Origin: Oikopleura dioica | Lineage: Eukaryota; Animalia; Chordata | Assembly: GCA_907165135.1 (NCBI GenBank) | Contig: OU015568.1 | Coordinates: forward strand, 10,168,001 to 10,232,000 | Length of the DNA stretch: 64,000 nucleotides | Reading direction: 5' to 3' | Part shown: piece after piece, positions 1-64,000 of the stretch | How the letters are laid out: the number at the start of each line of letters is the position of its first letter | Numbering within the stretch: the first letter of the stretch is position 1 | Notes under the pieces: generated by a model | The model's input: the letters and a program-made list of their open reading frames with translations, nothing else | Database searches by the model: none | Told to the model about the DNA's origin: nothing | Made by a program: the position numbers and the translations under genes

Positions 1-1960
1 TTTGTAATGAACATCACCTTCATCACCAACAAATGAGCCCATGACTTTCGCCAGAGTGAGGAGGAGAAAATCTTTTCCAGATCCCCACTTTGCAAAAATA
101 CCAACAGTGATTGGAAGTTTCAACTCTGGCTCAGCCAGAATATCGGCAAGAGAGTTTGTGTACAGCTCGTACTGGCTCATATCATCAGCGAGACCCTTGG
201 TGGATGAAGTTACCATTTTCTCGCCCCAGATTTTGGTAAGGATTGAAACTGGGTTTTCGAGATCGATCTCGTGGGGAGTTTCATTTTCCTTGTTCTTCTT
301 GTAAACCAGGTTGGAGTTTTTGGGATTTCGAAGGAGCATTTCGGTGATAGTCTTGTCCCGAAATCGAATAGAAAGATGAAGAGGATTGTTCCAGTCTTGG
401 TCACGGACATCGACAGAAGCGCCAGCCTTGAGAAGAATATTGACAATTGATGCGTTTCGATTCCGGACAGCTTTCAATAAAGCGGTTTCAGTTATAATCT
501 TCTTGTTGTCGTTGATCTTGGTGAAAGCTTCGAGATAAATGTCCTTTCGCTTGACAAGAAGCTTGATTATTTCTTTATGCGGATTCTTTCCTCCCATTGT
601 CGATTCTTTGACAGCGAGATACAGCGCGGATCGATTTTCTTTGTCGAGTAAATTGACGTTGACATCGTGGTTGAGCAAAAGTCGGACAATTTCTAAATGA
701 CCTTTCTTTACGGCGAGAATGAGAGGAGTTTGTTTTTTCTTATTTTGATGGTTCTTTGATGCTCCAGCTTCCAAAAGTATACGAACCGTGGCAGTCAGGC
801 CCTAAAAAGAGGATTAACGACGCGTAAATAATATTTAGTTGTTCATTCAAAAAAATTAATTGACATACTAGAAGATGGCGAGAAACTCGAGAAAATCAAA
901 TGTGAACTAAAAGTTTTAGTCTAAAACTTTATTTGTGCTTAGATCATTTGTGCCCATGTTTGAATACACAATTTATTGGATAAAATTTCATAAAAATGTC
1001 TAACCTTATCAGCAGCAAAGTTGAGCGCAGTATTGTTATCCGAGTCTACATGACTGACATTGACAGGATCGCTTCCTTTCAAGTTCGCACTTAACAGCAT
1101 CTCAACGACTTCTTCGTGCATATTTCTAGTCGCAACAATAAGCGCGCTCTGGCCATGAGCACCGATAGCATTGATGTCAATTCCAGCTTTGAGCAATCGC
1201 TTGACGACCCCAGCTTCGCCCTTTCTACAGGCCCAGAAAAGAGCATTGCAACCGAATTTATCGGTCTTATTGACATCAACGCCATTTCCATCTTGCAGGA
1301 GCACATCTACTGCATCAATATGTCCTCGGCCCGCAGCCCAGAGAAGAGGGGTCACGCCGTAAGATGCGCCCTGGTCGAGGCCATTGAAATTTGGATCGCC
1401 ACGAGTAGCTGGGTTTTCCAAAAGAGCTTCGAGAACTCTTCCGTGCCCGCGATAAGCAGCCCATGTTATAGCAGACCATTCGCCCTGAATTTACAAAATT
1501 AATATCATGTTCGGCTATGTTTTATAATTGTAAGAACTAAAGAATTTGACGATAAATTACCATTTCGCAAATGTCATCATCTTTTGACTTCTGTTTCGCA
1601 CCTCTCTTGAGCAACTCCCTCACAACTTCAACATTACCAAATTTGGATGCTGAAATCAACGGCGTCCACTGGGATCTGTCGACCGTATTGACTTCATGTC
1701 CAAGTCTAAGTAGAAACAACGAGATCTCATGTTGTTGCTTTTCGATTGAAAAATGAAGCGGTGTTTGACCTTCTTCGTTGACTCCGAGGCACGATTCGGG
1801 CTCTTTAGCTGAAGCAAGAAATTCAATTAGTTGAATATCGATTTTATTTACCTAGAATTTTGACCTCATCGATTTTCCCTTGCTCTATTCGTAGGAAAAT
1901 GGCAGAATTGGAGCTTTTGACGGAGGTCAGATCAAAACCTGTATTTTTCACGACTCCCAT
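1..1960 (-). CDS. KIDINS220: Kidins220/ARMS: ankyrin repeats followed by the start of the KAP P-loop NTPase domain; spliced, runs off the left edge
   Basis: Ankyrin repeats include YGVTPLLWAAGRGH..VNKTDKFGCNALFWACRKG. Manual translation of 1-310 gives NKENETPHEIDLENPVSILTKIWG...YELYTNSLADILAEPELKLPITVGIFAKWGSGKDFLL, matching the Kidins220 ankyrin-to-KAP junction. Likely ATG at 1960. Confidence 0.92.
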
Positions 1961-2193
1961 TGATCTTCACTGAAGAATCTCCAGTGAGATCTTCTTAGAT
2001 TCCTCCTGTTGATTCTTCTTTTCAGCTATCTTTGTTTTGTTCTCTTGGATCTAGAGACGATCTGAACGGCTCTCTTGTGGGGATGAATTTTCGAGCACCC
2101 ACGCTCGCTATTGATCACGCGAGAGACAGAAACCCGAAATCGATGCCAAGTTTTCTGAAAAGAATGGTTTAGCTTCAGCAGGTCTCTAGGGCA

Positions 2194-2201
2194 TTTATAT
2201 A
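2194..2201 (-). promoter_or_regulatory. Candidate TATA box (TATATAAA) upstream of KIDINS220
   Basis: Minus strand reads cggtcgTATATAAAtgccc, about 240 bp upstream of the ATG. Position only; no TSS data. Confidence 0.35.
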
Positions 2202-2482
2202 CGACCGCAGTTTTTTATTGACCATGATAACCATCAAATCTACACGCGATAACAAACCTTGATACAGCTGATCAGTCGGTTTTATGATAATGGCTCCGGA
2301 ATTGTAAGATAATTTGCGGAAATCTTGCGTCTGACCTCTTTTTTTTAGCGATTAGATCATAAGACATCAAAGGTCCTCTGTATGATATTGGAAAAATAAA
2401 TGCTTGAAAGGAAATCAGAGAATTAATTACACACATTTAATCTTTTATCTTTTTATTTTACATGTAGTGCAATGAGAACAAA

Positions 2483-2839
2483 TTAAAAATCAACGATGAC
2501 AGAAACAAAATCGTCTTGGAATGCTGGGTTAATAGTTCCGAAAGCGGAAGCGGGTTTGGTCGGGGTGTTGTTAGGAGAGGGGCAATGAACGAAGCAGGAG
2601 TTGTTTCGATTTCGCTTTGTCTTTGGTGTGGAAGTGGAAATTGCAGACATCATCGATGGAGCTCCCGAGACTGAGAAAATTTGAGGAATCGGTCGAGTGA
2701 CTCGTTCACGGCGAGCTCGATGCTTGTGGAGGCAATAAGCAGCGAGAAGGATGCCGGAAATGAGGAGAAATAGGCAGGCGAAGACAATGCTGGAGAAAAC
2801 AGCAATATCAGCGGAGAGAGGAAGGTTGAAAAAAGTCAT
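2483..2839 (-). CDS. Small single-pass membrane protein of unknown family (about 118 aa)
   Basis: MTFFNLPLSADIAVFSSIVFACLFLLISGILLAAYC is followed by a basic stop-transfer stretch (HKHRARRER) and a Ser/Thr/Pro-rich tail. A 5' exon cannot be excluded. Confidence 0.5.
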   Translation of the reverse strand: MTFFNLPLSADIAVFSSIVFACLFLLISGILLAAYCLHKHRARRERVTRPIPQIFSVSGAPSMMSAISTSTPKTKRNRNNSCFVHCPSPNNTPTKPASAFGTINPAFQDDFVSVIVDF

Positions 2840-3220
2840 TTTCGTATTTGCTTTTTTGATTGTGTATTTGTGAATGAATGAAATGTGAAGAATCACACGC
2901 GTATTTACAGTGCTCGAGAGAGCTCCATCGGCCATCTGGGATCGTTCGTGAACAGCTGATTGAGAAACAGCATGCTTCCTGCAAAGGTAAAACATTGATT
3001 ACATAGATACCCGCTGATGGAACTGATAAGATGCGCTGATAGTCATTCCGGGAAATGGCCATCAAAGAAAAGTCATTTTGAGATGTGAGAGGTCTCGGAA
3101 GATCAATCACTGAAGGGAAAGTTGAAAAGGAAGGACACTGATTTTTTGCGTAACTGAAGGCATGCGAGAATTGGAATGTAAGACAGTACAGTAAGGTAAA
3201 TATATATAGAGCTAGATAAA

Positions 3221-6200
3221 TTAGGTTAATAATAGAGGCCGAATATCCTTTTGGATTTGGGCAAAATTCTGTTCTAAGTTGAGGTGATATTCTGAGCGAG
3301 AATTGATCATTAGTTCTTTGTTTCTGGAAATGGCACAGCGGCAGACATGCATGAAGTCGATAAAAGCATCACGGAGGTCTTCCCAGTCGAGTATTTCTTG
3401 TTCGGTGACTGGTTTTTGACCGAGAAGCTCTCTCGCGAGGTGCAAAGGGCCCTTGAAATATTTTACTAACGTTTTTTTTCAAGATAAATCTTACCTGATT
3501 GACCGTCGCTTGAATAGATCCCTGTAATTGCAGTTGTATGATCCTCGTATCGTCAGATTTAAGCGAGTCATACAACGCCAAAGTCTTTGTGGTGATATCC
3601 TCTTTTGCAACTTGCAAGGGATTGAGCTCCTCTGTCCAGCTTCTCTTGACTTCTGCTTGTCCAAGAATGTAAGGCATCCGTGTTCTGACTTGTAGGAATG
3701 TTTTACGTTTGTATTGAACCTGAACTCAAATTAACGCGATCGCTTACAATGGTAAAGCGTCACCTTTACATCTCCATGAGCTTCCCCAGACGCAGTAAAC
3801 GGAGTTGCGTAGACGAAATTCGTTAAATTAACGAAATCTTGCCAGTTCTTGAATGGTTTCTGCCATTCTCTTCTATGAACCTTTAGAAAGGTTACCTGCA
3901 CCGAATTACTGTTTCCAGTTGGCGAAACGCTTTCCATAACGAGTTCTACATCCTCTCCAATAAGAGCGGAAGCTGATTTTCGAACACGATCTGAGACTTC
4001 CGATAATTTTGAAGCCATGGGCTCTCGAATGATGAAATCTTTATTCGCGAGAGTGACAGGAAAGGCCGGTCCTCGGTAATGCACTTTGAAATAGCAACCG
4101 AATCGTTCATCACCGTAGCGATCGTCTTGTTCGATTGCTTCTTGCTGTGCTGAGTAAATGTTTAGCTTGTCAAAAAGACAATGCATGAATACCTTGAAGA
4201 AGCTTTTCTGTGACATTTCTCATGGAATTTACATCCCCCGAAAGAAGATTCAACAGAGTCTGGTAACAACGAATGGATATCTCGGAAATCTTTCCCTTCG
4301 AGAAGCTTTTTGCAGCAGCCTCCAAGGACTGCTTGAATCCGTCTAGTGAAACTCTTGTATCTCTCTCTTGCGCAAACATAACTGCGGTAACGTGACCGAC
4401 CGACAAGCGGAGTTTAGCAGGCTCAGTCACGGCGGAATCGAGAGTTCTATTGATCCAGTCCGAAACAAATGCTTCGCTTTCTAAACTCCTCAAGCCAAGA
4501 TCTCGTGAAAAGAGAGCTGCTGATTTAGGAAGATTGTCACTATCCGGTGATGGAGCGTACCGGATGATTTCTAAAATGATTGCAGCTTTGTGAAGGTGGC
4601 AAAATCCTGCTTCAACTGGATGGGTTTCTTTTTGTTCCTCGGCTAGAGCAGTGAGCGCATCAATCCTTGATAGCGGGCAATAGGCGAGTAAATCTGCGAT
4701 TTGCATCAAAGTGAAATTTGAAGAGATGTTCTTCGAGTTCAAATCGATGAAATTGTCGACAGCTTCTACCAGACTCAAGATTCTTTCAGTAAACTCGACG
4801 TAGTGTTGACGAAACTCGGGTGAATCGTTTTGCGAGTATCCGAAAGACGACAGCTCTTTCAAATGGAAATACAAATTGCCACAATTGACGGTTCTCAGTT
4901 CAGAAAAGCTCTGATACCTTCTCAGCCCGAGAAGATTACAAACTCCGACGTTGATCCAGTAAGCAGGCAAGGAGAGGGTTGAAAATCGGACATAATGATC
5001 GGAAAGTACTTTCATCATCGTCAATTGAGCTGATTTTGAGACCTCCAAGTTGCCAGAGCTCAGTAAATTTGCGATTTTGATACACATGGCGGAAAGTAAC
5101 GGAGTGTAAATAAGACAGGGGAGGAACTTTGGCATCTGATTTCGCAAAACCTTCATAAGTCGAGTCAATGAACAGATAGCTGTCCCGTCACAAGTCAAGA
5201 TATGAATCATGACTTGGCAATAGGAACGGTGCCAGTAATCGCCATCGTCTTTTTCTTTCAGTTCGTAGATTTGTTCGAGAATGTCAATGACGGACTGGAA
5301 TATCTCGGTCGAGCTATCCAGATCAAGAATAATTCCTTGGTGCGTCTTATCGATGTCGAAAATGGACGATGCAGATGCTCTTCCAGAACCCGAAGTGGCT
5401 GTCAATCCACGAGTTTTTATTTGTTTCCACGATCTGAAACTACTTTCAGGAGCCTGATCAGGAGATCTTCCTAGCGACGCTGATTTCTGCTTCAGTAAAT
5501 TTACAGCTGATCCAGCGCCTTTATTCATCAGATCCAGTTGGTCGATGTTTTTCTTCGAATTCGATGGGTTTCGTTTCCTATCAAGAACGGCTTCAGGTGA
5601 ATATTTCAGGAGTGTCGTGATGGACAAAAGCATTTGGTTGAACAGAATGAGGTCTTTTTTGTCCATTGCGTTGATGAAATATGGAAATGTCGCTTTGCTG
5701 TTGCAGATCTTTCGAATCACCCACAAATTTACTACTAAGAGGATCTGCGCAGACGTGACAGGCATCTTATATTGATGCTTTTCTTTCGTATCGTCTGTGA
5801 ATAAATGTATCCTGTGAAGAGTTGATTTGACAAAAGGAAGGAAAAGGCGAGCTATTTCTTCGCTCATGTCATCGTAACGATTATCCGCGTCAATGGCCGA
5901 TTGAATCTTCATGAGCGAGCATAAATTGTAATTTAGTCCATGTACGTCCAAAGGACTCTTGGTACTCATAATCTTGATAACATCAGACATGATTTGCGAA
6001 AGAGGATCTTCCCCGAGATAATCTATTGAAGCTTTTTTCTCGTCGATCAGTTCAAAATACGATCCGTGGAAGACGATGAGACGGAAGAATCGAGCACGGA
6101 GAATGTTCATTGAATGCGTCTGCTGATCGTCTCCTACAGATCCTCTGGAGACGTCTTTAGTTATATCGTTGTATTGTTTGATCAGGTCAAAGAGTTGTTC

Positions 6201-9071
6201 CTTGCTGAGAATTTCGACTAAATCTCGGATAAAGAATCCGAACGAAGAGTTCATTCGGCGCGCATCTTCAAATCTATTGCCACTTCTTTTGGCGATTTCT
6301 TGAGTGATCCATGTCACGATGCTTTTCAGATAATCGAAAAAGCGTTCAGAAATTGTGTTCGATTTACCCTTCTCGCTGGAGAGCTGTAATTTATGCTCAG
6401 TAGCCGATTTAGTGATGAATTCCAAAAAGAACCAGACATTTTCAAGCACTTTTTCCTTCGAGGAATTCGAGCAAACGACCATTTGAAAAGCGAGTTCTTC
6501 GAACAACGGTCGTTTTATCTCATCTTTAGAAGGATTCATCGTCGATGGGGATGTTTTCATCGTCGATTTTTTCTTCGGGGTCAAATCAGGATTTGAAGCG
6601 GATGGATTCATCCTGGAAAGTCCTAAAGTTTCGGAATAGCTGGAATGGCGGTTGATTGATGCACCACTTGGCTTGGAACTGGTATTTTTCGATTTCATTG
6701 TGTGGCGAATCCAGTCTTTTCGCCCTAAAGTTGGGACATTTTGATCGTATGAGCTTTCGTCCATTATTCCTTCTCGCAGGACAAAGTAAACGTATTGCTC
6801 CAAATAGCGATTTCGCCCATGGGCGTCCCTCTTCAACGAATGATCTTCATGAATTCTTGAGACGAGAGAAACAAGAGTGTTGAAGGCTGCTTGAGCAATA
6901 ACAATTCGCTCCGTCAAAGGTGGATTTACGATGAGCCAGACTATTCGATTGAAAACTGTGTGCAAATGTTTAATGACCGAGCTCATAGCAGAATTTTGCG
7001 CTAGCGATCGAATTGAGCACAGAAGATCTTCATGAAGCTGCTCGACTGGCATTCTCCTCCCCGCAACGGTCGTAAATGTGTCTTCAGCTTCAAGCTTTTC
7101 TGCAGCCAAAACGCATTTGAGAAAGTAATGCACATTTCTGTCTTCAATATGGACGTTTGAATCGATCAAGACGTTTACTTTGAAAAGAGATTTCCTGTTT
7201 TCAAGCCATTTGACGCCGGGCAAATTTGCATCGGGGCTGATTCTTCCATAGCCACTTGGTGGTGGGTGAGAGCAGACGGGTAAATTAGCCTGTTGATTCA
7301 TCAGGTGTTGATTAGCATTCATCAGTGGGAGCCAACTGAAACCGACGGGGAGTTGTCGGCCTTCTTTGACGGAAATGTGGAAGAAGGTAAAGTAAAGATG
7401 GTGGTCAGGAGTTAGATTTGAAGGAACTTCGACCTTGATTTCGTCGAGAAAGGTCGGATGGCTGCGATGATAGGCGACGCTCGAGACATGGTGTGATTTC
7501 ATGATTCCGTCTTCGCCAAAAATCGCCGGCAAAGTTTCGAACTCGTTTCTGATTTCAATTTGCACGGCGATATTACGCGCTCGTTGATGATTTGAAAAGT
7601 TCACAGAGGTCGGGAAGATGTAGAGGACGTTTCGATAAGTGACAAGAGGTCTTGGCACTCGATTTTCTACTGGGAATTCGCGAACCATTTGTCCGATAGT
7701 TTGCGGGATGTCGTTTCGCCAGGGTTTGAGTTTTTGACCATCGTCGCTGCGGATATTGTGAAGGTCGACGGGGGACATGAGCGAGATGGAAAACTCGCAG
7801 TTGACGGTTCTTTGCTTATATTTTTGTGGGTTTTTGCAGACGTCGACGATGTGCCAGCAAATCTGCTCATCGGAGAGCTTTTCGTTGTCAGTCTTGTACA
7901 CCTGCTTGATGGAGAAATCGATAGCTCCATTAGGCGGGATGAACTCACTGCCAGCACCCGAGGATTCATCTTCAATGCTAAACGAGCTGTTGCTTGTTCG
8001 ATCCGAGTCGGAAAACACGGAATACGTTTCACTTTCATTGCTTCTCCTTCGATTCTCTGAAGAATGATGAGTGAACTTCCGCCGCTTCAGTCCTGCGAAA
8101 GCCACGAATGTCCACGCAAATTGCATTCGATATTGGCTCAGCAAGGACTCGTTGTTTTTCGCGGCGAGGCGAATCTTCTCCCTCTTTGCTTCTGGAACAT
8201 CCTTCTGATAAGCTTCTATTGGATCGTATTGGTCACTTTGGAAGCACTTTTCGATCTTCAACAGTATGACGTATTCGTCTTTGTTTTCTTCCAAATTGAA
8301 AACGGGAAATATCTTGTCCGCCGCTGTAAATTCGAAGTTGAAGTTTTCCGTCACTTTTCTCTTCTCCTTCATGTCGTAAATCGAGATCGATCCGAAGAGT
8401 CGTTCAAAGTTCTTGACCTCCCACTTCAGATGGTTGATTCTGAGGATGAAGGTCAGGGGCATTTTGAGGCATTTCTCCGGCACAGATGGAATCTCTCGCG
8501 ACTCATATTCTTCTGCTTCTGTTTTGAGCTTTGGCGGGGCAATAAGGGAGTATAAAAGCTAAAGAATGAATGAAGAATCATAGATTTTTGCGCTTTACCT
8601 TCGGTCTATCCCAAGAAATCTTCATTCTAGGGCTCATTTCCTTCACCGACTGCAGAGTTACTGACTTTGTCGGAGGCCTAGGAAAGCTTTCTTCTGTTCT
8701 CAAAGTCGTTTTCATTTTCTTACAGTTTTCTACGAGATCTTGCTTAAAGTACATTCGTTCCACGGAATTCTAAAGTTGTCGGTCATTCACTTTTCAACTC
8801 TCTATTTTAGCATTTTAGCTTGTCGGTTTTGCGACAGTTCGTCTTTGTTAGCTACTTACAAATGCATCCGTCGGTTTTATGGTCATCCATTCAGCTGAAT
8901 AGGTTTTTATGGCTTGGTGAGCGACTTCGTCGACTTTTCGTGGCTGAAATTGATGAACAAACGGGCTATTTTAGGCTTTTCCAAATCTGTAAGATCTCTA
9001 GAATGTTTTTGTTGGTTTCGAAAGCTTTCCTGTAGCGTTCTATGCTGATTCTCTCGAACGGCATCGCTCAT
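3221..9071 (-). CDS. DOCK7: DOCK-C (DOCK6/7/8) family Rac/Cdc42 GEF; exact 5' exon uncertain
   Basis: DHR-1/C2: YRNVLYIFPTSVNF..RARNIAVQI..FLDEIKVEVP..HHLYFTFFHIS..PVGFSWLPL. DHR-2: RFGCYFKVHY..FIIREP, YATPFT..GEAHG, LQLQLQGSIQATVNQGP. GT-AG introns join the ORF segments. DOCK6 vs 7 vs 8 orthology not resolvable. Confidence 0.92.
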
Positions 9072-9231
9072 CTGAAAATGAAAGAGCGTTAGTTCTCTAC
9101 TTTTGGCTTTTTAATTTGGTAAATTTAAAAATCCTGTTCTCTTGTTTTTCTCGCTCTTCGAAGCACTTGATTGCTCGAAAGGCGCGCTCCGGGAAAAAAA
9201 AAAAGAAAAAAAAACAAAGGCGAAAAAACTG

Positions 9232-9347
9232 TGTCAGAAGTGGGATTCGAACCCACGCCTCCAATCGGAGACCAGAACACTCGGTACACTGATACAGTGC
9301 AAGCATAGGCTTGAGTCTGGCGCCTTAGACCGCTCGGCCATCCTGAC
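9232..9347 (-). tRNA. tRNA-Leu(CAA) with a 32-nt intron (9278-9309)
   Basis: GTCAGGATGGCCGAGCGGTCTAAGGCGCCAGACTCAAG[intron]TTCTGGTCTCCGATTGGAGGCGTGGGTTCGAATCCCACTTCTGACA. Intron sits at the canonical 37/38 position; oligo-T terminator downstream. Confidence 0.97.
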
Positions 9348-9595
9348 ACGGCGGGAGGCCGGCAAAAGCGCTACAGTATTGAGCTTGTTTTTGAAAATGT
9401 TTCAGGATTGGACCAGGAAGTGGTGAGGCATCATTTGGAATAATTCGACGATTGAAACACTTTTTTTTGATTTCTATTATTATTCTAAGATAATTAAAAA
9501 AAAACAATCAGAACAGACCAAAGAGAACTTCTGTGATAATTTTTTTATTACAAGGGGGGCTCAAAAGCAGAAGATAGATTTTCTTAGGGAAAAGC

Positions 9596-10092
9596 TTAAT
9601 TTTCTGGCTGGCATCTTTTGTCTGAATTGCAGAATTCATTTTCCCCACATTCCATGTCGCTGACACACTCGACAGCTCGACATTTGTTGTAGCTGCAGAT
9701 CTCGCGCATTCCACAATGGCTGTTCTTCTCACACTCGACAGCAACACATGATTGCTCCTCGCAAATTGCCCTTTCCCCGCAGTCGTTATTTCGCAGGCAC
9801 TCAACGTCGACGCATCGCTTCGAAGTTTTGTCGCAAACCTTTTTTGCCCCCGAAAATCTGCAATCGCTACAATGTCTGTTCGCGGTGCATTCGACCGTCA
9901 TGCAAACGTTGGAGACGCAGACTTCCTGCTCGCCACAATGTCTCTTTCGAGTGCATTCGACGATTTTGCAGGTGTTTGAGCGGCAGATACAGCTGCCATC
10001 CCGGCACTGAGGAATGGTACTGCTCACCACTTACCAACAGTATCTGCGGAAATAGCAGGAACAAAGAGAAGGACAGAGAAAAAAAGTTTCAT
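9596..10092 (-). CDS. Secreted cysteine-rich tandem-repeat protein
   Basis: Signal peptide MKLFFSVLLFVPAISA from ATG 10092, then about 5-6 repeats of VEC-x4/5-C-x5-C-x4-C. First splice junction is ambiguous. Confidence 0.7.
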
Positions 10093-11626
10093 TGCTTTGA
10101 GAGTTTTTTTTTACTTTGGGAATGAGTTCTTTCCTTGATCTGCTGCTTTTATGGTGGTGGTGGTGGAGCAACACACGCGTTTATTGTTTACGAAAACGTG
10201 AGATAATTGTTGATCTCGGAAATATCAAGTATTTTACCGTGTCGTTACTTAACCGAGTGGTCCCGCGCTCTTACACGGGGATTTATTGTTAATTTGCAAA
10301 CAGAAGTCAGAAAATCAGCGTTTTTCTTTTTATGCGTTTTTAGAAAAAAATCAGCAAAATGTGTTGAATCAATTTCTTATTAATTAATTAATTCGGAGTG
10401 AAAATTATCTTTTCATTTGTCTAAAGCGCAGTATCACGAGTCGGGATGATCTGAGATGAGATTATCGATCTCACTGTCGCTGAGTCAGCTACTACGAGCC
10501 CTTGACTCTGAATATTCAACAAACTTTTTAATAAAGAGATCAGTACTCCATCGCCACTTCTGACAATCCCAGAAAAGCCTTATTCAAACGAGAAAACAAG
10601 GAAGAAACAGAAGCACTCGCAATTCAACAATTCAAAGCGGAAATCAAACGAGTTCTCTTAGTTTGTTTTGAAAATTTTGAGAGGTAAACTTTAGATGATG
10701 AATTCGATAGAAAATCACGAGGAGGAGATAAATAAATAAAACTTTAACTTAAATATAACCTAACTTATTCTAGATCAGATATTTCTCCTGAGAAAAGTTA
10801 TTGCTTAGAAAATCTTAGTTATATTTTCTGTTTTTCGGCTAATACGATATTGAAACTATATGACCTTTGACTTTCATTGTTAATTCAGAAATTTGTTCAT
10901 TGAAAGCAAATAAGCAAAATAATAAGCAAATAATAATTAAACATAAGAGAGTATACTTCCAAAATCGATTCCACGCTTCAAAAATCGCCCTCAAAAACAT
11001 ACATGTATCCCAACGTGCCAGCTGCCCAATTTGAGGATAAAAACCGATCTGATAATGAATCTTCCTTTTAGGCTCGTCCTCGTTGTTTTTGTTTTCGCAT
11101 TCGCAAACGCTTTCAAATAGAAGAAACTGAAAACATCATTTTGCTCGGGCTCCAGGGCGAGAGAACACTGACACAATTCTCAGCTTATTCTGAAATCAGA
11201 AGCATCAACGACAAACTCCGCTGATTATTTCTGAGAGAAAGCCGATTAAAAATGGGCAAAGAAAGGTAAAAACTTGAGAAAGGAGGGGCCGTTTTTTTTT
11301 CTTTGAAGCATCTGTCATTTCTGGTGGGTTTTTTTGTGGAGAACAATAATTAAAAGGAGGCCGATTGTTAAAAGATACAAGCTCATAAAAAGATCATTCT
11401 AAGTTTAGAGTCTTTCTTGAACACTTTTTGTCGAAAAGACCGATCTAAAAAGATTCTCAAAAGAAAAATGAGGTAAACAAGAAAAGGAAATGAAATTGGT
11501 TTTGAAAAGACTTGCTATGTAGAAAACGCAGCATAAAGTTTTATCGTCTGAGATCAGATGTATTGTTTCACAGGGTGATCCGGTTGGATAAGGCCCAATT
11601 AAAGAGACACAAAAGCTCCGCTAGAG

Positions 11627-12193
11627 ATGAGCAGGCAAGAGAAACCAACAGAAAAAGAGGTTGAGAAAGGGGAGCTCACTTGTAATTTTTAGCGAGAAGA
11701 TGGCAAAGTTCGAGGGCTCCTGGAAACAGGTGGAATCGCACGGACTCGACGAGTTTCTTGCTGCTTCTGGAATCGGCTGGATGAAGAGAAAAATGGCCAC
11801 GAAATGCAACCCAATTGATCAGATTCAGATTTCCGGAGAAAATCTCACTATTTCTTACACAGGTAAAATCGTCTTTGAGAAACAGAAAATATTTATTGAT
11901 TAGCCGTCGGAGTAATTTCCGGCTCCAATACGTACAAAATCGGAGGAACTGCCAAGATCAAGAACTATTTGGATGAAGAAGTCGACGCCGATTGCGTTAT
12001 CGAGGACGAGGAAAAGATCGTGCTCATCATGAAGGGTGGCTCTCTTGGCGAAGTCAGAATATCTCGAGTCATCAAGGACGGCAAACTCCATGTCGAGCAA
12101 GTAAGTTCTTAAAAATCAACCATTTTCTAACGCTAGCTTTAGAAAATCATGAGCAAGAACATCGTCGCTAGCCGCGTTTTCGAACGATCCTAA
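11627..12193 (+). CDS. Fatty-acid-binding protein / intracellular lipid-binding protein, copy 1
   Basis: Exons 11627-11634, 11693-11862, 11904-12100, 12143-12193 give MSSEKMAKFEGSWKQVESHGLDEFLAASGIGWMKRKMA...RVIKDGKLHVEQKIMSKNIVASRVFERS, with the iLBP GxWK motif and C-terminal RxF. Confidence 0.85.
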
Positions 12194-12492
12194 TCTTCCT
12201 TCAACAGAATGAATGTTCTGTACTCAGAAATCATAAGCTGTCTCCCTTTCTCTTCTCAATTAGTGGACCGCAATTGCCTAATAAATTATTAAAAGAATAA
12301 TGTTACACAATTGTTTTGATTTTATTGGTTTTTGAAAATCCGAAAACATGGTTTTGCTCGGGCTCCGGGGCGAGAAAACAGTGACCCAAATGTCAGCTTC
12401 TTCTAAACTCAGAAACAACAGCAAAAAATCCCGTAACTACGGGTTAAATTACTCTACAGTAGTTTGGAAGAGACACAAAAGCTCCTTCACAG

Positions 12493-13068
12493 ATGAACAG
12501 GCAAGAGAAAGCAACAGACAAGGGGAATTGAAAGGGCTCATTTGTAAATTTTAGCCAGACGAGGGCGAATTTCGAAGGCTCCTGGAAGCAAGTGGAGTCG
12601 GAGAGATTTGATGAGTTTCTTTCCGCTTTTGGAATCGGCTGGATGAAGAGGAAAATGATGACTTCATCTAACCCAACTATTCAAATTCAAGTTTCCGGAG
12701 ACAACCTCACTATTTCTTATACAGGTGAAACTTTAATTTTTGAAGAAAATTTTTCTATGATATAATTTCATATATCAGTTGTGGGAGTTATTTCTGGCTC
12801 TCACTCGTACAAAATCGGGGGAACTGTCAAGATGAAGAACTACATGCAAGAAGAAGTCGACGCCGACTGCATCATTGAAGACGAGGATAAGATTGTAATC
12901 ATCATGAAAGGTGGCTCTCTCGGAGACGTCAGAATAACTCGAGTTATCGAAGACGGCAAGCTTCATGTTGAACACGTAAGAGCGTATATAAAAGCTTTAT
13001 TCTAACAGTTCCCAAAGAAAATCATGAGCAAGAACATCGTCGCGAACCGTGTTTTCGAACGATCCTAA
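12493..13068 (+). CDS. Fatty-acid-binding protein / iLBP, copy 2 (tandem paralog)
   Basis: Exons 12493-12500, 12555-12724, 12779-12975, about 13009/13018-13068. Same intron positions as copy 1 and highly similar protein. Confidence 0.85.
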
Positions 13069-13916
13069 CCTTCATTCAGCGGATCTGTACTTAGAATACA
13101 TAAGCTGTCTCCCTTTCCCTTCTCATTTAGTAAACCGCAATCGCCTAATAAATTTCAATGAAAAAAATTGTTACACAACGCTTTCAATTTTATTGGCAAG
13201 GGCCTTTGAAGGTATGAACTTTTTCCTTGACTTGTTTGTTGAAGGAGCGTTATTTGTGTTGTTCGTCGGGCTCTTAAAATTTTTCAAACTCTTAAAAATC
13301 AAGAGCAGCTTAGGTTTTACTGAAGCCGATAAAAAATAAGACTTGAGCAGAAAAGCAGATCCGAGAAAAATGTTGATCAGAAAAGAGGAGTGACATTCAA
13401 GGTAAGAAAGTGAAGGTTTTACTGCTAATGAAAAATATTTAATAAAGATGAATGATTTTATTAGACTAAAGATCTTTTCTTTACAATTTGAAAGTTTGAG
13501 CATTCATTTTTTTGCGATTTACAAATCTTCCAAGAGCATTAAAAAGTTCGGCAACATGCAACATCCCATCGTGTTCGTTACATTCCAAATATGGAAAATT
13601 GACTTTTCAGGGAAGGTTATGTTTGCATACAGCCATGGACGAGAAATTTACAGTTGCTGCCAGTAACTTGTAATAAAACTTACTGCCCTCTGTACGAGGA
13701 GAACTTCCGGACGGAAATGGGCCATTTTAAATCGAATAAATTATTGAGATTCTAGGGAGCAAAAATGAACATCATCGCTTTTAGCTTTTTGAGATTCAAA
13801 ATAATGACTGAGCAACGAAAAATGCATATTTCTTGGTATTTTCTCTGATTTCCAGGATGAAGATTGACTACTGATAATTGAAGAGTTCTGACGACAAAAA
13901 AATATAATCCGATGCC

Positions 13917-14117
13917 TTAAATATAATCATTAAAGCTCTCCGAGTACATTTTCTTCCGTTCTTCGTCTTGTTTTACAGATAATTGCTCCTTTATCGCTCC
14001 CTTTATCTCCTCTAAAGACCTTGAGAATGTGAGAACACGTGGGACCCACGGCCAGTTCGAATCCTGTGTGTGAGTCCCAGCCTGCTCCAGGCAAAGTCTG
14101 AGACTCTCTGAGCACAT
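13917..14117 (-). CDS. Possible exon of an unidentified small gene
   Basis: Protein-like ORF (LRLCLEQAG..WPWVPRVLTFSRSLEEIKGAIKEQL) in an otherwise AT-rich region. No family recognised and no gene model completed. Confidence 0.25.
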   Translation of the reverse strand: MCSESLRLCLEQAGTHTQDSNWPWVPRVLTFSRSLEEIKGAIKEQLSVKQDEERKKMYSESFNDYI

Positions 14118-14587
14118 CAGTCACTAATGGCGGAAAATCATATTCAGAATTTGAATAATTTTTAGAAAAGTCTTTTTGCAAAAGAGTTTTAAAAAGGTTT
14201 TTCCATCAGTAAGTTGTTTCGAATATTAGATTTTGAAATAATTTTATAATTATTCAGCCTTTTATTCAATAAAATCACTATATATGTAAACAAATGAACA
14301 TAATTACAAGAAGGAAAAGATTCATTACATCAACCGTGTTCCAAAAATAAGTAACCGACTCAGAGAAATGCTCGAAATTAGAGAATAAGCGATAAAAGCT
14401 CAAGAAGATCGACAAAAATTGACTTACATAACTTGGTGTTGATTTTTTCTTAGACTATTTTTGGCTGCGGACCACTTCGGACAACTTGGCCGTGCCCAAA
14501 TATTGATCTGAAAGCAGGAAGAGGTCTCGCAAGCGCCATAATTCTGCTGCAGAAACCAGTTACAAGAAGAAAATATTTTATACCGCG

Positions 14588-17384
<2,797 letters not shown>

Positions 17385-17910
17385 AGTCAATCCGCAAGCC
17401 TTGGATGAACACAAAAACACTTCTTTTCGAAAACCACTCATCGCAAAAATATACTTAGATGAAAGGCGAGCTGCCTTTTCTCTTCGCTGACTTGCCTCTT
17501 GTCTGTTCTTTGTCTGTCTTTCTAAGTCTAATCCTAGAAATTTACTACTAGAATCTTTTAATTCTTTTTGAGTTTATATGAAAATATAATGACTCTCCAT
17601 GGAAAAGTAAACAGTGTACTAGTATTTAACAGAAATATTGAAATTTTGAATCAGGACAGGTCGATGATGGTTTCTGCGCGTTCGTGGGTGTCCATATTTT
17701 GAAAGTAGATTTTAAGCTGGTAGATGTTCTTAATCTTGATTTTTTGAAATGAAAGAGGGAAGCTGTGATCACGAACAGTTCCTGCTGAAAACCAGCGACA
17801 TTGCAGGTAAGCGAGGAAGTCGCTATTTCTGAATGGTTTGGAATTTGCCAGATTACTGCCACTGCCGCATTTACAAATATAAGCCCAGCCTTGAATATAG
17901 TTTCAGAGTT

Positions 17911-18378
17911 TTACTGCATAAGAAATTTACCTGGATGTAAACGCAAGCTTTCCAGCCGTAAAAATTCTCACCAATCTTTTTGTAATATCTCACGTAGTAT
18001 TTGTAGAAAAGAAGCCACAAAGTTCTAAACTCATAGGACTGTAAATTATCTTGAAAGCTTGGCTTACATGAAAATCGCTGACCAAATGACGTTTCCAACA
18101 ACGAAGCCAAACGATGCAAATGTTGAGCAGGATCCCATCATGAAAAAAGCTAAAAAGACCTTTTCACTCGAATCGGTTTGCAATTAGACTTTACCGTGCA
18201 CGACGCCGAAACAGGAGAGGATGACAAGCATGGATGGACATAAAAATGGCTTGCACATGAAACGCATTCCAAACAAAATGCAGCTGAAGAAGAAAATCAC
18301 GGCGATGGTGAATCGAGCTTGAAGTGCTGGTAAATAGGGACATGAAATTTCATGGCTAAAAAGAGAAGGACGATTCAT
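17911..18378 (-). CDS. Putative small membrane protein of unknown family; 3' end uncertain
   Basis: ATG 18378 and hydrophobic segments (FTIAVIFFFSCILFG, MLVILSCFGVVHGLFSFF). Consecutive GT-AG introns keep the frame open. Extra protein-like sequence at 17626-17900 may belong to it. Confidence 0.35.
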
Positions 18379-18547
18379 AAATAATGTTCAAAGAAAAGTT
18401 ACTCGTTTTTGATGTACTGCAATCTTGGCTCGTAGATCCACATTTTATCTTGTTATGAATGACCACTGATCATCGGCCATTTCATAACAGAAATATTTTC
18501 GTAAAAATGAGTTCTAGAATCTGCAGACCATGGTTGATTAGAGAATG

Positions 18548-18666
18548 CCAATTTGGAACCGGCAAACCAAGTTCGAACCAATCCACATGACCTTACCCCA
18601 ATTTTTTTGTATTTTTATTTTGCTGGCGCTGGGGAGCGCGCGAGTGTGATTCAAATCTGGCGCCAA
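18548..18666. promoter_or_regulatory. Candidate cell-cycle-type promoter: three CCAAT boxes plus a CDE/CHR-like element
   Basis: CCAAT at 18548, 18578 and 18598. The minus strand at 18650-18664 reads GGCGC-CAGA-TTTGAA. Lies in a CG-rich island between divergently oriented genes. Confidence 0.4.
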
Positions 18667-19527
18667 GTTCCTATTCGCGCTGCGATATTCTCGCTCGCGC
18701 GCATTTCGATTCCCCGAGTAGATTTTCATCCCTCCCCGCATTCTGACGCAAGAGAAGAGAAGAGTTTCCTGTTCACAAGAACGCGTAGTCTCCGAAGAAC
18801 CGATGAATTTTTAACAGCTTTTTATTGCGATTCCAGTCGCTTGTCGCCTCCCTAGAGGCAGGTTTGTTTCTAGAACCTTGACGAAGCACGACCGAGAGAA
18901 CGAGCCTCAACCAGTTCAACAGGAAAAACAACATCTCAAAAAGGAATAAGGATATAAAATTAGAGTCGCTTCAATAGTCCTCACAGGCGAATAGAAGAAT
19001 GCTTCAACTTTCTTAATCCGAAAGCTCTAGAAAAAAGTAGAACTTCCTTTTCGATTATATCATGCATTATTCTTAGGTTTAAAAGCCCATATAAGATCTT
19101 AGAAAGTTCAGTAATAAACAAGCTTGTAAATCACTAAAGAGCGAGAACAACATCAAAGCTTTTGGTCCTCAACAACGAGGAGTAGGCCCAATTATTCGTC
19201 TCAATCGCTTGTAAAATTCTACGGGCCTTTTCCGTCTGCGCGTCTTTTCCCTCGATTTCAAGTCTGGCCGACTTTAAAAAGCCTTTTTAAATTGTTGTTA
19301 AATCTCGATGCAACAAATATAGCGATTTCGAAAATTGCACAGCGCCGCTTTTCAGCATTTCGCAGTTGGTTATTGATTGAATATCCTTATAAGAGAAGTT
19401 TTTACGATGAGCTCCCGCGTAAGCAACTACAGACCTCCACCAACGACCAGCACAGTTCCAGTAGCGCCAAGTACCTCCAGAAACGTCGTCGATCAAGTCC
19501 TGGCCTCGTTCCAGCCATCGATTCGCC

Positions 19528-21151
19528 ATGACTCTGATCCAAAGAAGTAAGTTTCTTGCCACTTTTATCTGACCGAGAAAGTACCTTGTTTTTCAACCGC
19601 AGAAAATTTCACGCCATTTCCAAGTGAAAAATTTGCCAATCGTGAAATAGTGCTTTTATGAAAGAAAATACGATGCTTATCTGGCGAGAATGTAAGAGAT
19701 CGTTTTTCATGATTTCACTTTGATCTTTGAAGTATTTTTGATGGAATTTAGATTCACTTGATTAGTAAAGAATTAAATTTTTAAAATTATTGAAAAACTT
19801 GATTTTATAATTTTTTGAGATTATTCTTATTTACGCAATTTTCTAGTACCTTTTCGCGGAATTCTTGAAATGTGACTTTGTCATGCGTATTTGATGACTA
19901 GATTTTTGACGATTAGGCGAGGAAAGAGCTCAAGTCTCCAAATTTCCCAATTTCCAGATTTTTTTACAATGAATTATTTACGCAAACGCAAAAGAGAAAA
20001 TATGACTATGTCAAGTCGTAAGATCAGGTCCGGTAGTAAGTTTTTTCAGAACTGATTTTGCATTTCAAGGTTCGATGATTATTACGAAAAAGGAAAGCTG
20101 ATCGGCTCTGGAGGGTTCGGGTCAGTTCACTCCGGCAAATCCAAGCGCACCAGAGAGAATATTGCGATCAAGTACATTTTGAAGCAGCGCGTGCCCAAGT
20201 GGACCGAAATTGTTGTTGGGGATCAGCCGAAACGAGTCACGTTAGAGATTCAGCTTCTCCGGCGAATTGGCAAGCATGAGAATATCATCGCTCTTCGCGA
20301 GTGGTTTGAAAACTCAGTCGAGTTTATCTTGATCTTCGACCGCCCTGCTGCTCACAAAGATCTGTTTGGTAAAAAAAATCAAAAAGAGTTCAACAAAATT
20401 TGATGATGGTTTTAGATTTCATATCAGATGCTGGGAAGTTATCAGAAAGCGTTTCTCGAAATTTCTTCCGTCAGATTGTCAGTGCCATCGATTTCTGTCA
20501 CAGGTGAATGCAAATCATACTTGCAGAAGTTAAACTGTTATTCAAAAGACGCGGCGTAGCACATCGCGACCTAAAGGACGAAAATTTCGTTGTGGATATG
20601 GACACAAAGCGACTCTTCCTGATCGATTTTGGCTCCGGCGCGCTGCTCCACAACGGCCTCGATACTGTTTACACGGATTTCGATGGGACACGGTAAGAAA
20701 ATCCGTTGAGGGCCTTACTAATTGGGGCGTTTAAGGGTTTACTCTCCGCCTGAATGGATAATGACGAAAAGATATACTGCCAATGGCCTTGCTGTTTGGT
20801 CATTAGGCATTTTGCTTTACGATATGCTTTCAGGCGACATACCCTGGGATAATGATCAGGTAAAAAAGTCAACTTTAATTTCAATAATTAGGGATTTTTA
20901 AGGACATTTGCACAGGCAAGCTTCTCCCAGAAGATCAAATAAAATCGAATAATCCGACAAACCAAGTGCCGCTCTTCACAAAATGGAGCGCAGAACTCAA
21001 GGACCTGCTCATAAGAATGCTTCAGCACGATCAAAAACGCCGCATAAAGATGGAGCAGGTCCTTACTCACTCTTTTGTCAAAACGTCTACCCTTTCTTAC
21101 TCGAGCCCGGCTAGAGTAACTCGCAGTATGACGAGCAAAACTCGTCGGTGA
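19528..21151 (+). CDS. Pim-family serine/threonine kinase
   Basis: [14 protein letters not shown], Pim hinge [61 protein letters not shown]. All introns GT-AG and frame-consistent from ATG 19528. Confidence 0.93.
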
Positions 21152-21564
21152 TGTACTCTCAATTATGGCTTTTACATCTTGAATAGTATCAATGTGAAAT
21201 GTTAACTAGTCTTGAAAAATTACACTTTTATTGCTGCTCAAAACATTTTCTCTTACGGTTAATTATCTAGAGCCTCATTCTATGTATGAAATACCCTTAA
21301 ATGCCCACAAAGAAAATTAAACGATAATTCGTTGCCTCAAAATCTGCTCCATGCTGGTCCCACTTATCTGGTTCCAATTTCCTAACTGTTCTCTACTTGC
21401 ATTTTACTGTGCTTATACTTTTAATTTGCTCAATCCAAAATGATGAATCAATAAATTTTTTTCTGACGAATTGAAGTTTGCGTTGATTTATTTGTAATTG
21501 TATTGGGTTCACAATTATCAAATTTCCTCTTGTGGGTTCTTTTTGGCCCGCAAGAGTGGCCACT

Positions 21565-23927
21565 TTAGCAAGGTGTGACTGTGTAAGTTCCTTGATAAGT
21601 ATCTGCCTTGTTTCCTTTTGTTGTTGGAAGCCCAATCGCAGCCTTAATGAAAACGGGGGAAAAAACAAGGAGGAAAATAGTGTTACCTTGAACGCAGAGT
21701 GGCTGAGAGCTATGTGCCCAGGTCCATCATAAACGTCGACAATTTGAACCTTGGCAATCGGACCACCTTTGCAGCCGCTAAAAGGTGGACACCAGACAAA
21801 TACGCATCTGAAAAGAAAAAATACAAATTTGTATTTTTGATAAACTTACTTTCCACAATCGTCTCGAGATCCGACCCTGGAGTTGATCGCGGCGTAAATA
21901 GCAGATTTAGGGTTGATTCCGCAGACTCCGCTCTAAAGAATGAAACTGTTTAGTATTTTCTCTTGGTAGAATATTTACTGTTGGATTTGCCGGAGCGCCG
22001 ATTCCAGTAAGTGATTGAAGTGAACCTCCAAAAGATGTTTTCTTCGTAGTTGGTGGCTGGGTAGTCGTTGTTGTTCGCGGGGTGGTTTTTTCTTCAATCA
22101 AAAAGGGACTGAGGAAATCCGCAATGAAATTATCAAACTGAGCTCCAGTTGCGCCGAGGTTTCTATCCTTGACAGGCGATTCCATGATTGGGGCCGCCAT
22201 TTGTTGCTCGAAAATGGAACTGCTAGGAGAATCATGCTGCTTTTTCTTTTGCGCTTCTAAATCACGGCATCTCTTGATGTTTTTTCCAGGTGGGCAATCC
22301 ACCTTTCCACCAGCTAAAAAATAGTTTTTTTTAGCTGACAATTAGAAGAATAAAATAATGACGGCTTGAATGAACTTATTCAGACTCATAGGAGTAACTG
22401 GCAATTGTAAATTGCTGACAAGAATTATATGAGATATAATTACTTTTTCCTCCTTTGCCTCCTTTTGCACCTTTCCCGCCCTTCTTCCTAGGACGGGTTG
22501 TTGCAGCGGGCCGAGTTGGCCGGACATAAGGTGTCGTTCTTCGCGTCGTTCTTCTCGTGGTTGTTCGGCGTGTTGTTGTCGCTGAAGTCGGTTTGGGTTT
22601 GCTTCCGAAAAATCCGCCACCAGATGAACCGGATCCAAAGACACTCATGAAGCTTCCGCCACCTTTTTTAAGATCATTTACCGCTGAATACTGCAATGAA
22701 AAAATCCCTATCCATAAATTAAATGAACGTTTCCTGATGACGACCCAAACATGCCACCCGAGGACACTTTCTTGGGTGGAGTCGCTGGGGGAGCGCTTTT
22801 CGAAGGCTTAGAACCTCCGAACAAAGATCCCATTTGGCTGAAGATGCCTTTCGATTGCGTCACAATCTTCTTCGCTTGTTCCCCAGCAGGTGCAGGCTTG
22901 CCATCCAAATAGGCAAACTTGCCAATTTCCCAGTCTAGCAGCTTTGTTCTGACTCTAGCTCCACTATCATATTGAAGATATATTTCTAATGGAGCAGAGA
23001 GTGTGGTTTTTGGGCTCATCTTCCCACGCCAGTAGAAGTAATCAGCGCCTGACTTGAAAGGGTCTTGAGAGACGATGAATTTGGTCTTCGTATTTGCAGG
23101 ACGGATTCGCATCCATGTAATTTTTTCCGGAACATCGATTGGCTGGACTTCCCAAGATCCAGATTTGTTATTATCTGTTGCTGAGTTCTAGCGTGCGACT
23201 CGTGTTTTCCCCGTGTTTGAGTAAACAGAGAAATCTCCATTTCCTTCATTCGATGTTATTTTGACTGACTCGCGAACTTTTCCTGTGACGTAAAGCTTTG
23301 GTCGGCGTTCTTGTGGACATTTTACGAAATTCCATGCGATGTTCATAGAACTTACTCTGTTCGCTTTTGATCCCATGAGACCGTTCCAAGCCTTTTGGTT
23401 GACTTCGATTTCTTCGTCTTCATAAGTCGTAGTGGCTTGGGCGACGACTTTAGCGATGATCTTTCTTGGTCTACCAGAGCTGTCTCGCTCACAGAATTGA
23501 CCAACGCACGAAATTTGCGCGCACTTTTAGGGGATCAAAACACAAAATAATTCGAAAATTGCATAATGAAATTGAAAAATGTAGCATTCGAAATCATGGT
23601 TCTAAAACCCGACCCCGTCCACAGCTACTAAAGCTTCTCAATGTTCGACCATTGACGGCCATAATATAATCATCATTAACTTCAACAAGTTGGCAGCCAA
23701 TGCCTCCTCGTTTATTTATATCTTCGAGGTTTGGATTCGGTTTGACTTTTCCCGAAGTAGCAACTAAAATATCACATGTTTTTCTCTAGTTCTCACTTTC
23801 GATCTTCAGTTGTACGTCGATTTTTTCTCTTACCTTCTCCATTTCTTTGTGTAATTTTTCTTAGAATTTTGTCACCTCTAGCCGCAGAGGCACCAGTTGC
23901 GAGCGAGAACACCGCAACGAGCTTCAT
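21565..23927 (-). CDS. Secreted Thr/Gly-rich protein with a C-terminal expansin/loosenin-like double-psi beta-barrel (RlpA-like DPBB) domain
   Basis: Signal peptide MKLVAVFSLATGASA and mucin-like TTTRRTTTRR / TTPRTTTTTQPPTT tracts. Last three exons (21932-21850, 21807-21687, 21642-21565; GT-AG introns of 46, 42 and 44 nt) encode SGVCGINPKSAIYAAINS..DDCGKCVFVWC..KVQIVDVYDGPGHIALSHSAFKAAIG..TYTVTPC*. Confidence 0.75.
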
Positions 23928-24492
23928 CGGAGAAAAGTATCAGCCTGGTGTTGTGTTTTTTTTCTCCAATTTTTGTTATCAGCAGAGCGTCGGCTCAGCG
24001 TGGAGTTGATGGCGCCTGGGAGTCGAACATGAGAGATCACGATCGTGCTTTTTCGAAAGTTTGATAAGAGCGCCATTTGAACTTCCGCAGCTGCTCTTGT
24101 TTATATTTTATTATAGACAGTTATCAATATTTTCCCTAAGTTGTGTAATAGTCAAAATATTTCCACTCTCAATTAACCCAAAGATACTTCGTCTTCTTGA
24201 TGTTCTAATAGTACAAATATTTGTTTAAATTTTTATGCCCTTACAATTATTTTTATGATTTGGAAATCAAGCCATAAATTAACAATTCGCCGGATATCAT
24301 TTTTTGGAGTCCTCGTGTTAGCAATGCCCTTTTGAGCAATGGGCTGCGTTAACATTGAAGTCGGTAAATATCATTCGGCAAGTAACGTCAGGAATTTTTT
24401 CGTTCTGCCTCGTCTTCTAGCCAACTATCTTTCGTTTTTTCGTGCTAAGAGATTCAAGATCAAAGTGAAGGGACCGTTGATAGAACAGGAAA

Positions 24493-27400
24493 ATGGAAGA
24501 TATAGCTGTGGCCTCAGCTGAAGGTACTATTCAACTGCTTTTGCATCTTTTTGACATTATTTTCTCCAAAGCAGTAATTCCCTGACCAGTAATGTTTTGA
24601 GCGTAATCTCGTCAAATTAGAAAACGTAACACGATTTCTAAAACAATTCACGTTTCACGTACTCAACAAGCTTATAGATTTATTAGCAGCGCAACGTAAA
24701 GTCGAGTTCTTTAGCGTCGGAGCACCTTGAGATTGTGGGAGATTTAGAACATGGATGGGAAGAAGTCGGCGGTGTTTTTATTCTTTCCGTTTATGTTATT
24801 ATCGCAGCGTTGCTAAAACTCGGGTTTCATCAAATTTGCGGCAATCCTTTTCCCGTACCTGAGGATTGGTTTCGTCAATTCAAAACTGTTATGATTACTC
24901 TATTATCATAATGGATTTACCAAGATTTAATTTATGGATTGACGAATCCTTTATCAGTGTGTGCTTCTTATCTGCACCGGACTTGTGGCGGGAGGGATTG
25001 CTTATTTGATCCAAGACGACCAGAATATTGCCGACATTTACTTTACGCCAACGATTTTCTTCGTCATTATCCTTCCGCCGATCGTATTCGAGGCCGGATA
25101 TTTCATGCCTAAAGACCCGTTCTTCGATAATCTAGGAACGATATTGACTTATGCGATTTTCGGAACCTTTTTTAACGCTATGGCAATTGGTGGATCCATT
25201 TATTGCGTCGTTACGTATGGCCTCGTTCCCGGTTTTGACGAAGAGATCAGGAAGGGTGAAGAAATCCATCTTTATTTCTCCAAGAAATCATCCGCTTTCT
25301 TCACACGATGCAAGTTTCATTCACTGCCTTCTGTTTGGATCTATTATTTCCGCTGTGGATCCGGTCGCTGTCATTGCGGTCTTCGATGAAATCCACGTGA
25401 ACATGACCCTCTACATTTGCGTCTTCGGTGAATCGCTGCTCAACGATGGTGTAGCTGTTGTGCTCTACCGAGTGTTTGAGGGCTTCGCGAATTTGGAAAA
25501 TAACGAGCCTCCACCATCGAATTGGGGACCTGAAGGAAAATGGCTTCTCATTATTTTCTTTGATTCTATCAAGGGCGCATTGTCTTTGTTGAAAACAATT
25601 TTGATATAATTTGCAATTACTTCACGTGTCTGGCGCAAATGAAATTTACAAAATTAGTTGTCGATAATTAATGCTGAAAAAAGGACATCCTTGATAAATG
25701 GACAAAATTGAAAAAATTATGCTCAAGTTAGAGAAGCTTGAATCAGTTGGTCGAGCATTTTTGAAGTTTTTAGTCGTCGCTGGAGGTGGATTAGTCGTTG
25801 GTCTCGTCTACGGGTTTATCGGTAAACTGAATCAACTCGTCAACCTTTATTTGCGCTTCAAATAGGCTCGCTGATGACAAAATACACGAAACACGCTCCG
25901 ATTATAGAACCGCTCCTCATTTACGCTTGTGCCTATTTGGCTTATCTCACCGCCGAGTGGATTCAGGTAAACCTAGCCTTCAACTTCATCTCTCACGCTC
26001 TCACGGACAAAATAAATACTTAGTAGCCTTCTCAATGTCAGGCATTGTTAAGGTCATCGTTTACAAAAGTGCACCTAGCGTTAATTGTCATTTCTAGCTC
26101 TCATCAATCATCGCGATCGTCTTCGCCGGGTTCTTCATGAAGCCATTTTGTGAAGCAAACATGGCTCCCAGTTCGATCTCATCTCTTCACTACATCCAAA
26201 AGCTCTTGTCGAGCATTATGGACATCACGATTTTCATTTTCCTCGGAATTTCAGCTATCTCCGACTTCTGGGTCCACTGGAATACTGGCTTTGTCATTTG
26301 GCTATTGGATTCGAAAAGATTTACTTTTAGACCTTCATTTTTTGATAAAAAGAATAAGTTCTCGATCCAATCTTAGACCATCGTCTTCATCACTATTTAC
26401 CGAGTCATTTCCGTCTATGTCCTCACCTTCATTCTTAACATTGGACGTCTTGATAGAATCAGCTACGTTGACCAGTTCGTTATGGCATACGGAGGGCTTC
26501 GAGGTGGAATTGCATTCTCTTTGTGCAAACTTATGTGCATCAATACTGTTCCTTCAATTCAATCAATGTTGTGCTCGACTATCGTTGCTGTCTTCTTTAC
26601 CTCTTTTGTCCAGGTAGTTAGCATAAAATATGTTCGCTATCTAATTTTTTAGGGGATGACAATTAAACCGATCGTAGAATGGCTTCAAGTCAAAAAACAA
26701 GGTGAACAGGAGCAGACTGTTTTGAAAGAAATGACCGAATCCGTCGTGGACCATTTGACTGTCGGAATCGCCGACATTATTCAATCACGTGGCCGTCATT
26801 GGTGGATGAACAGGATCGCCAATCTCACAGATGACTACATTACACCAATTCTTGTCCGTGAGCCTGATAAAATCAAGAACCAAAGTAAGCGGACGCAATT
26901 AAAAAGTCCCAACAAGTTTATCTCAAGGCATCATTGACGTCTGGGCTCAACTCAATGTGGAGGATGCTGCGAAACTTGTGCAGAAACAAACAGATGTTAA
27001 AAATTATGCTGGACTAGAAAACGACGACGACGATTTGAACAAAATCAGATTATTGTTACCTGGAGCTCTCGTTGGCGATGAAAGGATCAATCCTGAAGTA
27101 AGTTTTTTGCGATGAGTGTGTTTTTAACAAAAATTCAGGCGCCCCATGGCCAAGAAGGTTTTGGCGGAGAAAGAGCACAAACAGACATCAAAATGCACCA
27201 CATGCTTCGCGACAACCTCTACGCGAACAGACAACGAATCGAGCTTTCTGGCCACATCAAGTATCGAAATCTTGGTTCAAGCTCTGAGCAAGCTAATTTA
27301 ACGGTATTTTTTATTTCACGAATTCTATTTATGAATTCCCTTAGAAACAACAGCAAGAAATCCTCGTCCGCCGACGAATCAAGTCGTTGAAAGAAACGCC

Positions 27401-27757
27401 TGAGCAGATAGAGTTTAGAAAGCAGATGAGGAAGACAGAGGCCCAAAGAAAAACGTATAGAAAGACAATAAGCGAAGGAAGAAAAACAATGAGCTTGGAA
27501 CCTAGGAAGACGGTGACAACGCCAGTAACTCCACAGCCAGAAATGTTTGAGATGGCGCCGAGAAAAACAAAGATTTTATTTGGTAAATTTTCAATATTAA
27601 AATTATCTTCGTAAAATAAACTTCAGAAGAGCCCGTTGAACCCACTCCACCTTCCGACCTTCCATGGAGAAATAGCGGCAACGATGACCACGCTGCAACG
27701 CGATCAACTCAAGGACGACCTCAATCCCAGCTCTTAGAACACGAGAAATCACTTTAA
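24493..27757 (+). CDS. SLC9A plasma-membrane-type Na+/H+ exchanger (NHE1-5-like); start codon uncertain
   Basis: [106 protein letters not shown], long hydrophilic tail. Confidence 0.93.
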
Positions 27758-27803
27758 CTTATTTCCCATCTGTAATAAAGACGTACATATATACAGACAT
27801 TCT

Positions 27804-28325
27804 TTATTTATCTTCAGAAACGCTGATTGTGTCACTAGAGAGTGATGGCAGTTTGATCGCCTTCAATTTCTTCTTTCTCGACTTGAGAAACGTTTTTTCG
27901 AATGAACTTGGTTTTATGGTTTGATTTGGACAGTCTTTCGCCATCTTTTTATATACGAGTTCGAGCTTCTTTAGGCTTTGAGATATTTCTGACTCCTTGG
28001 TTCTTTGCTTTTGAATGGTTCTCAATAGAAATTTAATACTGATACTTTTATTTGATTGAATAACCTTAGCTTCTCATGAAGACTTTTGATTGTTTCGAAT
28101 ATGCCGATTTCTTCATCTCCCAGCTTGTCTATTTCTGTCTATTTTTGGAATTTTTACGCTTAGTGAAAAGAATTTTGAGACTCGTAAATAATGCTCTTCC
28201 TGCAAATCTGTAATTTCTTTTTCGAACTTTTTCTTCTCGATAACTTCAAGCTTCGTTTTCGCATCCATAATTTTCTTTTCGGACTCCTCGATAATTTTTC
28301 TCAAATTTTCTTCCTCCGAATTCAT
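27804..28325 (-). CDS. Small Lys/Glu-rich coiled-coil protein, unknown family
   Basis: MNSEEENLRKIIEESEKKIMDAKTKLEVIEKKK, continued through short introns into LGDEEIGIFETIKSLHEKL and TIQKQRTKESEISQSLKKLE. Confidence 0.5.
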
Positions 28326-28752
28326 CGTCAGATAAAAAAAAGTCTAAGGTAGTGTTTTTTAGTACACGCGGCAGTGACAACTTCTTCCAGGTGTATTGAA
28401 CTGCTGTCAAATTATCCAACACTGCATCAACCAAGTCCTTATAATGGCCAGCAACGCAAACACATTATCAAATTTTTGAAATACTATAATTACTCTATTC
28501 GCTCTTTGTGACTCTCTTTTAGGCAAAAGATGAGAAGATGCAGCCTGTAAGAACACAGAAGCTTCATTTTCAAGTGGACATGCCAAATCTACCCTTGAAA
28601 TCGATTCTCATATTTTGCAAGTACTCTTGTCTTGCGCAAGTATCTTTTTATTTCGAAGCTCGAATTCATGAATCTTTTGGATACAGAAATGTGAAAATAA
28701 TGTGCAGAATATACAAAGTTGTAAACATAAATAGAAGCTATCAATAATTATT

Positions 28753-30778
28753 CTAGTGCGGAGCAACAGGACATGTAATTATTCCACCGTAGCCTTCTAA
28801 TTCATCCAATGCCGGGCAATGCGAGTTTTCTGATTTGACATTCCATGCCAAACCACCGCCTTCGGGAGTAAGGATGTACCACCCAGTTCCATATACGCTG
28901 TAGCTGCCATATTTGATCGTGAAGATGCGTTGACCTTCTTTCACCTTTTCCTGAATGTACTCGACGTTTCCAGACGAGTCGCGGAAGACTTTATTCTTAT
29001 TTGGGTCGCTAGCATCGGTTTCCATGCGAATAGAGAAAATACCAGCGTAGGGCATAGTAGACTCGAGCATCAATTTCGAGCAGCAGACTCCATGCGAATG
29101 ATTGTTCACAAGATTTTTCGCTATGAAAATTATTGAAGAGTCTTTTTTCATTCAAACTTACCTTTTTCAACTTTTCTAAAGTCGACGCAATCCTTGCAAT
29201 CACAATGGTCTTTTGTTATGCCGCAGTAGCCGTTAGGACTGCAACAGGGGCCATTGTGTGGTTTTTGTATCGTCCAGTCGGCCTCAGTGGTACTGCATCC
29301 TGTATTGTTCCATTTCGGACCGCAGTGATGATAGTTTGGCCCAGCCAGAATCGGCGGGAGAACAGGATGGTTCTTGTGCCAGTCCTAAACGATCGATTTT
29401 GATCTGAAAATCTTGAAAAAGTACCTTTGGATTACAAAGTGGAAATTCTTCAACATATTTGTAACCATCAATTTTGCAGTCTACGTGGTGCTTCACAAAC
29501 TTCGGCCAAAGACAATCAATACTTTCGGGCGTATATTTATGGACGATCACTGAAATGAATATTTCATTTTTTGGGATTTTGAATAAAACATTACCAGTTT
29601 CAGCAACTTTACAAACATCAAATTTAAGTTCGTCACGTGGCCGAAATCCCCAAACGTGGAATCGTTTGTCAGCAAAAACGTGATCCTAGAGACCAAATAT
29701 TAAATGTAGAGAATGACAGTAATTACCTGTAGGCCAGCTCGACGCATGCACACTCCAATAAAGGCGTCGTCAATCGGGATTATTGGAGTTATTTTGATAT
29801 TTTCTTGAAGAGCAAAAATGGCTTTACGGTTCATTACCAAGCCACCTCCGGAAACGTACGGTGGGTATTTATCTTCAGGCCAAATATCATCTCCGTATTT
29901 CTTGCCAACGCCACTTTTGTCTTTTTTCACTTTCGGCTGCTGCGGCAATTTGTTCCCCCAGATTCCAGCTTCTTCGTAGTCTTTCTTCTCGTCAATAAAA
30001 TCCAACAAACCAAATGGATTCACCAGAACATCATCGTCTCCTTTGAACGCAAATTTTACATCTGGGCAGTTGTGAATCGTCCAAGTCAAAAACATTGAGT
30101 CTTTGAAAGTCAGATTGTGGAAGGAGTCCACAAAATCGCCGAATAAAATATCATCATGAAGCAATTCATCTTCCACTAGTGATGACGGGGCATCTTCGCT
30201 TGCGCCAAGCAAGAAGACGAACTTGGCATTAAAACCTTTGTACAATGAAAGTTGCCCATAACTCCTTCGAATTGCATCTCGACGGTCTTTATTTTTCAGC
30301 GAGCTTTTGAGACCAAGAACAAGGTCGGTCTTTGTAAGAGTTGTCAACGATTAAAAACATTTGACAAGGTGATAACAAACTATTAATTCTTGACTATACA
30401 AATTTCAAGCTTGGCAACTCTTTCCTTTTTAGGGATCTCTCTTGGTGAGTAGAGAATACTGAATGCAAGAGTTTTCGTAACTGGAGGATCATAAGTTCCT
30501 ACATCAACGAAGAATTTCTCAGAGCTGTCAACAAGTGGACTTTTTGGAGCGGGATACTTGTTGTATTTCACTTTGCTGTGGACGAAATTGGACGAAACAG
30601 ATTTGGAATCGCAGGGCTCATTTTCCGACCACTGCAAAATTGGCTTCGTAGATTTGAGGAGAAATAATTCTGATCTGAGAGCGATTGTGTAGTAAAGCAA
30701 TAGGAAATTCGTCGTCAAACTGGCGATCAGTAGAGGGTTTCCTGAACGTGTCTCTTTACTTGATGTTTGATTGCTCAT
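28753..30778 (-). CDS. GT31 beta-1,3-glycosyltransferase (B3GNT-like) with a C-terminal hevein-like domain and a further Cys-bounded domain
   Basis: Type II TM anchor; RRDAIRRSYG, DILFGDFVDSFHNLTFK, FKGDDDV, YPPYVSGGG, IDDAFIG, VHKYTP. In-frame GT-AG introns (29385-29424, 29121-29161) continue into CGPKWNNTGC..PCCSPNGYCGITKDHCDCKDC and then the 28753 ORF. Confidence 0.88.
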
Positions 30779-32052
30779 TTTCTCATATTTACACTGTACA
30801 TTTTTACTCTCCGTTTTTAGCGAGACACTCAAAAGATGAACAAAGACTCATAAAATCAGGCAAGCGCGGATTAGGAATCATCTAATATCCTAGAATGATT
30901 ATTTAGCTATTATAGCTAAATATGATATTAATTCATTTGTCATATCCTTAGTTTTTTGCTGTCTTGTTTCTTACCTAAAGGATTTTGAGATCTTCGCCCT
31001 GCAAGTCTCTTATACTGAGCCATAATGTTCGGCAAATCTCGATCTGGTATAAACTGCTTCTCTCTAGCAACGCTTATCGGATGAATTCAGACGCAGGAGC
31101 CACTAACAGGCATTGTAGGATTTAGTAGACATTGCTTTGGTAATGTTTGTCAATGTGTCAAATCGCCTGGGCCCTATGAGCTCTTTGTGTGAACTTTGTT
31201 AGTCACAAACTCAAATTCTTCACTCGCCTCAGGCACTGGCAACGTGCCTGTCAAGCCCCATCAAATGCGGAAGTAACGCTCTCCTTTGTTTTCTCGTTTT
31301 TACGAAAAAATTGTGAACTGGCAGGTGTCCGTGATTTGGCTTATAAATGTATTCAACCATGCTTAGACGATAGATTGATCGCGTGAATGGCCATTTTTCT
31401 CTGAGGAATCTGGGATAATCGAAAGCCCCCTTTCTTCTATTGCAGAGCTCGAATCATTGCTTAGGGAGGAGTGAATTATGCAGTCGTCTACAGATGAATG
31501 CGGTGACGATCTCGGACCGACCTGCAAAATTAAAGGGCCCGTACAGGACAATGGAGACAAAGGGGATGAATTATTCCAACAGATGTGTAGATTGTGCGGT
31601 GTAGTTTTTCAATAATAAAAGCCATAATTTGTTACTTATAGTCTGATTACTTATTCAAAGCACTTATATATCGAAGTAAAGTAAAAATTAGGACGCTATA
31701 ATGATTCTGATAATTAAGTTGTATAAAATAATGTCATGCTCGTACGAGGCGACTTCACAAACTACGAACGAAAACTTTGTATCCGAAAGAGAGGTGGGGC
31801 TTGGAAATAATTTAATTGAGAGAATTATCCTGTTTTCTTACTGCCAAAGAACGTCTGTGTGCTCTGTGCCTGTCTTTTAACAAACTCCAAGATAAATTCT
31901 TACATTTTTCTTGAAAGTATCTTTTTATCTACCCTCGTGCAGTCACCGTTTATGGGCTGCAAAAATAAGACACAATAGTTCAGTCAACAGAATTACCTCG
32001 AAGGACGGCCCGAAAGATATTCAGAGAAACCCGCCCATGACTCCAATTGCAC

Positions 32053-33353
32053 ATGGGTACCTACAATAATCTGAAAGAGATGCATGTTCAAACTCGTATT
32101 GATGATGGACACATCGCATGCGTTCATAGAAGGAGTCAGCCAGAGCCTTGTCCGATGTTCCAGGTAGCTTCGAACTTTCGTCATCTTCATCAAAGAAAAT
32201 CTATACTTATTAAAGTTCATGAGATGGCTTGGTGGTGGTAGATTTGGCGATATTCATCTAGGAAGGAGGCTCAAAGATGCTAAAGAAATCGTACTGAAAG
32301 TAGAACGGTCCAATGCAGACCTTCCTCAGTCTTTGGTTCATATATAATGTATTTTTTTCGATTTGAGATTTAAAGTTTGAATTCTTAACCAATGATAGCT
32401 TAAAATCGAACATGTGATATATAGCATTCTTCACAATAGAAAGAACAAGAAACTTGATCATTTCCCATTTTTTCACAGGTTCGAGCATTCCGTGAACCTC
32501 AATTACACCGAGTACAGAGACGGAAAATCGTTGGATTCTGGAATGGACAAATTCAACTTCTTGGGTAACTCATTTCAATTCAAGAACCTAGAAATATGAT
32601 TCTTTAGCGATTGAGCGACTTGGACCTGATTGTTCCAAACTCCTTGATCATGCGAAACAACAAGAACTCTACAAGAAAAACAGCCATCCTAATCAAGAAT
32701 TCAATCGAGGCTTGAGTTATACAACAGTGGTCGAAGTTGGGGAGCAACTTTTTTCCGCCTTGAAATACATGCATGAGAAGGAGATAATCCATCGCGATAT
32801 CAAGCCGCAGAATATTTTGGCCGGGAGAGGAAAAGATCGCATCCGAAACATCTTCCTCGTCGACTTTGGTGTGGCAAAGCGTTTCAAGGAAGAGGTAACT
32901 CAAGAATCTGACTCTCGAAGTTTAACACACTCAAAAAAGGGAAAATTCATGAAGGATGGAATCGGAACCCGCGTGGGAAGTGCTCATTATCACTCGATTA
33001 ATCTCATGTACGACGATGCATCAGTCAGAGATGACTGTATTTCAGCAATTTACGTCCTTGTTGAACTGTACAAAAGCAAGCTCTGGTGGGAGCACTTGCA
33101 TCCAAATAATGAGGATGAAGAGATGTGCGAGATGAAGACTGAATATCTTGATGAGGATAAATGGGCTGATGAGTTCCCAGAGCTCGTACCACTTTGCAAG
33201 GTTCTGGTAGAGCTGCATATCACCCTCTTCGACGAAATGCCCCCGTATGCGCTCATCAAAACCACCTTCGACGAAATGAAAACTTCCAAATTCTACAAAG
33301 ATCAACAACTCGACTGGTTGATTGAAGAAAACGGCTTCAAAAAGCTCTGGTGA
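32053..33353 (+). CDS. Divergent casein kinase 1-like kinase A
   Basis: LGGGRFGDIHLG, IVLKVE, LKIEHVIY, ERLGPD, HRDIKPQN, IFLVDFGVAKRF, SIN..RDDCIS. Confidence 0.85.
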
Positions 33354-33660
33354 ACAAAAGTCTTTTCCTCGCTGAAATCACACTTGTCATTTTCTTTGAA
33401 GTTCAGGTTCACAATCTCGAAATAAAATCTCACCAACTGTCACGTCTTTTTTGCCTCCGGCAGTAAAAAGCGTAAAAATAAAACGCATCTATCGATTCCG
33501 GAAACATGTGTGAAAGTAATGAGTCATGATATTTACTTTTTCGTTTTCCCTCTGAGACGTTCGCAGGTTTTCATCAAAAAGGGAAAAGCAGATCGAGACG
33601 CCCCGGAGGCTTTCTCTATTATTTCGATTTTTCTTGAAGAAAAAGGAGTCGATCGAGAGA

Positions 33661-35060
33661 ATGAGAGACAGATTCATCATTGATGAAGGGCAAACAGTCT
33701 GTGTACGAAGGAGAACAGTGCCGGAACCTGTTCCGATGTTTCAGGTAAAATTTCAACTAAAAAATTTGCGATCCATTATGAAAAAAATGATAATTTTTCA
33801 TTGATGAACAAATATTTCTGATAGATCAAAAATCAACTTGGATCTGGAGGATTTGGTGCAGTCTACGAAGCTCTGAAGATAAATTCGAAAACCAAATCAG
33901 ACGAAACGGTCGTGCTGAAATTGGAACGAGCTGATGCTGAATACCCCCAGGAATCGGTTTATTTCCATTTTTAATTGAAAACGAAGAATAATTAGCGAGA
34001 ACCACGAAAAAGTTGAAGATCGAGTACACAATTTACACCAAACTACACGATCGACAAAGCAAAAAATTGAGAAATTTCGCATTCTTCCATCGATTTGCTT
34101 GTGATGTCGAGCTTCAGTCGAAGGAGGTGGTGGATGACCCCCGACTACCTGACTTTGGCCAAGTAAAGTTCCGTGGACCGCAGAGCTTCAACATCTTAGG
34201 AACAGATCACTTATTTTTTATGAATATTTTCGCCAAACAAACCATTATTGATCTTCAGAAAGCTCTTGAAAAACTGGGCCCTGATCTGCTTACTATTCTC
34301 AAGTACGCCAAAGCCAACGACTTCTACCTTTTGAACAAGCACTACAACCAGAAATACAACAAGGGATTGAGCTTTACTACCGTCATTAACACGGGAGAGC
34401 AAATCTTCAGCGCTCTGGAATATCTTCACTCCAAGAACTTGCTGCACCGAGATATCAAGCCGCAAAATATTTTAACTGGCCGGGATGATCGGAAGCAGAA
34501 CATTTTTCTCGTCGATTTTGGTCTTTCTAAATGCTACAGAAATGGGGTAAACTTCGAAAACGGGATTACAACAGTTATCTTAATCTTAGATGAAGGAAAT
34601 GCCAGACGAACACAAGCACGGGCCAGGAACTGACTTCTACAAGTCGATCAACATCACCTCTCCCTCAAAGGATCAGCGCGAAAACATCAGCTCCGCTTCG
34701 CTCAGGGATGACTGTATTTCCGCCATCTATGTTTTGATTGAGCTGTACAAGGGCGAACTTCCCTGGGGGAAATACGATCGAAGTCAGAAGAAGAAGATCT
34801 ACGAGATGAAGGAAGCCCTCCTAAACGAGAAAAAATGGAAAGCCGAGTTTCCAGAGCTCCTGCCCCTTTGCCCAGTCCTCGAAGACCTCCATGTTCTCCA
34901 ATTTGGAGAAACACCTCCTTACAGGGACATCAAGCAGACTTTCGATGCGATGAAAACGCATCGAAACTACCGCCAAGATGAATACTTGGACTGGCTCATC
35001 GAAGAAAATGGATTCGACATTCTCTGGCAGCCAAAAATCACGAAAAGAAGAACTTGTTGA
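33661..35060 (+). CDS. Divergent casein kinase 1-like kinase B (tandem paralog)
   Basis: LGSGGFGAVY, VVLKLE, LKIEYTIY, EKLGPD, HRDIKPQN, IFLVDFGLSKCY, SIN..RDDCIS. Same intron positions as copy A; needs one extra A in the run at 34007-34011. Confidence 0.85.
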
Positions 35061-35299
35061 AGATTCGAAATGCTTTTATAAATTTGTCGCTCACATTCAT
35101 ACATGTTCATTGAAATTCAAATAGAGATTCATTACTGCAAAATTTCCCTTGAGAATAAGTTCAAGTTTTCTGTCTTTTTACGAAATAAAATTGTAACAAA
35201 GAAAAAAATTTTGCGTAATTTATGAGTGAGGAAGGTATCTCTAGCATCTGTACGTAAGATACGGTAAATTCAAAAGCGATCGAAAAAAGTGAAGAAAAA

Positions 35300-35380
35300 A
35301 AACGTTAATTCCGCGCGCCGCAAATGAACGCGCGTTTTGCGCCGCGCTCGGCCGCTTATTGGAGCGTTCTCGCGGAGAAA
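35300..35380 (+). promoter_or_regulatory. CG-rich promoter-like island upstream of the SSU72-SRSF3 unit
   Basis: Dense CGCG/GCGC motifs and a reverse CCAAT (ATTGG) in an AT-rich background just upstream of SSU72. Confidence 0.4.
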
Positions 35381-35475
35381 GAGGAAAAATTGATTAGATT
35401 TGGAACTTTCAGAAAGAGAGCATTCGGGAAGAGCAGGTTGAGAAGATGTCGCCGAGTGCGATAAGTGGGCCACTG

Positions 35476-36313
35476 ATGTCAGAGTTGAGCGTTGACGAAA
35501 GGAAGAAACGGTTGAGAAAGCGTTTGAGATTGATAGCAGACTCTAGAGATAATTGAATTTACAGTATAACTGGAGAGTTTTGCCCTAGAAATTATGAAAA
35601 ATATTGAAACGCAACTGAAGAATCGCTGTAATTTGCTCTTCAAACATGAATCGATCGATGGAAGCTCACCGGTTGCTGGAGAAGAAAGGGTACAACATTT
35701 CATCTTATGGGACGGGAAATCGAGTCAAGCTCCCAGGAACTTCCCACGACAACCCAAACGTGTATGCTTTTCAAACGCCCTACAATGAAATCTACGAAGA
35801 TTTATACAGAAAGGTACAGCCCTAACCTAACCTGAGTGCTGAGTTCAATCCTTATTTCTGAATGATTTTTCCTTCAATTTTCATTTGAAAAATTGTAGGA
35901 CCGAAACGTTTACCGCCAAAATGGAATGCTAAACATGCTGGACCGAAATCGCAAGATCAAACGGCACCCGGAGAAGTTTCAGGACAACAAGGATGTCTTC
36001 AACATCATCCTGAGCTGCGAGGAGCGCGTCTACGATCAGATTCTCACCGATTTCAACGAAAGAAAAGCTAAATCGTTTACCCAGTGCCATGTCATCAACT
36101 TGGACATTCCTGATAATCATGAAGACGCGGATATTGGAGCTATCGTCTTTTCACAGGTAGGAGAGAATCCCCGCTCGCCCGATTTCTAGCAAAATTTAGT
36201 TGCTCGACGAGTTGATAAAAGACAACGATTTGGATGCAAACATCGACGAGTTGCTCCAATCCTTCGAGGAAGAAAAGAAGCGAGATCTTATGCACTCTGT
36301 CGTTTTCTACTGA
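35476..36313 (+). CDS. SSU72: RNA polymerase II CTD phosphatase SSU72; start ambiguous
   Basis: IAVICSSNMNRSMEAH, GTGNRVKLPG, YRQNGMLNMLDRN, CEERVYDQIL, HSVVFY*. Confidence 0.95.
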
Positions 36314-36431
36314 AAAAACGCTGTCGAAGATTATTCTTGAATTCTAGGCTCAATTACTAAATTAAACGAACTGCCTTCAAAAAGTTAAAAGTTTGCCTTT
36401 TTCAGATTATCGAATAGAACAAGAGCCAAAG

Positions 36432-37591
36432 ATGTCTCGGCGACGGGATATGGTTCGCGTTGAAAACGCCGCGTCCAAGATTTATGTTGGCAATTTGGGA
36501 GACTATGGAGACAAGGCCGAACTTGAGCGGGCCTTTGAAAAATATGGGGAAGTTATTTCCGTATGGTCACGGGTCGCAAAATCGATTTCAGGAGCATTTA
36601 GATGTTTTTCTTTTGTTCATAAGATTTCTACATATCATTTTTCCGCAGTGTTATCATATTTTCAATCGAGGATAACTGAAATTTACGGCGCCAAAAGCCT
36701 GGGCTTTTTTCGTTTCGTGCGGGGGCGACCCCTTGCCCATTGCCGCGCATAAAAACGAAGGCCACCGGTTGGTTCTACATTGAAATTTAGGACCACTCAA
36801 TTTCTTTTCATTTTTTACCATCTACGGCAAGGAAACAACTCGAAAACAGAGATTCTACGATAGAATGGAAGTTTCCCTGGTAGTTTTAACGAATAGTTGG
36901 AGCTTTAATCAGATTCCGAATTTGTCAAAAATGGTTTTCCATTTTTCGAAAAATCAATCCGATACCAAGTTTTGCCACCCTAAAAACAGGTTGCACGACG
37001 GCCAACTGGCTTTGCCTTTATCGAAATGAAGGATCCTGACGACGCTGAAGGTTCGTCGATTGTGTGTTAGAGTCTCTCTCACTTTGACACTACATTTACC
37101 TTCACTTTCTTCCCCGTTTATTAGACGCCGTTAAATCTCTTGATGGAAGAGAAATTTGCGGACAACGAGTCCGTGTTGAAATGCGCAAGTCTCACAGAAG
37201 AATCGGCGGCGAAGACCGGTAAAAAAACGTGTATTATGCGTTGATTTTTACGTTGATTTTCAGTGGTCGCCGGGATCGTTACCGAAGTCGATCCAGATCT
37301 CGTGATCGAGGAGGACGTGGTGGAAGAGATCGACGTTCCCGTTCACCTCGGTAAGTTCAAGTCTAAAAAATCGGTTGCCTGGTTGTTTAGTTGATAAAAA
37401 ATACTTTCGGGTTGGCGCACAACCGATTTGTCTAAACCTGGCGCTGATTATATCGAAAGCGAAAGATAACTTAAGTTAAAGTAAAATTTTTCAGACGTCG
37501 AAGAAGCCGATCCTACAGTCGATCGCCAAGAAGATCTCCAAGAAGATCCCCAAGATACTCTCGATCCCGATCTCGATCTCGTTCGCGATAA
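36432..37591 (+). CDS. SRSF3: SR splicing factor, SRSF3/SRp20-like (RRM plus RS domain, no zinc knuckle)
   Basis: KIYVGNLG..ELERAFEKYG..VARRPTGFAFIEM..DAVKSLDGREICGQRVRVEM, then RS/SP repeats. TTTTTCAG acceptor about 27 nt before the ATG. Confidence 0.88.
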
Positions 37592-37842
37592 CTCGCAAAA
37601 CACCGCCTTGCTGAAGATTTCGCTGACTGTAACTGTGCCCTCATCGACTTCAGCAACGGCCTACTCTCCCACTTTTCTCTCTCTTGACTTACTACATGGG
37701 GTTATATCACCACGCGGCAACTAAGAAAATTTGGACTAAAGTAACTCATCCTTGTTATTCAAAACGAAATTTCACACTGCCCCTTACTCAGTATCAGTGA
37801 AGCACGACACTTTATTTTATCCATACAGTTCAGACTCTGACA

Positions 37843-40800
37843 ATGACTTCGAATCGCTGCGCACCTCAATTCCTCAAGCCTCTATCTGGAACGATGGAGA
37901 TCACTGAGGGCGAAGAGCTCGTACTAGACGTCACAGTGCACGGAAAACCTGCTCCAGAAGTCGAGTGGACTCTAAATGGCGATGAAATTAAAGTCTGCCG
38001 CCCCTTGGTCAATGATAAACATCATCGGCTGGTCATCCCCGCAGTGTCCAAACAACACACAGGTTATTTCAAGTGTTTCATAAAAGATTTTAACGCTTGC
38101 TCAGGAGAGTACCGCGCTTCTGTTCAAAATTCCTCCGGACGCGTCAGTTCTGCGCTTTGGCTCGCCGTTGTGCCTAAAAAAACCCGACGCTCAGCATATG
38201 TCGCTAATAGAAGTGGCTCAATGAATGCGAACAATTCGAACTCGATCTATTTCTCTAATCCACTCGCTACTTCATCAATGAGAGAGGAACGGTCGTATGG
38301 GAGCTTAGGAAGAGCCGGATCCGTTGAGAGCCTGACAGGGGCGCGAAGAGCGCCAGGTTTTCTCAGCAGACCGAAGCCGTCTGTTATCCGCCCGGGTGAA
38401 GAGATAACTCTCAAAGCGAGTCTCCTTGGCCAGCCTTCGCCGAGAGTCACTTGGGAGAAGAATGGACGGCTTGTGGCAGAAGATGAGAGAACAACGATAT
38501 CATCTGAGGGAAAGCAGCATGTTTTGAGCATCGTACGAGCGTGTCATTCTGATAGGTAAGAAGACTTCTACTAGCCATTCTAATTCATTTTTTTAGTGGA
38601 ACTTACAAAATCACTGCGAGAAATCCACTTGGGCGGCAACACGCGAGTGCGACTATTCGTGTAAGTGAGACTGCTGAATCGATTTCAAAAACGCACTCGA
38701 CATCAACAGAGGAAGATCGGGTTTCTTCATCTCAAGGATCGTCCCAAAATCGAAGCTACGCGGTCCTTGGTCGAAGCCCGAATCTACAAATGAACACTGC
38801 CCCTCCAGAGCGATCGACCTATTTGTCCATGGATAAAACTTATGAGAATACCGATACGTATACGGTCGCGCGAGATTATGACTTGGAATCGACTGGCTCG
38901 AACAAGTCCATTCAAAGTATTCGCAGTTCTCTGAAGGCGCTGTCAGTCACAAGTCGCTCAGATCATTCGGACACGCAGCGCTCGATCCCGTCCATTCCTT
39001 ACTCGAGCCACACTTCAACAATTGCTCCCCCTTGCGTGACAGAGCCGCTAGAAACAGTCATATCCGAGGTTGGCTCGTATGTCACGATAGAAGCGACAGT
39101 GATTGGGGGTGTAGGTGAGCCAGTTTGGCGCTTCAATGGATCATCTGAGCTTCCAAATGGCATATTTCATCGGCGATTTGGCGACAAATACAGATTGCGA
39201 GTGCGTGGAATCCACGAAGATCTTTTTGGAGAGTACTCGCTGACAGTGACGAATGCTGGCGGCTCTGAAACAGTTTCCTGCTTCATCCATAACAAAAACA
39301 TTCCCGTGGATCAGGGAATTCAGACAGCAGCAGATACTCCTGTTAACTTCAAAAAAACCTTGTCCGATGCGACTTACGTCGAAGGCGACTCCCTCAAATT
39401 AAGCGCTGAGTTAGAAGGATATTCGGAGCCAATCGTGAGATGGTTCTTCGAGGATGAGCGTTTTGAGACCTCAGAAGAAAATGACATCCATTTGGTTCAA
39501 AATGGGTCGATCTACGAGCTGCATGTGAAAAACTTACTCGTCGACGATTCTGGAACCTACACGATTGTTGCCCAGCATCCGATAACATCAGCCACTATTG
39601 AGAGTCAATGTGAAGTCACCGTCCGCCAGGCGCCTCCTTCTCTTATTCATGTTCCTGCAGAAATTCGAGTTCGCGCTGGCCACGGATTCAGTTTAGAGGT
39701 CGAGGCAACCTGTACGAGAGTAACTTGGAGCTTTGACGATCAAGTTGCAGAAATGATAGCGCCAAATCGTTTCATGTTCTCTGTTGACAACTGTACTCAA
39801 GGTGGAAGGATCACAATCATTGCGGAAAATGAAACTGGTGTGGATGAAGGCACTACCAATTTAATCGTCGTTGATCCGCCAGTTAATCCGCCGCGAATAA
39901 TCCAAGATCTTCCTTCTGAGGCAGAGGCAAAGCTTGGCGAGCCAATCATGCTTACGATTAAGTACACTGGCCTTGCGACGAGTATAACCTGGATGCTAAA
40001 TGATGCGCCACTACCCGTATTCATTGATGTTTATTCAAGAACTTTGGCAGAAGGGGGTTACTCACAGATATCGATTGAGAAGATGGCCTTAGAGTGCGAA
40101 GGATTACTGACATGTTTGATTGCGAACAAGTCTCATACTAAAGTTTCTAAATGCAACATTCGATACACGAGGGTCGCTCCTGATTTCACATCCACGCCTG
40201 TTGAACAGATATCCGTCAACGAGGGCAGTCCACTTGTTCTCGGTTGCGAATTCACTGGTGTGCCAGTTCCAACTGTTACGTGGATGAAGAATAAAGAGCC
40301 TGTGACAAATGCGCTCTTTACGGAGAACGAGTCAGTGTCAAAGCTTGAGATTGCGTCGACAACTGAAGATGATGAAGGCCAATACCATCTCATAGTTCAA
40401 AACGAAGCTGGACTCGCATCATACACTGTCAACGTCAAGGTCAATCAAAAAATACCAGAGCCACCGCGCGAAGAAACTGAACCAGCAGCCATTATCGAAC
40501 ATCTCAAGGATAAGACATTTATCGAGCAAGACGATATTGTGCTGCGATGTCGAGTGACTGGAAAACCGACACCGACAATATGCTGGTATTTTCTCGAGGA
40601 ATTGATTTGGGAAGGACCGCCAGATGACGAAGGACTTACGGAACTCGTTCTCAAGGATTGCTGGGCAGAGGATATGGGCAAATACTCAGTAAAAGGTAAG
40701 ATTTTCGTTGACATAAGACCAATATTATGTTTTAAGCGACAAATTCTACTGGATCAGTCTCTTCATCATGCTACGTAAAGGTACATCTCCGAATCCGGCC

Positions 40801-42907
40801 GATGCATGAGCAACAAGTCGCTGTTGAACCGATGGAAACGATCGTCGAAGTCTCTGAGCATTCACGCACGACTTCAGCTGATTCTCATCGTACCGAACAG
40901 GTAATGAACTTCTGTTTTCGCTTTTATTTACTTTGATTTCGTTAGAATGAGTCTGAGTGGGATGAAAACCCGAATATTACCTTGACGATGGCTAATTTCG
41001 AAGAGAAGCAATCCGAGGCAGAAGCTGAGTCGGGCAACAGCGATGTTTTTATCCGACGAGAAGTGACAGCAACTGAATATTTCACGGCCGTTGATAAATC
41101 TGATGCTGAAAATCGAACGTTCACCGTCGAAAATTTGAAATTTGACAAATTAAGGGTTAGTTCTCAAGAGAATTCTTCCTTCGTTGATAACAGCGTGCTG
41201 CCTGCTCAAAACGAGACATATACGGTCGACAAATTTTCACTCTCGGCAGTTCGTGAACAAAGTGCCCCAGAATTCGTCCAAGCCTCCGATGACGCTGCGA
41301 AAGATGGGAAACCGTTTGGATGGACCTTTGTAAGAGGAAAATATAGAGTGTTGAGTTTTGAAAATTATTTTTAAGGAAATCAGTAACTGTGATCAGCTTT
41401 CGATTCAGAGGATAAATGACGATGAAGCGATCGATTTGGAAATCGACGGTTCTGACTTTATTCTCGAGCGAGTTGAAAACACTTTCAAATTCAGCATTCG
41501 TGAAGTGTTTCCTGATGATGCAGGACTATACCAGGTAGCTTTGATCGAATATCTGCGATTTGTTACAAAATTCTAGCTGGTGGCGTCCAATGAATTCGCT
41601 TCTTCCTCGAAGACGTTAAATTTGTCAGTCGAGAAAGATGGGTCGGAGCCTAAAATTGTTAAAAGACCTTCTTCCGCAGAGGTAGGTCAAAGCCCATTGA
41701 CAATGGTTCATCTTTATTAAGGTTCACGAAAACGACCTTCTCACATTGTCAGCACTAACAGTAGGAGATCCTATGCCAGATGTCTGCTGGAAATTGAATG
41801 ATCGCACTTTTACTGAAGGACGGACGGATGGAGTCACAGTGACCGTCAACTATGAGGATGATCAAGTTTGCTCAACCTTGAAAATTCTCAAATTTGACAA
41901 ATCACTTGCAGGAAAAGCGCTCTTTGTAGCTCAAAATGTTCATGCTGAGGTAAGATATGTTACTATTAGAATTTTCTAACAAAAATAAGGTTCAAGCGCC
42001 GTTTTATCTCACTCTCATTCGTCCAGACTCAGCCCCGAAGTCTTCTTCTGATGATACAGGCGTCAACCAGTTTGACTTCCGATCCCAGCTCAAATCCAGG
42101 GTCGAAACAAGATCAGTAACTGCTGACGACCTTCGATCTCATGAAGTCGAGCAAGTTGATTTCCGCTCCAATCTCAAGAAGTCGAAAACAGCTGAAAACC
42201 TTGCTGACATGGAGGACGAAGAGCCTGAGAGTCTTGATGAGCTCCACAAAGCTCTAGCGAAGCGTCTTGCAAAACAGCAGAACAATCCATCGACAAGGTA
42301 ATTTTTGTTGATTCTGAACATCTTTTTTATCTAGAATATCTTTAGCTCTGAGTCAGACGGAGATCAACGAGGACCATACGCTGAGAATTCCGCTGCTTCG
42401 TCGTCTTCGAAAGCTTCCACGGTCCAGCAAGTCATTGCTCATTCTGAAGAGCCCGTACATTCCCAGCCCCTGGAAACCTCTGACGCTAATGTAGAGCGAG
42501 TGGATGACGCAGATGTCCGTCAAGGTCCCTTCCCGCGATTTCTGAAACCTCTAACTCATAGGGAATTTGCTCTTGGACAGCCTTTTGAGCTGTCTGTTGA
42601 AGTCATTCATGCGGATGAGGTCATTTGGACACTTGAAGATCAAGTTATTGAGGCAGAGCCTGAAGAGGGGCTTCATGTTCTTACGGAAGCTGGAACTTCT
42701 TTTCCAGCTTATCCAGAAGGTAAGATCTACCCAACTATCAAGCAAATCAACAAAATTATTTTAGGAAAGACACACATTCTACGCGTCGCAAGTTCGATGA
42801 TGGAAGACACAGGCACATACGAAGTTTTCCTCAAGAACGCCTCGGGAACGTCGAGCTCAGCTGCATCTATAAGCATTTATGCCCCAAAAGACAACGAAGC
42901 CACATAA
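37843..42907 (+). CDS. Multi-Ig (I-set) protein resembling long smooth-muscle MYLK, with DFRxxL motifs but no kinase domain
   Basis: About ten I-set domains (APQFLKPL..HGKPAPEVEW; APGFLSRP..GQPSPRVTW; GVPVPTVTW; GKPTPTICW), two DFRxxL motifs at 42074 and 42158, stop at 42907, then a long 3' UTR with AATAAA near 43313. Confidence 0.8.
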
Positions 42908-43400
42908 AAACTTTCTTATTTTTTTACATCACATTTCACCGCGCCCTGCCTCTTTTTCACTATTTCTGTATTCGAATTTCACCATTCCCGTTTTTACCAT
43001 TCTATAATTCATTTCTTATAACTCATTCACATTCACCATACTGTAGCCTTTCGAGATTTTGCCTATTCACTGTACTTCTTTTTGATTCACAAGCTCTTTT
43101 CCTGAAAAAAACTACTCTTTCACAATTCCTGCAATAATTCTAACCAAATACGTACTATTTTAACATCGGCGTTGGCAGGATTCCAACGCACTTTTTGCTC
43201 ACTTTTCCATTACTCAAGTTCACTCGTCTCCCCGTACCCTTTATCAAAATAGCCACCAACTTTAATTCTTACTGCGCAAATTCTCTTTTTACGCTAACTC
43301 GTTATTTATTCAATAAAAACGCTTTCGAGTAAAATGAAAAACAAAGGCATAAGATATTTTATTGAAGATTATATAAAAATCTAGTCGAGATCGAAGTCGG

Positions 43401-46128
43401 ATGCGGACATGCCTTGTGAGAGGCCTTTTATTAGGCCTAATAGGCCCTATATTGGCAGTGTATGGCAAGCAGGTTCATTTGAACAAAGCTGATATTACCA
43501 AGCAAGTCCATGGCATGTTCAGGTAGAGCTTACTTTTCCTTGGACAAGAGCGACATTTTCTAGGCATGCGTACGACAGTTACATGCTTTATGCGTATCCT
43601 GCTGATGAGCTCATGCCTCTAAGCTGCGAGGGTAGAACACGTGGCGTCACAAAATCGAGGGGAGAAGTTGACGATGCTCTTGGAAACTTCCAACTCACGC
43701 TTATCGACTCTTTGGATACACTTGCCCTTCTTGGGTACGTGGACGAGTTCAAAGATGCCGTTGTGAAGCTCAATAAGACGTTGAATCTTGACGGCGACTT
43801 CATCATTTCGACATTTGAGACAAACATTCGAGTTCTTGGCGGGCTACTTGGAGGTCACGCTATGGCACTCGAGCTTGCTGACATGGGCAAAATGGATGTA
43901 AGTTTAAGACGCGTTTTTAATTCTCTTATGAATCAATTCTTAGTACGATAATTGCATTCTTCGCTTTGCCAAAATTATGGGCGACAAACTCCTTCCCGCT
44001 TTCAACACAACAACTGGAATTCCAATGTCCAGAATTAACCTGAAAACTGGAAACGTGAAAAAGAGCCAACCAGAGACCTGTACAGCCTGCGCGGGAACTT
44101 TGATTCTTGAGTTTGCCGCCCTCTCACGCTTTACCGGTGATAGTACTTATGAAGAAAAAGCTCGAATCGCACTTGACTCTATTTGGAAGAAACGGCATCA
44201 CGGATCAGGACTTGTTGGAACAGTCATAAATGTAAACAATGGCGATTGGGTCAGAAGAGAAAGCGGTATTGGGGCTGGCATTGATTCTTATTACGAGTAC
44301 TTGCTGAAAGCCTACATTCTTCTTGGAGATGAGGCCTATTTGGAGCGATTTAATGTTCATTACGACGCTATCAAAAGATTTATTCAACAAGGACCAATGA
44401 TGATCGATGTCCATATGCATCGTCCGACTGAGCAATCCAGGTCGTTTATCGACTCTTTATCTGCTTTTTGGCCGGGTGTTCAGGTATCTTAAGTTAATAT
44501 GAAACGAAATTAACGATTTTAGGTGTTGAAAGGCGATATTCAATCCGCTGTTGAAATACATGAGCTTCTTTATCAAGTGTTCCAGAAATACGGCTTCATT
44601 CCTGAAGCTTTCACTCATAAATTCGATGTTCACTGGGGTCAAAATCCCCTTCGCCCAGAATTCGCAGAGTCTACTTACTTATTATATAAAGCTACTCATG
44701 ATCCTTACTATTTACAGGTATTATTTCAAGAATAAAACAGGTTTTAATTTGCTTCAGGTTGGCCTCGATATCATCAATACGCTAGAAACCTACGCTCGAA
44801 AACGCTGTGGCTACGCTGGAATCAAAGATGTTCGCAAAAAGAATCACGAAGATAGGATGGACTCATTCTTCCTCGCTGAAATGTTCAAATATCTCTATCT
44901 TTTATTCGCCGATGACTCCGAGCTTTTAATTGATCCAAGTAAATTCGTCTTTACAACGGAAGCTCATCTCCTTCCCATGTGGTTGTCTTCTTTCAAAAAC
45001 CACACGAAACATGTAGAGCCGACTTTCTCGAAGACAAATCCAGATGGCTCTCCTGAAAAATCGTGCCCAAATCCAAGAGCTGATAACAAGTCGGGCACGC
45101 TTTTTGACACAGCCACGTTGGAAATCTGGAGAGAAAACTCAAGAGCTTGGATTCAAAAGAATTCCAAGGCCAAAAAGGTAGGAATGGGTCATTTTTCGGT
45201 TTAAAGAACACGTCTTTAGTCGCAAAAAATGAAGTCTCAAGGCAAGGCGGACATAAACATGGCAACTCATATCCGTCTCCGTGCTAAAGACTACATTCCA
45301 GGAAACGAAGAGCACGAAAAGCTCCTCAACCGGATGGGAATTCACGTTGAAATGACCCATACCGGGCAAACACAACTAATTCATAAAGCTGAACTTGCTG
45401 TTTCCACTGCTGCTGCCAACGAAGGGCTTGTTTTTATGTCAGAAATGATCGAGCTGAACAAGGAGGCAGAAAAGAACTCTTCCTTGGATACGATGCGTTT
45501 TTTCGGAGTGCTCATCGACGGAAAAGAGGGATTCACTTCCCTCGCTGGTCCTGCCCAGTTTGGTGATGACTTCTATGAAAGTCCTTTAATAGGAGAAGTT
45601 GCATACGGTAATAGAGAATATCAGAGACATCTTCATGTGATTTTAGGACAACCGAGCCATGGATGCTCCAGTCTTACGAATCCAAAAGATATGCAAGGAA
45701 AAATTGTGGTACTTTATCGTGGTGAATGTATGTTCGCTAAAAAAGTTCTCAACGCAGAGCAAGCTGGTGCTATCGGTGCGATCATTATTGATAACAAAAA
45801 AGATACAAGGTAAGACTTCATTTTAATTAATTCGCTCCTCTATTGGTGCTTGTAGCGCTGATACAAACACACTGTTTTCAATGGCTCCTGATGGCGAGTC
45901 AACTGTCAAAATCGGCTCCGTATTCTTAGGAAGTAGAGAGGGAAATAAACTGGAAAAGCTGACTAGAAAATATGGTAGTGTTTCCGTACTGTTAAGTCAC
46001 TCGGAAGTGAACCTGAAACACTTCTACTCCCTTGCTAAGGTAACCCTCATTTACTAGCTGAGCATCATACAATTTTATAGAACCCAAAGCCACACCTTAA
46101 CGCGTCACATGATCCCGACGAGCTCTAG
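43401..46128 (+). CDS. EDEM3: ER degradation-enhancing alpha-mannosidase-like 3 (GH47 plus PA domain)
   Basis: Signal peptide; [86 protein letters not shown] domain RGECMFAKK; ends HDPDEL*. Confidence 0.95.
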
Positions 46129-46627
46129 ATAGAAGCGAAACCTATCCCAACCAAACCAGCAGTGCAATAAAAAACAACGCTTCCCTTATCGCACCACGTG
46201 ATGAAAACGAACTGGTGCAAAACTGGCGTAACTTCTCTCTTTATGTTCCATTTTTGTGTTCCTGTGTTGATAAAAAATCGTTGATAAAGTCTTTTTCTTT
46301 CCGACATTTCTAAAGTTTGAAGTTTGTCATCAATGCGTTTCAAAAATGACAATCAAACACCCAGCCTATCAAACATACCCATCATTCTTACCCACGTTAC
46401 AATTATATTCGAAAGCTCAAAGTAAAAAAAAAAGAATTAAAAATAGCTTCTACGAGCTTTATTACCTGTGCAAAGTTTTATTCTCAAAAATCTGAAAATT
46501 TCTGTCGCTCTATTCCCACTTGCTTCAAAGTCATTTTAACTATTTAGCGTGTAAAGTTATATTGCTTAATATAGTTCATGAATTCATCTCATTTCATCCC
46601 AATTACAATTCAGATGCATTAAAAACA

Positions 46628-49600
46628 ATGAAACAACTTTTCGGCGCACTTCTACTGCCAGTTGTCTTCTGTCAGCAGTCCTATTTTATCGCCAAGAAAA
46701 CATACGCCGATTGTAGTCAGACAGAGTTTTTCGATCCTGCCACTTTGACCTGCGTGAGCTGCCCTTCTAACTCTGGAACGACTTCGCTTCACCCCAACGA
46801 GTGTAAATGCAATAAGGGCTTTACAACAAGCTACAGTCTTGATAGCAGTTCCATTCTTGTTCTCACCTGTACTGCATGTTCTGGAGCGGTTTCTTTGGAT
46901 GGAACTGCGTGCTACACTTGCGGCTCTGGAAGCACTCTTGATGCTTCTTCCGGGCGCTGTGTCTGCGACAATTCTGAAGAAATTCTTGATGAGCGAAATC
47001 CAGATGGGTCTTTCAAAACCACTGTGACATGTGGAGCTTGTACATCTGCATACACAACAAATAGCGAGTCTGATCAATGCATTTCCTGTCCTTTCGAACT
47101 ACCATTGCCGAATTCTAACGAGTGTTCATGTTCTGTCGCGAATTCCGTTGGCGATGTCTGTTTTGCCCAAGCTCAATCTGTCAATCCAGAAACAACGATC
47201 ACTCGGAATGGGCAGCAGCTTTCCTCGGATCTTTTCACCGAAAATCTAATGACTTCTTATCAAAAGTGCCTTGATGGCAAAGACTCAACGGCTTGTAATT
47301 TTTTGGCCAATCTTTGTGTTCTTCAATTGACTACAACTAGCGGCTCGGCTTGCAATCTTCTCTTGGAAGTTCAAACCAATCGCCAGCCACTGACGACCAT
47401 TCAAGGTTGGCGCGAGCAGTTTCCATGGATCATCCTCGCAGACAGCGATTACCAGACTCTCACGACTTACACTGGGATCGAAAAGAGCTTTGACTATCAA
47501 TCTGCCCTTGATATAACGATCGCTACGTACAGTGTCAATGGTACATTCCTTGGTTTTCAAAAAGTAACAAAAGGTCTGCTTCAATTATGCAAATTATACG
47601 ACAATCATCTTGAAAAACTCTGGTCCTTTGGTGCCCCTGTACAACAGACATGCTCTATTACTGTCGAAAACTTGCCTGCAAATACGAAATTCATGGACTT
47701 GTATTTGGAAGATAATAACAAACTCTATCCGCTTCCCGTAGAAACTTCATGCGATAGCACTTGTGGAGCTAGCGTTAATCCTGCGTTACAGTTTACTCGG
47801 CGAATATTTACGGCTGATACTGTCAGCAATGCAGAGTACACTCGCGTTCTCAAGTCACTCACGATTTCGACAGAGATCAAGGAAGACGGCACAATTTTTC
47901 CTCCACAGATTTCTGCAGTTTATGGCGACGTGAATAACGCAGATGGCGCTGCTGCCGATATATCCTTCGAGATAAAGTACATAAAAGCTGCTGAAACAGA
48001 AGAAGAAAAATGGAAAATCGTTCTCGGTGTTCTCGTTGGCGTCTTCTTTTTCATCTCCTTGATCCCATTCATTTCCTGGAATCGACGAAATGGAACGATG
48101 ATGCTAGACGGAACGATGATAATCAAGTTCCTTCTATCTATCCTCGATGGGCTTGCCTGGGCAATGTTCGTTACTTCCGTTTCGTTTGCTGTCTATACCT
48201 TCTTTGCAAACAATAGCGTCGATCCTGGACAGCTTCCAGAAGACCAGTCGACCCTTTTCATCACCGTCACTGTACTTGCCTTCGTTTTCAAGACGATCAA
48301 CGTGATCCACATCGTCCTGGACCAAAGCTACGCAGACGTCTTTTTCATCGACTGGGAGCGCGAGCGGCCGTTAGCAGAAGGAGATCAGTCCATGAAAAAG
48401 ACCACGGCTTCGAAGATCTCGATCTGGAGAACAATTCTAGCGGCAAATGAATGGTCAGAGATCCAAACAACAAGGAAAACCTCCATTACGCTGCAACTCT
48501 TTGTCGTTATCTTCGTTCTTGAGGGTATTTTGAGCGTTCTGCTAAACTAAAAATCTTTCTTGAAATATTTAGTTCTCAATTTCGACAACTATGGCTGCAC
48601 AACACCGAATCAATCGCCTGCGTTCAAATTCAATTGCGAAAACGACGCACTGAGACAAGACTCGCTGTATCTCCGAGCTGGATTAGCCATGATCGTATAT
48701 GGATCTACCGCACTCGCGCAGTACATTGTCAATCGTCTGATTATTTCAATGTTTTTCAATCCAATCTTGAATTTTATCGATCTCCTGTCGGTTATGAATG
48801 TCTCGTTGTTTACTCTCACCCATAGACAGTGAGTGAAAACATCGTTTATTAATTTTTATGCTTCTCCTAAGGTTTGGATACTATGTTCATGGAAAAAGTG
48901 TTCATGGTCGTGCGGATACTGACATGCTTGACTTGCAAAACTGCTTGCGTCGTGAAGCGAATGGCCAAACTGGCACTAGAGGCCTTGAACCAGGACAAGA
49001 CATAACGGTGAGGTTAATATATTGTCAGAAGACGTTGAAATGGTCGTTTAGACTTTCGAAATCAAAGTTACCAATGAATTCCGCCAGTACTACGACACAT
49101 TTTACCGCGCAGCCATGGTTGGCAACTCTATGGGCGCGGCTAATGAGGACGAACAGAACAAGTCTCAAGTGGAGTCATATCGCCGTCTCAACACATTTTT
49201 GCAAAAGTTCTTCATGCACGGACTTCCAAGCTTGAAACTTCAGTTTAATTCAAAGGGTCTTTGGGAGAAGTTCCTTGATATTGAATTCTCAAACCAACCA
49301 CAGCCAGTTATCTCCGATATGTACCGAGGTAAAAGTAGGATATAGAAACATTTTTATGCCTTCTTCAGATCAACGAGGTGAAACGATCGGAAATGCGCTC
49401 TTCTACGGCAACGAATCACATTTAGTTGTCTTCGAAATTCTATCATTCGTCGTCTTTGACATTGCATTTACTTCATTCATCCTTGCAGGTATCCTCATCA
49501 GTTGAAGCAGACTCTAATCTTCCCTAGCTGTGATTACCTACATCCTGAGCCGAATCATCCGCTTCCTGCGCCAAAACCTAGCCCGACGCAATCTCTCTTC

Positions 49601-49634
49601 CCGCACTATGATCGACAAGCGCTTCCTTGTATAA
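46628..49634 (+). CDS. TMEM67: Meckelin (transition-zone membrane protein)
   Basis: Signal peptide, Cys-rich ectodomain, CNFLANLCVL, DVFFIDWER, SIWRTILAANEWSEIQT, FGYYVHGKSVHGRADT, LFYGNE, C-terminal IDKRFLV*. Confidence 0.95.
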
Positions 49635-50283
49635 AACCAACACAATCCACTGCATATTTTTTACAAATTTTCTTTTTCTACTCTTGTTTCATTATATTTT
49701 TAATAACAAAAATTGTTCAAACGCTTTTGTGTTCACCCTCTTTATTTCTGTTTTTAATGATGGCAGGGGCCCTGGAATTGGGTAAAAATTGGAGGTTTTT
49801 AAGTTGCTTCGTATATTTTGATGATGTTTGTTGAGCTGACTGGCTTTCTGCAAGTCGGACATCTTTAAAATTCTCGTTAACAGGGTACTTTTATGCGGGA
49901 GTTACTTGTTGAGATGTGTGCTGCCTCGTTTTGACTTCTCAGAAATCGTTTTCGCACATTCATAGCATAAAACATGACCACAGCCGGCAAAAATGCACCG
50001 ATGGCTTTAATATTTATTATAATGAGATTGATTGTTAGGTGATTCTGACTCACTGGGATTTATGATCGTATGAATTCATGCAAATCTGGCAGGTGGAAAA
50101 GTTTTCGACTTTTTGATCTAACTATTGTAGAAGAAGGATTTAGTGACCGCGAATTTATTCCTAGGTTGACTTACTTCATTGTTCTTTTCGGTGACCTCTA
50201 CCACAAGTTGATTTAGCGCTATTTAAGGGTGTCCTTTTAGCGGATTTTGATTTATTACAGGCTTGAAGCACTGTAGAAAAAGC

Positions 50284-51337
50284 TTAGACACACCCGCCTT
50301 CACATTCTTTTTCTTTTGTCTTCGACTCCATCCAGTGCGAGACTTTTCTGTCAATCGATAAAACCTTATCGAGCATCAAATCTCGCTCAATTTCCGGTTC
50401 TTCTTTGACATTCGCCGGTTTTTCAAGCAGCGAGTTGGCAATTTTTGACAAGTGATCATTCAACTCCACTAGTTGAAGCTCGTTTTCGACGCTGGATGCT
50501 ATGAAGTCTTTGAGCTGATTTACGACGTTTGATAAGAGTTGATTTTCTTCCGAAGTTCTTTCAAGCTCAACCCTTTAAAATATTATATAATAAAGAAATG
50601 TAGCATCTATTCAGATGATTTCAAAAATTTCGCGGGCCGAAATCGTCAAAAACTTCTTGACTAGTTTTGAAGAGCTCGTCGAGACGAGTCGAATGATATA
50701 TAAAACTCCAGATAGTTTTAAGATTTTCCGCCAAAAGTGATAAGAAGGTGTCTTATCAAAATTTTCTGACCGGCGCCGTTTTTGTTCTAGAAAAGCTGAG
50801 GTGATGCTTGACCCCGGAAAATGATCCTCATGGTCTGGTCTATTCCGGCAAAAATTTCAGCTCGTCATCATTTACCCAGCCGAGTTTATCGTTAAATTTC
50901 ATTTTCCGAGGAAAATGGGACTATGAATCGGCCGAAAACTAGGAACGTGCAGCGACAACAAAATGCACTATTTTTTGATTTTTCGCTGATAAGCACAGCA
51001 GGATATGTAAGGACGAGCTGAAATTTTTGCCGGAATAGACCAGACCATGAGGATCATTTTCCGGGGTCAAGCATCACCTCAGCTTTTCTAGAACAAAAAC
51101 GGCGCCGGTCAGAAAATTTTTGATAAGCCACCTTCTTATCACTTTTGGCGGAAAATCTTAAAACTATCTGGAGTTTTATATATCATTCGACTCGTCTCGA
51201 CGAGCTCTTCAAAACTAGACAAGAAGTTTTTTGACGATTTCAGGCCCGCGAAATTTTTTTGAAATCATCTCAGTCTATTAATTTTAAATATACCTGTGTT
51301 TCTTCAGCTCTTTTTTGAGCTTTCTCTGACGAAACAT
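50284..51337 (-). CDS. Small coiled-coil protein (about 110 aa), two exons split by an element-containing intron
   Basis: Exon 51337-51294 (MFRQRKLKKELKKH) joins in frame via GT-AG intron 50573-51293 to VELERTSEENQLLSNVVNQLKDF...ECEGGCV*. Confidence 0.6.
50613..51270. mobile_element. Fold-back/MITE-like element with about 255-bp near-perfect terminal inverted repeats
   Basis: Arms 50613-50866 and 51012-51270 are reverse complements with only a few mismatches or homopolymer differences; 145-bp spacer; no transposase ORF. Confidence 0.92.
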
Positions 51338-51709
51338 CCTTTCCTCTCTTTTGTTTTTCTTATAGAGTCTCCTCTTTGCTGTCGTCAATAGCGTCAATAA
51401 TAGAATTGATAGAGTATCGCTCGCGACCAGTTTTCACTATTCTCTCTTTCCTTTTTTGCACCGTGGGTGGCGTAGGGGTCGGAGGTTTTTGGTCCTAAAA
51501 AGAAAGCTGCCAGGCGGCTCGATTTCCTATTTCAAATTTGACGAACCCTGTTTTGTCTCCCATCAAAATACCCTGCCGAATGAAATTTCACGGCGTCATG
51601 TGACCACCAGTTTTGCTGATTACAGCGTAAAATCTTCTCTCGGTCCTAGTCCATCTGTTCTCAGCTAGTGCTCTTATGAATATATAATAAACGAGCGCGG
51701 CGGTTTAGA

Positions 51710-53563
51710 ATGGTATCCCTTGATTTGGATTCAAGCTCGGACTCTGAAGGCGAAGCGCGCCGCCCAACTAACTCAATGTCAGATTCAAACTCTGACAACG
51801 AACCGAGCTCCGGCAATAACGTCGCGGCGAGGATTGATTCTTCAGACAGGTATCTAACAAATCTGCCTCTGTATTCATTCAGAGAGTGGGTAATGTCAAC
51901 ACAAGGACTTTTTTCATTGTCACGTCGTTAAAAACTTCCGTTTTTCAAAAATATTTGGATCCGACAAATATTTGTCTTAGATCACGCGACTACAGTAACT
52001 GTTGTAGAATATTTTTAATTTTTAAGCAATAAAAACTCATCTTTATTAGCTCCGATGACGAGCCAAACAAAAGCCCGCCACCCCGAGCCACCACTCCGAC
52101 AGGAATGAGTTCCGGAAGCTCCTCAGATTCAGACGCTCCCGTCCAGAACCAAGGAGGAGGGACTCCAACTTACGGCCAGTCTGATAGTGGATCAGACTCG
52201 GATGATGATATCAAAAAGGCTCAGAATACCGCGTTGCCCACTTCGTCAGATGATTCGGATGATGATAACGTCAACAAAACAAAGCCTGCAAGTGAAGTTG
52301 ATAACATGTTTGGTGATATGTCGTCTGACGAGTCTGGGGATGAAAAGACGCAATCTCAGTCCCAGTCACAAGCATTGTCAACGCAGGACGACCCGATGGC
52401 AGGGTCGGATGACGAGGACAAGCGTGATCAAACAATCATTCCCGTCGAAATTCCGAAGATCAACACGAACTTAGGCGAGCAAATCAACTTCGTGCGCTTT
52501 CCGAATTTCCTATCAGTCGAACCAAAGCCCTTCGATCCCGCCCACTACGAAGACGAGGTGGAAGAAGACGATGACCTCGATGAGGAAGGAAGAACGCGAT
52601 TGAAACTGAAAGTTGAGAATACGATCAGATGGAGAAAAGTTGCTCAGCCGGACGGAACGGAAAAGGTTGAATCAAATGCGAAAATCGTCCGCTGGTCAGA
52701 TGGAACTCAGAGTTTGATCTTGGGAAATGAAAAGTACGACATTCAGAGTATGAAGCTCAAGGGAGACTTCAACCATCTGTTTATTCGACAGGGAACTGGC
52801 CTTCAAGGACAGGTGAATTTATTTTGTGCTTACTTTGGTTTCCGATCGCTTTTTATAGGCTGTTTTCCAAACTAAACTCACTTTCCGTCCATCTTCAACG
52901 AATTCTCTTACTCACAAGAAGATCATGGGCAGACTTGCGCAAAGGATCAACAATCCGATGCAAAAAGTCAAAGTCATCCCAGTCAGTGGAAACGATCCTC
53001 ACAAGGAGCGCGAGCGCCTTATCAGAGAAGCAGATGAACGAGGAAAGGCTGAATTGCGCCGAGAGCAGGTTCGTTTTTGACATGTTTCTTTCGATAGTTA
53101 TTATTTTTTTAGCAACGGCAGAAGATGCGAGAGCGAGAAATGCGCAAGAACATGGGAGCAGGATACTTGGAGGACGACGATGACAATTCATACAGTTTGA
53201 ATGCGATCAAAAGAGGCGTCCACAACCGAAGCGATTCGGAGAGCTCCGAGGATTATGCAGAGAGACGGGGTCCGATCAAGAAATTCGGTAAAGAAATCTC
53301 TTTCCAATAAGTTTTCCGAACAAATTTTTAGAGGATTCATCTGACGATGAAGACACCTTCGCTAGAAATCGAAACAAAAGTGGGGGTGACTCTGATGATT
53401 CAGACGCTCCAAAGGTACGAAATATCTGCGTACACTTTGTTCTATTAACAATTTCTAGCACAAAAAACATGTTATCAACGATTCCGATGACTCTGACGAT
53501 TCGGATGCGAAATCGGCAAAGTCAGACAACTCCGACAAGTCAGCAATGTCTGACTCTGATTAG
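51710..53563 (+). CDS. LEO1: PAF1 complex subunit LEO1
   Basis: Ser/Asp-rich termini; core [61 protein letters not shown]. Confidence 0.96.
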
Positions 53564-53639
53564 AAACAATTGACCTTTTCTTTCTAAAACATGCTGCCAG
53601 TATCTAATCTAACTGATGATCATTTTTGTTGCTTAAAGA

Positions 53640-54287
53640 ATGCTTCTCAAAAATGTTCATCGATTCGGACTCGACAACCCTCCAGAAGGCACCGAAGGTC
53701 AGATTTCTGCAGTGATGGGCGAGTACGAATATTGGCATTATATGTGCGACAGCTTCGACGATCGGGGCTGGGGATGCGGTTACAGAACGCTCCAAACCAT
53801 CGCTTCTTGGATCATTAGTCATTTCGAAGAGAAAACGCTTCCCAAAGTTGAGAGCATTCACAAATACCAGGCGATACTCGGATCAATGGGTCAAGAAATA
53901 CAAGAAGAAAGCCGCGATTGGATCGGAACCGTTGAAGCCTGTATGGTGATAGACCTACTGTACAACATTCCCTGCAAAGTTCTCCACTGTAAATCTGCAG
54001 CTGAAATCTACGCTCATATTCCCGATATTTTAACGCACTTTTCCAACTTTGGCGCGCCATTAATGATGGGCGGTGAAAACGACCACTATTCAAAGGGCAT
54101 TTTCGGAATTGCTCGAAAAGGCAGAAAATTCGAAGATGTCTATCTTCTGATTGTCGATCCTCACTACGCATCTGAAAGCCCTGATCCCGTTCAGGCGAGG
54201 AAATTTGTCTACTGGAAGGCGCTTTCTGAACTGGAGCAAGGATTCTACAATCTTCTTATGCCTCTGAGTTACAAAAGACCGGAATGA
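53640..54287 (+). CDS. UFSP1: UFM1-specific protease, catalytic-domain-only UFSP1 type; intronless
   Basis: LLKNVH, YWHYMCDSFDDRGWGCGYRTLQT, WIGTVEA, PLMMGG, DPHY. Starts 77 nt after the LEO1 stop. Confidence 0.92.
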   Translation: MLLKNVHRFGLDNPPEGTEGQISAVMGEYEYWHYMCDSFDDRGWGCGYRTLQTIASWIISHFEEKTLPKVESIHKYQAILGSMGQEIQEESRDWIGTVEACMVIDLLYNIPCKVLHCKSAAEIYAHIPDILTHFSNFGAPLMMGGENDHYSKGIFGIARKGRKFEDVYLLIVDPHYASESPDPVQARKFVYWKALSELEQGFYNLLMPLSYKRPE

Positions 54288-54490
54288 TTACTTATCAAGT
54301 GCAATAGTTATGTTTTCTACTCAAGATCTTATGCTTCTTTATCCAGACACACTTACTGAAAAAACTCGACAAATAAATTCAATTCTCGATAAATGACTCC
54401 ATCTATCGGTCTGCAGCATTCTCTAGAATTCTTGAGAGTAGGGCTAGGCTCTATGCAAAACTCAGAAACTAAATTTACGAGGGAGATTTT

Positions 54491-55215
54491 ATGGAAAACA
54501 AGAAGGAAAATGAGGAGAGATACACCATTCTATCGGTTTATAAAGAAGAGCCAGAGATTGACCCGGACTTTCGATTGCGAAACTCCGCGGATTTTCAATT
54601 GAGAATGCTTTATTTGAAAACTTATATCCAGCAGTTCAAGGTATTCCTTCAATCTTGGTCTTCACCTCATGAAATTTAAAAAGGAGGAGCACGGGTTCGA
54701 GGGTGATTTGACCTTCATGAGCCCAGAGGACAAAGTAACCTTCATTTTCACTATTCCTGGCACACAAGCACACGAGGGAAAGAAACGAAATTCTAAAAAG
54801 AAACCTGATATTCCGCCAAAGCCAGACACAAGACTCTTTCGTTGGAAAATGATTGATGGTAAGGGCTCTGAAGCACCTATTTCATTAATTTGATTCGTGT
54901 GTAAGGAACGGAAGGAAAGATCAGTGAAAAGTATGGTTGGATAGAAGAGGAATACTACTACAACTGGGATGAAAGCCACCCTCCGTCTAAAGATGATCTT
55001 GCCCTGATGGAATATGTAAGGATTGACCCTGTTATGTTTGTTAAAACAATACTCTTAGACAGGTTGGAGTAGAGATGACTTCAACAAGGCTATCAAGCAT
55101 ATACATAAACTGGGTAAAGAGTCCATTATTCAATTACAATATCGATTACTTTTTTTCAGAAGTTGCAATGAAAAAACGCAAAGAAGAAGAAGCGAAGGGA
55201 TGTTCAATCAGCTAA
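54491..55215 (+). CDS. Unknown protein (about 200 aa) ending in a polybasic stretch and CaaX box (CSIS*)
   Basis: Five exons joined by short GT-AG introns in frame; last exon EVAMKKRKEEEAKGCSIS*. One acceptor choice (cttag vs gacag near 55060) is assumed. Confidence 0.55.
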
Positions 55216-55308
55216 TCGTTCTTCCACAAAATTTATTCTATTATTGATATGCATTTTTTCGTCTCTTCACAGTACAGTGTAAAGTTTTGTCTTCAGAAAT
55301 CGGTCAAA

Positions 55309-56098
55309 ATGTCTCGTGTGAGTGCTGGAAGCGCCATCTCGATCGTTGAAAACAACGACGAAATTATAGCGATGGAGAAAAGGATACAAGATCAAATGAG
55401 AAAAATCCGGTGGGACTGGTTATAACCATCCTATCATTTTCATTTCATATTTTGTAGCGTCGAACATTCGCGTAAAAACTGGAAGAAACTGTTCCTCCTC
55501 TTTGCCGAGCGCGATGAAATGGTGATGTCGATCCCTGACTTTTGGTACACCGTCATCCAATGCGAAGAGCGAATCTTGAAGCATTTCACGGAGCAGGACT
55601 TTGAGCTGCTCAACTTCTTCGACGACCTCGAGCTGTCTTATTTGCAGGATGAGCACATCATCAAAGTTGGTTAGAAATTGCTCTTTTTCTGGCACTTTTG
55701 ATTTGTTTTCTTGTTCAGACTTCAAGTTCCGGAGCAATACGCATTTCCATAATCACATCATCACGAGAAAATATTCCCTTTCCTACGGCAAACTGCGCCT
55801 CTCTTCGGTCACACCCATCAGCTGGAAAAAGGGACACGAACCGCCAAAGAAGTCCAGCGAACGAGAATCGCTCTGTCCGACCAAGCCCCCGCTCATGTTT
55901 TTCGACTGGCTGGCCTCGCTCGAGCCCGTCGACAAGATGGGAATTTGGGTGATTTTGAAAATGTACCCAAATGCCTATAAGATGTTCGCACGCGCCCAGG
56001 ACAGTGCGCTCCATACTGCTTCGATTCTTTCAGAAGCAAGCATGAACGACACTTCACACTCGAAGCTTCCTTGTGAGACGATCACCGAGCAAGCTTGA
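55309..56098 (+). CDS. SET/TSPY-like NAP-family histone chaperone, divergent, no acidic tail
   Basis: Spliced product FAERDEMVMSIPDFWYTVI..KVDFKFRSNTHFHNHIITRKY..TPISWKKG..MFFDWL..DKMG..MYPNAYKMF parallels the SET motifs IPNFW, DFYFDENPYF, IKWK, SFFTWF, IWPNPLQYY. Confidence 0.78.
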
Positions 56099-56255
56099 AG
56101 CTTTATTTTCTCACTGTCTACTACTGGCTGCCCTTCACTTTCACTATTCCATATCTCAGAAAGAAATACACATTTTAGTTTCTATATTTGATTTGAATGT
56201 GTTTTAGTTTCAGCTAAACGATATCAGTTCTTCAAAATTACCGTTTTGAGAACTA

Positions 56256-57011
56256 CAGTCATTTCTCACCGTTGTTAACACCGATAGAGCGCCCCTTGTT
56301 AAGAAACTTGGGTTTTCCGAAAATAGATGGGCGCTTGCTAAGCTTGCCTTTCTCGGTTTTGGAAAGCGGAGCTTTGCACCCCTGTTAAGAAACTTGGGTT
56401 TTCCAAAAATAGATAGAGCGCCCCGTGTTAACCGCATGGGACAGAAGGTGCATTCCACTGTCATTTAAGACTTTGATAGTCAATATCTCAAAAACTACAA
56501 GTTCATATGAGTTATAAATTGGAATAGGGTTTCCTTCACTACTTCTTGCCTTACATGCTGAATTTCGAGAAATTATCGGTCACCAGCCGAGATTTACACC
56601 GGATTAGGCAGGGCGCTCTTTTCATCCCGCTGAGTATTTGCTAAAAGAAACCGAACCAACTGTCGGATATTTGTGATTATAAAGTTTATTTATAGGTTTT
56701 CTATCTTCGAGATTTCAAAAATTAAGTTTATTTTGCAAAAAAATCGTCGTAAAAATACTTTATTAGAATTAACCAGAAATTTAACACCACTTTTTACAAA
56801 TAATAAAATGTCAAAAACAATTTCTGACAACAGATTTGAAATCTACGGCCCAGATTTAGTACTGTCTAAAAGTTTCGAGTCGAGCCGATCTATAGTTTCC
56901 TTAAATGACAGTGGAATGCACCTTCTGTCCCAGCGCCTCTACCCCCGATCTGGCCCATGCGGTTAAGAAACATGAGTGAAATTCGGTGTTAACAACGGTG
57001 AGAAATGACTG
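56256..57011. mobile_element. Tc1/mariner-type MITE (TA target duplication, CAGT termini)
   Basis: TA|CAGTCATTTCTCACCGTTGTTAACACCG at 56254-56283 and its exact reverse complement at 56984-57013. Inner inverted block 56428-56470 vs 56901-56966. Internal TGTTAAGAAAC direct repeats; no transposase. Confidence 0.88.
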
Positions 57012-57069
57012 TAGTACCTAAAACTGAATAAGCAATGTTATATATGCAATTCTAGAATCGCTCTCCCAG

Positions 57070-57143
57070 GGCCGGTTAGCTCAGTTGGTTAGAGCGTCGT
57101 GCTAATAACGCGAATGTCGCGGGTTCGATCCCCGTACTGGCCA
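57070..57143 (+). tRNA. tRNA-Ile(AAT)
   Basis: GGCCGGTTAGCTCAGTTGGTTAGAGCGTCGTGCTAATAACGCGAATGTCGCGGGTTCGATCCCCGTACTGGCCA; canonical cloverleaf. Confidence 0.97.
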
Positions 57144-57152
57144 CATCCTTTC

Positions 57153-57157
57153 GCCTT

Positions 57158-57201
<44 letters not shown>

Positions 57202-57225
57202 TGTGTTCGATCCACAGTCAAGGCA
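57153..57225 (+). tRNA. tRNA-Phe(GAA)
   Basis: GCCTTGATAGCTCAGTTGGGAGAGCGTCAGACTGAAGATCTGAAGGTCCTGTGTTCGATCCACAGTCAAGGCA; T5 terminator follows. Confidence 0.97.
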
Positions 57226-57273
57226 CATCTTTTTCATTTTTTTTCCAAGTTTTCATTTCAGAGATCGGGCGAA

Positions 57274-57940
57274 ATGAGGGGAGAAAAGGGTCGTACGAAG
57301 GAGGAAGAAGACTTGCTCAACTGCTACATCAGATTGAAGGAGAAAAAAGAGAAACTACGGCGACTGAGGTTGATTTCCTTCATTTTCTCTGTTTTTCTAA
57401 ATTATTTTAGGCAGGAAAAAGCCGATAAAAAGAATAATCAAGCTCCGCTAGTGAAGAAAAACTTCAACATGGATCGTCAATTCAACGAAAAAGAGCTCAA
57501 AAATCAAGTCAAAAATGCTTCCAGCGCAACTGAACGTGCTAAAATGCTCCTCAAAGCTGGCAAATTGAAAGTCGACCAAAGAAAAAGGTTTTTCCATCGT
57601 AAACTACCGTTTTTCATCTTTTTTTCTAGTGCTGGATTCAAACGAAGACAAAGTACGGGCGCAGCAAAAGCGCGTCCTCTTCAACTCGATGAGCCAGAAT
57701 TCGAGCTTCCACAGTATGCAGACGATACAGTCATTGTTCCGTCCGAAGATAAATACAAAAACATACCAGACAGCAATGCTGGGCTACCTCAGGCTCCGAT
57801 GAAGCCAAAACCAAGACCTGTTCAAAAGGTACTCTATTTAACCCCTGTCGATTCTAAAAACCCCGCTTCAGAAACCACCAACGAAGAAGCCTCAAATCAA
57901 CCGCCAGCAAATCTGCTACGACGACGATTTATTCGACTAA
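57274..57940 (+). CDS. NELFE: NELF-E homolog lacking the RRM (about 179 aa)
   Basis: TKEEEDLLNCYIRLKEKKEKLRRL and ATERAKMLLKAGKL..KSAGFKR match the NELF-E N-terminus; last exon 57872-57940 ends RQQICYDDDLFD*. Introns 57369-57410, 57588-57629, 57829-57871. Confidence 0.75.
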
Positions 57941-58423
57941 CTCTTGTTCTCCAAACGACTAACTTGTTTCTAGAGTTCCACCTCTACCAAGATCACTGCC
58001 CAGTTATCTGCCAAACTGGAATATGCACACACTACAGTCGCTCTCTGTTAACTGTTTAGAGATCGGACTATCATTTAACTTACTGTTGACTACTGGTTCT
58101 GAGCTTTCTCCACTCTCTCTTTTCTCTTTTTTCCTTCTTTCTCAGTCTAAGCCGACAACGCCTCATCTTTGAGCTTGAACTTCGAAAAGAAACTATCGCG
58201 GGTTCTACCGTAGTATCTCAGTCTATACAGTTTTGCTCTAGTTTTATTGTAAATAAAAGAATCCATCGAAAAAAAAAATGAAAAACTTGAGTTCTAGTAC
58301 TCGACACGCCTGGCGGCCCTTGCGCGACGGTTGCATAATAAAAAAACTTGTAATAACTTTACTTTCAAAACGTTCATTTTTTACTTTTCCAAGAGGAAAT
58401 CCTGATTTCCGTTTAGACTCAAC

Positions 58424-59930
58424 ATGTTATCGCGGCAGTTCTCGAGATTGAGCCGGAAGCTCGCTGCCTCGTCTTCAGTCGCTGCTCAGAAAGGCCGAGA
58501 GGTCGACATGTGCATTGTCGGTGGAGGCATCATTGGACTCGCCACAGCTCGAGAAGTCAACATTCGCCATCCGGATTTGTCCCTCGCCGTTGTCGAAAAA
58601 GAACCAGAACTGGCTCTTCATCAGTCTGGATCTAATTCAGGTTTGAATCCACTCTTACCTTTTTCTCCATTATCTTAGGTGTTATCCACGCTGGAATCTA
58701 CTACGTTCCTGGATCTCTCAAGGCCAAACTCTGTGTAAAAGGCCTGAAGATGATGTACGACTACTGCGACGAGCACAACATCCCTTACAAACGTTGCGGA
58801 AAGCTGATCGTCGCGACAGAAGAAGAAGAATTGCCGAGACTAGATGCTCTCTGGGATAGAGCCATCGCCAACGGTTGCACTGTAAACATGGTCGATGCAG
58901 CGGGAATCAAAGAAATTGAACCTTATTGTACTGGCTTGCGCGCTATCCACTCCCCTCTCACAGGTGAGCTCTTTTTGCCATTATAGAAATTAATTGCTTT
59001 TCAATTCTTAGGAATCATCGATTACCAAGTTGTCTCAAGAAACTACGCCAAAGAGGTCCAAGAAAAAGGCCACGAAGTCACCTGTAACTATGAAGTTGCA
59101 TCTTTCGACGATGTTGGTGGCGATTATCCGATTTCTGTAAAGAGCGCGGTAAGTCCACTTTTCAATTCTTCTTAAATTTTCCCTCAAGTCCGGAGATGAG
59201 ATTAGAGCAAAATACGTCGTCACATGCGCTGGTCTTCACGCTGATCGAGTTGCCAAAAAGTCAGGTGGAGAGGAAATCCCCAAAATCGTACCTTTCCGTG
59301 GCGATTATCTCCTAATGGCACCCGATAAAGCTAAATGGATCAATGGTTTGTTGCTTTGATAATGGAAAATTTTAACTCTTTCATCTTAGGAAATATCTAC
59401 CCAGTTCCAAACCCGAAATTCCCCTTCCTCGGCGTCCACTACACTCCAAGAATGAACGGTGACGTTTGGCTCGGACCAAATGCCGTTCTTTGCATGAAGC
59501 GAGAGGGCTACAACTTGTTCGACTTCGATCTCAAGGACTGTCTCGACATCGCCCGATTCCCTGGCATTTACAAACTTGTGCTCAAGAACATCGGCGCTGG
59601 CATGGGAGAGCTCTGGCGAACATTCAACTTGAATGCTCAGCTGAAGGATCTTCAGCGCTTCGTTCCGGAACTTCAGCGAGAGGATATTATGCGAGGCCCT
59701 GCTGGTGTTCGAGCTCAAGGTCGGTTGCAGTAACTGCCATTTATTCAAATTTTTTAGCGATGGATTACTCTGGTGCTCTCGTCGACGATTTCATCTTCGA
59801 CCAGGGAACTGGACCCCTCGCCAATCGAATGCTTCACGTGAGAAACGCGCCATCTCCAGCTTGCACTGCCTCGCTCGCCATCGCCGAGATGATTGGTGAC
59901 GAGGTTGAAGCTAAACTTCTCAAGCTCTAA
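58424..59930 (+). CDS. L2HGDH: Mitochondrial L-2-hydroxyglutarate dehydrogenase
   Basis: Presequence; [74 protein letters not shown]. Confidence 0.96.
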
Positions 59931-60200
59931 CTTTCGCAATTGTCGATTTTGAACTTTACCCTTCTTCATTCTGTTTCATGCCAATTTTAGTTCCAGAAAA
60001 CCGCTAATGGTGCCTTTACAACTTCTTTTCGCAAATAATAAATTATAAATTTTACTTCTGCAGCACTCTCTTTTTTATCATTTATTCTCTTATCACTATC
60101 TATGATTTGCCTTATACACAATTCTTCTTTCTGTGCAATACTCCAAGTGTTACCGATATATTTATAAATAAAGCATTTATCTATGAAATAAATTAAATGA

Positions 60201-62350
60201 ATGGCTTCTCAGAAGGTAGTGAATGCAATGAGAAATAGTTCATTTGGAGGAGACCGAGTGGCAGTCTTGTTGAAAGATGGCCGGATTTGTATCAAAGATC
60301 GTCAATCGAAGGGAAACACGGAAATACTGCCTGCCTGTGGCGCTACTTCTCTCGCATTGAATGGTTTGGTTGAAAAATAAGTCGATTATTATTAGTATCT
60401 CTTTGTAGATAATGGAGAGGTACTGGCAATTGGAACAGAATCTGGGGCGATTATTGTGCAACAAATGAACACTGGCAAGCAACAGATCTTGTCAAACTTG
60501 GATTCTAGCGTCACTGCAGTCGCTTTTATTGCAAATGTTCTTTACTCGGTAAGATCTACTGCTTATTTTCTTCTACTAAGTTCGCTTTTAGGCACAAGAA
60601 GGGGTAATCTACAAATGGAATGAGTTCAAAGATGCGGATTCAATCTTCAAAGCCGAGAATAAAAAGTCAGAAGTGACACAAATCTTCTCCTTCGCCGATG
60701 GTGTTGCCACCGCGAGTCGCAGACTAAAGGTCTTCAACAAACTCAACGAAGTAGAATGCGAATGGCCCGGCCATCCAAATTTGGTAGAAAGCGTTGCTGC
60801 CAATAATACGTACATTGCATCATATGGAAAGGACGAGAAATCAGTGGCTATTTGGACAGCTGGAAAGGATCAGGCAGAATGCCGACTACAGCTCACTCGA
60901 CAGTAAGTTAGAAATTTTAACTAAGAATCAAAACAATTGAATTCAAATTGAAAATTATTTACAAATCGACGCTTTCATATTTTTCATTTTCAGCGCTCGA
61001 TCAGTTTCCCTCAAAGACAAATCCGTTCTAGTCGTGAACGAATCGAGTGGATCAGGCCATCAGCTTGAAATCTTCACAATCGCTAAGAAGGGCAAGCCTA
61101 TCAAGGCCAAGAAGAGCTTGAATATCTCCGATGAATCGGGTGAATCGATAGAGATCTTCGCCGCGCGATTTGGGAATGAAAAAGTCGACGTTGTTTACGG
61201 AGTCGATAGTAATCTCGTCTGGGAAGCGATCGGGATTGAGGGGCACGAGAATCTTGAAAGAACAGTCTGCCTGACAAGCAAAAACAGAAAAGGCAGTAAA
61301 TCGGCGAAAAACGATGTATTGGAAGAAGTTAAACCAAGTAAACGAGCCACTGCAGAAAACACGACCAGAAGAAAGAGAGGCGAATCCATCAATGAAACTG
61401 ATATGTCAATGGCTGAAAGATTGGGTAAGGAAATGTTGACTTCGAGGTTGCTTCTATTTAACCTCGTGTTTGGGGCCTTTCCCTTTGGGATCGATGGCCT
61501 AGTGGTACATCGGTCAAGATCCACCGGGATTGGAGGCGCGAGTTCGATTCCCAGATCATTCATAGGATTTTCAGGAATCTCAAAGAAGGAAGATTTGTCG
61601 GCGCCCAAGGCAGGCTCTGTCACGATGGTCCTCCAGCAAGCGCTGCACGCCAGGGATGATCAGCAACTTACCCAGCTCTTCCGATACAAAGATCCGAAAT
61701 TAATCAGAGTGAGTCATCATGAATGAGTAATCAGAGCATGTAGGCGTTAGAGAGCAGAACGTTTCGATTGGTAGTTTTCAAATCATCGCAGGATCACTCA
61801 ATTCTCGCTCAGAATCGAGCGTTTTTTCACTTTTTCAAGAGATAGGATTAGAGATGGTCTTTTTAGGAAACAGTAAGAGGTGTTCCCGCACAGATGGCAC
61901 CAGTATTGGTTGAAGAAGTCTCCAGACGGCTACAGACAGATCCTGACAAAGCTTTAGCTAGTGCCCGGTGGCTCCGCGCTTCGCTAGAATATCACTCTGG
62001 TCCATTGGCCGCCATTTCGAAGGATGTCTTAGAGAGGTGACTTTCTTAATTGTTATGCCTTGAGTTAAATATCGGGTAGCACGCGAATTCCTCTCCAGAT
62101 CCGATCGGAGACCTTCTGCCAGCTGACCAAACTCCAAGGAAAGCTCGAGCTCGCCATTGCCAACGCCAACGTATCCGACGACGAAGAAGAGCTCGACGGG
62201 CCCTTGCTCACCGAAAACGACCTGACAGACTTCGACGACGCGAGCCACTCCGAGTCCGACTGGGAGCCTGAATTCAAACCAGATGGCGGTGCTTCGGAGA
62301 GTGGTGCCGAAAGCGAAATCGAAAGTAAAAGACGAAAGATGGAAGTGTAA
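60201..62350 (+). CDS. WDR43: WD-repeat protein 43 / UTP5 (SSU processome)
   Basis: N-terminal WD repeats (LAIGTESGAI, WPGH); UTP12-like domain GSVTMVLQQALHARD..WLRASL..LTKLQGKL; acidic and NLS-like tail. Confidence 0.85.
61488..61561 (+). pseudogene. Degenerate tRNA(Gly)-like sequence in a WDR43 intron
   Basis: A-box TGGCCTAGTGGTA and B-box-like GGAGGCGCGAGTTCGATTCCC resemble tRNA-Gly, but the D, T and acceptor stems do not pair properly. Confidence 0.45.
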
Positions 62351-62485
62351 AAAGAAGATTTGATCGAAATTGTGAAGCTAGCCTTAATTATTATTCTCGC
62401 TGAACTGAACGACTGTAACTGACTATCTGCAATCTGAACAGCTGAGAGTATCTTGAAACCAGTGATTTATCGGACCATTTTAGGC

Positions 62486-62939
62486 ATGGACAGAAATAAC
62501 GATGAAAACGACAGCCAAGACGAGGAACTGTGGGATGAGCCCCACGCTGATATTGTCATGGACGCGATCGTAAAACGACAAGTCATTTTTAAAATAACGT
62601 GCATGGTAATCACGATTCATATTGAACGACCTCTATAATTTATCATTCTAGGAACGACCCTTCTTTAGCATGATGGTCACCTACTGCCATACGTTCAACA
62701 TCAGCCTAGATACAGTCGTTTTTATTTATCTAAAAGATGAAAACTGGATTCCAATCATGGTAAAACCAATTATTATCCGCACATTTTTGATAGCAAACTT
62801 TTAGAGAGACGATTCGCCCTCTAATTTCGGAATGGTCGTGAATAGAAGCTATCAAGTCATCGTTGGAACAATTCTGAGCATTCCCGACCCCTGGCCAGAA
62901 ATTGAAGAAGTCAAAAGCAACTACACTGCCGGTTGCTGA
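62486..62939 (+). CDS. Divergent SUMO-like protein without a C-terminal di-glycine (112 aa)
   Basis: Exons 62486-62581, 62652-62759, 62805-62939: ..VKRQ|ERPFFSMMVTYCHTFNISLDTVVFIYLKDENWIPIM|RDDSPSNFGM..; both introns are phase 0 at the same positions as in the neighbouring SUMO gene. Confidence 0.7.
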
Positions 62940-63100
62940 AACCTTGAGAGAAAACCAAAAGCCCCTCATTTATCAAACTGCCTTCATTTATCACAGTTAC
63001 AATTTCAATCGACTGACAGTTGATTATTATTTTTGAAACAACAGTTATTTATTTAACTCTTTTAACTTATCTTTTCTGAATTTAGAAACGTTTTGTTGCC

Positions 63101-63448
63101 ATGGCGGACGAGGAACAGAAGGTCGAACACATCAACTTGAAAGTCGCTGGTCAGGATGGCTCTGTCGTCCAATTCAAAATCAAAAAGGTGACTACCGAAA
63201 TGAGGGTTATTTTAATGTTTTTCCAGCACACTCCTCTGCGAAAATTGATGCAGGCATACTGCGATCGCCAGGGTCTCCAGCTCAACCTTGTCAGATTCCG
63301 TTTTGACGGGAACCCGGTCAAGGTAAGCGCTTTCTCCTTGTTTACAAACCTAAGACACTTTTTCTAGGAGACGGATACGCCCGAAAACCTCGAAATGGAA
63401 GATGAGGACACAATCGACGTGTTCCAAAGTCAAACTGGTGGCTTCTGA
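63101..63448 (+). CDS. SUMO: SUMO (SUMO2/3-like)
   Basis: [20 protein letters not shown]|[21 protein letters not shown]|[26 protein letters not shown]; introns 63188-63226 and 63323-63367. Confidence 0.97.
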
Positions 63449-63796
63449 GTCAGCAATCCAATCGATGAATACTGCCCATCCTTATATAAAGAATCTAGCA
63501 CTCCCCTTACCATTTACCCTTTATCGTCCCTGCATGGCCCGGCGCTCTACCCAGCTGCCGGGCCTGTCTTCTTACACTTTTAGAATAAATTTTCATTCAA
63601 TAAAAACTGATCTTGTCCAGTCGCTACAAGTAATTAGAACCTCTTTTAATTGAGCAATAGAAATACATCCCCAAAACATAGCATGTTAATAATCTACCTG
63701 TCAAAATTTTCTCCTGTCCAAAATTCACCCTCTGATTGAAAAATAAAACATCAAAAAATCTCAAGCTTGATTTCAAACTTATTTCTTTTGTCAAGA

Positions 63797-64000
63797 ATGA
63801 AGTACATTCTGGTCCATGGCGGGGTCATATCTGGCGTAGGAAAGGGAATCATTTCTTCTTCCATCGGCACATTGATGAAGTCAATCGGTCTGCGAGTAAC
63901 GGCCATAAAGATCGACCCTTATATTAACATTGATGCCGGTACTTTCAACCCTTATGAGCATGGAGAGGTAGATCCACCATCTTGTTCCTTGTTTTGACCT
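63797..64000 (+). CDS. CTPS: CTP synthase, first exon; runs off the right edge
   Basis: [46 protein letters not shown]. Confidence 0.96.

Follow-up and report, generated by a model that had tools for sequence, protein, structure and literature searches.

On the minus strand of the analysed window, a 64,000-nt stretch of DNA from Oikopleura dioica or a close sibling lineage, positions 23927-21565 hold a nine-exon gene encoding a product of 586 amino acids with a signal-peptide-like N-terminus. Eight spliceosomal introns interrupt the gene, three of them of the G*-AG kind typical of Oikopleura (Table 1). The last three exons, also referred to as exons A to C, had been proposed in an earlier sequence-only reading, and their joined translation is exactly its 93-residue peptide, confirming both the coordinates and the canonical introns given there (46, 42 and 44 nt, all GT-AG). 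Exon 7 ends 2 nt into a Lys codon, while in exon 8 the Asp of the QIVD motif is encoded at 21737-21735 and HIALS at 21716-21702. The features of exon 6 are kept in the related proteins P0003, P0007, P0008 and P0009. No further copy of the gene was found within the window.

Table 1. Features of the gene on the minus strand of the window.
Feature	Position	Strand	Description
Exon 1	23834..23927	-	ATG at 23927; signal-peptide-like N-terminus (MKLVAVFSLATGASAA), judged by eye
Exon 2	23615..23763	-	First part of N-terminal D1 (GGIGCQ to SCGR)
Intron after exon 2	23614-23524	-	91 nt, GG-AG
Exon 3	23283..23523	-	Second part of N-terminal D1 (CAQISC, VVAQ, EIEVN with invariant Glu, FVKCP) and start of D2
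Intron after exon 3	23282-23175	-	108 nt, GA-AG; same position in the reference genome, with transcript support
Exon 4	22734..23174	-	Bulk of expansin-like domain 2 (predicted beta-sandwich) and start of linker
Intron before exon 5	22733-22663	-	GA-AG; position assigned from the way the transcript maps to the reference genome
Exon 5	22444..22662	-	Linker: Gly/Ser-rich, then basic Thr-rich (TTTRRTTTRR...)
Exon 6	21979..22313	-	Linker: Cys pair DCPPGKNIKRC, FD.FI.DFLSPF motif, Thr-rich run
Intron, linker exon to exon A	21933..21978	-	46 nt, GT-AG
Exon 7 (exon A)	21850..21932	-	83 nt; start of predicted C-terminal DPBB, SGVCGINP to DCGK
Intron within CGKC motif	21808..21849	-	42 nt, GT-AG
Exon 8 (exon B)	21687..21807	-	121 nt; predicted DPBB core: CVFVWC, SGC, QIVD, HIALS
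Intron between exons B and C	21643..21686	-	44 nt, GT-AG
Exon 9 (exon C)	21565..21642	-	78 nt including TAA; end of predicted DPBB, terminal Cys, stop at 21567-21565
AATAAA polyadenylation-like signal	21487..21492	-	About 73 nt 3' of the stop codon

The gene model is supported by L001, an intron-less, transcript-like contig of 1897 nt that encodes an ortholog of 588 amino acids (P0014), 83% identical to the window protein over its full length. Mapped to scaffold FN653045.1 of the O. dioica reference genome, L001 matches at 98.6-100%, and its intron positions are those of the model, including the GG-AG and GA-AG introns. The full reference locus extends over about 188,886-191,304 of this scaffold (L002 8598-11016). 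The junctions of exons A to C are colinear with P0014 without a gap and are also matched by the GenBank models CBY24361.1, CBY35441.1 and CBY33341.1; the splicing of the sequence-only reading is borne out by the transcript-like contig. Over the 93 codons of the C-terminal domain, window and L001 differ with pS 0.69 and pN 0.11 (dN/dS 0.06), and dN/dS for the N-terminal D1 is 0.02. The coding reality of exons A to C is far beyond chance. Proteins of O. dioica fall into the same 90% cluster, the gene neighbors in the O. dioica reference genome are the same as in the window, and the architecture is kept in four more full-length relatives. The reference annotation holds only the C-terminal half, as an "unnamed protein product".

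An initial gene model, in which an in-frame TAG was skipped and a 38-nt GT-AG intron was used, was dropped after comparison with P0003 and P0014; it was also contradicted by L001 mapped on the reference genome, where the true introns are GA-AG and measure 108 and 71 nt. The introns at nearly coincident positions in the CGxC motifs of the two DPBB domains were considered as evidence for internal duplication, an argument that was likewise dropped. Each DPBB domain lies in one uninterrupted exon in L008, another larvacean-like contig, which suggests that O. dioica probably gained its introns later.

Structure comparisons indicate that residues 51-255 form a complete, very divergent expansin module, in which a D1 double-psi beta-barrel (DPBB) is followed by a D2 beta-sandwich (residues 152-255, encoded at 23313-22894). 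The 12 best-ranked chains of a Foldseek search with the N-terminal half belong to ten two-domain expansin structures, at E-values of 7e-13 to 1.7e-10, and the D2 part also matched Phl p 2 and Phl p 3, allergens that consist of a D2 alone. VIA-align superposed the N-terminal half on two-domain expansins with Z 16.6-18.4 over 184-206 residues, the best single-domain protein reaching Z 11.6. At the sequence level, phmmer with exon 3 and the N-terminal-half profile (A2) retrieved nothing relevant from the PDB. A low-complexity linker rich in Gly, Thr, Ser, Lys and Pro follows (residues 256-493). With the N-terminal half modelled as a two-domain expansin, the architecture of the protein is D1-D2, linker and second D1-like domain. 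The sequence-only reading had described a secreted, mucin-like protein, which agrees with the signal-peptide-like start and the Thr/Pro-rich linker of the full-length product, both judged from the sequence.

Residues 494-586 are predicted to be this second D1-like DPBB domain. No D2 lies behind it, because the protein ends there, and since the same protein opens with a D1+D2 module, the C-terminal domain is a second, D2-less head and not the sole expansin-like part. Fold work was done on the ortholog P0014, which is 82-83% identical, and not on the window's own sequence. The AlphaFold2 model of P0014 residues 490-588 has a pLDDT of 82.7 and a pTM of 0.75; it is the best of five models, whose pLDDT falls to 36.5, with two below 50, and the underlying C-terminal-domain alignment comprises five sequences. 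Expansins make up nine of the 11 best Foldseek matches to this domain, at weak E-values of 6e-3 and above. The best VIA-align superposition was on the D1 of the Clavibacter expansin (Z 8.7, rmsd 2.2 Å, 86 of 99 residues). In an unbiased scan of 48,161 PDB chains, carried out without the Foldseek prefilter, only four reached a Z of at least 8, all of them expansins; ranks 5-14 were other barwin-like DPBB proteins and the top 50 rows were essentially all DPBB proteins. Z values of 8.1-8.7 for expansins compare with 7.3-8.0 for kiwellin, cerato-platanin and the Streptomyces papain inhibitor, and because this margin is below 1.5, the fold alone does not single out expansins. Structures of glycoside hydrolase family GH45 scored below expansins as well (Z 6.2-6.6).

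Sequence profiles point towards plant expansins. The C-terminal-domain profile matched a single PDB entry, the beta-expansin Phl p 1 (E 2.6), in an alignment anchored by CGxCxxxxCxxxxxCxGxP, IVD/ITD and ALS/DLS. For the profile that combines both DPBB domains (A3), the top three PDB matches were Phl p 1 (E 0.011), GhEXLA1 (0.036) and maize EXPB1 (0.05), all at borderline E-values; the alignment to EXPB1 covers profile positions 6-103, that is the whole domain, with six of six Cys residues aligned. The two larvacean domains are also related to each other: when the C-terminal domain was compared with the N-terminal D1 in hhalign, they aligned over 87 columns with an E-value of 1.2e-4. The earlier proposal of an expansin-D1-like DPBB is therefore upheld by the AlphaFold model, the structure scans and the HMMER profile alignments, and structure prediction of the ortholog domain does yield a DPBB. 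A comparison with the Pfam DPBB_1 profile went the other way, with no match for the window exons or P0014. Pfam as a whole returned nothing for the window exons, exon pieces, P0014 or its domain pieces, and DPBB_1 (PF03330) and Expansin_C (PF01357) stayed below threshold in P0003, P0005, P0007, P0008, P0009, P0014 and P0016. P0007 gave the best trace, its N-terminal domain scoring 17.3 bits with DPBB_1, for which the gathering cut-off is 28.8.

Each of the two DPBB domains contains six Cys residues that correspond one-to-one to the D1 cysteines C42, C70, C73, C78, C84 and C140 of EXPB1, sharing the framework C-x(22-28)-C-x2-C-x4-C-x(4-5)-C-x(52-57)-C. In the HMMER alignment to Phl p 1, IVD falls onto ITD and HIALS onto HFDLS, which places an Ala at the position of the HFD Asp. 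Both the retained Asp of IVD and this Ala had been noted in the sequence-only reading and are corroborated by the alignment. The HFD Asp, which we take to be D82 in BsEXLX1 numbering, is reportedly required for wall loosening according to mutagenesis of that protein. All members of the family carry Ala at this position of the C-terminal domain (HIALS, DVALS, DFALS, DLALS, DIAMS), and the N-terminal D1 carries an invariant Glu (EIEVN, DVELN), a conservative change. The Asp of IVD/ITD is kept in most C-terminal domains, with Gly in P0008, Ser in the L008 homolog and Asn in P0069. The catalytic Asp pair of GH45 is incomplete in both domains, the acid-equivalent position being occupied by Ala in the C-terminal domain and by Glu in the N-terminal D1.

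The larvacean protein resembles plant expansins (Phl p 1, 1N10; EXPB1, 2HCZ; GhEXLA1, 7XC8) in its signal-peptide-like start and its predicted succession of D1 DPBB and D2 beta-sandwich, and their six-Cys framework, ITD/IVD and (HF)D-L-S..AF motifs are recognizable in it. However, identity is only 14-21%, the larvacean protein stays under the Pfam thresholds, and in place of the HFD Asp its N-terminal D1 has Glu and its C-terminal domain Ala. It is also more than twice as long, with the linker of about 240 residues and the second D1 without D2, and is encoded by an animal gene with the tiny, non-canonical introns of Oikopleura. Bacterial expansins (Bacillus subtilis EXLX1, 3D30/2BH0; Clavibacter, 4JCW; Xanthomonas; Streptomyces EXLX1) superpose best on the C-terminal domain (Z 8.1-8.7, rmsd 2.2-2.4 Å) and reach Z 17.2-18.1 with the N-terminal two-domain model. 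Being non-hydrolytic cellulose binders, they serve as the functional model for the larvacean protein, but they are absent from the PDB profile matches, and the six-Cys framework was matched to plant expansins instead. Fungal loosenins (PcaLOOL12, 9CE9), cerato-platanins, barwin and kiwellin have a DPBB without D2 (Z 6.5-8.0), as is predicted for the larvacean C-terminal domain. Loosenins and cerato-platanins bind or act on polysaccharides without hydrolysis. They and their like are small stand-alone proteins, whereas the larvacean domain is the tail of a 586-residue protein with a predicted expansin module; the fold similarity of loosenins and cerato-platanins to it (Z 6.5-7.5) is below that of expansins, with no match at the sequence level.

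Expansin-related genes have been described in animals before. In O. dioica itself, gh9-expansin (GSOIDG00010457001) is reported in the house-producing posterior Fol cells and has been proposed to relax cellulose fibers (10.64898/2026.03.31.715263). It is the same general kind of protein from the same animal, but a different gene and one caught by standard annotation; the two-headed family has no GH9 or Sushi parts and no Pfam domain, and phmmer with the D1 of the family (exon-3 piece) did not retrieve gh9-expansin. Expansin-like proteins of nematodes such as Globodera Gr-EXPB1, likened here by description, are likewise animal-encoded, secreted and expansin-related. As summarized in 10.1101/637728, nematode proteins have a reversed domain order and target the host wall; the larvacean protein differs in its predicted canonical D1-D2 order and extra D1, and its substrate is likely the animal's own cellulose. 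Of the sequence-only reading, the observation itself stands, as does its interpretation with respect to fold, predicted secretion and key residues. The house component that it suggested is a putative role. Its view that animal expansins are known mainly from plant-parasitic nematodes implies a greater rarity than holds for this species, given the other O. dioica expansin genes in print (10.1101/637728; 10.64898/2026.03.31.715263).

We propose that the gene encodes a divergent expansin with a second DPBB, acting as a two-headed fibril-tethering protein, most likely in the house rudiment, and give this explanation a probability of about 60%. The protein would be a non-hydrolytic, two-headed polysaccharide binder, whose N-terminal expansin head may bind, and possibly loosen, cellulose microfibrils. 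The C-terminal DPBB, which lacks the loosening residue, could serve as a second glycan-binding anchor, held apart from the first head by an extended and probably O-glycosylated spacer. Such a protein may tether fibrils or keep them apart, or it may anchor its expansin head in the matrix. Its putative site of action is the cellulose-scaffolded house rudiment, cellulose likewise being a putative ligand.

A protein of the same fold could instead be secreted into the gut and assist in opening up the cellulosic walls of algae taken in as food, leaving the animal's own cellulose unshaped. O. dioica is a filter feeder, expansin genes are listed in algae-eating bivalves (Chase et al., 10.1101/637728), and a role of this kind has been proposed for the cellulases and expansin-like genes that bivalves and other invertebrates possess. 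In addition, no oikosin probe primer matches the gene: of the 41 in situ primer pairs (Oik9-51a) of Hosp et al. 2012 (PMC3390340), none matches L001, the L002 reference locus or the window when up to 4 mismatches are allowed. That table (PMC3390340) gives no primers for oikosins 1-8, 18 and 32 or for the extra paralogs, and the gene set used in the 2012 oikosin work holds only half of the gene. However, the long mucin-like spacer and the second, Asp-less DPBB look more suited to a matrix or tethering role than to digestion, and the family is seen only in larvacean-like sequences. The presence of gh9-expansin in posterior Fol cells, which implies that cellulose-acting proteins are used for the house, also counts against a digestive function, and we regard it as unlikely.

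Equally unlikely, in our judgment, is a C-terminal DPBB that works like cerato-platanin, barwin, kiwellin or the Streptomyces papain inhibitor, that is by chitin or glycan binding or by enzyme inhibition, in a defensive or matrix role with no relation to cellulose. Such proteins score just under expansins in the structure scan, the domain has neither a D2 nor the loosening Asp, and for some of the oikoplastic cells chitin synthases have been reported (10.64898/2026.03.31.715263). Against this, the only PDB matches at the sequence level are expansins, with all six Cys aligned to the D1 of EXPB1, and the domain is a homolog of the N-terminal D1, itself predicted to be part of a complete expansin module.

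With regard to origin, all relatives that were found lie on larvacean-like transcripts and metagenome contigs, and no bacterial one was among them. A phmmer search of 1.84 billion representatives with the exon-3 piece (second part of D1 and start of D2) returned nothing beyond members of the family and low-complexity noise. Fragments of this family were all that word-seeded profile searches with A2 and A1 brought up, and when 185,579 genomes of bacteria and archaea were scanned with a pattern, no relative emerged. A recent gain of the gene, or of its C-terminal domain, from bacteria by horizontal transfer might be suspected, in line with the sequence-only reading, as the best structural matches include bacterial expansins and the cellulose synthase of tunicates is considered bacterial in origin in literature as quoted in 10.1101/637728. 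These searches gave no outside relative, however, and the six-cysteine framework fits plant expansins, which are the only significant sequence matches, and so lends no support to a recent bacterial origin. Together with the eight spliceosomal introns, including those of the Oikopleura-typical kind, this makes such a transfer very improbable. Least credible of all is that a shallow alignment has produced a false DPBB call and that the domain is just a lineage-specific cysteine-rich module, since the five-sequence alignment, the two low-confidence models, the missing Pfam match and the weak Foldseek E-values are set against three partly independent lines of evidence that agree (the prefilter-free structure search, the HMMER matches to plant expansins and the homology to the N-terminal D1) and a two-domain model containing that D1 that matches expansins at Z 18.

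The novelty lies in a divergent family and its architecture, whereas the kind of protein is known. Two preprints (10.1101/637728; 10.64898/2026.03.31.715263) already mention O. dioica expansin genes; the O. dioica accession is absent from the supplements of Chase et al. that were searched. In our literature search we found no description of a full expansin joined to a second D1-like head by a mucin-like spacer, no paper naming the GenBank or UniProt accessions and none linking Oikopleura with DPBB domains.

Beyond a fibril-tethering function, we tentatively suggest a bolder possibility, in which larvaceans would have evolved a divergent, two-headed expansin family of their own. Its complete expansin, with an acidic residue (Glu) kept at the loosening site, and its loosening-dead DPBB on a long glycosylated spacer might set the spacing or sliding of cellulose microfibrils as the house rudiment swells. 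If true, this would constitute an animal counterpart of plant wall mechanics that uses the plant-type disulfide framework and is possibly eukaryotic (algal or plant-like) rather than bacterial in origin.

To our knowledge, no animals other than tunicates build with cellulose, and the way in which larvaceans give a cellulose-scaffolded house its shape and inflate it in a matter of minutes is poorly understood. The gene described here adds a candidate for house shaping that standard annotation had missed, and Glu-bearing and Ala-bearing DPBB domains can now be compared for binding and loosening of tunicate cellulose.

Three short exons with canonical 42-46-nt introns had been proposed by the sequence-only reading, and the minus strand reads as proposed from 21932 to 21565: all introns concerned are GT-AG, those flanking exon B measuring 42 and 44 nt and that upstream of exon A 46 nt, and exons A, B and C join into a 93-residue peptide that starts with SGVCGINP and ends with TYTVTPC. 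Frame maps and relatives place them at the end of a nine-exon gene that starts with an ATG at 23927, stops at 21565 and encodes 586 residues and whose introns measure, 5' to 3', 70 (GT-AG), 91 (GG-AG), 108 (GA-AG), 71 (GA-AG), 130, 46, 42 and 44 nt. The gene model was fixed by comparison with homologous proteins and by mapping L001, an intron-less transcript-like contig (1897 nt, JGI sample 3300032733, ORF 66-1832), onto the reference scaffold FN653045.1. Exon blocks align at 98.6-100%, and the GG-AG and GA-AG introns of the window model recur at their borders. L001, representing the reference lineage, backs the proposed junctions, as does the colinearity of the window model with its product, and the exons are genuine coding sequence. 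In position and type alike, the three non-canonical introns (of eight) recur in the reference genome of O. dioica, where L001 backs them. Read-through of the first GA-AG intron runs into a TAG in frame (23190-23188) and gives the bogus public ORFs P0002 and P0004.

Features of the expansin-like gene and its surroundings
Feature	Window position	Strand	Residues	Remarks
Exon 1	23927-23834	minus		ATG at 23927
Exon 2	23763-23615	minus		frame maps and relatives
Exon 3	23523-23283	minus		frame maps and relatives
Exon 4	23174-22734	minus		frame maps and relatives
Exon 5	22662-22444	minus		frame maps and relatives
Exon 6	22313-21979	minus		frame maps and relatives
Exon A	21932-21850	minus		83 nt
Exon B	21807-21687	minus		121 nt
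Exon C	21642-21565	minus		78 nt including TAA
GG-AG intron	23614-23524	minus		
GA-AG intron	23282-23175	minus		
GA-AG intron	22733-22663	minus		
Signal-peptide-like start			1-16	
D1			51-151	
D2			152-255	
Linker			256-493	G 14%, T 12%, S 11%, K 11%, P 10%
Linker part, not all low complexity	22313-21979	minus	about 382-470	
Second D1-like domain			494-586	without D2
Acidic-pair site, N-terminal D1	23448-23398	minus	107-123	
Acidic-pair site, C-terminal domain	21743-21702	minus	541-556	
Serine/threonine kinase gene	about 20179-21151	plus		multi-exon

Structure prediction for residues 32-300 of P0014, the 588-aa ortholog encoded by L001, yields a complete two-domain expansin (pLDDT 76). Foldseek matches this N-terminal model to plant, fungal and bacterial expansins (E 7e-13 to 1.7e-10, TM 0.64-0.79), and its second domain also to Phl p 2 and Phl p 3, allergens that consist of D2 alone. 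In VIA-align, ten expansins score Z 16.6-18.4 over 184-206 residues, compared with 11.6 for the best single-domain protein. Basic runs of Thr occur in the linker that follows, together with a Cys pair and the motif FD.FI.DFLSPF, which is conserved. The Cys pair, DCPPGKNIKRC, is common to the window protein, P0003 and P0014, and the short hydrophobic and acidic motif is kept in all full-length relatives; Pfam has no match to the linker segment encoded by exon 6. The same layout (D1, D2, linker, D1-like domain) is found in P0003, P0007, P0008 and P0009, full-length relatives from transcript-like contigs of public runs, with exon-3 identities of 35-62%.

For the C-terminal domain, Pfam returned nothing for single exons, P0014 or pieces of P0014; structure prediction produced a DPBB with expansins as its best matches. 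The AlphaFold2 model of P0014 residues 490-588, built with four homologs, reached pLDDT 82.7 and pTM 0.75, with the five models spreading widely. Expansins are nine of its 11 best Foldseek matches, at weak E-values from 6e-3. Eight expansins score Z 8.1-8.7 in VIA-align, led by D1 of the Clavibacter expansin (Z 8.7, rmsd 2.2 Å, 86 residues).

HMMER alignments agree with the earlier observation that the Asp of IVD is kept and that of HFD replaced by Ala. The latter position is Ala in every C-terminal domain, within HIALS in the window protein and P0014, where His is kept, and within D-x-A-L/M-S in other members; the N-terminal D1 invariably has Glu there (EIEVN, DVELN). The 'TD' Asp is present in most C-terminal domains (IVD), with Gly, Ser or Asn in three members, and its N-terminal counterpart is Ala followed by Gln (VVAQ). 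Of the acidic pair of expansins, each of the two DPBB domains keeps the half that the other lacks. Loosening by BsEXLX1 reportedly requires D82, the HFD-equivalent Asp; the C-terminal domain is therefore read as a head for binding or structure, and activity, if any, is placed in the N-terminal module.

With its putative secretion signal, a full expansin head and, beyond a long spacer that is probably O-glycosylated, a second head of glycan-binding type, the product looks like a bivalent, non-hydrolytic protein that would bind cellulose microfibrils and perhaps loosen, tether or space them, with the house rudiment as the obvious site of action. Another O. dioica expansin fusion, gh9-expansin, has been reported in the house-producing posterior Fol cells (10.64898/2026.03.31.715263), which lends circumstantial support to a house role. 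Speaking against a proven house role, though as an incomplete test, the 41 primer pairs used for oikosin in-situ work (Hosp et al. 2012, PMC3390340) give no match to the transcript, to the reference locus or to the window. That the protein helps to digest algal walls is a rather improbable alternative, and we consider a role on chitin or another glycan, or as an inhibitor, as in other barwin-like proteins, about equally doubtful. When the C-terminal model was compared with 48,161 representative chains without a Foldseek prefilter, ranks 5-14 went to barwin-like DPBB proteins throughout; only four chains reach Z>=8, and all four are expansins. Non-expansins score lower than expansins in VIA-align: kiwellin 8.0, cerato-platanin 7.5, loosenin 7.0, barwin-like proteins 6.9-7.0, GH45 6.2-6.6 and generic DPBB about 5.3.

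A profile of five C-terminal domains has one match in the PDB, the beta-expansin Phl p 1, at an E-value (2.6) that alone is not significant; the alignment is gapless over CGxCxxxxCxxxxxCxGxP and then pairs IVD with ITD and ALS..AF with DLS..AF. Within the same protein, hhalign relates the C-terminal domain to the N-terminal D1 (E 1.2e-4, 87 columns). Aligned jointly, the two domains share six invariant cysteines, and the three best PDB matches of the joint profile are Phl p 1 (E 0.011), cotton EXLA1 (0.036) and maize EXPB1 (0.05). The EXPB1 alignment spans the first through the last cysteine, mapping the six to C42, C70, C73, C78, C84 and C140, which in the EXPB1 structure form the three D1 disulfides. 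No relatives outside the family were found by phmmer among 1.84 billion representatives, an exhaustive HMMER search whose sole query was the part of the N-terminal module encoded by exon 3 and which returned six real relatives, by word-seeded profile searches with both alignments, or by scanning 185,579 genomes of bacteria and archaea for a pattern. The plant-type cysteine framework and plant expansin matches lend no support to a recent bacterial origin, which we rate as very unlikely. An expansin-type DPBB, as the sequence-only reading had claimed, is the common outcome of the predicted structure, the profile of the C-terminal domains and their homology to the N-terminal D1; a modelling artefact is highly implausible.

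P0014, from the follow-up search, is 83% identical to the window model over its full length, and its 90% cluster holds O. dioica CBY24361.1, CBY35441.1 and CBY33341.1 (UniProt E4XFL5, E4YIY0, E4YCS4), proteins of 237-241 aa that cover the C-terminal half only and are labelled 'unnamed' or 'uncharacterized'. The reference gene set represents the gene by CBY24361.1 (237 aa) and has no called gene over the N-terminal exons, which lie in a gene-less stretch (8598-10000 of L002, the reference locus on FN653045.1, corresponding to window 23927-22700) containing 967 N. The reference locus has a Na+/H+ exchanger gene and a protein kinase gene as neighbours, matching the window, and keeps the order of the three genes. 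In the window, the kinase gene runs towards the expansin-like gene from its 3' side, and the exchanger gene, seen directly at the reference locus, is reported to lie head-to-head upstream, beyond 23927. Synonymous sites differ between window and reference type at pS 0.66, near saturation; the window lineage is O. dioica or a sibling lineage. dN/dS values of 0.07 overall, 0.06 for the C-terminal domain and 0.02 for the N-terminal D1 indicate strong purifying selection.

A further homolog occurs on 28-42 kb marine metagenome contigs from a compact, intron-bearing genome. On one of these, the larvacean-like L008, the neighbours are PTR2 and Peptidase_M19, unlike those in O. dioica, and the order kinase, expansin-like gene, exchanger is not kept. 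Its N-terminal D1 (5261-5713) and C-terminal DPBB (7043-7462) occupy one exon each, so the tiny introns splitting the O. dioica DPBB domains look like lineage-specific gains.

That an annotated expansin gene exists in O. dioica was already stated by Chase et al., who were unsure whether it is cellular (10.1101/637728), and gh9-expansin was described in a 2026 single-cell preprint (10.64898/2026.03.31.715263); the gene does not encode a new kind of protein. The literature searched mentions none of its accessions and links no DPBB to Oikopleura; what is new is the family and its architecture. Sequence comparison and structural models would class the gene as a divergent, Pfam-missed expansin family with a D1-D2-linker-D1' architecture, seen here in larvacean-like sequences only.

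Follow-up and report, generated by a model that had tools for sequence, protein, structure and literature searches.

How far does a GT31 glycosyltransferase gene of Oikopleura dioica extend beyond its catalytic domain, and what might the additional sequence do? The question is raised by a locus on the minus strand (31023-28753) of the window, the 64,000-nucleotide stretch of DNA analysed here from genome OKI2018_I69, where a GT31 enzyme had been predicted to be fused to a hevein-like module and a further domain of no recognised kind. Few glycosyltransferases have a lectin domain of their own; those that do illustrate how an enzyme selects its substrates, the ppGalNAc-transferases being the textbook case. 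The locus reads as a gene with seven exons and about 593 codons. Its protein would start with a short basic tail, followed by a membrane anchor and a stem, then the GT31 catalytic domain, then a Cys-rich module of 74 residues and finally a domain of 121 residues, called domain 3 below. We favour, with modest confidence, the reading that this is a real, conserved gene for a type II GT31 beta-1,3-glycosyltransferase carrying two extra luminal modules as a glycan- or substrate-binding appendage. Within this reading, sequence comparison establishes the gene structure, the three-part architecture and its repetition in eight paralogues of one clade, and a lectin-type targeting role of the C-terminal modules is plausible by analogy.

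Homology searches were done exon by exon, with short joins made only for reading-frame tests at candidate splice sites. An orthologue, L017, was found on a metagenome contig with a single-protein query. All exon junctions are inferred from conservation, and the features are as follows.

Exon 0, 30975..31023, minus strand: ATG at 31023, basic cytoplasmic tail MAQYKRLAGRRSQNPL and the first base of a Gly codon
Exon 1, 30419..30741, minus strand: type II membrane anchor LLIASLTTNFLLLYYTIAL and stem, with acceptor TTCAG/GAA before 30741
Exon 2, 29727..30329, minus strand: GT31 catalytic core with the DDD (DxD) and PIDDAF motifs; 92% amino-acid identity to L017
Exon 3, 29595..29685, minus strand: GT31 fold continued (DHVFADKRFHVWGF...); 100% amino-acid identity to L017, pS 0.80
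Exon 4, 29425..29549, minus strand: last stretch of the GT31 domain (VIVHKYTPESIDCLWPKF...), followed by a short tail containing Cys; pN 0.08 against pS 0.72
Exon 5, 29162..29384, minus strand: linker and eight-Cys hevein-like module, HHCGPKWNNTGC...CCSPNGYCGITKDHCDCKDCVDF
Exon 6, 28753..29120, minus strand: orphan domain 3, 121 residues (coding 29120-28756), and TAG stop (28755-28753)
AATAAA, 28647..28652, minus strand: possible polyadenylation signal, read from the sequence, about 100 bases past the stop

The gene starts further upstream than is first apparent, at the conserved exon 0. The donor after 30975 reads TAG/GTAAGA, and the L017 counterpart, MALHKRISGRRSHSPLG, has the donor TGG/GTAAGT. 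Because L017 possesses this matching exon and its next exon lacks an ATG, the ATG at 30778, though in frame, is probably intronic. The 3' end of exon 1 is uncertain, lying either at 30419 (weak GT donor) or at 30425 (GA-AG intron), the latter being the position that matches L017 AAG/GTGAGC. The basic tail of exon 0, followed in exon 1 by a 19-residue hydrophobic stretch and then the stem, suggests, as judged by eye, a type II topology. The end of the GT31 domain, in exons 3 and 4, is itself broken by two further introns. L017 likewise carries an AATAAA about as far past its own stop.

The catalytic identity of the protein is carried by exon 2. It matches Pfam PF01762 (Galactosyl_T) over profile positions 1-189 of 195 (E 2.6e-33; 115.9 bits, cut-off 23), as well as B3GNT2 (E 1.2e-26) and B3GALT5 (E 1.6e-23), in alignments where DDD and IDD coincide; KGDDDVLVN and PIDDAF correspond to KGDDDVFVN and PIDDVY of human B3GNT2. 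The domain is inferred to be active, since the DxD motif is kept, as is the Asp that lines up with the B3GNT2 IDD Asp, taken to be the catalytic base; the donor and acceptor specificity of the domain is not readable from sequence. Exons 3 and 4 cover what remains of B3GNT2 after the exon 2-aligned region, and the subsequent residues, about 196 in number, are extra, in line with the expectation of sequence beyond the usual GT31 end.

Beyond exon 4, the two canonical in-frame introns that the original prediction had placed after the catalytic domain are present: those before exons 5 and 6 measure 40 and 41 bases, have GT..AG ends and are compatible in phase. The length of exon 6 likewise agrees with the roughly 120-residue CC...CP...C domain that had been proposed. 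It might be argued that exons 5 and 6 lie outside the GT31 protein, the enzyme ending by read-through after exon 4, which stays open for 47 codons in the window, and the downstream sequence belonging to another gene or to an alternative isoform, or being a relic. The public OKI2018_I69 annotation would fit this explanation, as in at least one paralogue it makes domain 3 a gene of its own (CAG5103140.1, 105 residues). We consider it very improbable, however, since the split falls where that paralogue is frameshifted against P0011, an environmental 274-residue ORF on a 1,096-base ENA contig in which all three parts lie in one open frame. Exon 5 has no ATG ahead of the Cys module and is preceded by an in-frame stop, and in L017 the read-through tail past exon 4 is not conserved and meets stops, whereas all intron positions (that of exon 3 included), GT..AG ends and phases are kept.

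L017 is a diverged orthologue, with 76% nucleotide identity to the gene and saturated synonymous sites (pS 0.69-0.80). Amino-acid identity nevertheless reaches 83-100% across exons 2-6, against 80% in exon 1. The extra modules share in this constraint: exon 5 is 93% identical (pN 0.03 versus pS 0.69) and exon 6 is 90% identical (pN 0.06, pS saturated). By this pattern of substitution, both modules are under strong purifying selection.

The same genome holds seven further paralogues with the same three parts, giving a family of eight genes, and each of the nine genomic hevein-like matches closely follows a GT31 paralogue encoded on the same strand. Several paralogues join neighbouring parts without an intervening splice: ORF L012:2449-3036(-) combines the C-terminal half of GT31 with the Cys module, ORF L013:5102-5569(-) combines the Cys module with domain 3, and in L011 and L015 one exon carries the hevein-like module together with the CC start of domain 3. 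Because these paralogues share neighbouring parts in one frame and P0011 has all three, the fusion is independent of inferred splicing. In a tree of the window gene, L017, the seven paralogues and ten other GT31 genes of the same genome, the nine hevein-bearing rows lie on one side of a 100/100 branch and the other ten on the opposite side, so that the eight-gene Oikopleura family is apparently of single origin. Kept in the diverged L017 and repeated in seven paralogues, the arrangement is, on this comparative evidence, far beyond chance, and the claim of a GT31 enzyme joined in one gene to a hevein-like Cys module and an additional domain is upheld. No paper describing such a family was found in a literature search. 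Word-based protein searches gave 91 candidates with P0011, none significant, and zero with exon 5; given their length window and exact-word requirement, these blanks are uninformative.

The nature of the first extra module is a separate issue. Its pattern, C-x8-C-x17-CC-S-x2-G-x-C-G-x5-C-x-C-x2-C, contains all eight Cys and opens with C-x8-C, as hevein does; a conserved N-x-S/T sequon precedes Cys2, a conserved (E/D)DW lies inside the insert, and V replaces G after the fifth Cys in some paralogues. The proposed hevein/CBM18 assignment stands as regards the eight Cys and the CCS core, but not as regards a full match: against Pfam PF00187 (Chitin_bind_1), the module scores 22.8 bits (E 1.1e-4), under the cut-off of 27.8, and its Cys2-Cys3 loop is 17 residues long (11-13 in paralogues L011 and L015), where the hevein PROSITE pattern has a short loop of 4-5. 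These two departures would suit a different small disulfide knot, unrelated to hevein, that shares the CCS-xxG-xCG string by chance. So would the marginal PDB E-values (0.011-1.5), the failed fold prediction (AlphaFold2 on an eight-sequence alignment gave an unusable model, pLDDT 41.8) and the genome-wide PF00187 scan, in which exon 5, at 20.5 bits, is the sole genomic exon reaching 20 bits. An unrelated knot is nonetheless unlikely, since three methods point to the hevein family and to no other Cys-rich family. All PDB sequence matches are hevein-type (vaccatide, pokeweed lectins, wheat-germ agglutinin, morintide, Ac-AMP2 and two amphioxus PGRP3 entries, the last matched on their hevein-like domain), PF00187 is present in each of the three best ESM Atlas clusters, and three of the eight paralogues match the Pfam profile at E < 1. 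With a profile of the paralogues, the best PDB match is the amphioxus PGRP3 domain (E 0.011), the 4z8i alignment running gapless over 23 columns, and the second-half spacing, CC-x5-C-x6-C-x-C-x2-C-VD-Y/F, is identical in this structurally proven hevein-like domain of another invertebrate chordate. The module is thus, on sequence grounds, a probable divergent hevein-like domain.

Whether such a domain would bind the usual hevein ligand is less clear. The positions of hevein S19, W21, W23 and Y30 are occupied by S, N, Y and H, exactly as claimed beforehand and identically in L017; the paralogues have N/E/A, Y/F/H and H/D/N at the three aromatic positions, and one of the three aromatic sugar-stacking residues is retained, in this copy and family-wide. 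Since only this one survives, binding of chitin or GlcNAc oligomers is doubtful. Hevein folds have the disulfides 1-4, 2-5, 3-6 and 7-8. The amphioxus BbtPGRP3 domain has a solved hevein fold, for which disulfide data are given, and binds chitin; a W53A/W55A double mutant showed that both Trp take part in chitin recognition (PMC4610682). In the profile alignment, the W53 and W55 positions hold Asn and Tyr in the Oikopleura module.

Domain 3 is characterised by four Cys, with CC near its start and CP...C near its end, and by an invariant Trp in G-W-Y/H-I. It has no Pfam or PDB sequence match, and its profile, searched against 1.84 billion proteins, found no clear relative beyond Oikopleura-like sequences and no annotated full-length protein containing the domain; the ESM Atlas gave unnamed clusters only (0.84-0.85). 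Long bacterial repeat proteins (P0006-P0008, P0010) were rejected as relatives, as they cover about 30-45 of 94 profile positions and score through repetition; the weak matches of P0007, P0008 and P0010 cover the CP...G...C end of the profile. An AlphaFold2 model from eight sequences is strand-rich and of low confidence (pLDDT 50.6), and its comparison with 48,161 PDB representatives gave nothing above Z 3.8, a blank read as carrying no information rather than as a sign of a new fold.

From these elements, a mechanism may be proposed. The protein would be a Golgi-type, type II membrane GT31 enzyme with both extra modules in the lumen, after the catalytic domain; the first would be a divergent hevein-like disulfide knot of the amphioxus PGRP3 kind, and the second a strand-rich four-Cys domain without clear relatives beyond larvacean-like sequences. 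By analogy with lectin-bearing transferases, the C-terminal pair probably tethers the enzyme to certain secretory substrates that already bear glycans. With a lone Tyr left of the aromatic binding platform, classical chitin is probably not the ligand.

The same architecture might also exist with C-terminal modules that are not lectins and play a structural role, in oligomerisation, Golgi retention or the binding of partners, or by helping the catalytic domain to fold and remain stable. This is a possibility to be taken seriously, although we hold it to be the less probable one. It draws on the loss of two of the three sugar-stacking aromatics in every family member, at positions that amphioxus mutagenesis ties to chitin recognition (PMC4610682). 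In addition, the genome-wide PF00187 scan found none of the canonical hevein domains that a functioning chitin-binding toolkit would lead one to expect, and searches with domain 3 and with its low-confidence model showed no resemblance to any known carbohydrate-binding fold. Yet the exposed core of the hevein-like module is under very strong purifying selection (pN 0.03), and the retained binding-face Ser and one aromatic, together with the conserved (E/D)DW in the insert, fit a ligand surface without proving it. Pfam Chitin_synth_2 matches in the genome were also considered as a sign of chitin and set aside: the E. coli and Lactococcus controls match too, and because the profile cannot separate chitin from cellulose synthases, it is uninformative on chitin in this animal.

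A more far-reaching suggestion extends the favoured substrate-binding role. Domain 3 could be a new carbohydrate-binding fold that, together with the re-tooled hevein knot, targets a larvacean-specific GT31 set to the polysaccharide or the heavily glycosylated proteins of the house; we regard this as a long shot. If true, the GT31 family would belong to a lineage-specific apparatus for building the filter-feeding house, to our knowledge the only cellulose-based animal dwelling.

Oikopleura secretes an elaborate house of glycoprotein and cellulose, and the family offers a testable case of lectin-assisted glycosylation in such a house-secreting animal. It represents no new principle. A chordate GT31 family has gained a hevein-type knot and an orphan module, has kept both under strong selection and has expanded to eight copies. 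The family also provides a set of naturally occurring hevein variants whose binding face has been rebuilt, and domain 3 is an orphan domain that deserves a structure.

Several known systems place this architecture in context. B3GNT2 and B3GALT5 (PDB 7jhk, 6wmm, 8zwp) share the type II membrane layout and the catalytic domain, but end about 50 residues past the exon 2-aligned region, where the Oikopleura protein adds its two modules. Plant hevein/CBM18 domains (wheat-germ agglutinin, pokeweed lectins, class I chitinases) have in common with the Cys module the CCS-x2-G-x-CG-x5-C core, the C-x8-C start and the eight Cys; the Oikopleura module differs in its sub-threshold Pfam score, its Cys2-Cys3 insert, its shortened last loops and the change of the aromatic triad from W, W, Y to N, Y, H. 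The ppGalNAc-transferases (GT27) are Golgi type II enzymes whose C-terminal ricin-type lectin domain steers them to already glycosylated acceptors. They serve as a working analogy only, with another catalytic family, another lectin fold and no homology implied. Arabidopsis GALT1, a plant GT31 galactosyltransferase with a galectin domain before its catalytic domain, also combines GT31 with a lectin-type domain, although the galectin fold, the N-terminal placement and the plant origin differ. A close parallel for the module itself is BbtPGRP3 (PDB 4z8i/4zxm), in which a hevein-like domain is fused to an enzyme and enhances that enzyme's activity (PMC4610682). Both domains belong to invertebrate chordates, are enzyme-fused and have eight Cys with the same second-half spacing, whereas the first three Cys are spaced differently, and the amphioxus domain precedes a peptidoglycan amidase and still has both Trp, while that of Oikopleura lies C-terminal to a glycosyltransferase and has N and Y in their place.

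Three-frame reading, together with tests of splice combinations, gives a gene of seven exons on the minus strand of the window, with a coding sequence of about 593 codons. Its parts are as follows:

Exon 0, 31023-30975, minus strand: start codon and basic tail
Exon 1, 30741-30419 (or 30425), minus strand: membrane anchor and stem
Exon 2, 30329-29727, minus strand: GT31 core
Exon 3, 29685-29595, minus strand: GT31, continued
Exon 4, 29549-29425, minus strand: end of GT31
Exon 5, 29384-29162, minus strand: hevein-like module (the Cys module)
Exon 6, 29120-28756, minus strand: domain 3
Stop codon, 28755-28753, minus strand

The span 28753-29384 corresponds to exons 5 and 6 with their intervening intron. 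Introns 2-5 measure 40-45 bases, begin with GT, end with AG and are compatible in phase, and an AATAAA lies about 100 bases downstream of the stop. Some 430 bases past this stop, on the same strand (28113-28325, minus), there is a small gene for a Lys/Glu-rich protein, probably a coiled coil; operons are common in Oikopleura dioica, and this gene is possibly an operon partner.

The 5' end of the model is defined by comparison with L017 (Ga0115008_10021924), a metagenome contig that carries the orthologue of the window gene from a diverged lineage (76% nucleotide identity over 2.1 kb) and that also keeps the Lys/Glu-rich gene region (L017:4625-5044, 70% nucleotide identity). Exon 1 of L017 has no ATG, and a conserved upstream mini-exon (MALHKRISGRRSHSPLG, donor GTAAGT) provides the start. 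The corresponding mini-exon in the window reads MAQYKRLAGRRSQNPL-G, with its ATG at 31023 and donor GTAAGA, and the anchor acceptor is the same as in L017. The ATG at 30778 (MSNQTSSKETRS...) resembles a gene start but was rejected: it probably sits within the first intron (30742-30974), and it is the mini-exon at 31023-30975 whose start is conserved. Where exon 1 meets exon 2, the window reads AAG/GAAAGA (30419-30430, minus) where L017 has the GT donor AAG/GTGAGC, and a weak GT lies six bases downstream; the window may therefore use either a GA-AG non-canonical intron or this weak GT. Non-canonical introns have been reported in Oikopleura dioica.

Exon 2 encodes the GT31 catalytic domain (Pfam Galactosyl_T, E 2.6e-33) and matches human B3GNT2 (E 1.2e-26) and B3GALT5 (E 1.6e-23), with the DDD and PIDD motifs aligned. 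In the alignment to B3GNT2 (8sz3, a 397-residue chain), exon 2 reaches residue 345, and exons 3-4, whose 72 residues include VIVHKY, cover the remainder of the fold. Because exons 2-4 already complete the GT31 fold as in B3GNT2, exons 5-6 represent about 196 extra residues. The peptide strings on which the original prediction had drawn are all present in the window.

That prediction, of a GT31 enzyme fused to a hevein-like and a further domain, is borne out by several lines of evidence. In the source genome, the 64.28-Mb, 19-contig Okinawa assembly of Oikopleura dioica, a search with exon 5 gave nine matches and one with exon 2 gave 41; every exon-5-like match has a GT31 match upstream on its own strand, between a few hundred and a few thousand bases away. 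In six fetched paralogue loci (L011-L016), tblastn of the window exons and reading frames recovered the same succession of stem, GT31, Cys module and domain 3. Open frames are also shared across the parts: one in L012 (2449-3036, minus) takes in both the GT31 C-half and the Cys module, one in L013 (5102-5569, minus) holds the Cys module and domain 3, and in both L011 and L015 a single exon carries the hevein-like module together with the opening CC of domain 3. An environmental ORF of 274 residues (P0011, on a 1,096-base ENA contig), reached through a domain 3 profile search, spans the GT31 C-half, the Cys module and domain 3 to its end in one unbroken frame.

Conservation in L017 points the same way. 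Amino-acid identities for exons 1-6 are 80, 92, 100, 83, 93 and 90%, synonymous sites are saturated (pS 0.69-0.80, Nei-Gojobori), and pN for exons 3-6 is 0.00, 0.08, 0.03 and 0.06. Introns 2-5 keep identical positions and GT..AG ends, with diverged sequences and length differences of 2, 6, 0 and 3 bases. Read-through of intron 4 was rejected, as the resulting tail is unconserved and runs into stops in L017. It is very improbable that exons 5-6 lie outside the GT31 protein: the shared frames of the paralogues and P0011 and the intron positions of L017 speak against it, and exon 5 cannot begin a gene of its own, since it has no ATG ahead of the Cys module and an in-frame stop precedes. Judged from these sequences, the fusion of GT31, Cys module and domain 3 is very probably real.

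The Cys module of the window has the pattern C-x8-C-x17-CC-S-x2-G-x-C-G-x5-C-x-C-x2-C. In Pfam, Chitin_bind_1 is the sole family match for exon 5 (E 1.1e-4; 22.8 bits, below the 27.8-bit cut-off), and three of eight paralogues match it at E <1. A PDB sequence search returned eight matches (E 0.06-1.5), six of them hevein-type peptides or lectins (vaccatide, pokeweed lectins C, D and D2, wheat-germ agglutinin and morintide) and two from amphioxus PGRP3, aligned at its hevein-like domain. With a profile of eight paralogues, amphioxus PGRP3 was the top match (E 0.011), ungapped, CCSEWGWCGRETSHCTCSSCVDY against CCSPNGYCGITKDHCDCKDCVDF. Crystallography shows this PGRP3 domain to have a hevein fold closed by four disulfides, and the domain binds chitin (PMC4610682); binding assays with a W53A/W55A double mutant implicated both Trp residues in chitin recognition (PMC4610682). 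In the ESM Atlas, the three clusters closest to exon 5 all carry PF00187 (0.86-0.88, with 186-189 shared features). A PF00187 scan of the genome gave nothing above the cut-off and exon 5 as its sole match (20.5 bits), so in this animal hevein-like modules seem confined to the GT31 family described here. Mere convergence of the knot on hevein would agree with the marginality of all these scores, the lone genomic match, a Cys2-Cys3 loop 3-4 times longer than that of hevein, and an unusable AlphaFold model; yet Pfam, both PDB searches and the ESM Atlas name hevein and nothing else, which makes convergence improbable. The Cys module is thus best described as a probable divergent homologue of hevein.

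Where hevein has S19, W21, W23 and Y30, the copy in the window has S, N, Y and H, as the original prediction stated, and L017 is identical. The paralogues hold S; N/E/A; Y/F/H; and H/D/N, so that the first aromatic is lost family-wide and the third position is never aromatic. The module is not placed in CBM18, because its score falls below the cut-off, its loop is too long and its binding residues differ. Two further features are conserved across copies: an N-x-S/T sequon immediately ahead of Cys2, as would suit a luminal, N-glycosylated domain, and, within the inserted loop, an (E/D)DW. Both features may be functionally relevant, and it is speculation that the insert Trp substitutes for the lost aromatic.

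Domain 3 comprises about 115-120 residues, with a CC pair close to its start, an invariant Trp in G-W-Y/H-I, and a C-P-x(7-13)-G-x(3-10)-C ending. Neither the window copy nor 14 aligned members had a credible Pfam match, and no meaningful match came from the PDB, whether searched by sequence or with a profile. Against 1.84 billion representative proteins, a HMMER profile search yielded ten matches, six of which are exon-sized ORFs of Oikopleura type (85-123 residues). The other four (P0006, P0007, P0008, P0010), long bacterial tandem-repeat proteins, were rejected as relatives, covering only about 30-45 of 94 profile positions; their E-values (1e-7 to 5e-4) are driven by repetition, as in the P0008 repeat ...TGYTFVSITGDAKCPAVLGGTVTLDEGDDITC..., and the likeness is probably a chance similarity of a disulfide-closed hairpin. 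The domain 3 model is strand-rich and of low confidence (pLDDT 50.6), and a fold search with it gave no match above Z 3.8. No Oikopleura-type protein longer than 123 residues with domain 3 occurs among these representatives, which suggests, cautiously because only cluster representatives are covered, that public gene models omit the domain from full-length GT31.

On the assembly the copies map to two regions, C1 (10.20-10.47 Mb and also 13.55 Mb) and C4 (2.41-2.60 Mb). A maximum-likelihood tree of the GT31 N-half compared nine hevein-bearing rows (the seven paralogues, the window gene and L017) with ten further GT31 genes from the same genome (unrooted; weaker exon 2 matches excluded). A branch with 100/100 support separates all nine from the others, consistent with one fusion event and subsequent duplication. 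The C4 paralogue L012 has a frameshift relative to P0011 just past the Cys module (L012:2470-2500, near 2485; C4, ~2,593,970-2,594,000), where two tblastn pieces in different frames overlap by 7 bases; either the nanopore assembly has an indel error here or the copy broke recently. In the public annotation, its domain 3 is a separate 105-residue gene, CAG5103140.1 (Oidioi.mRNA.OKI2018_I69.chr1.g635). In L016 (2830-5700; C1, ~10,282,300-10,285,200), the hevein-like module is interrupted by an intron of almost 2.9 kb, very long by the standards of this genome, and the GT31 match contains an in-frame TAA; this could reflect an inserted element or a decaying copy.

The predicted product is a GT31 with type II membrane topology, its catalytic motifs intact, that carries two constrained luminal modules; on sequence grounds it would act as a beta-1,3-transferase in the secretory pathway. 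Lectin or carbohydrate-binding modules have precedents on transferases, and hevein modules have them on enzymes; the literature searched yielded no GT31 that combines a C-terminal hevein-like knot with an orphan domain and has expanded in a larvacean. By analogy, the two modules probably form a substrate- or glycan-binding appendage, comparable to the lectin domain of ppGalNAc-transferases or to the amphioxus hevein-like domain, which enhances its partner enzyme; classical chitin is an unlikely ligand for it. The main alternative, that the Cys module and domain 3 are structural rather than lectin-like, is less likely, though of real weight.
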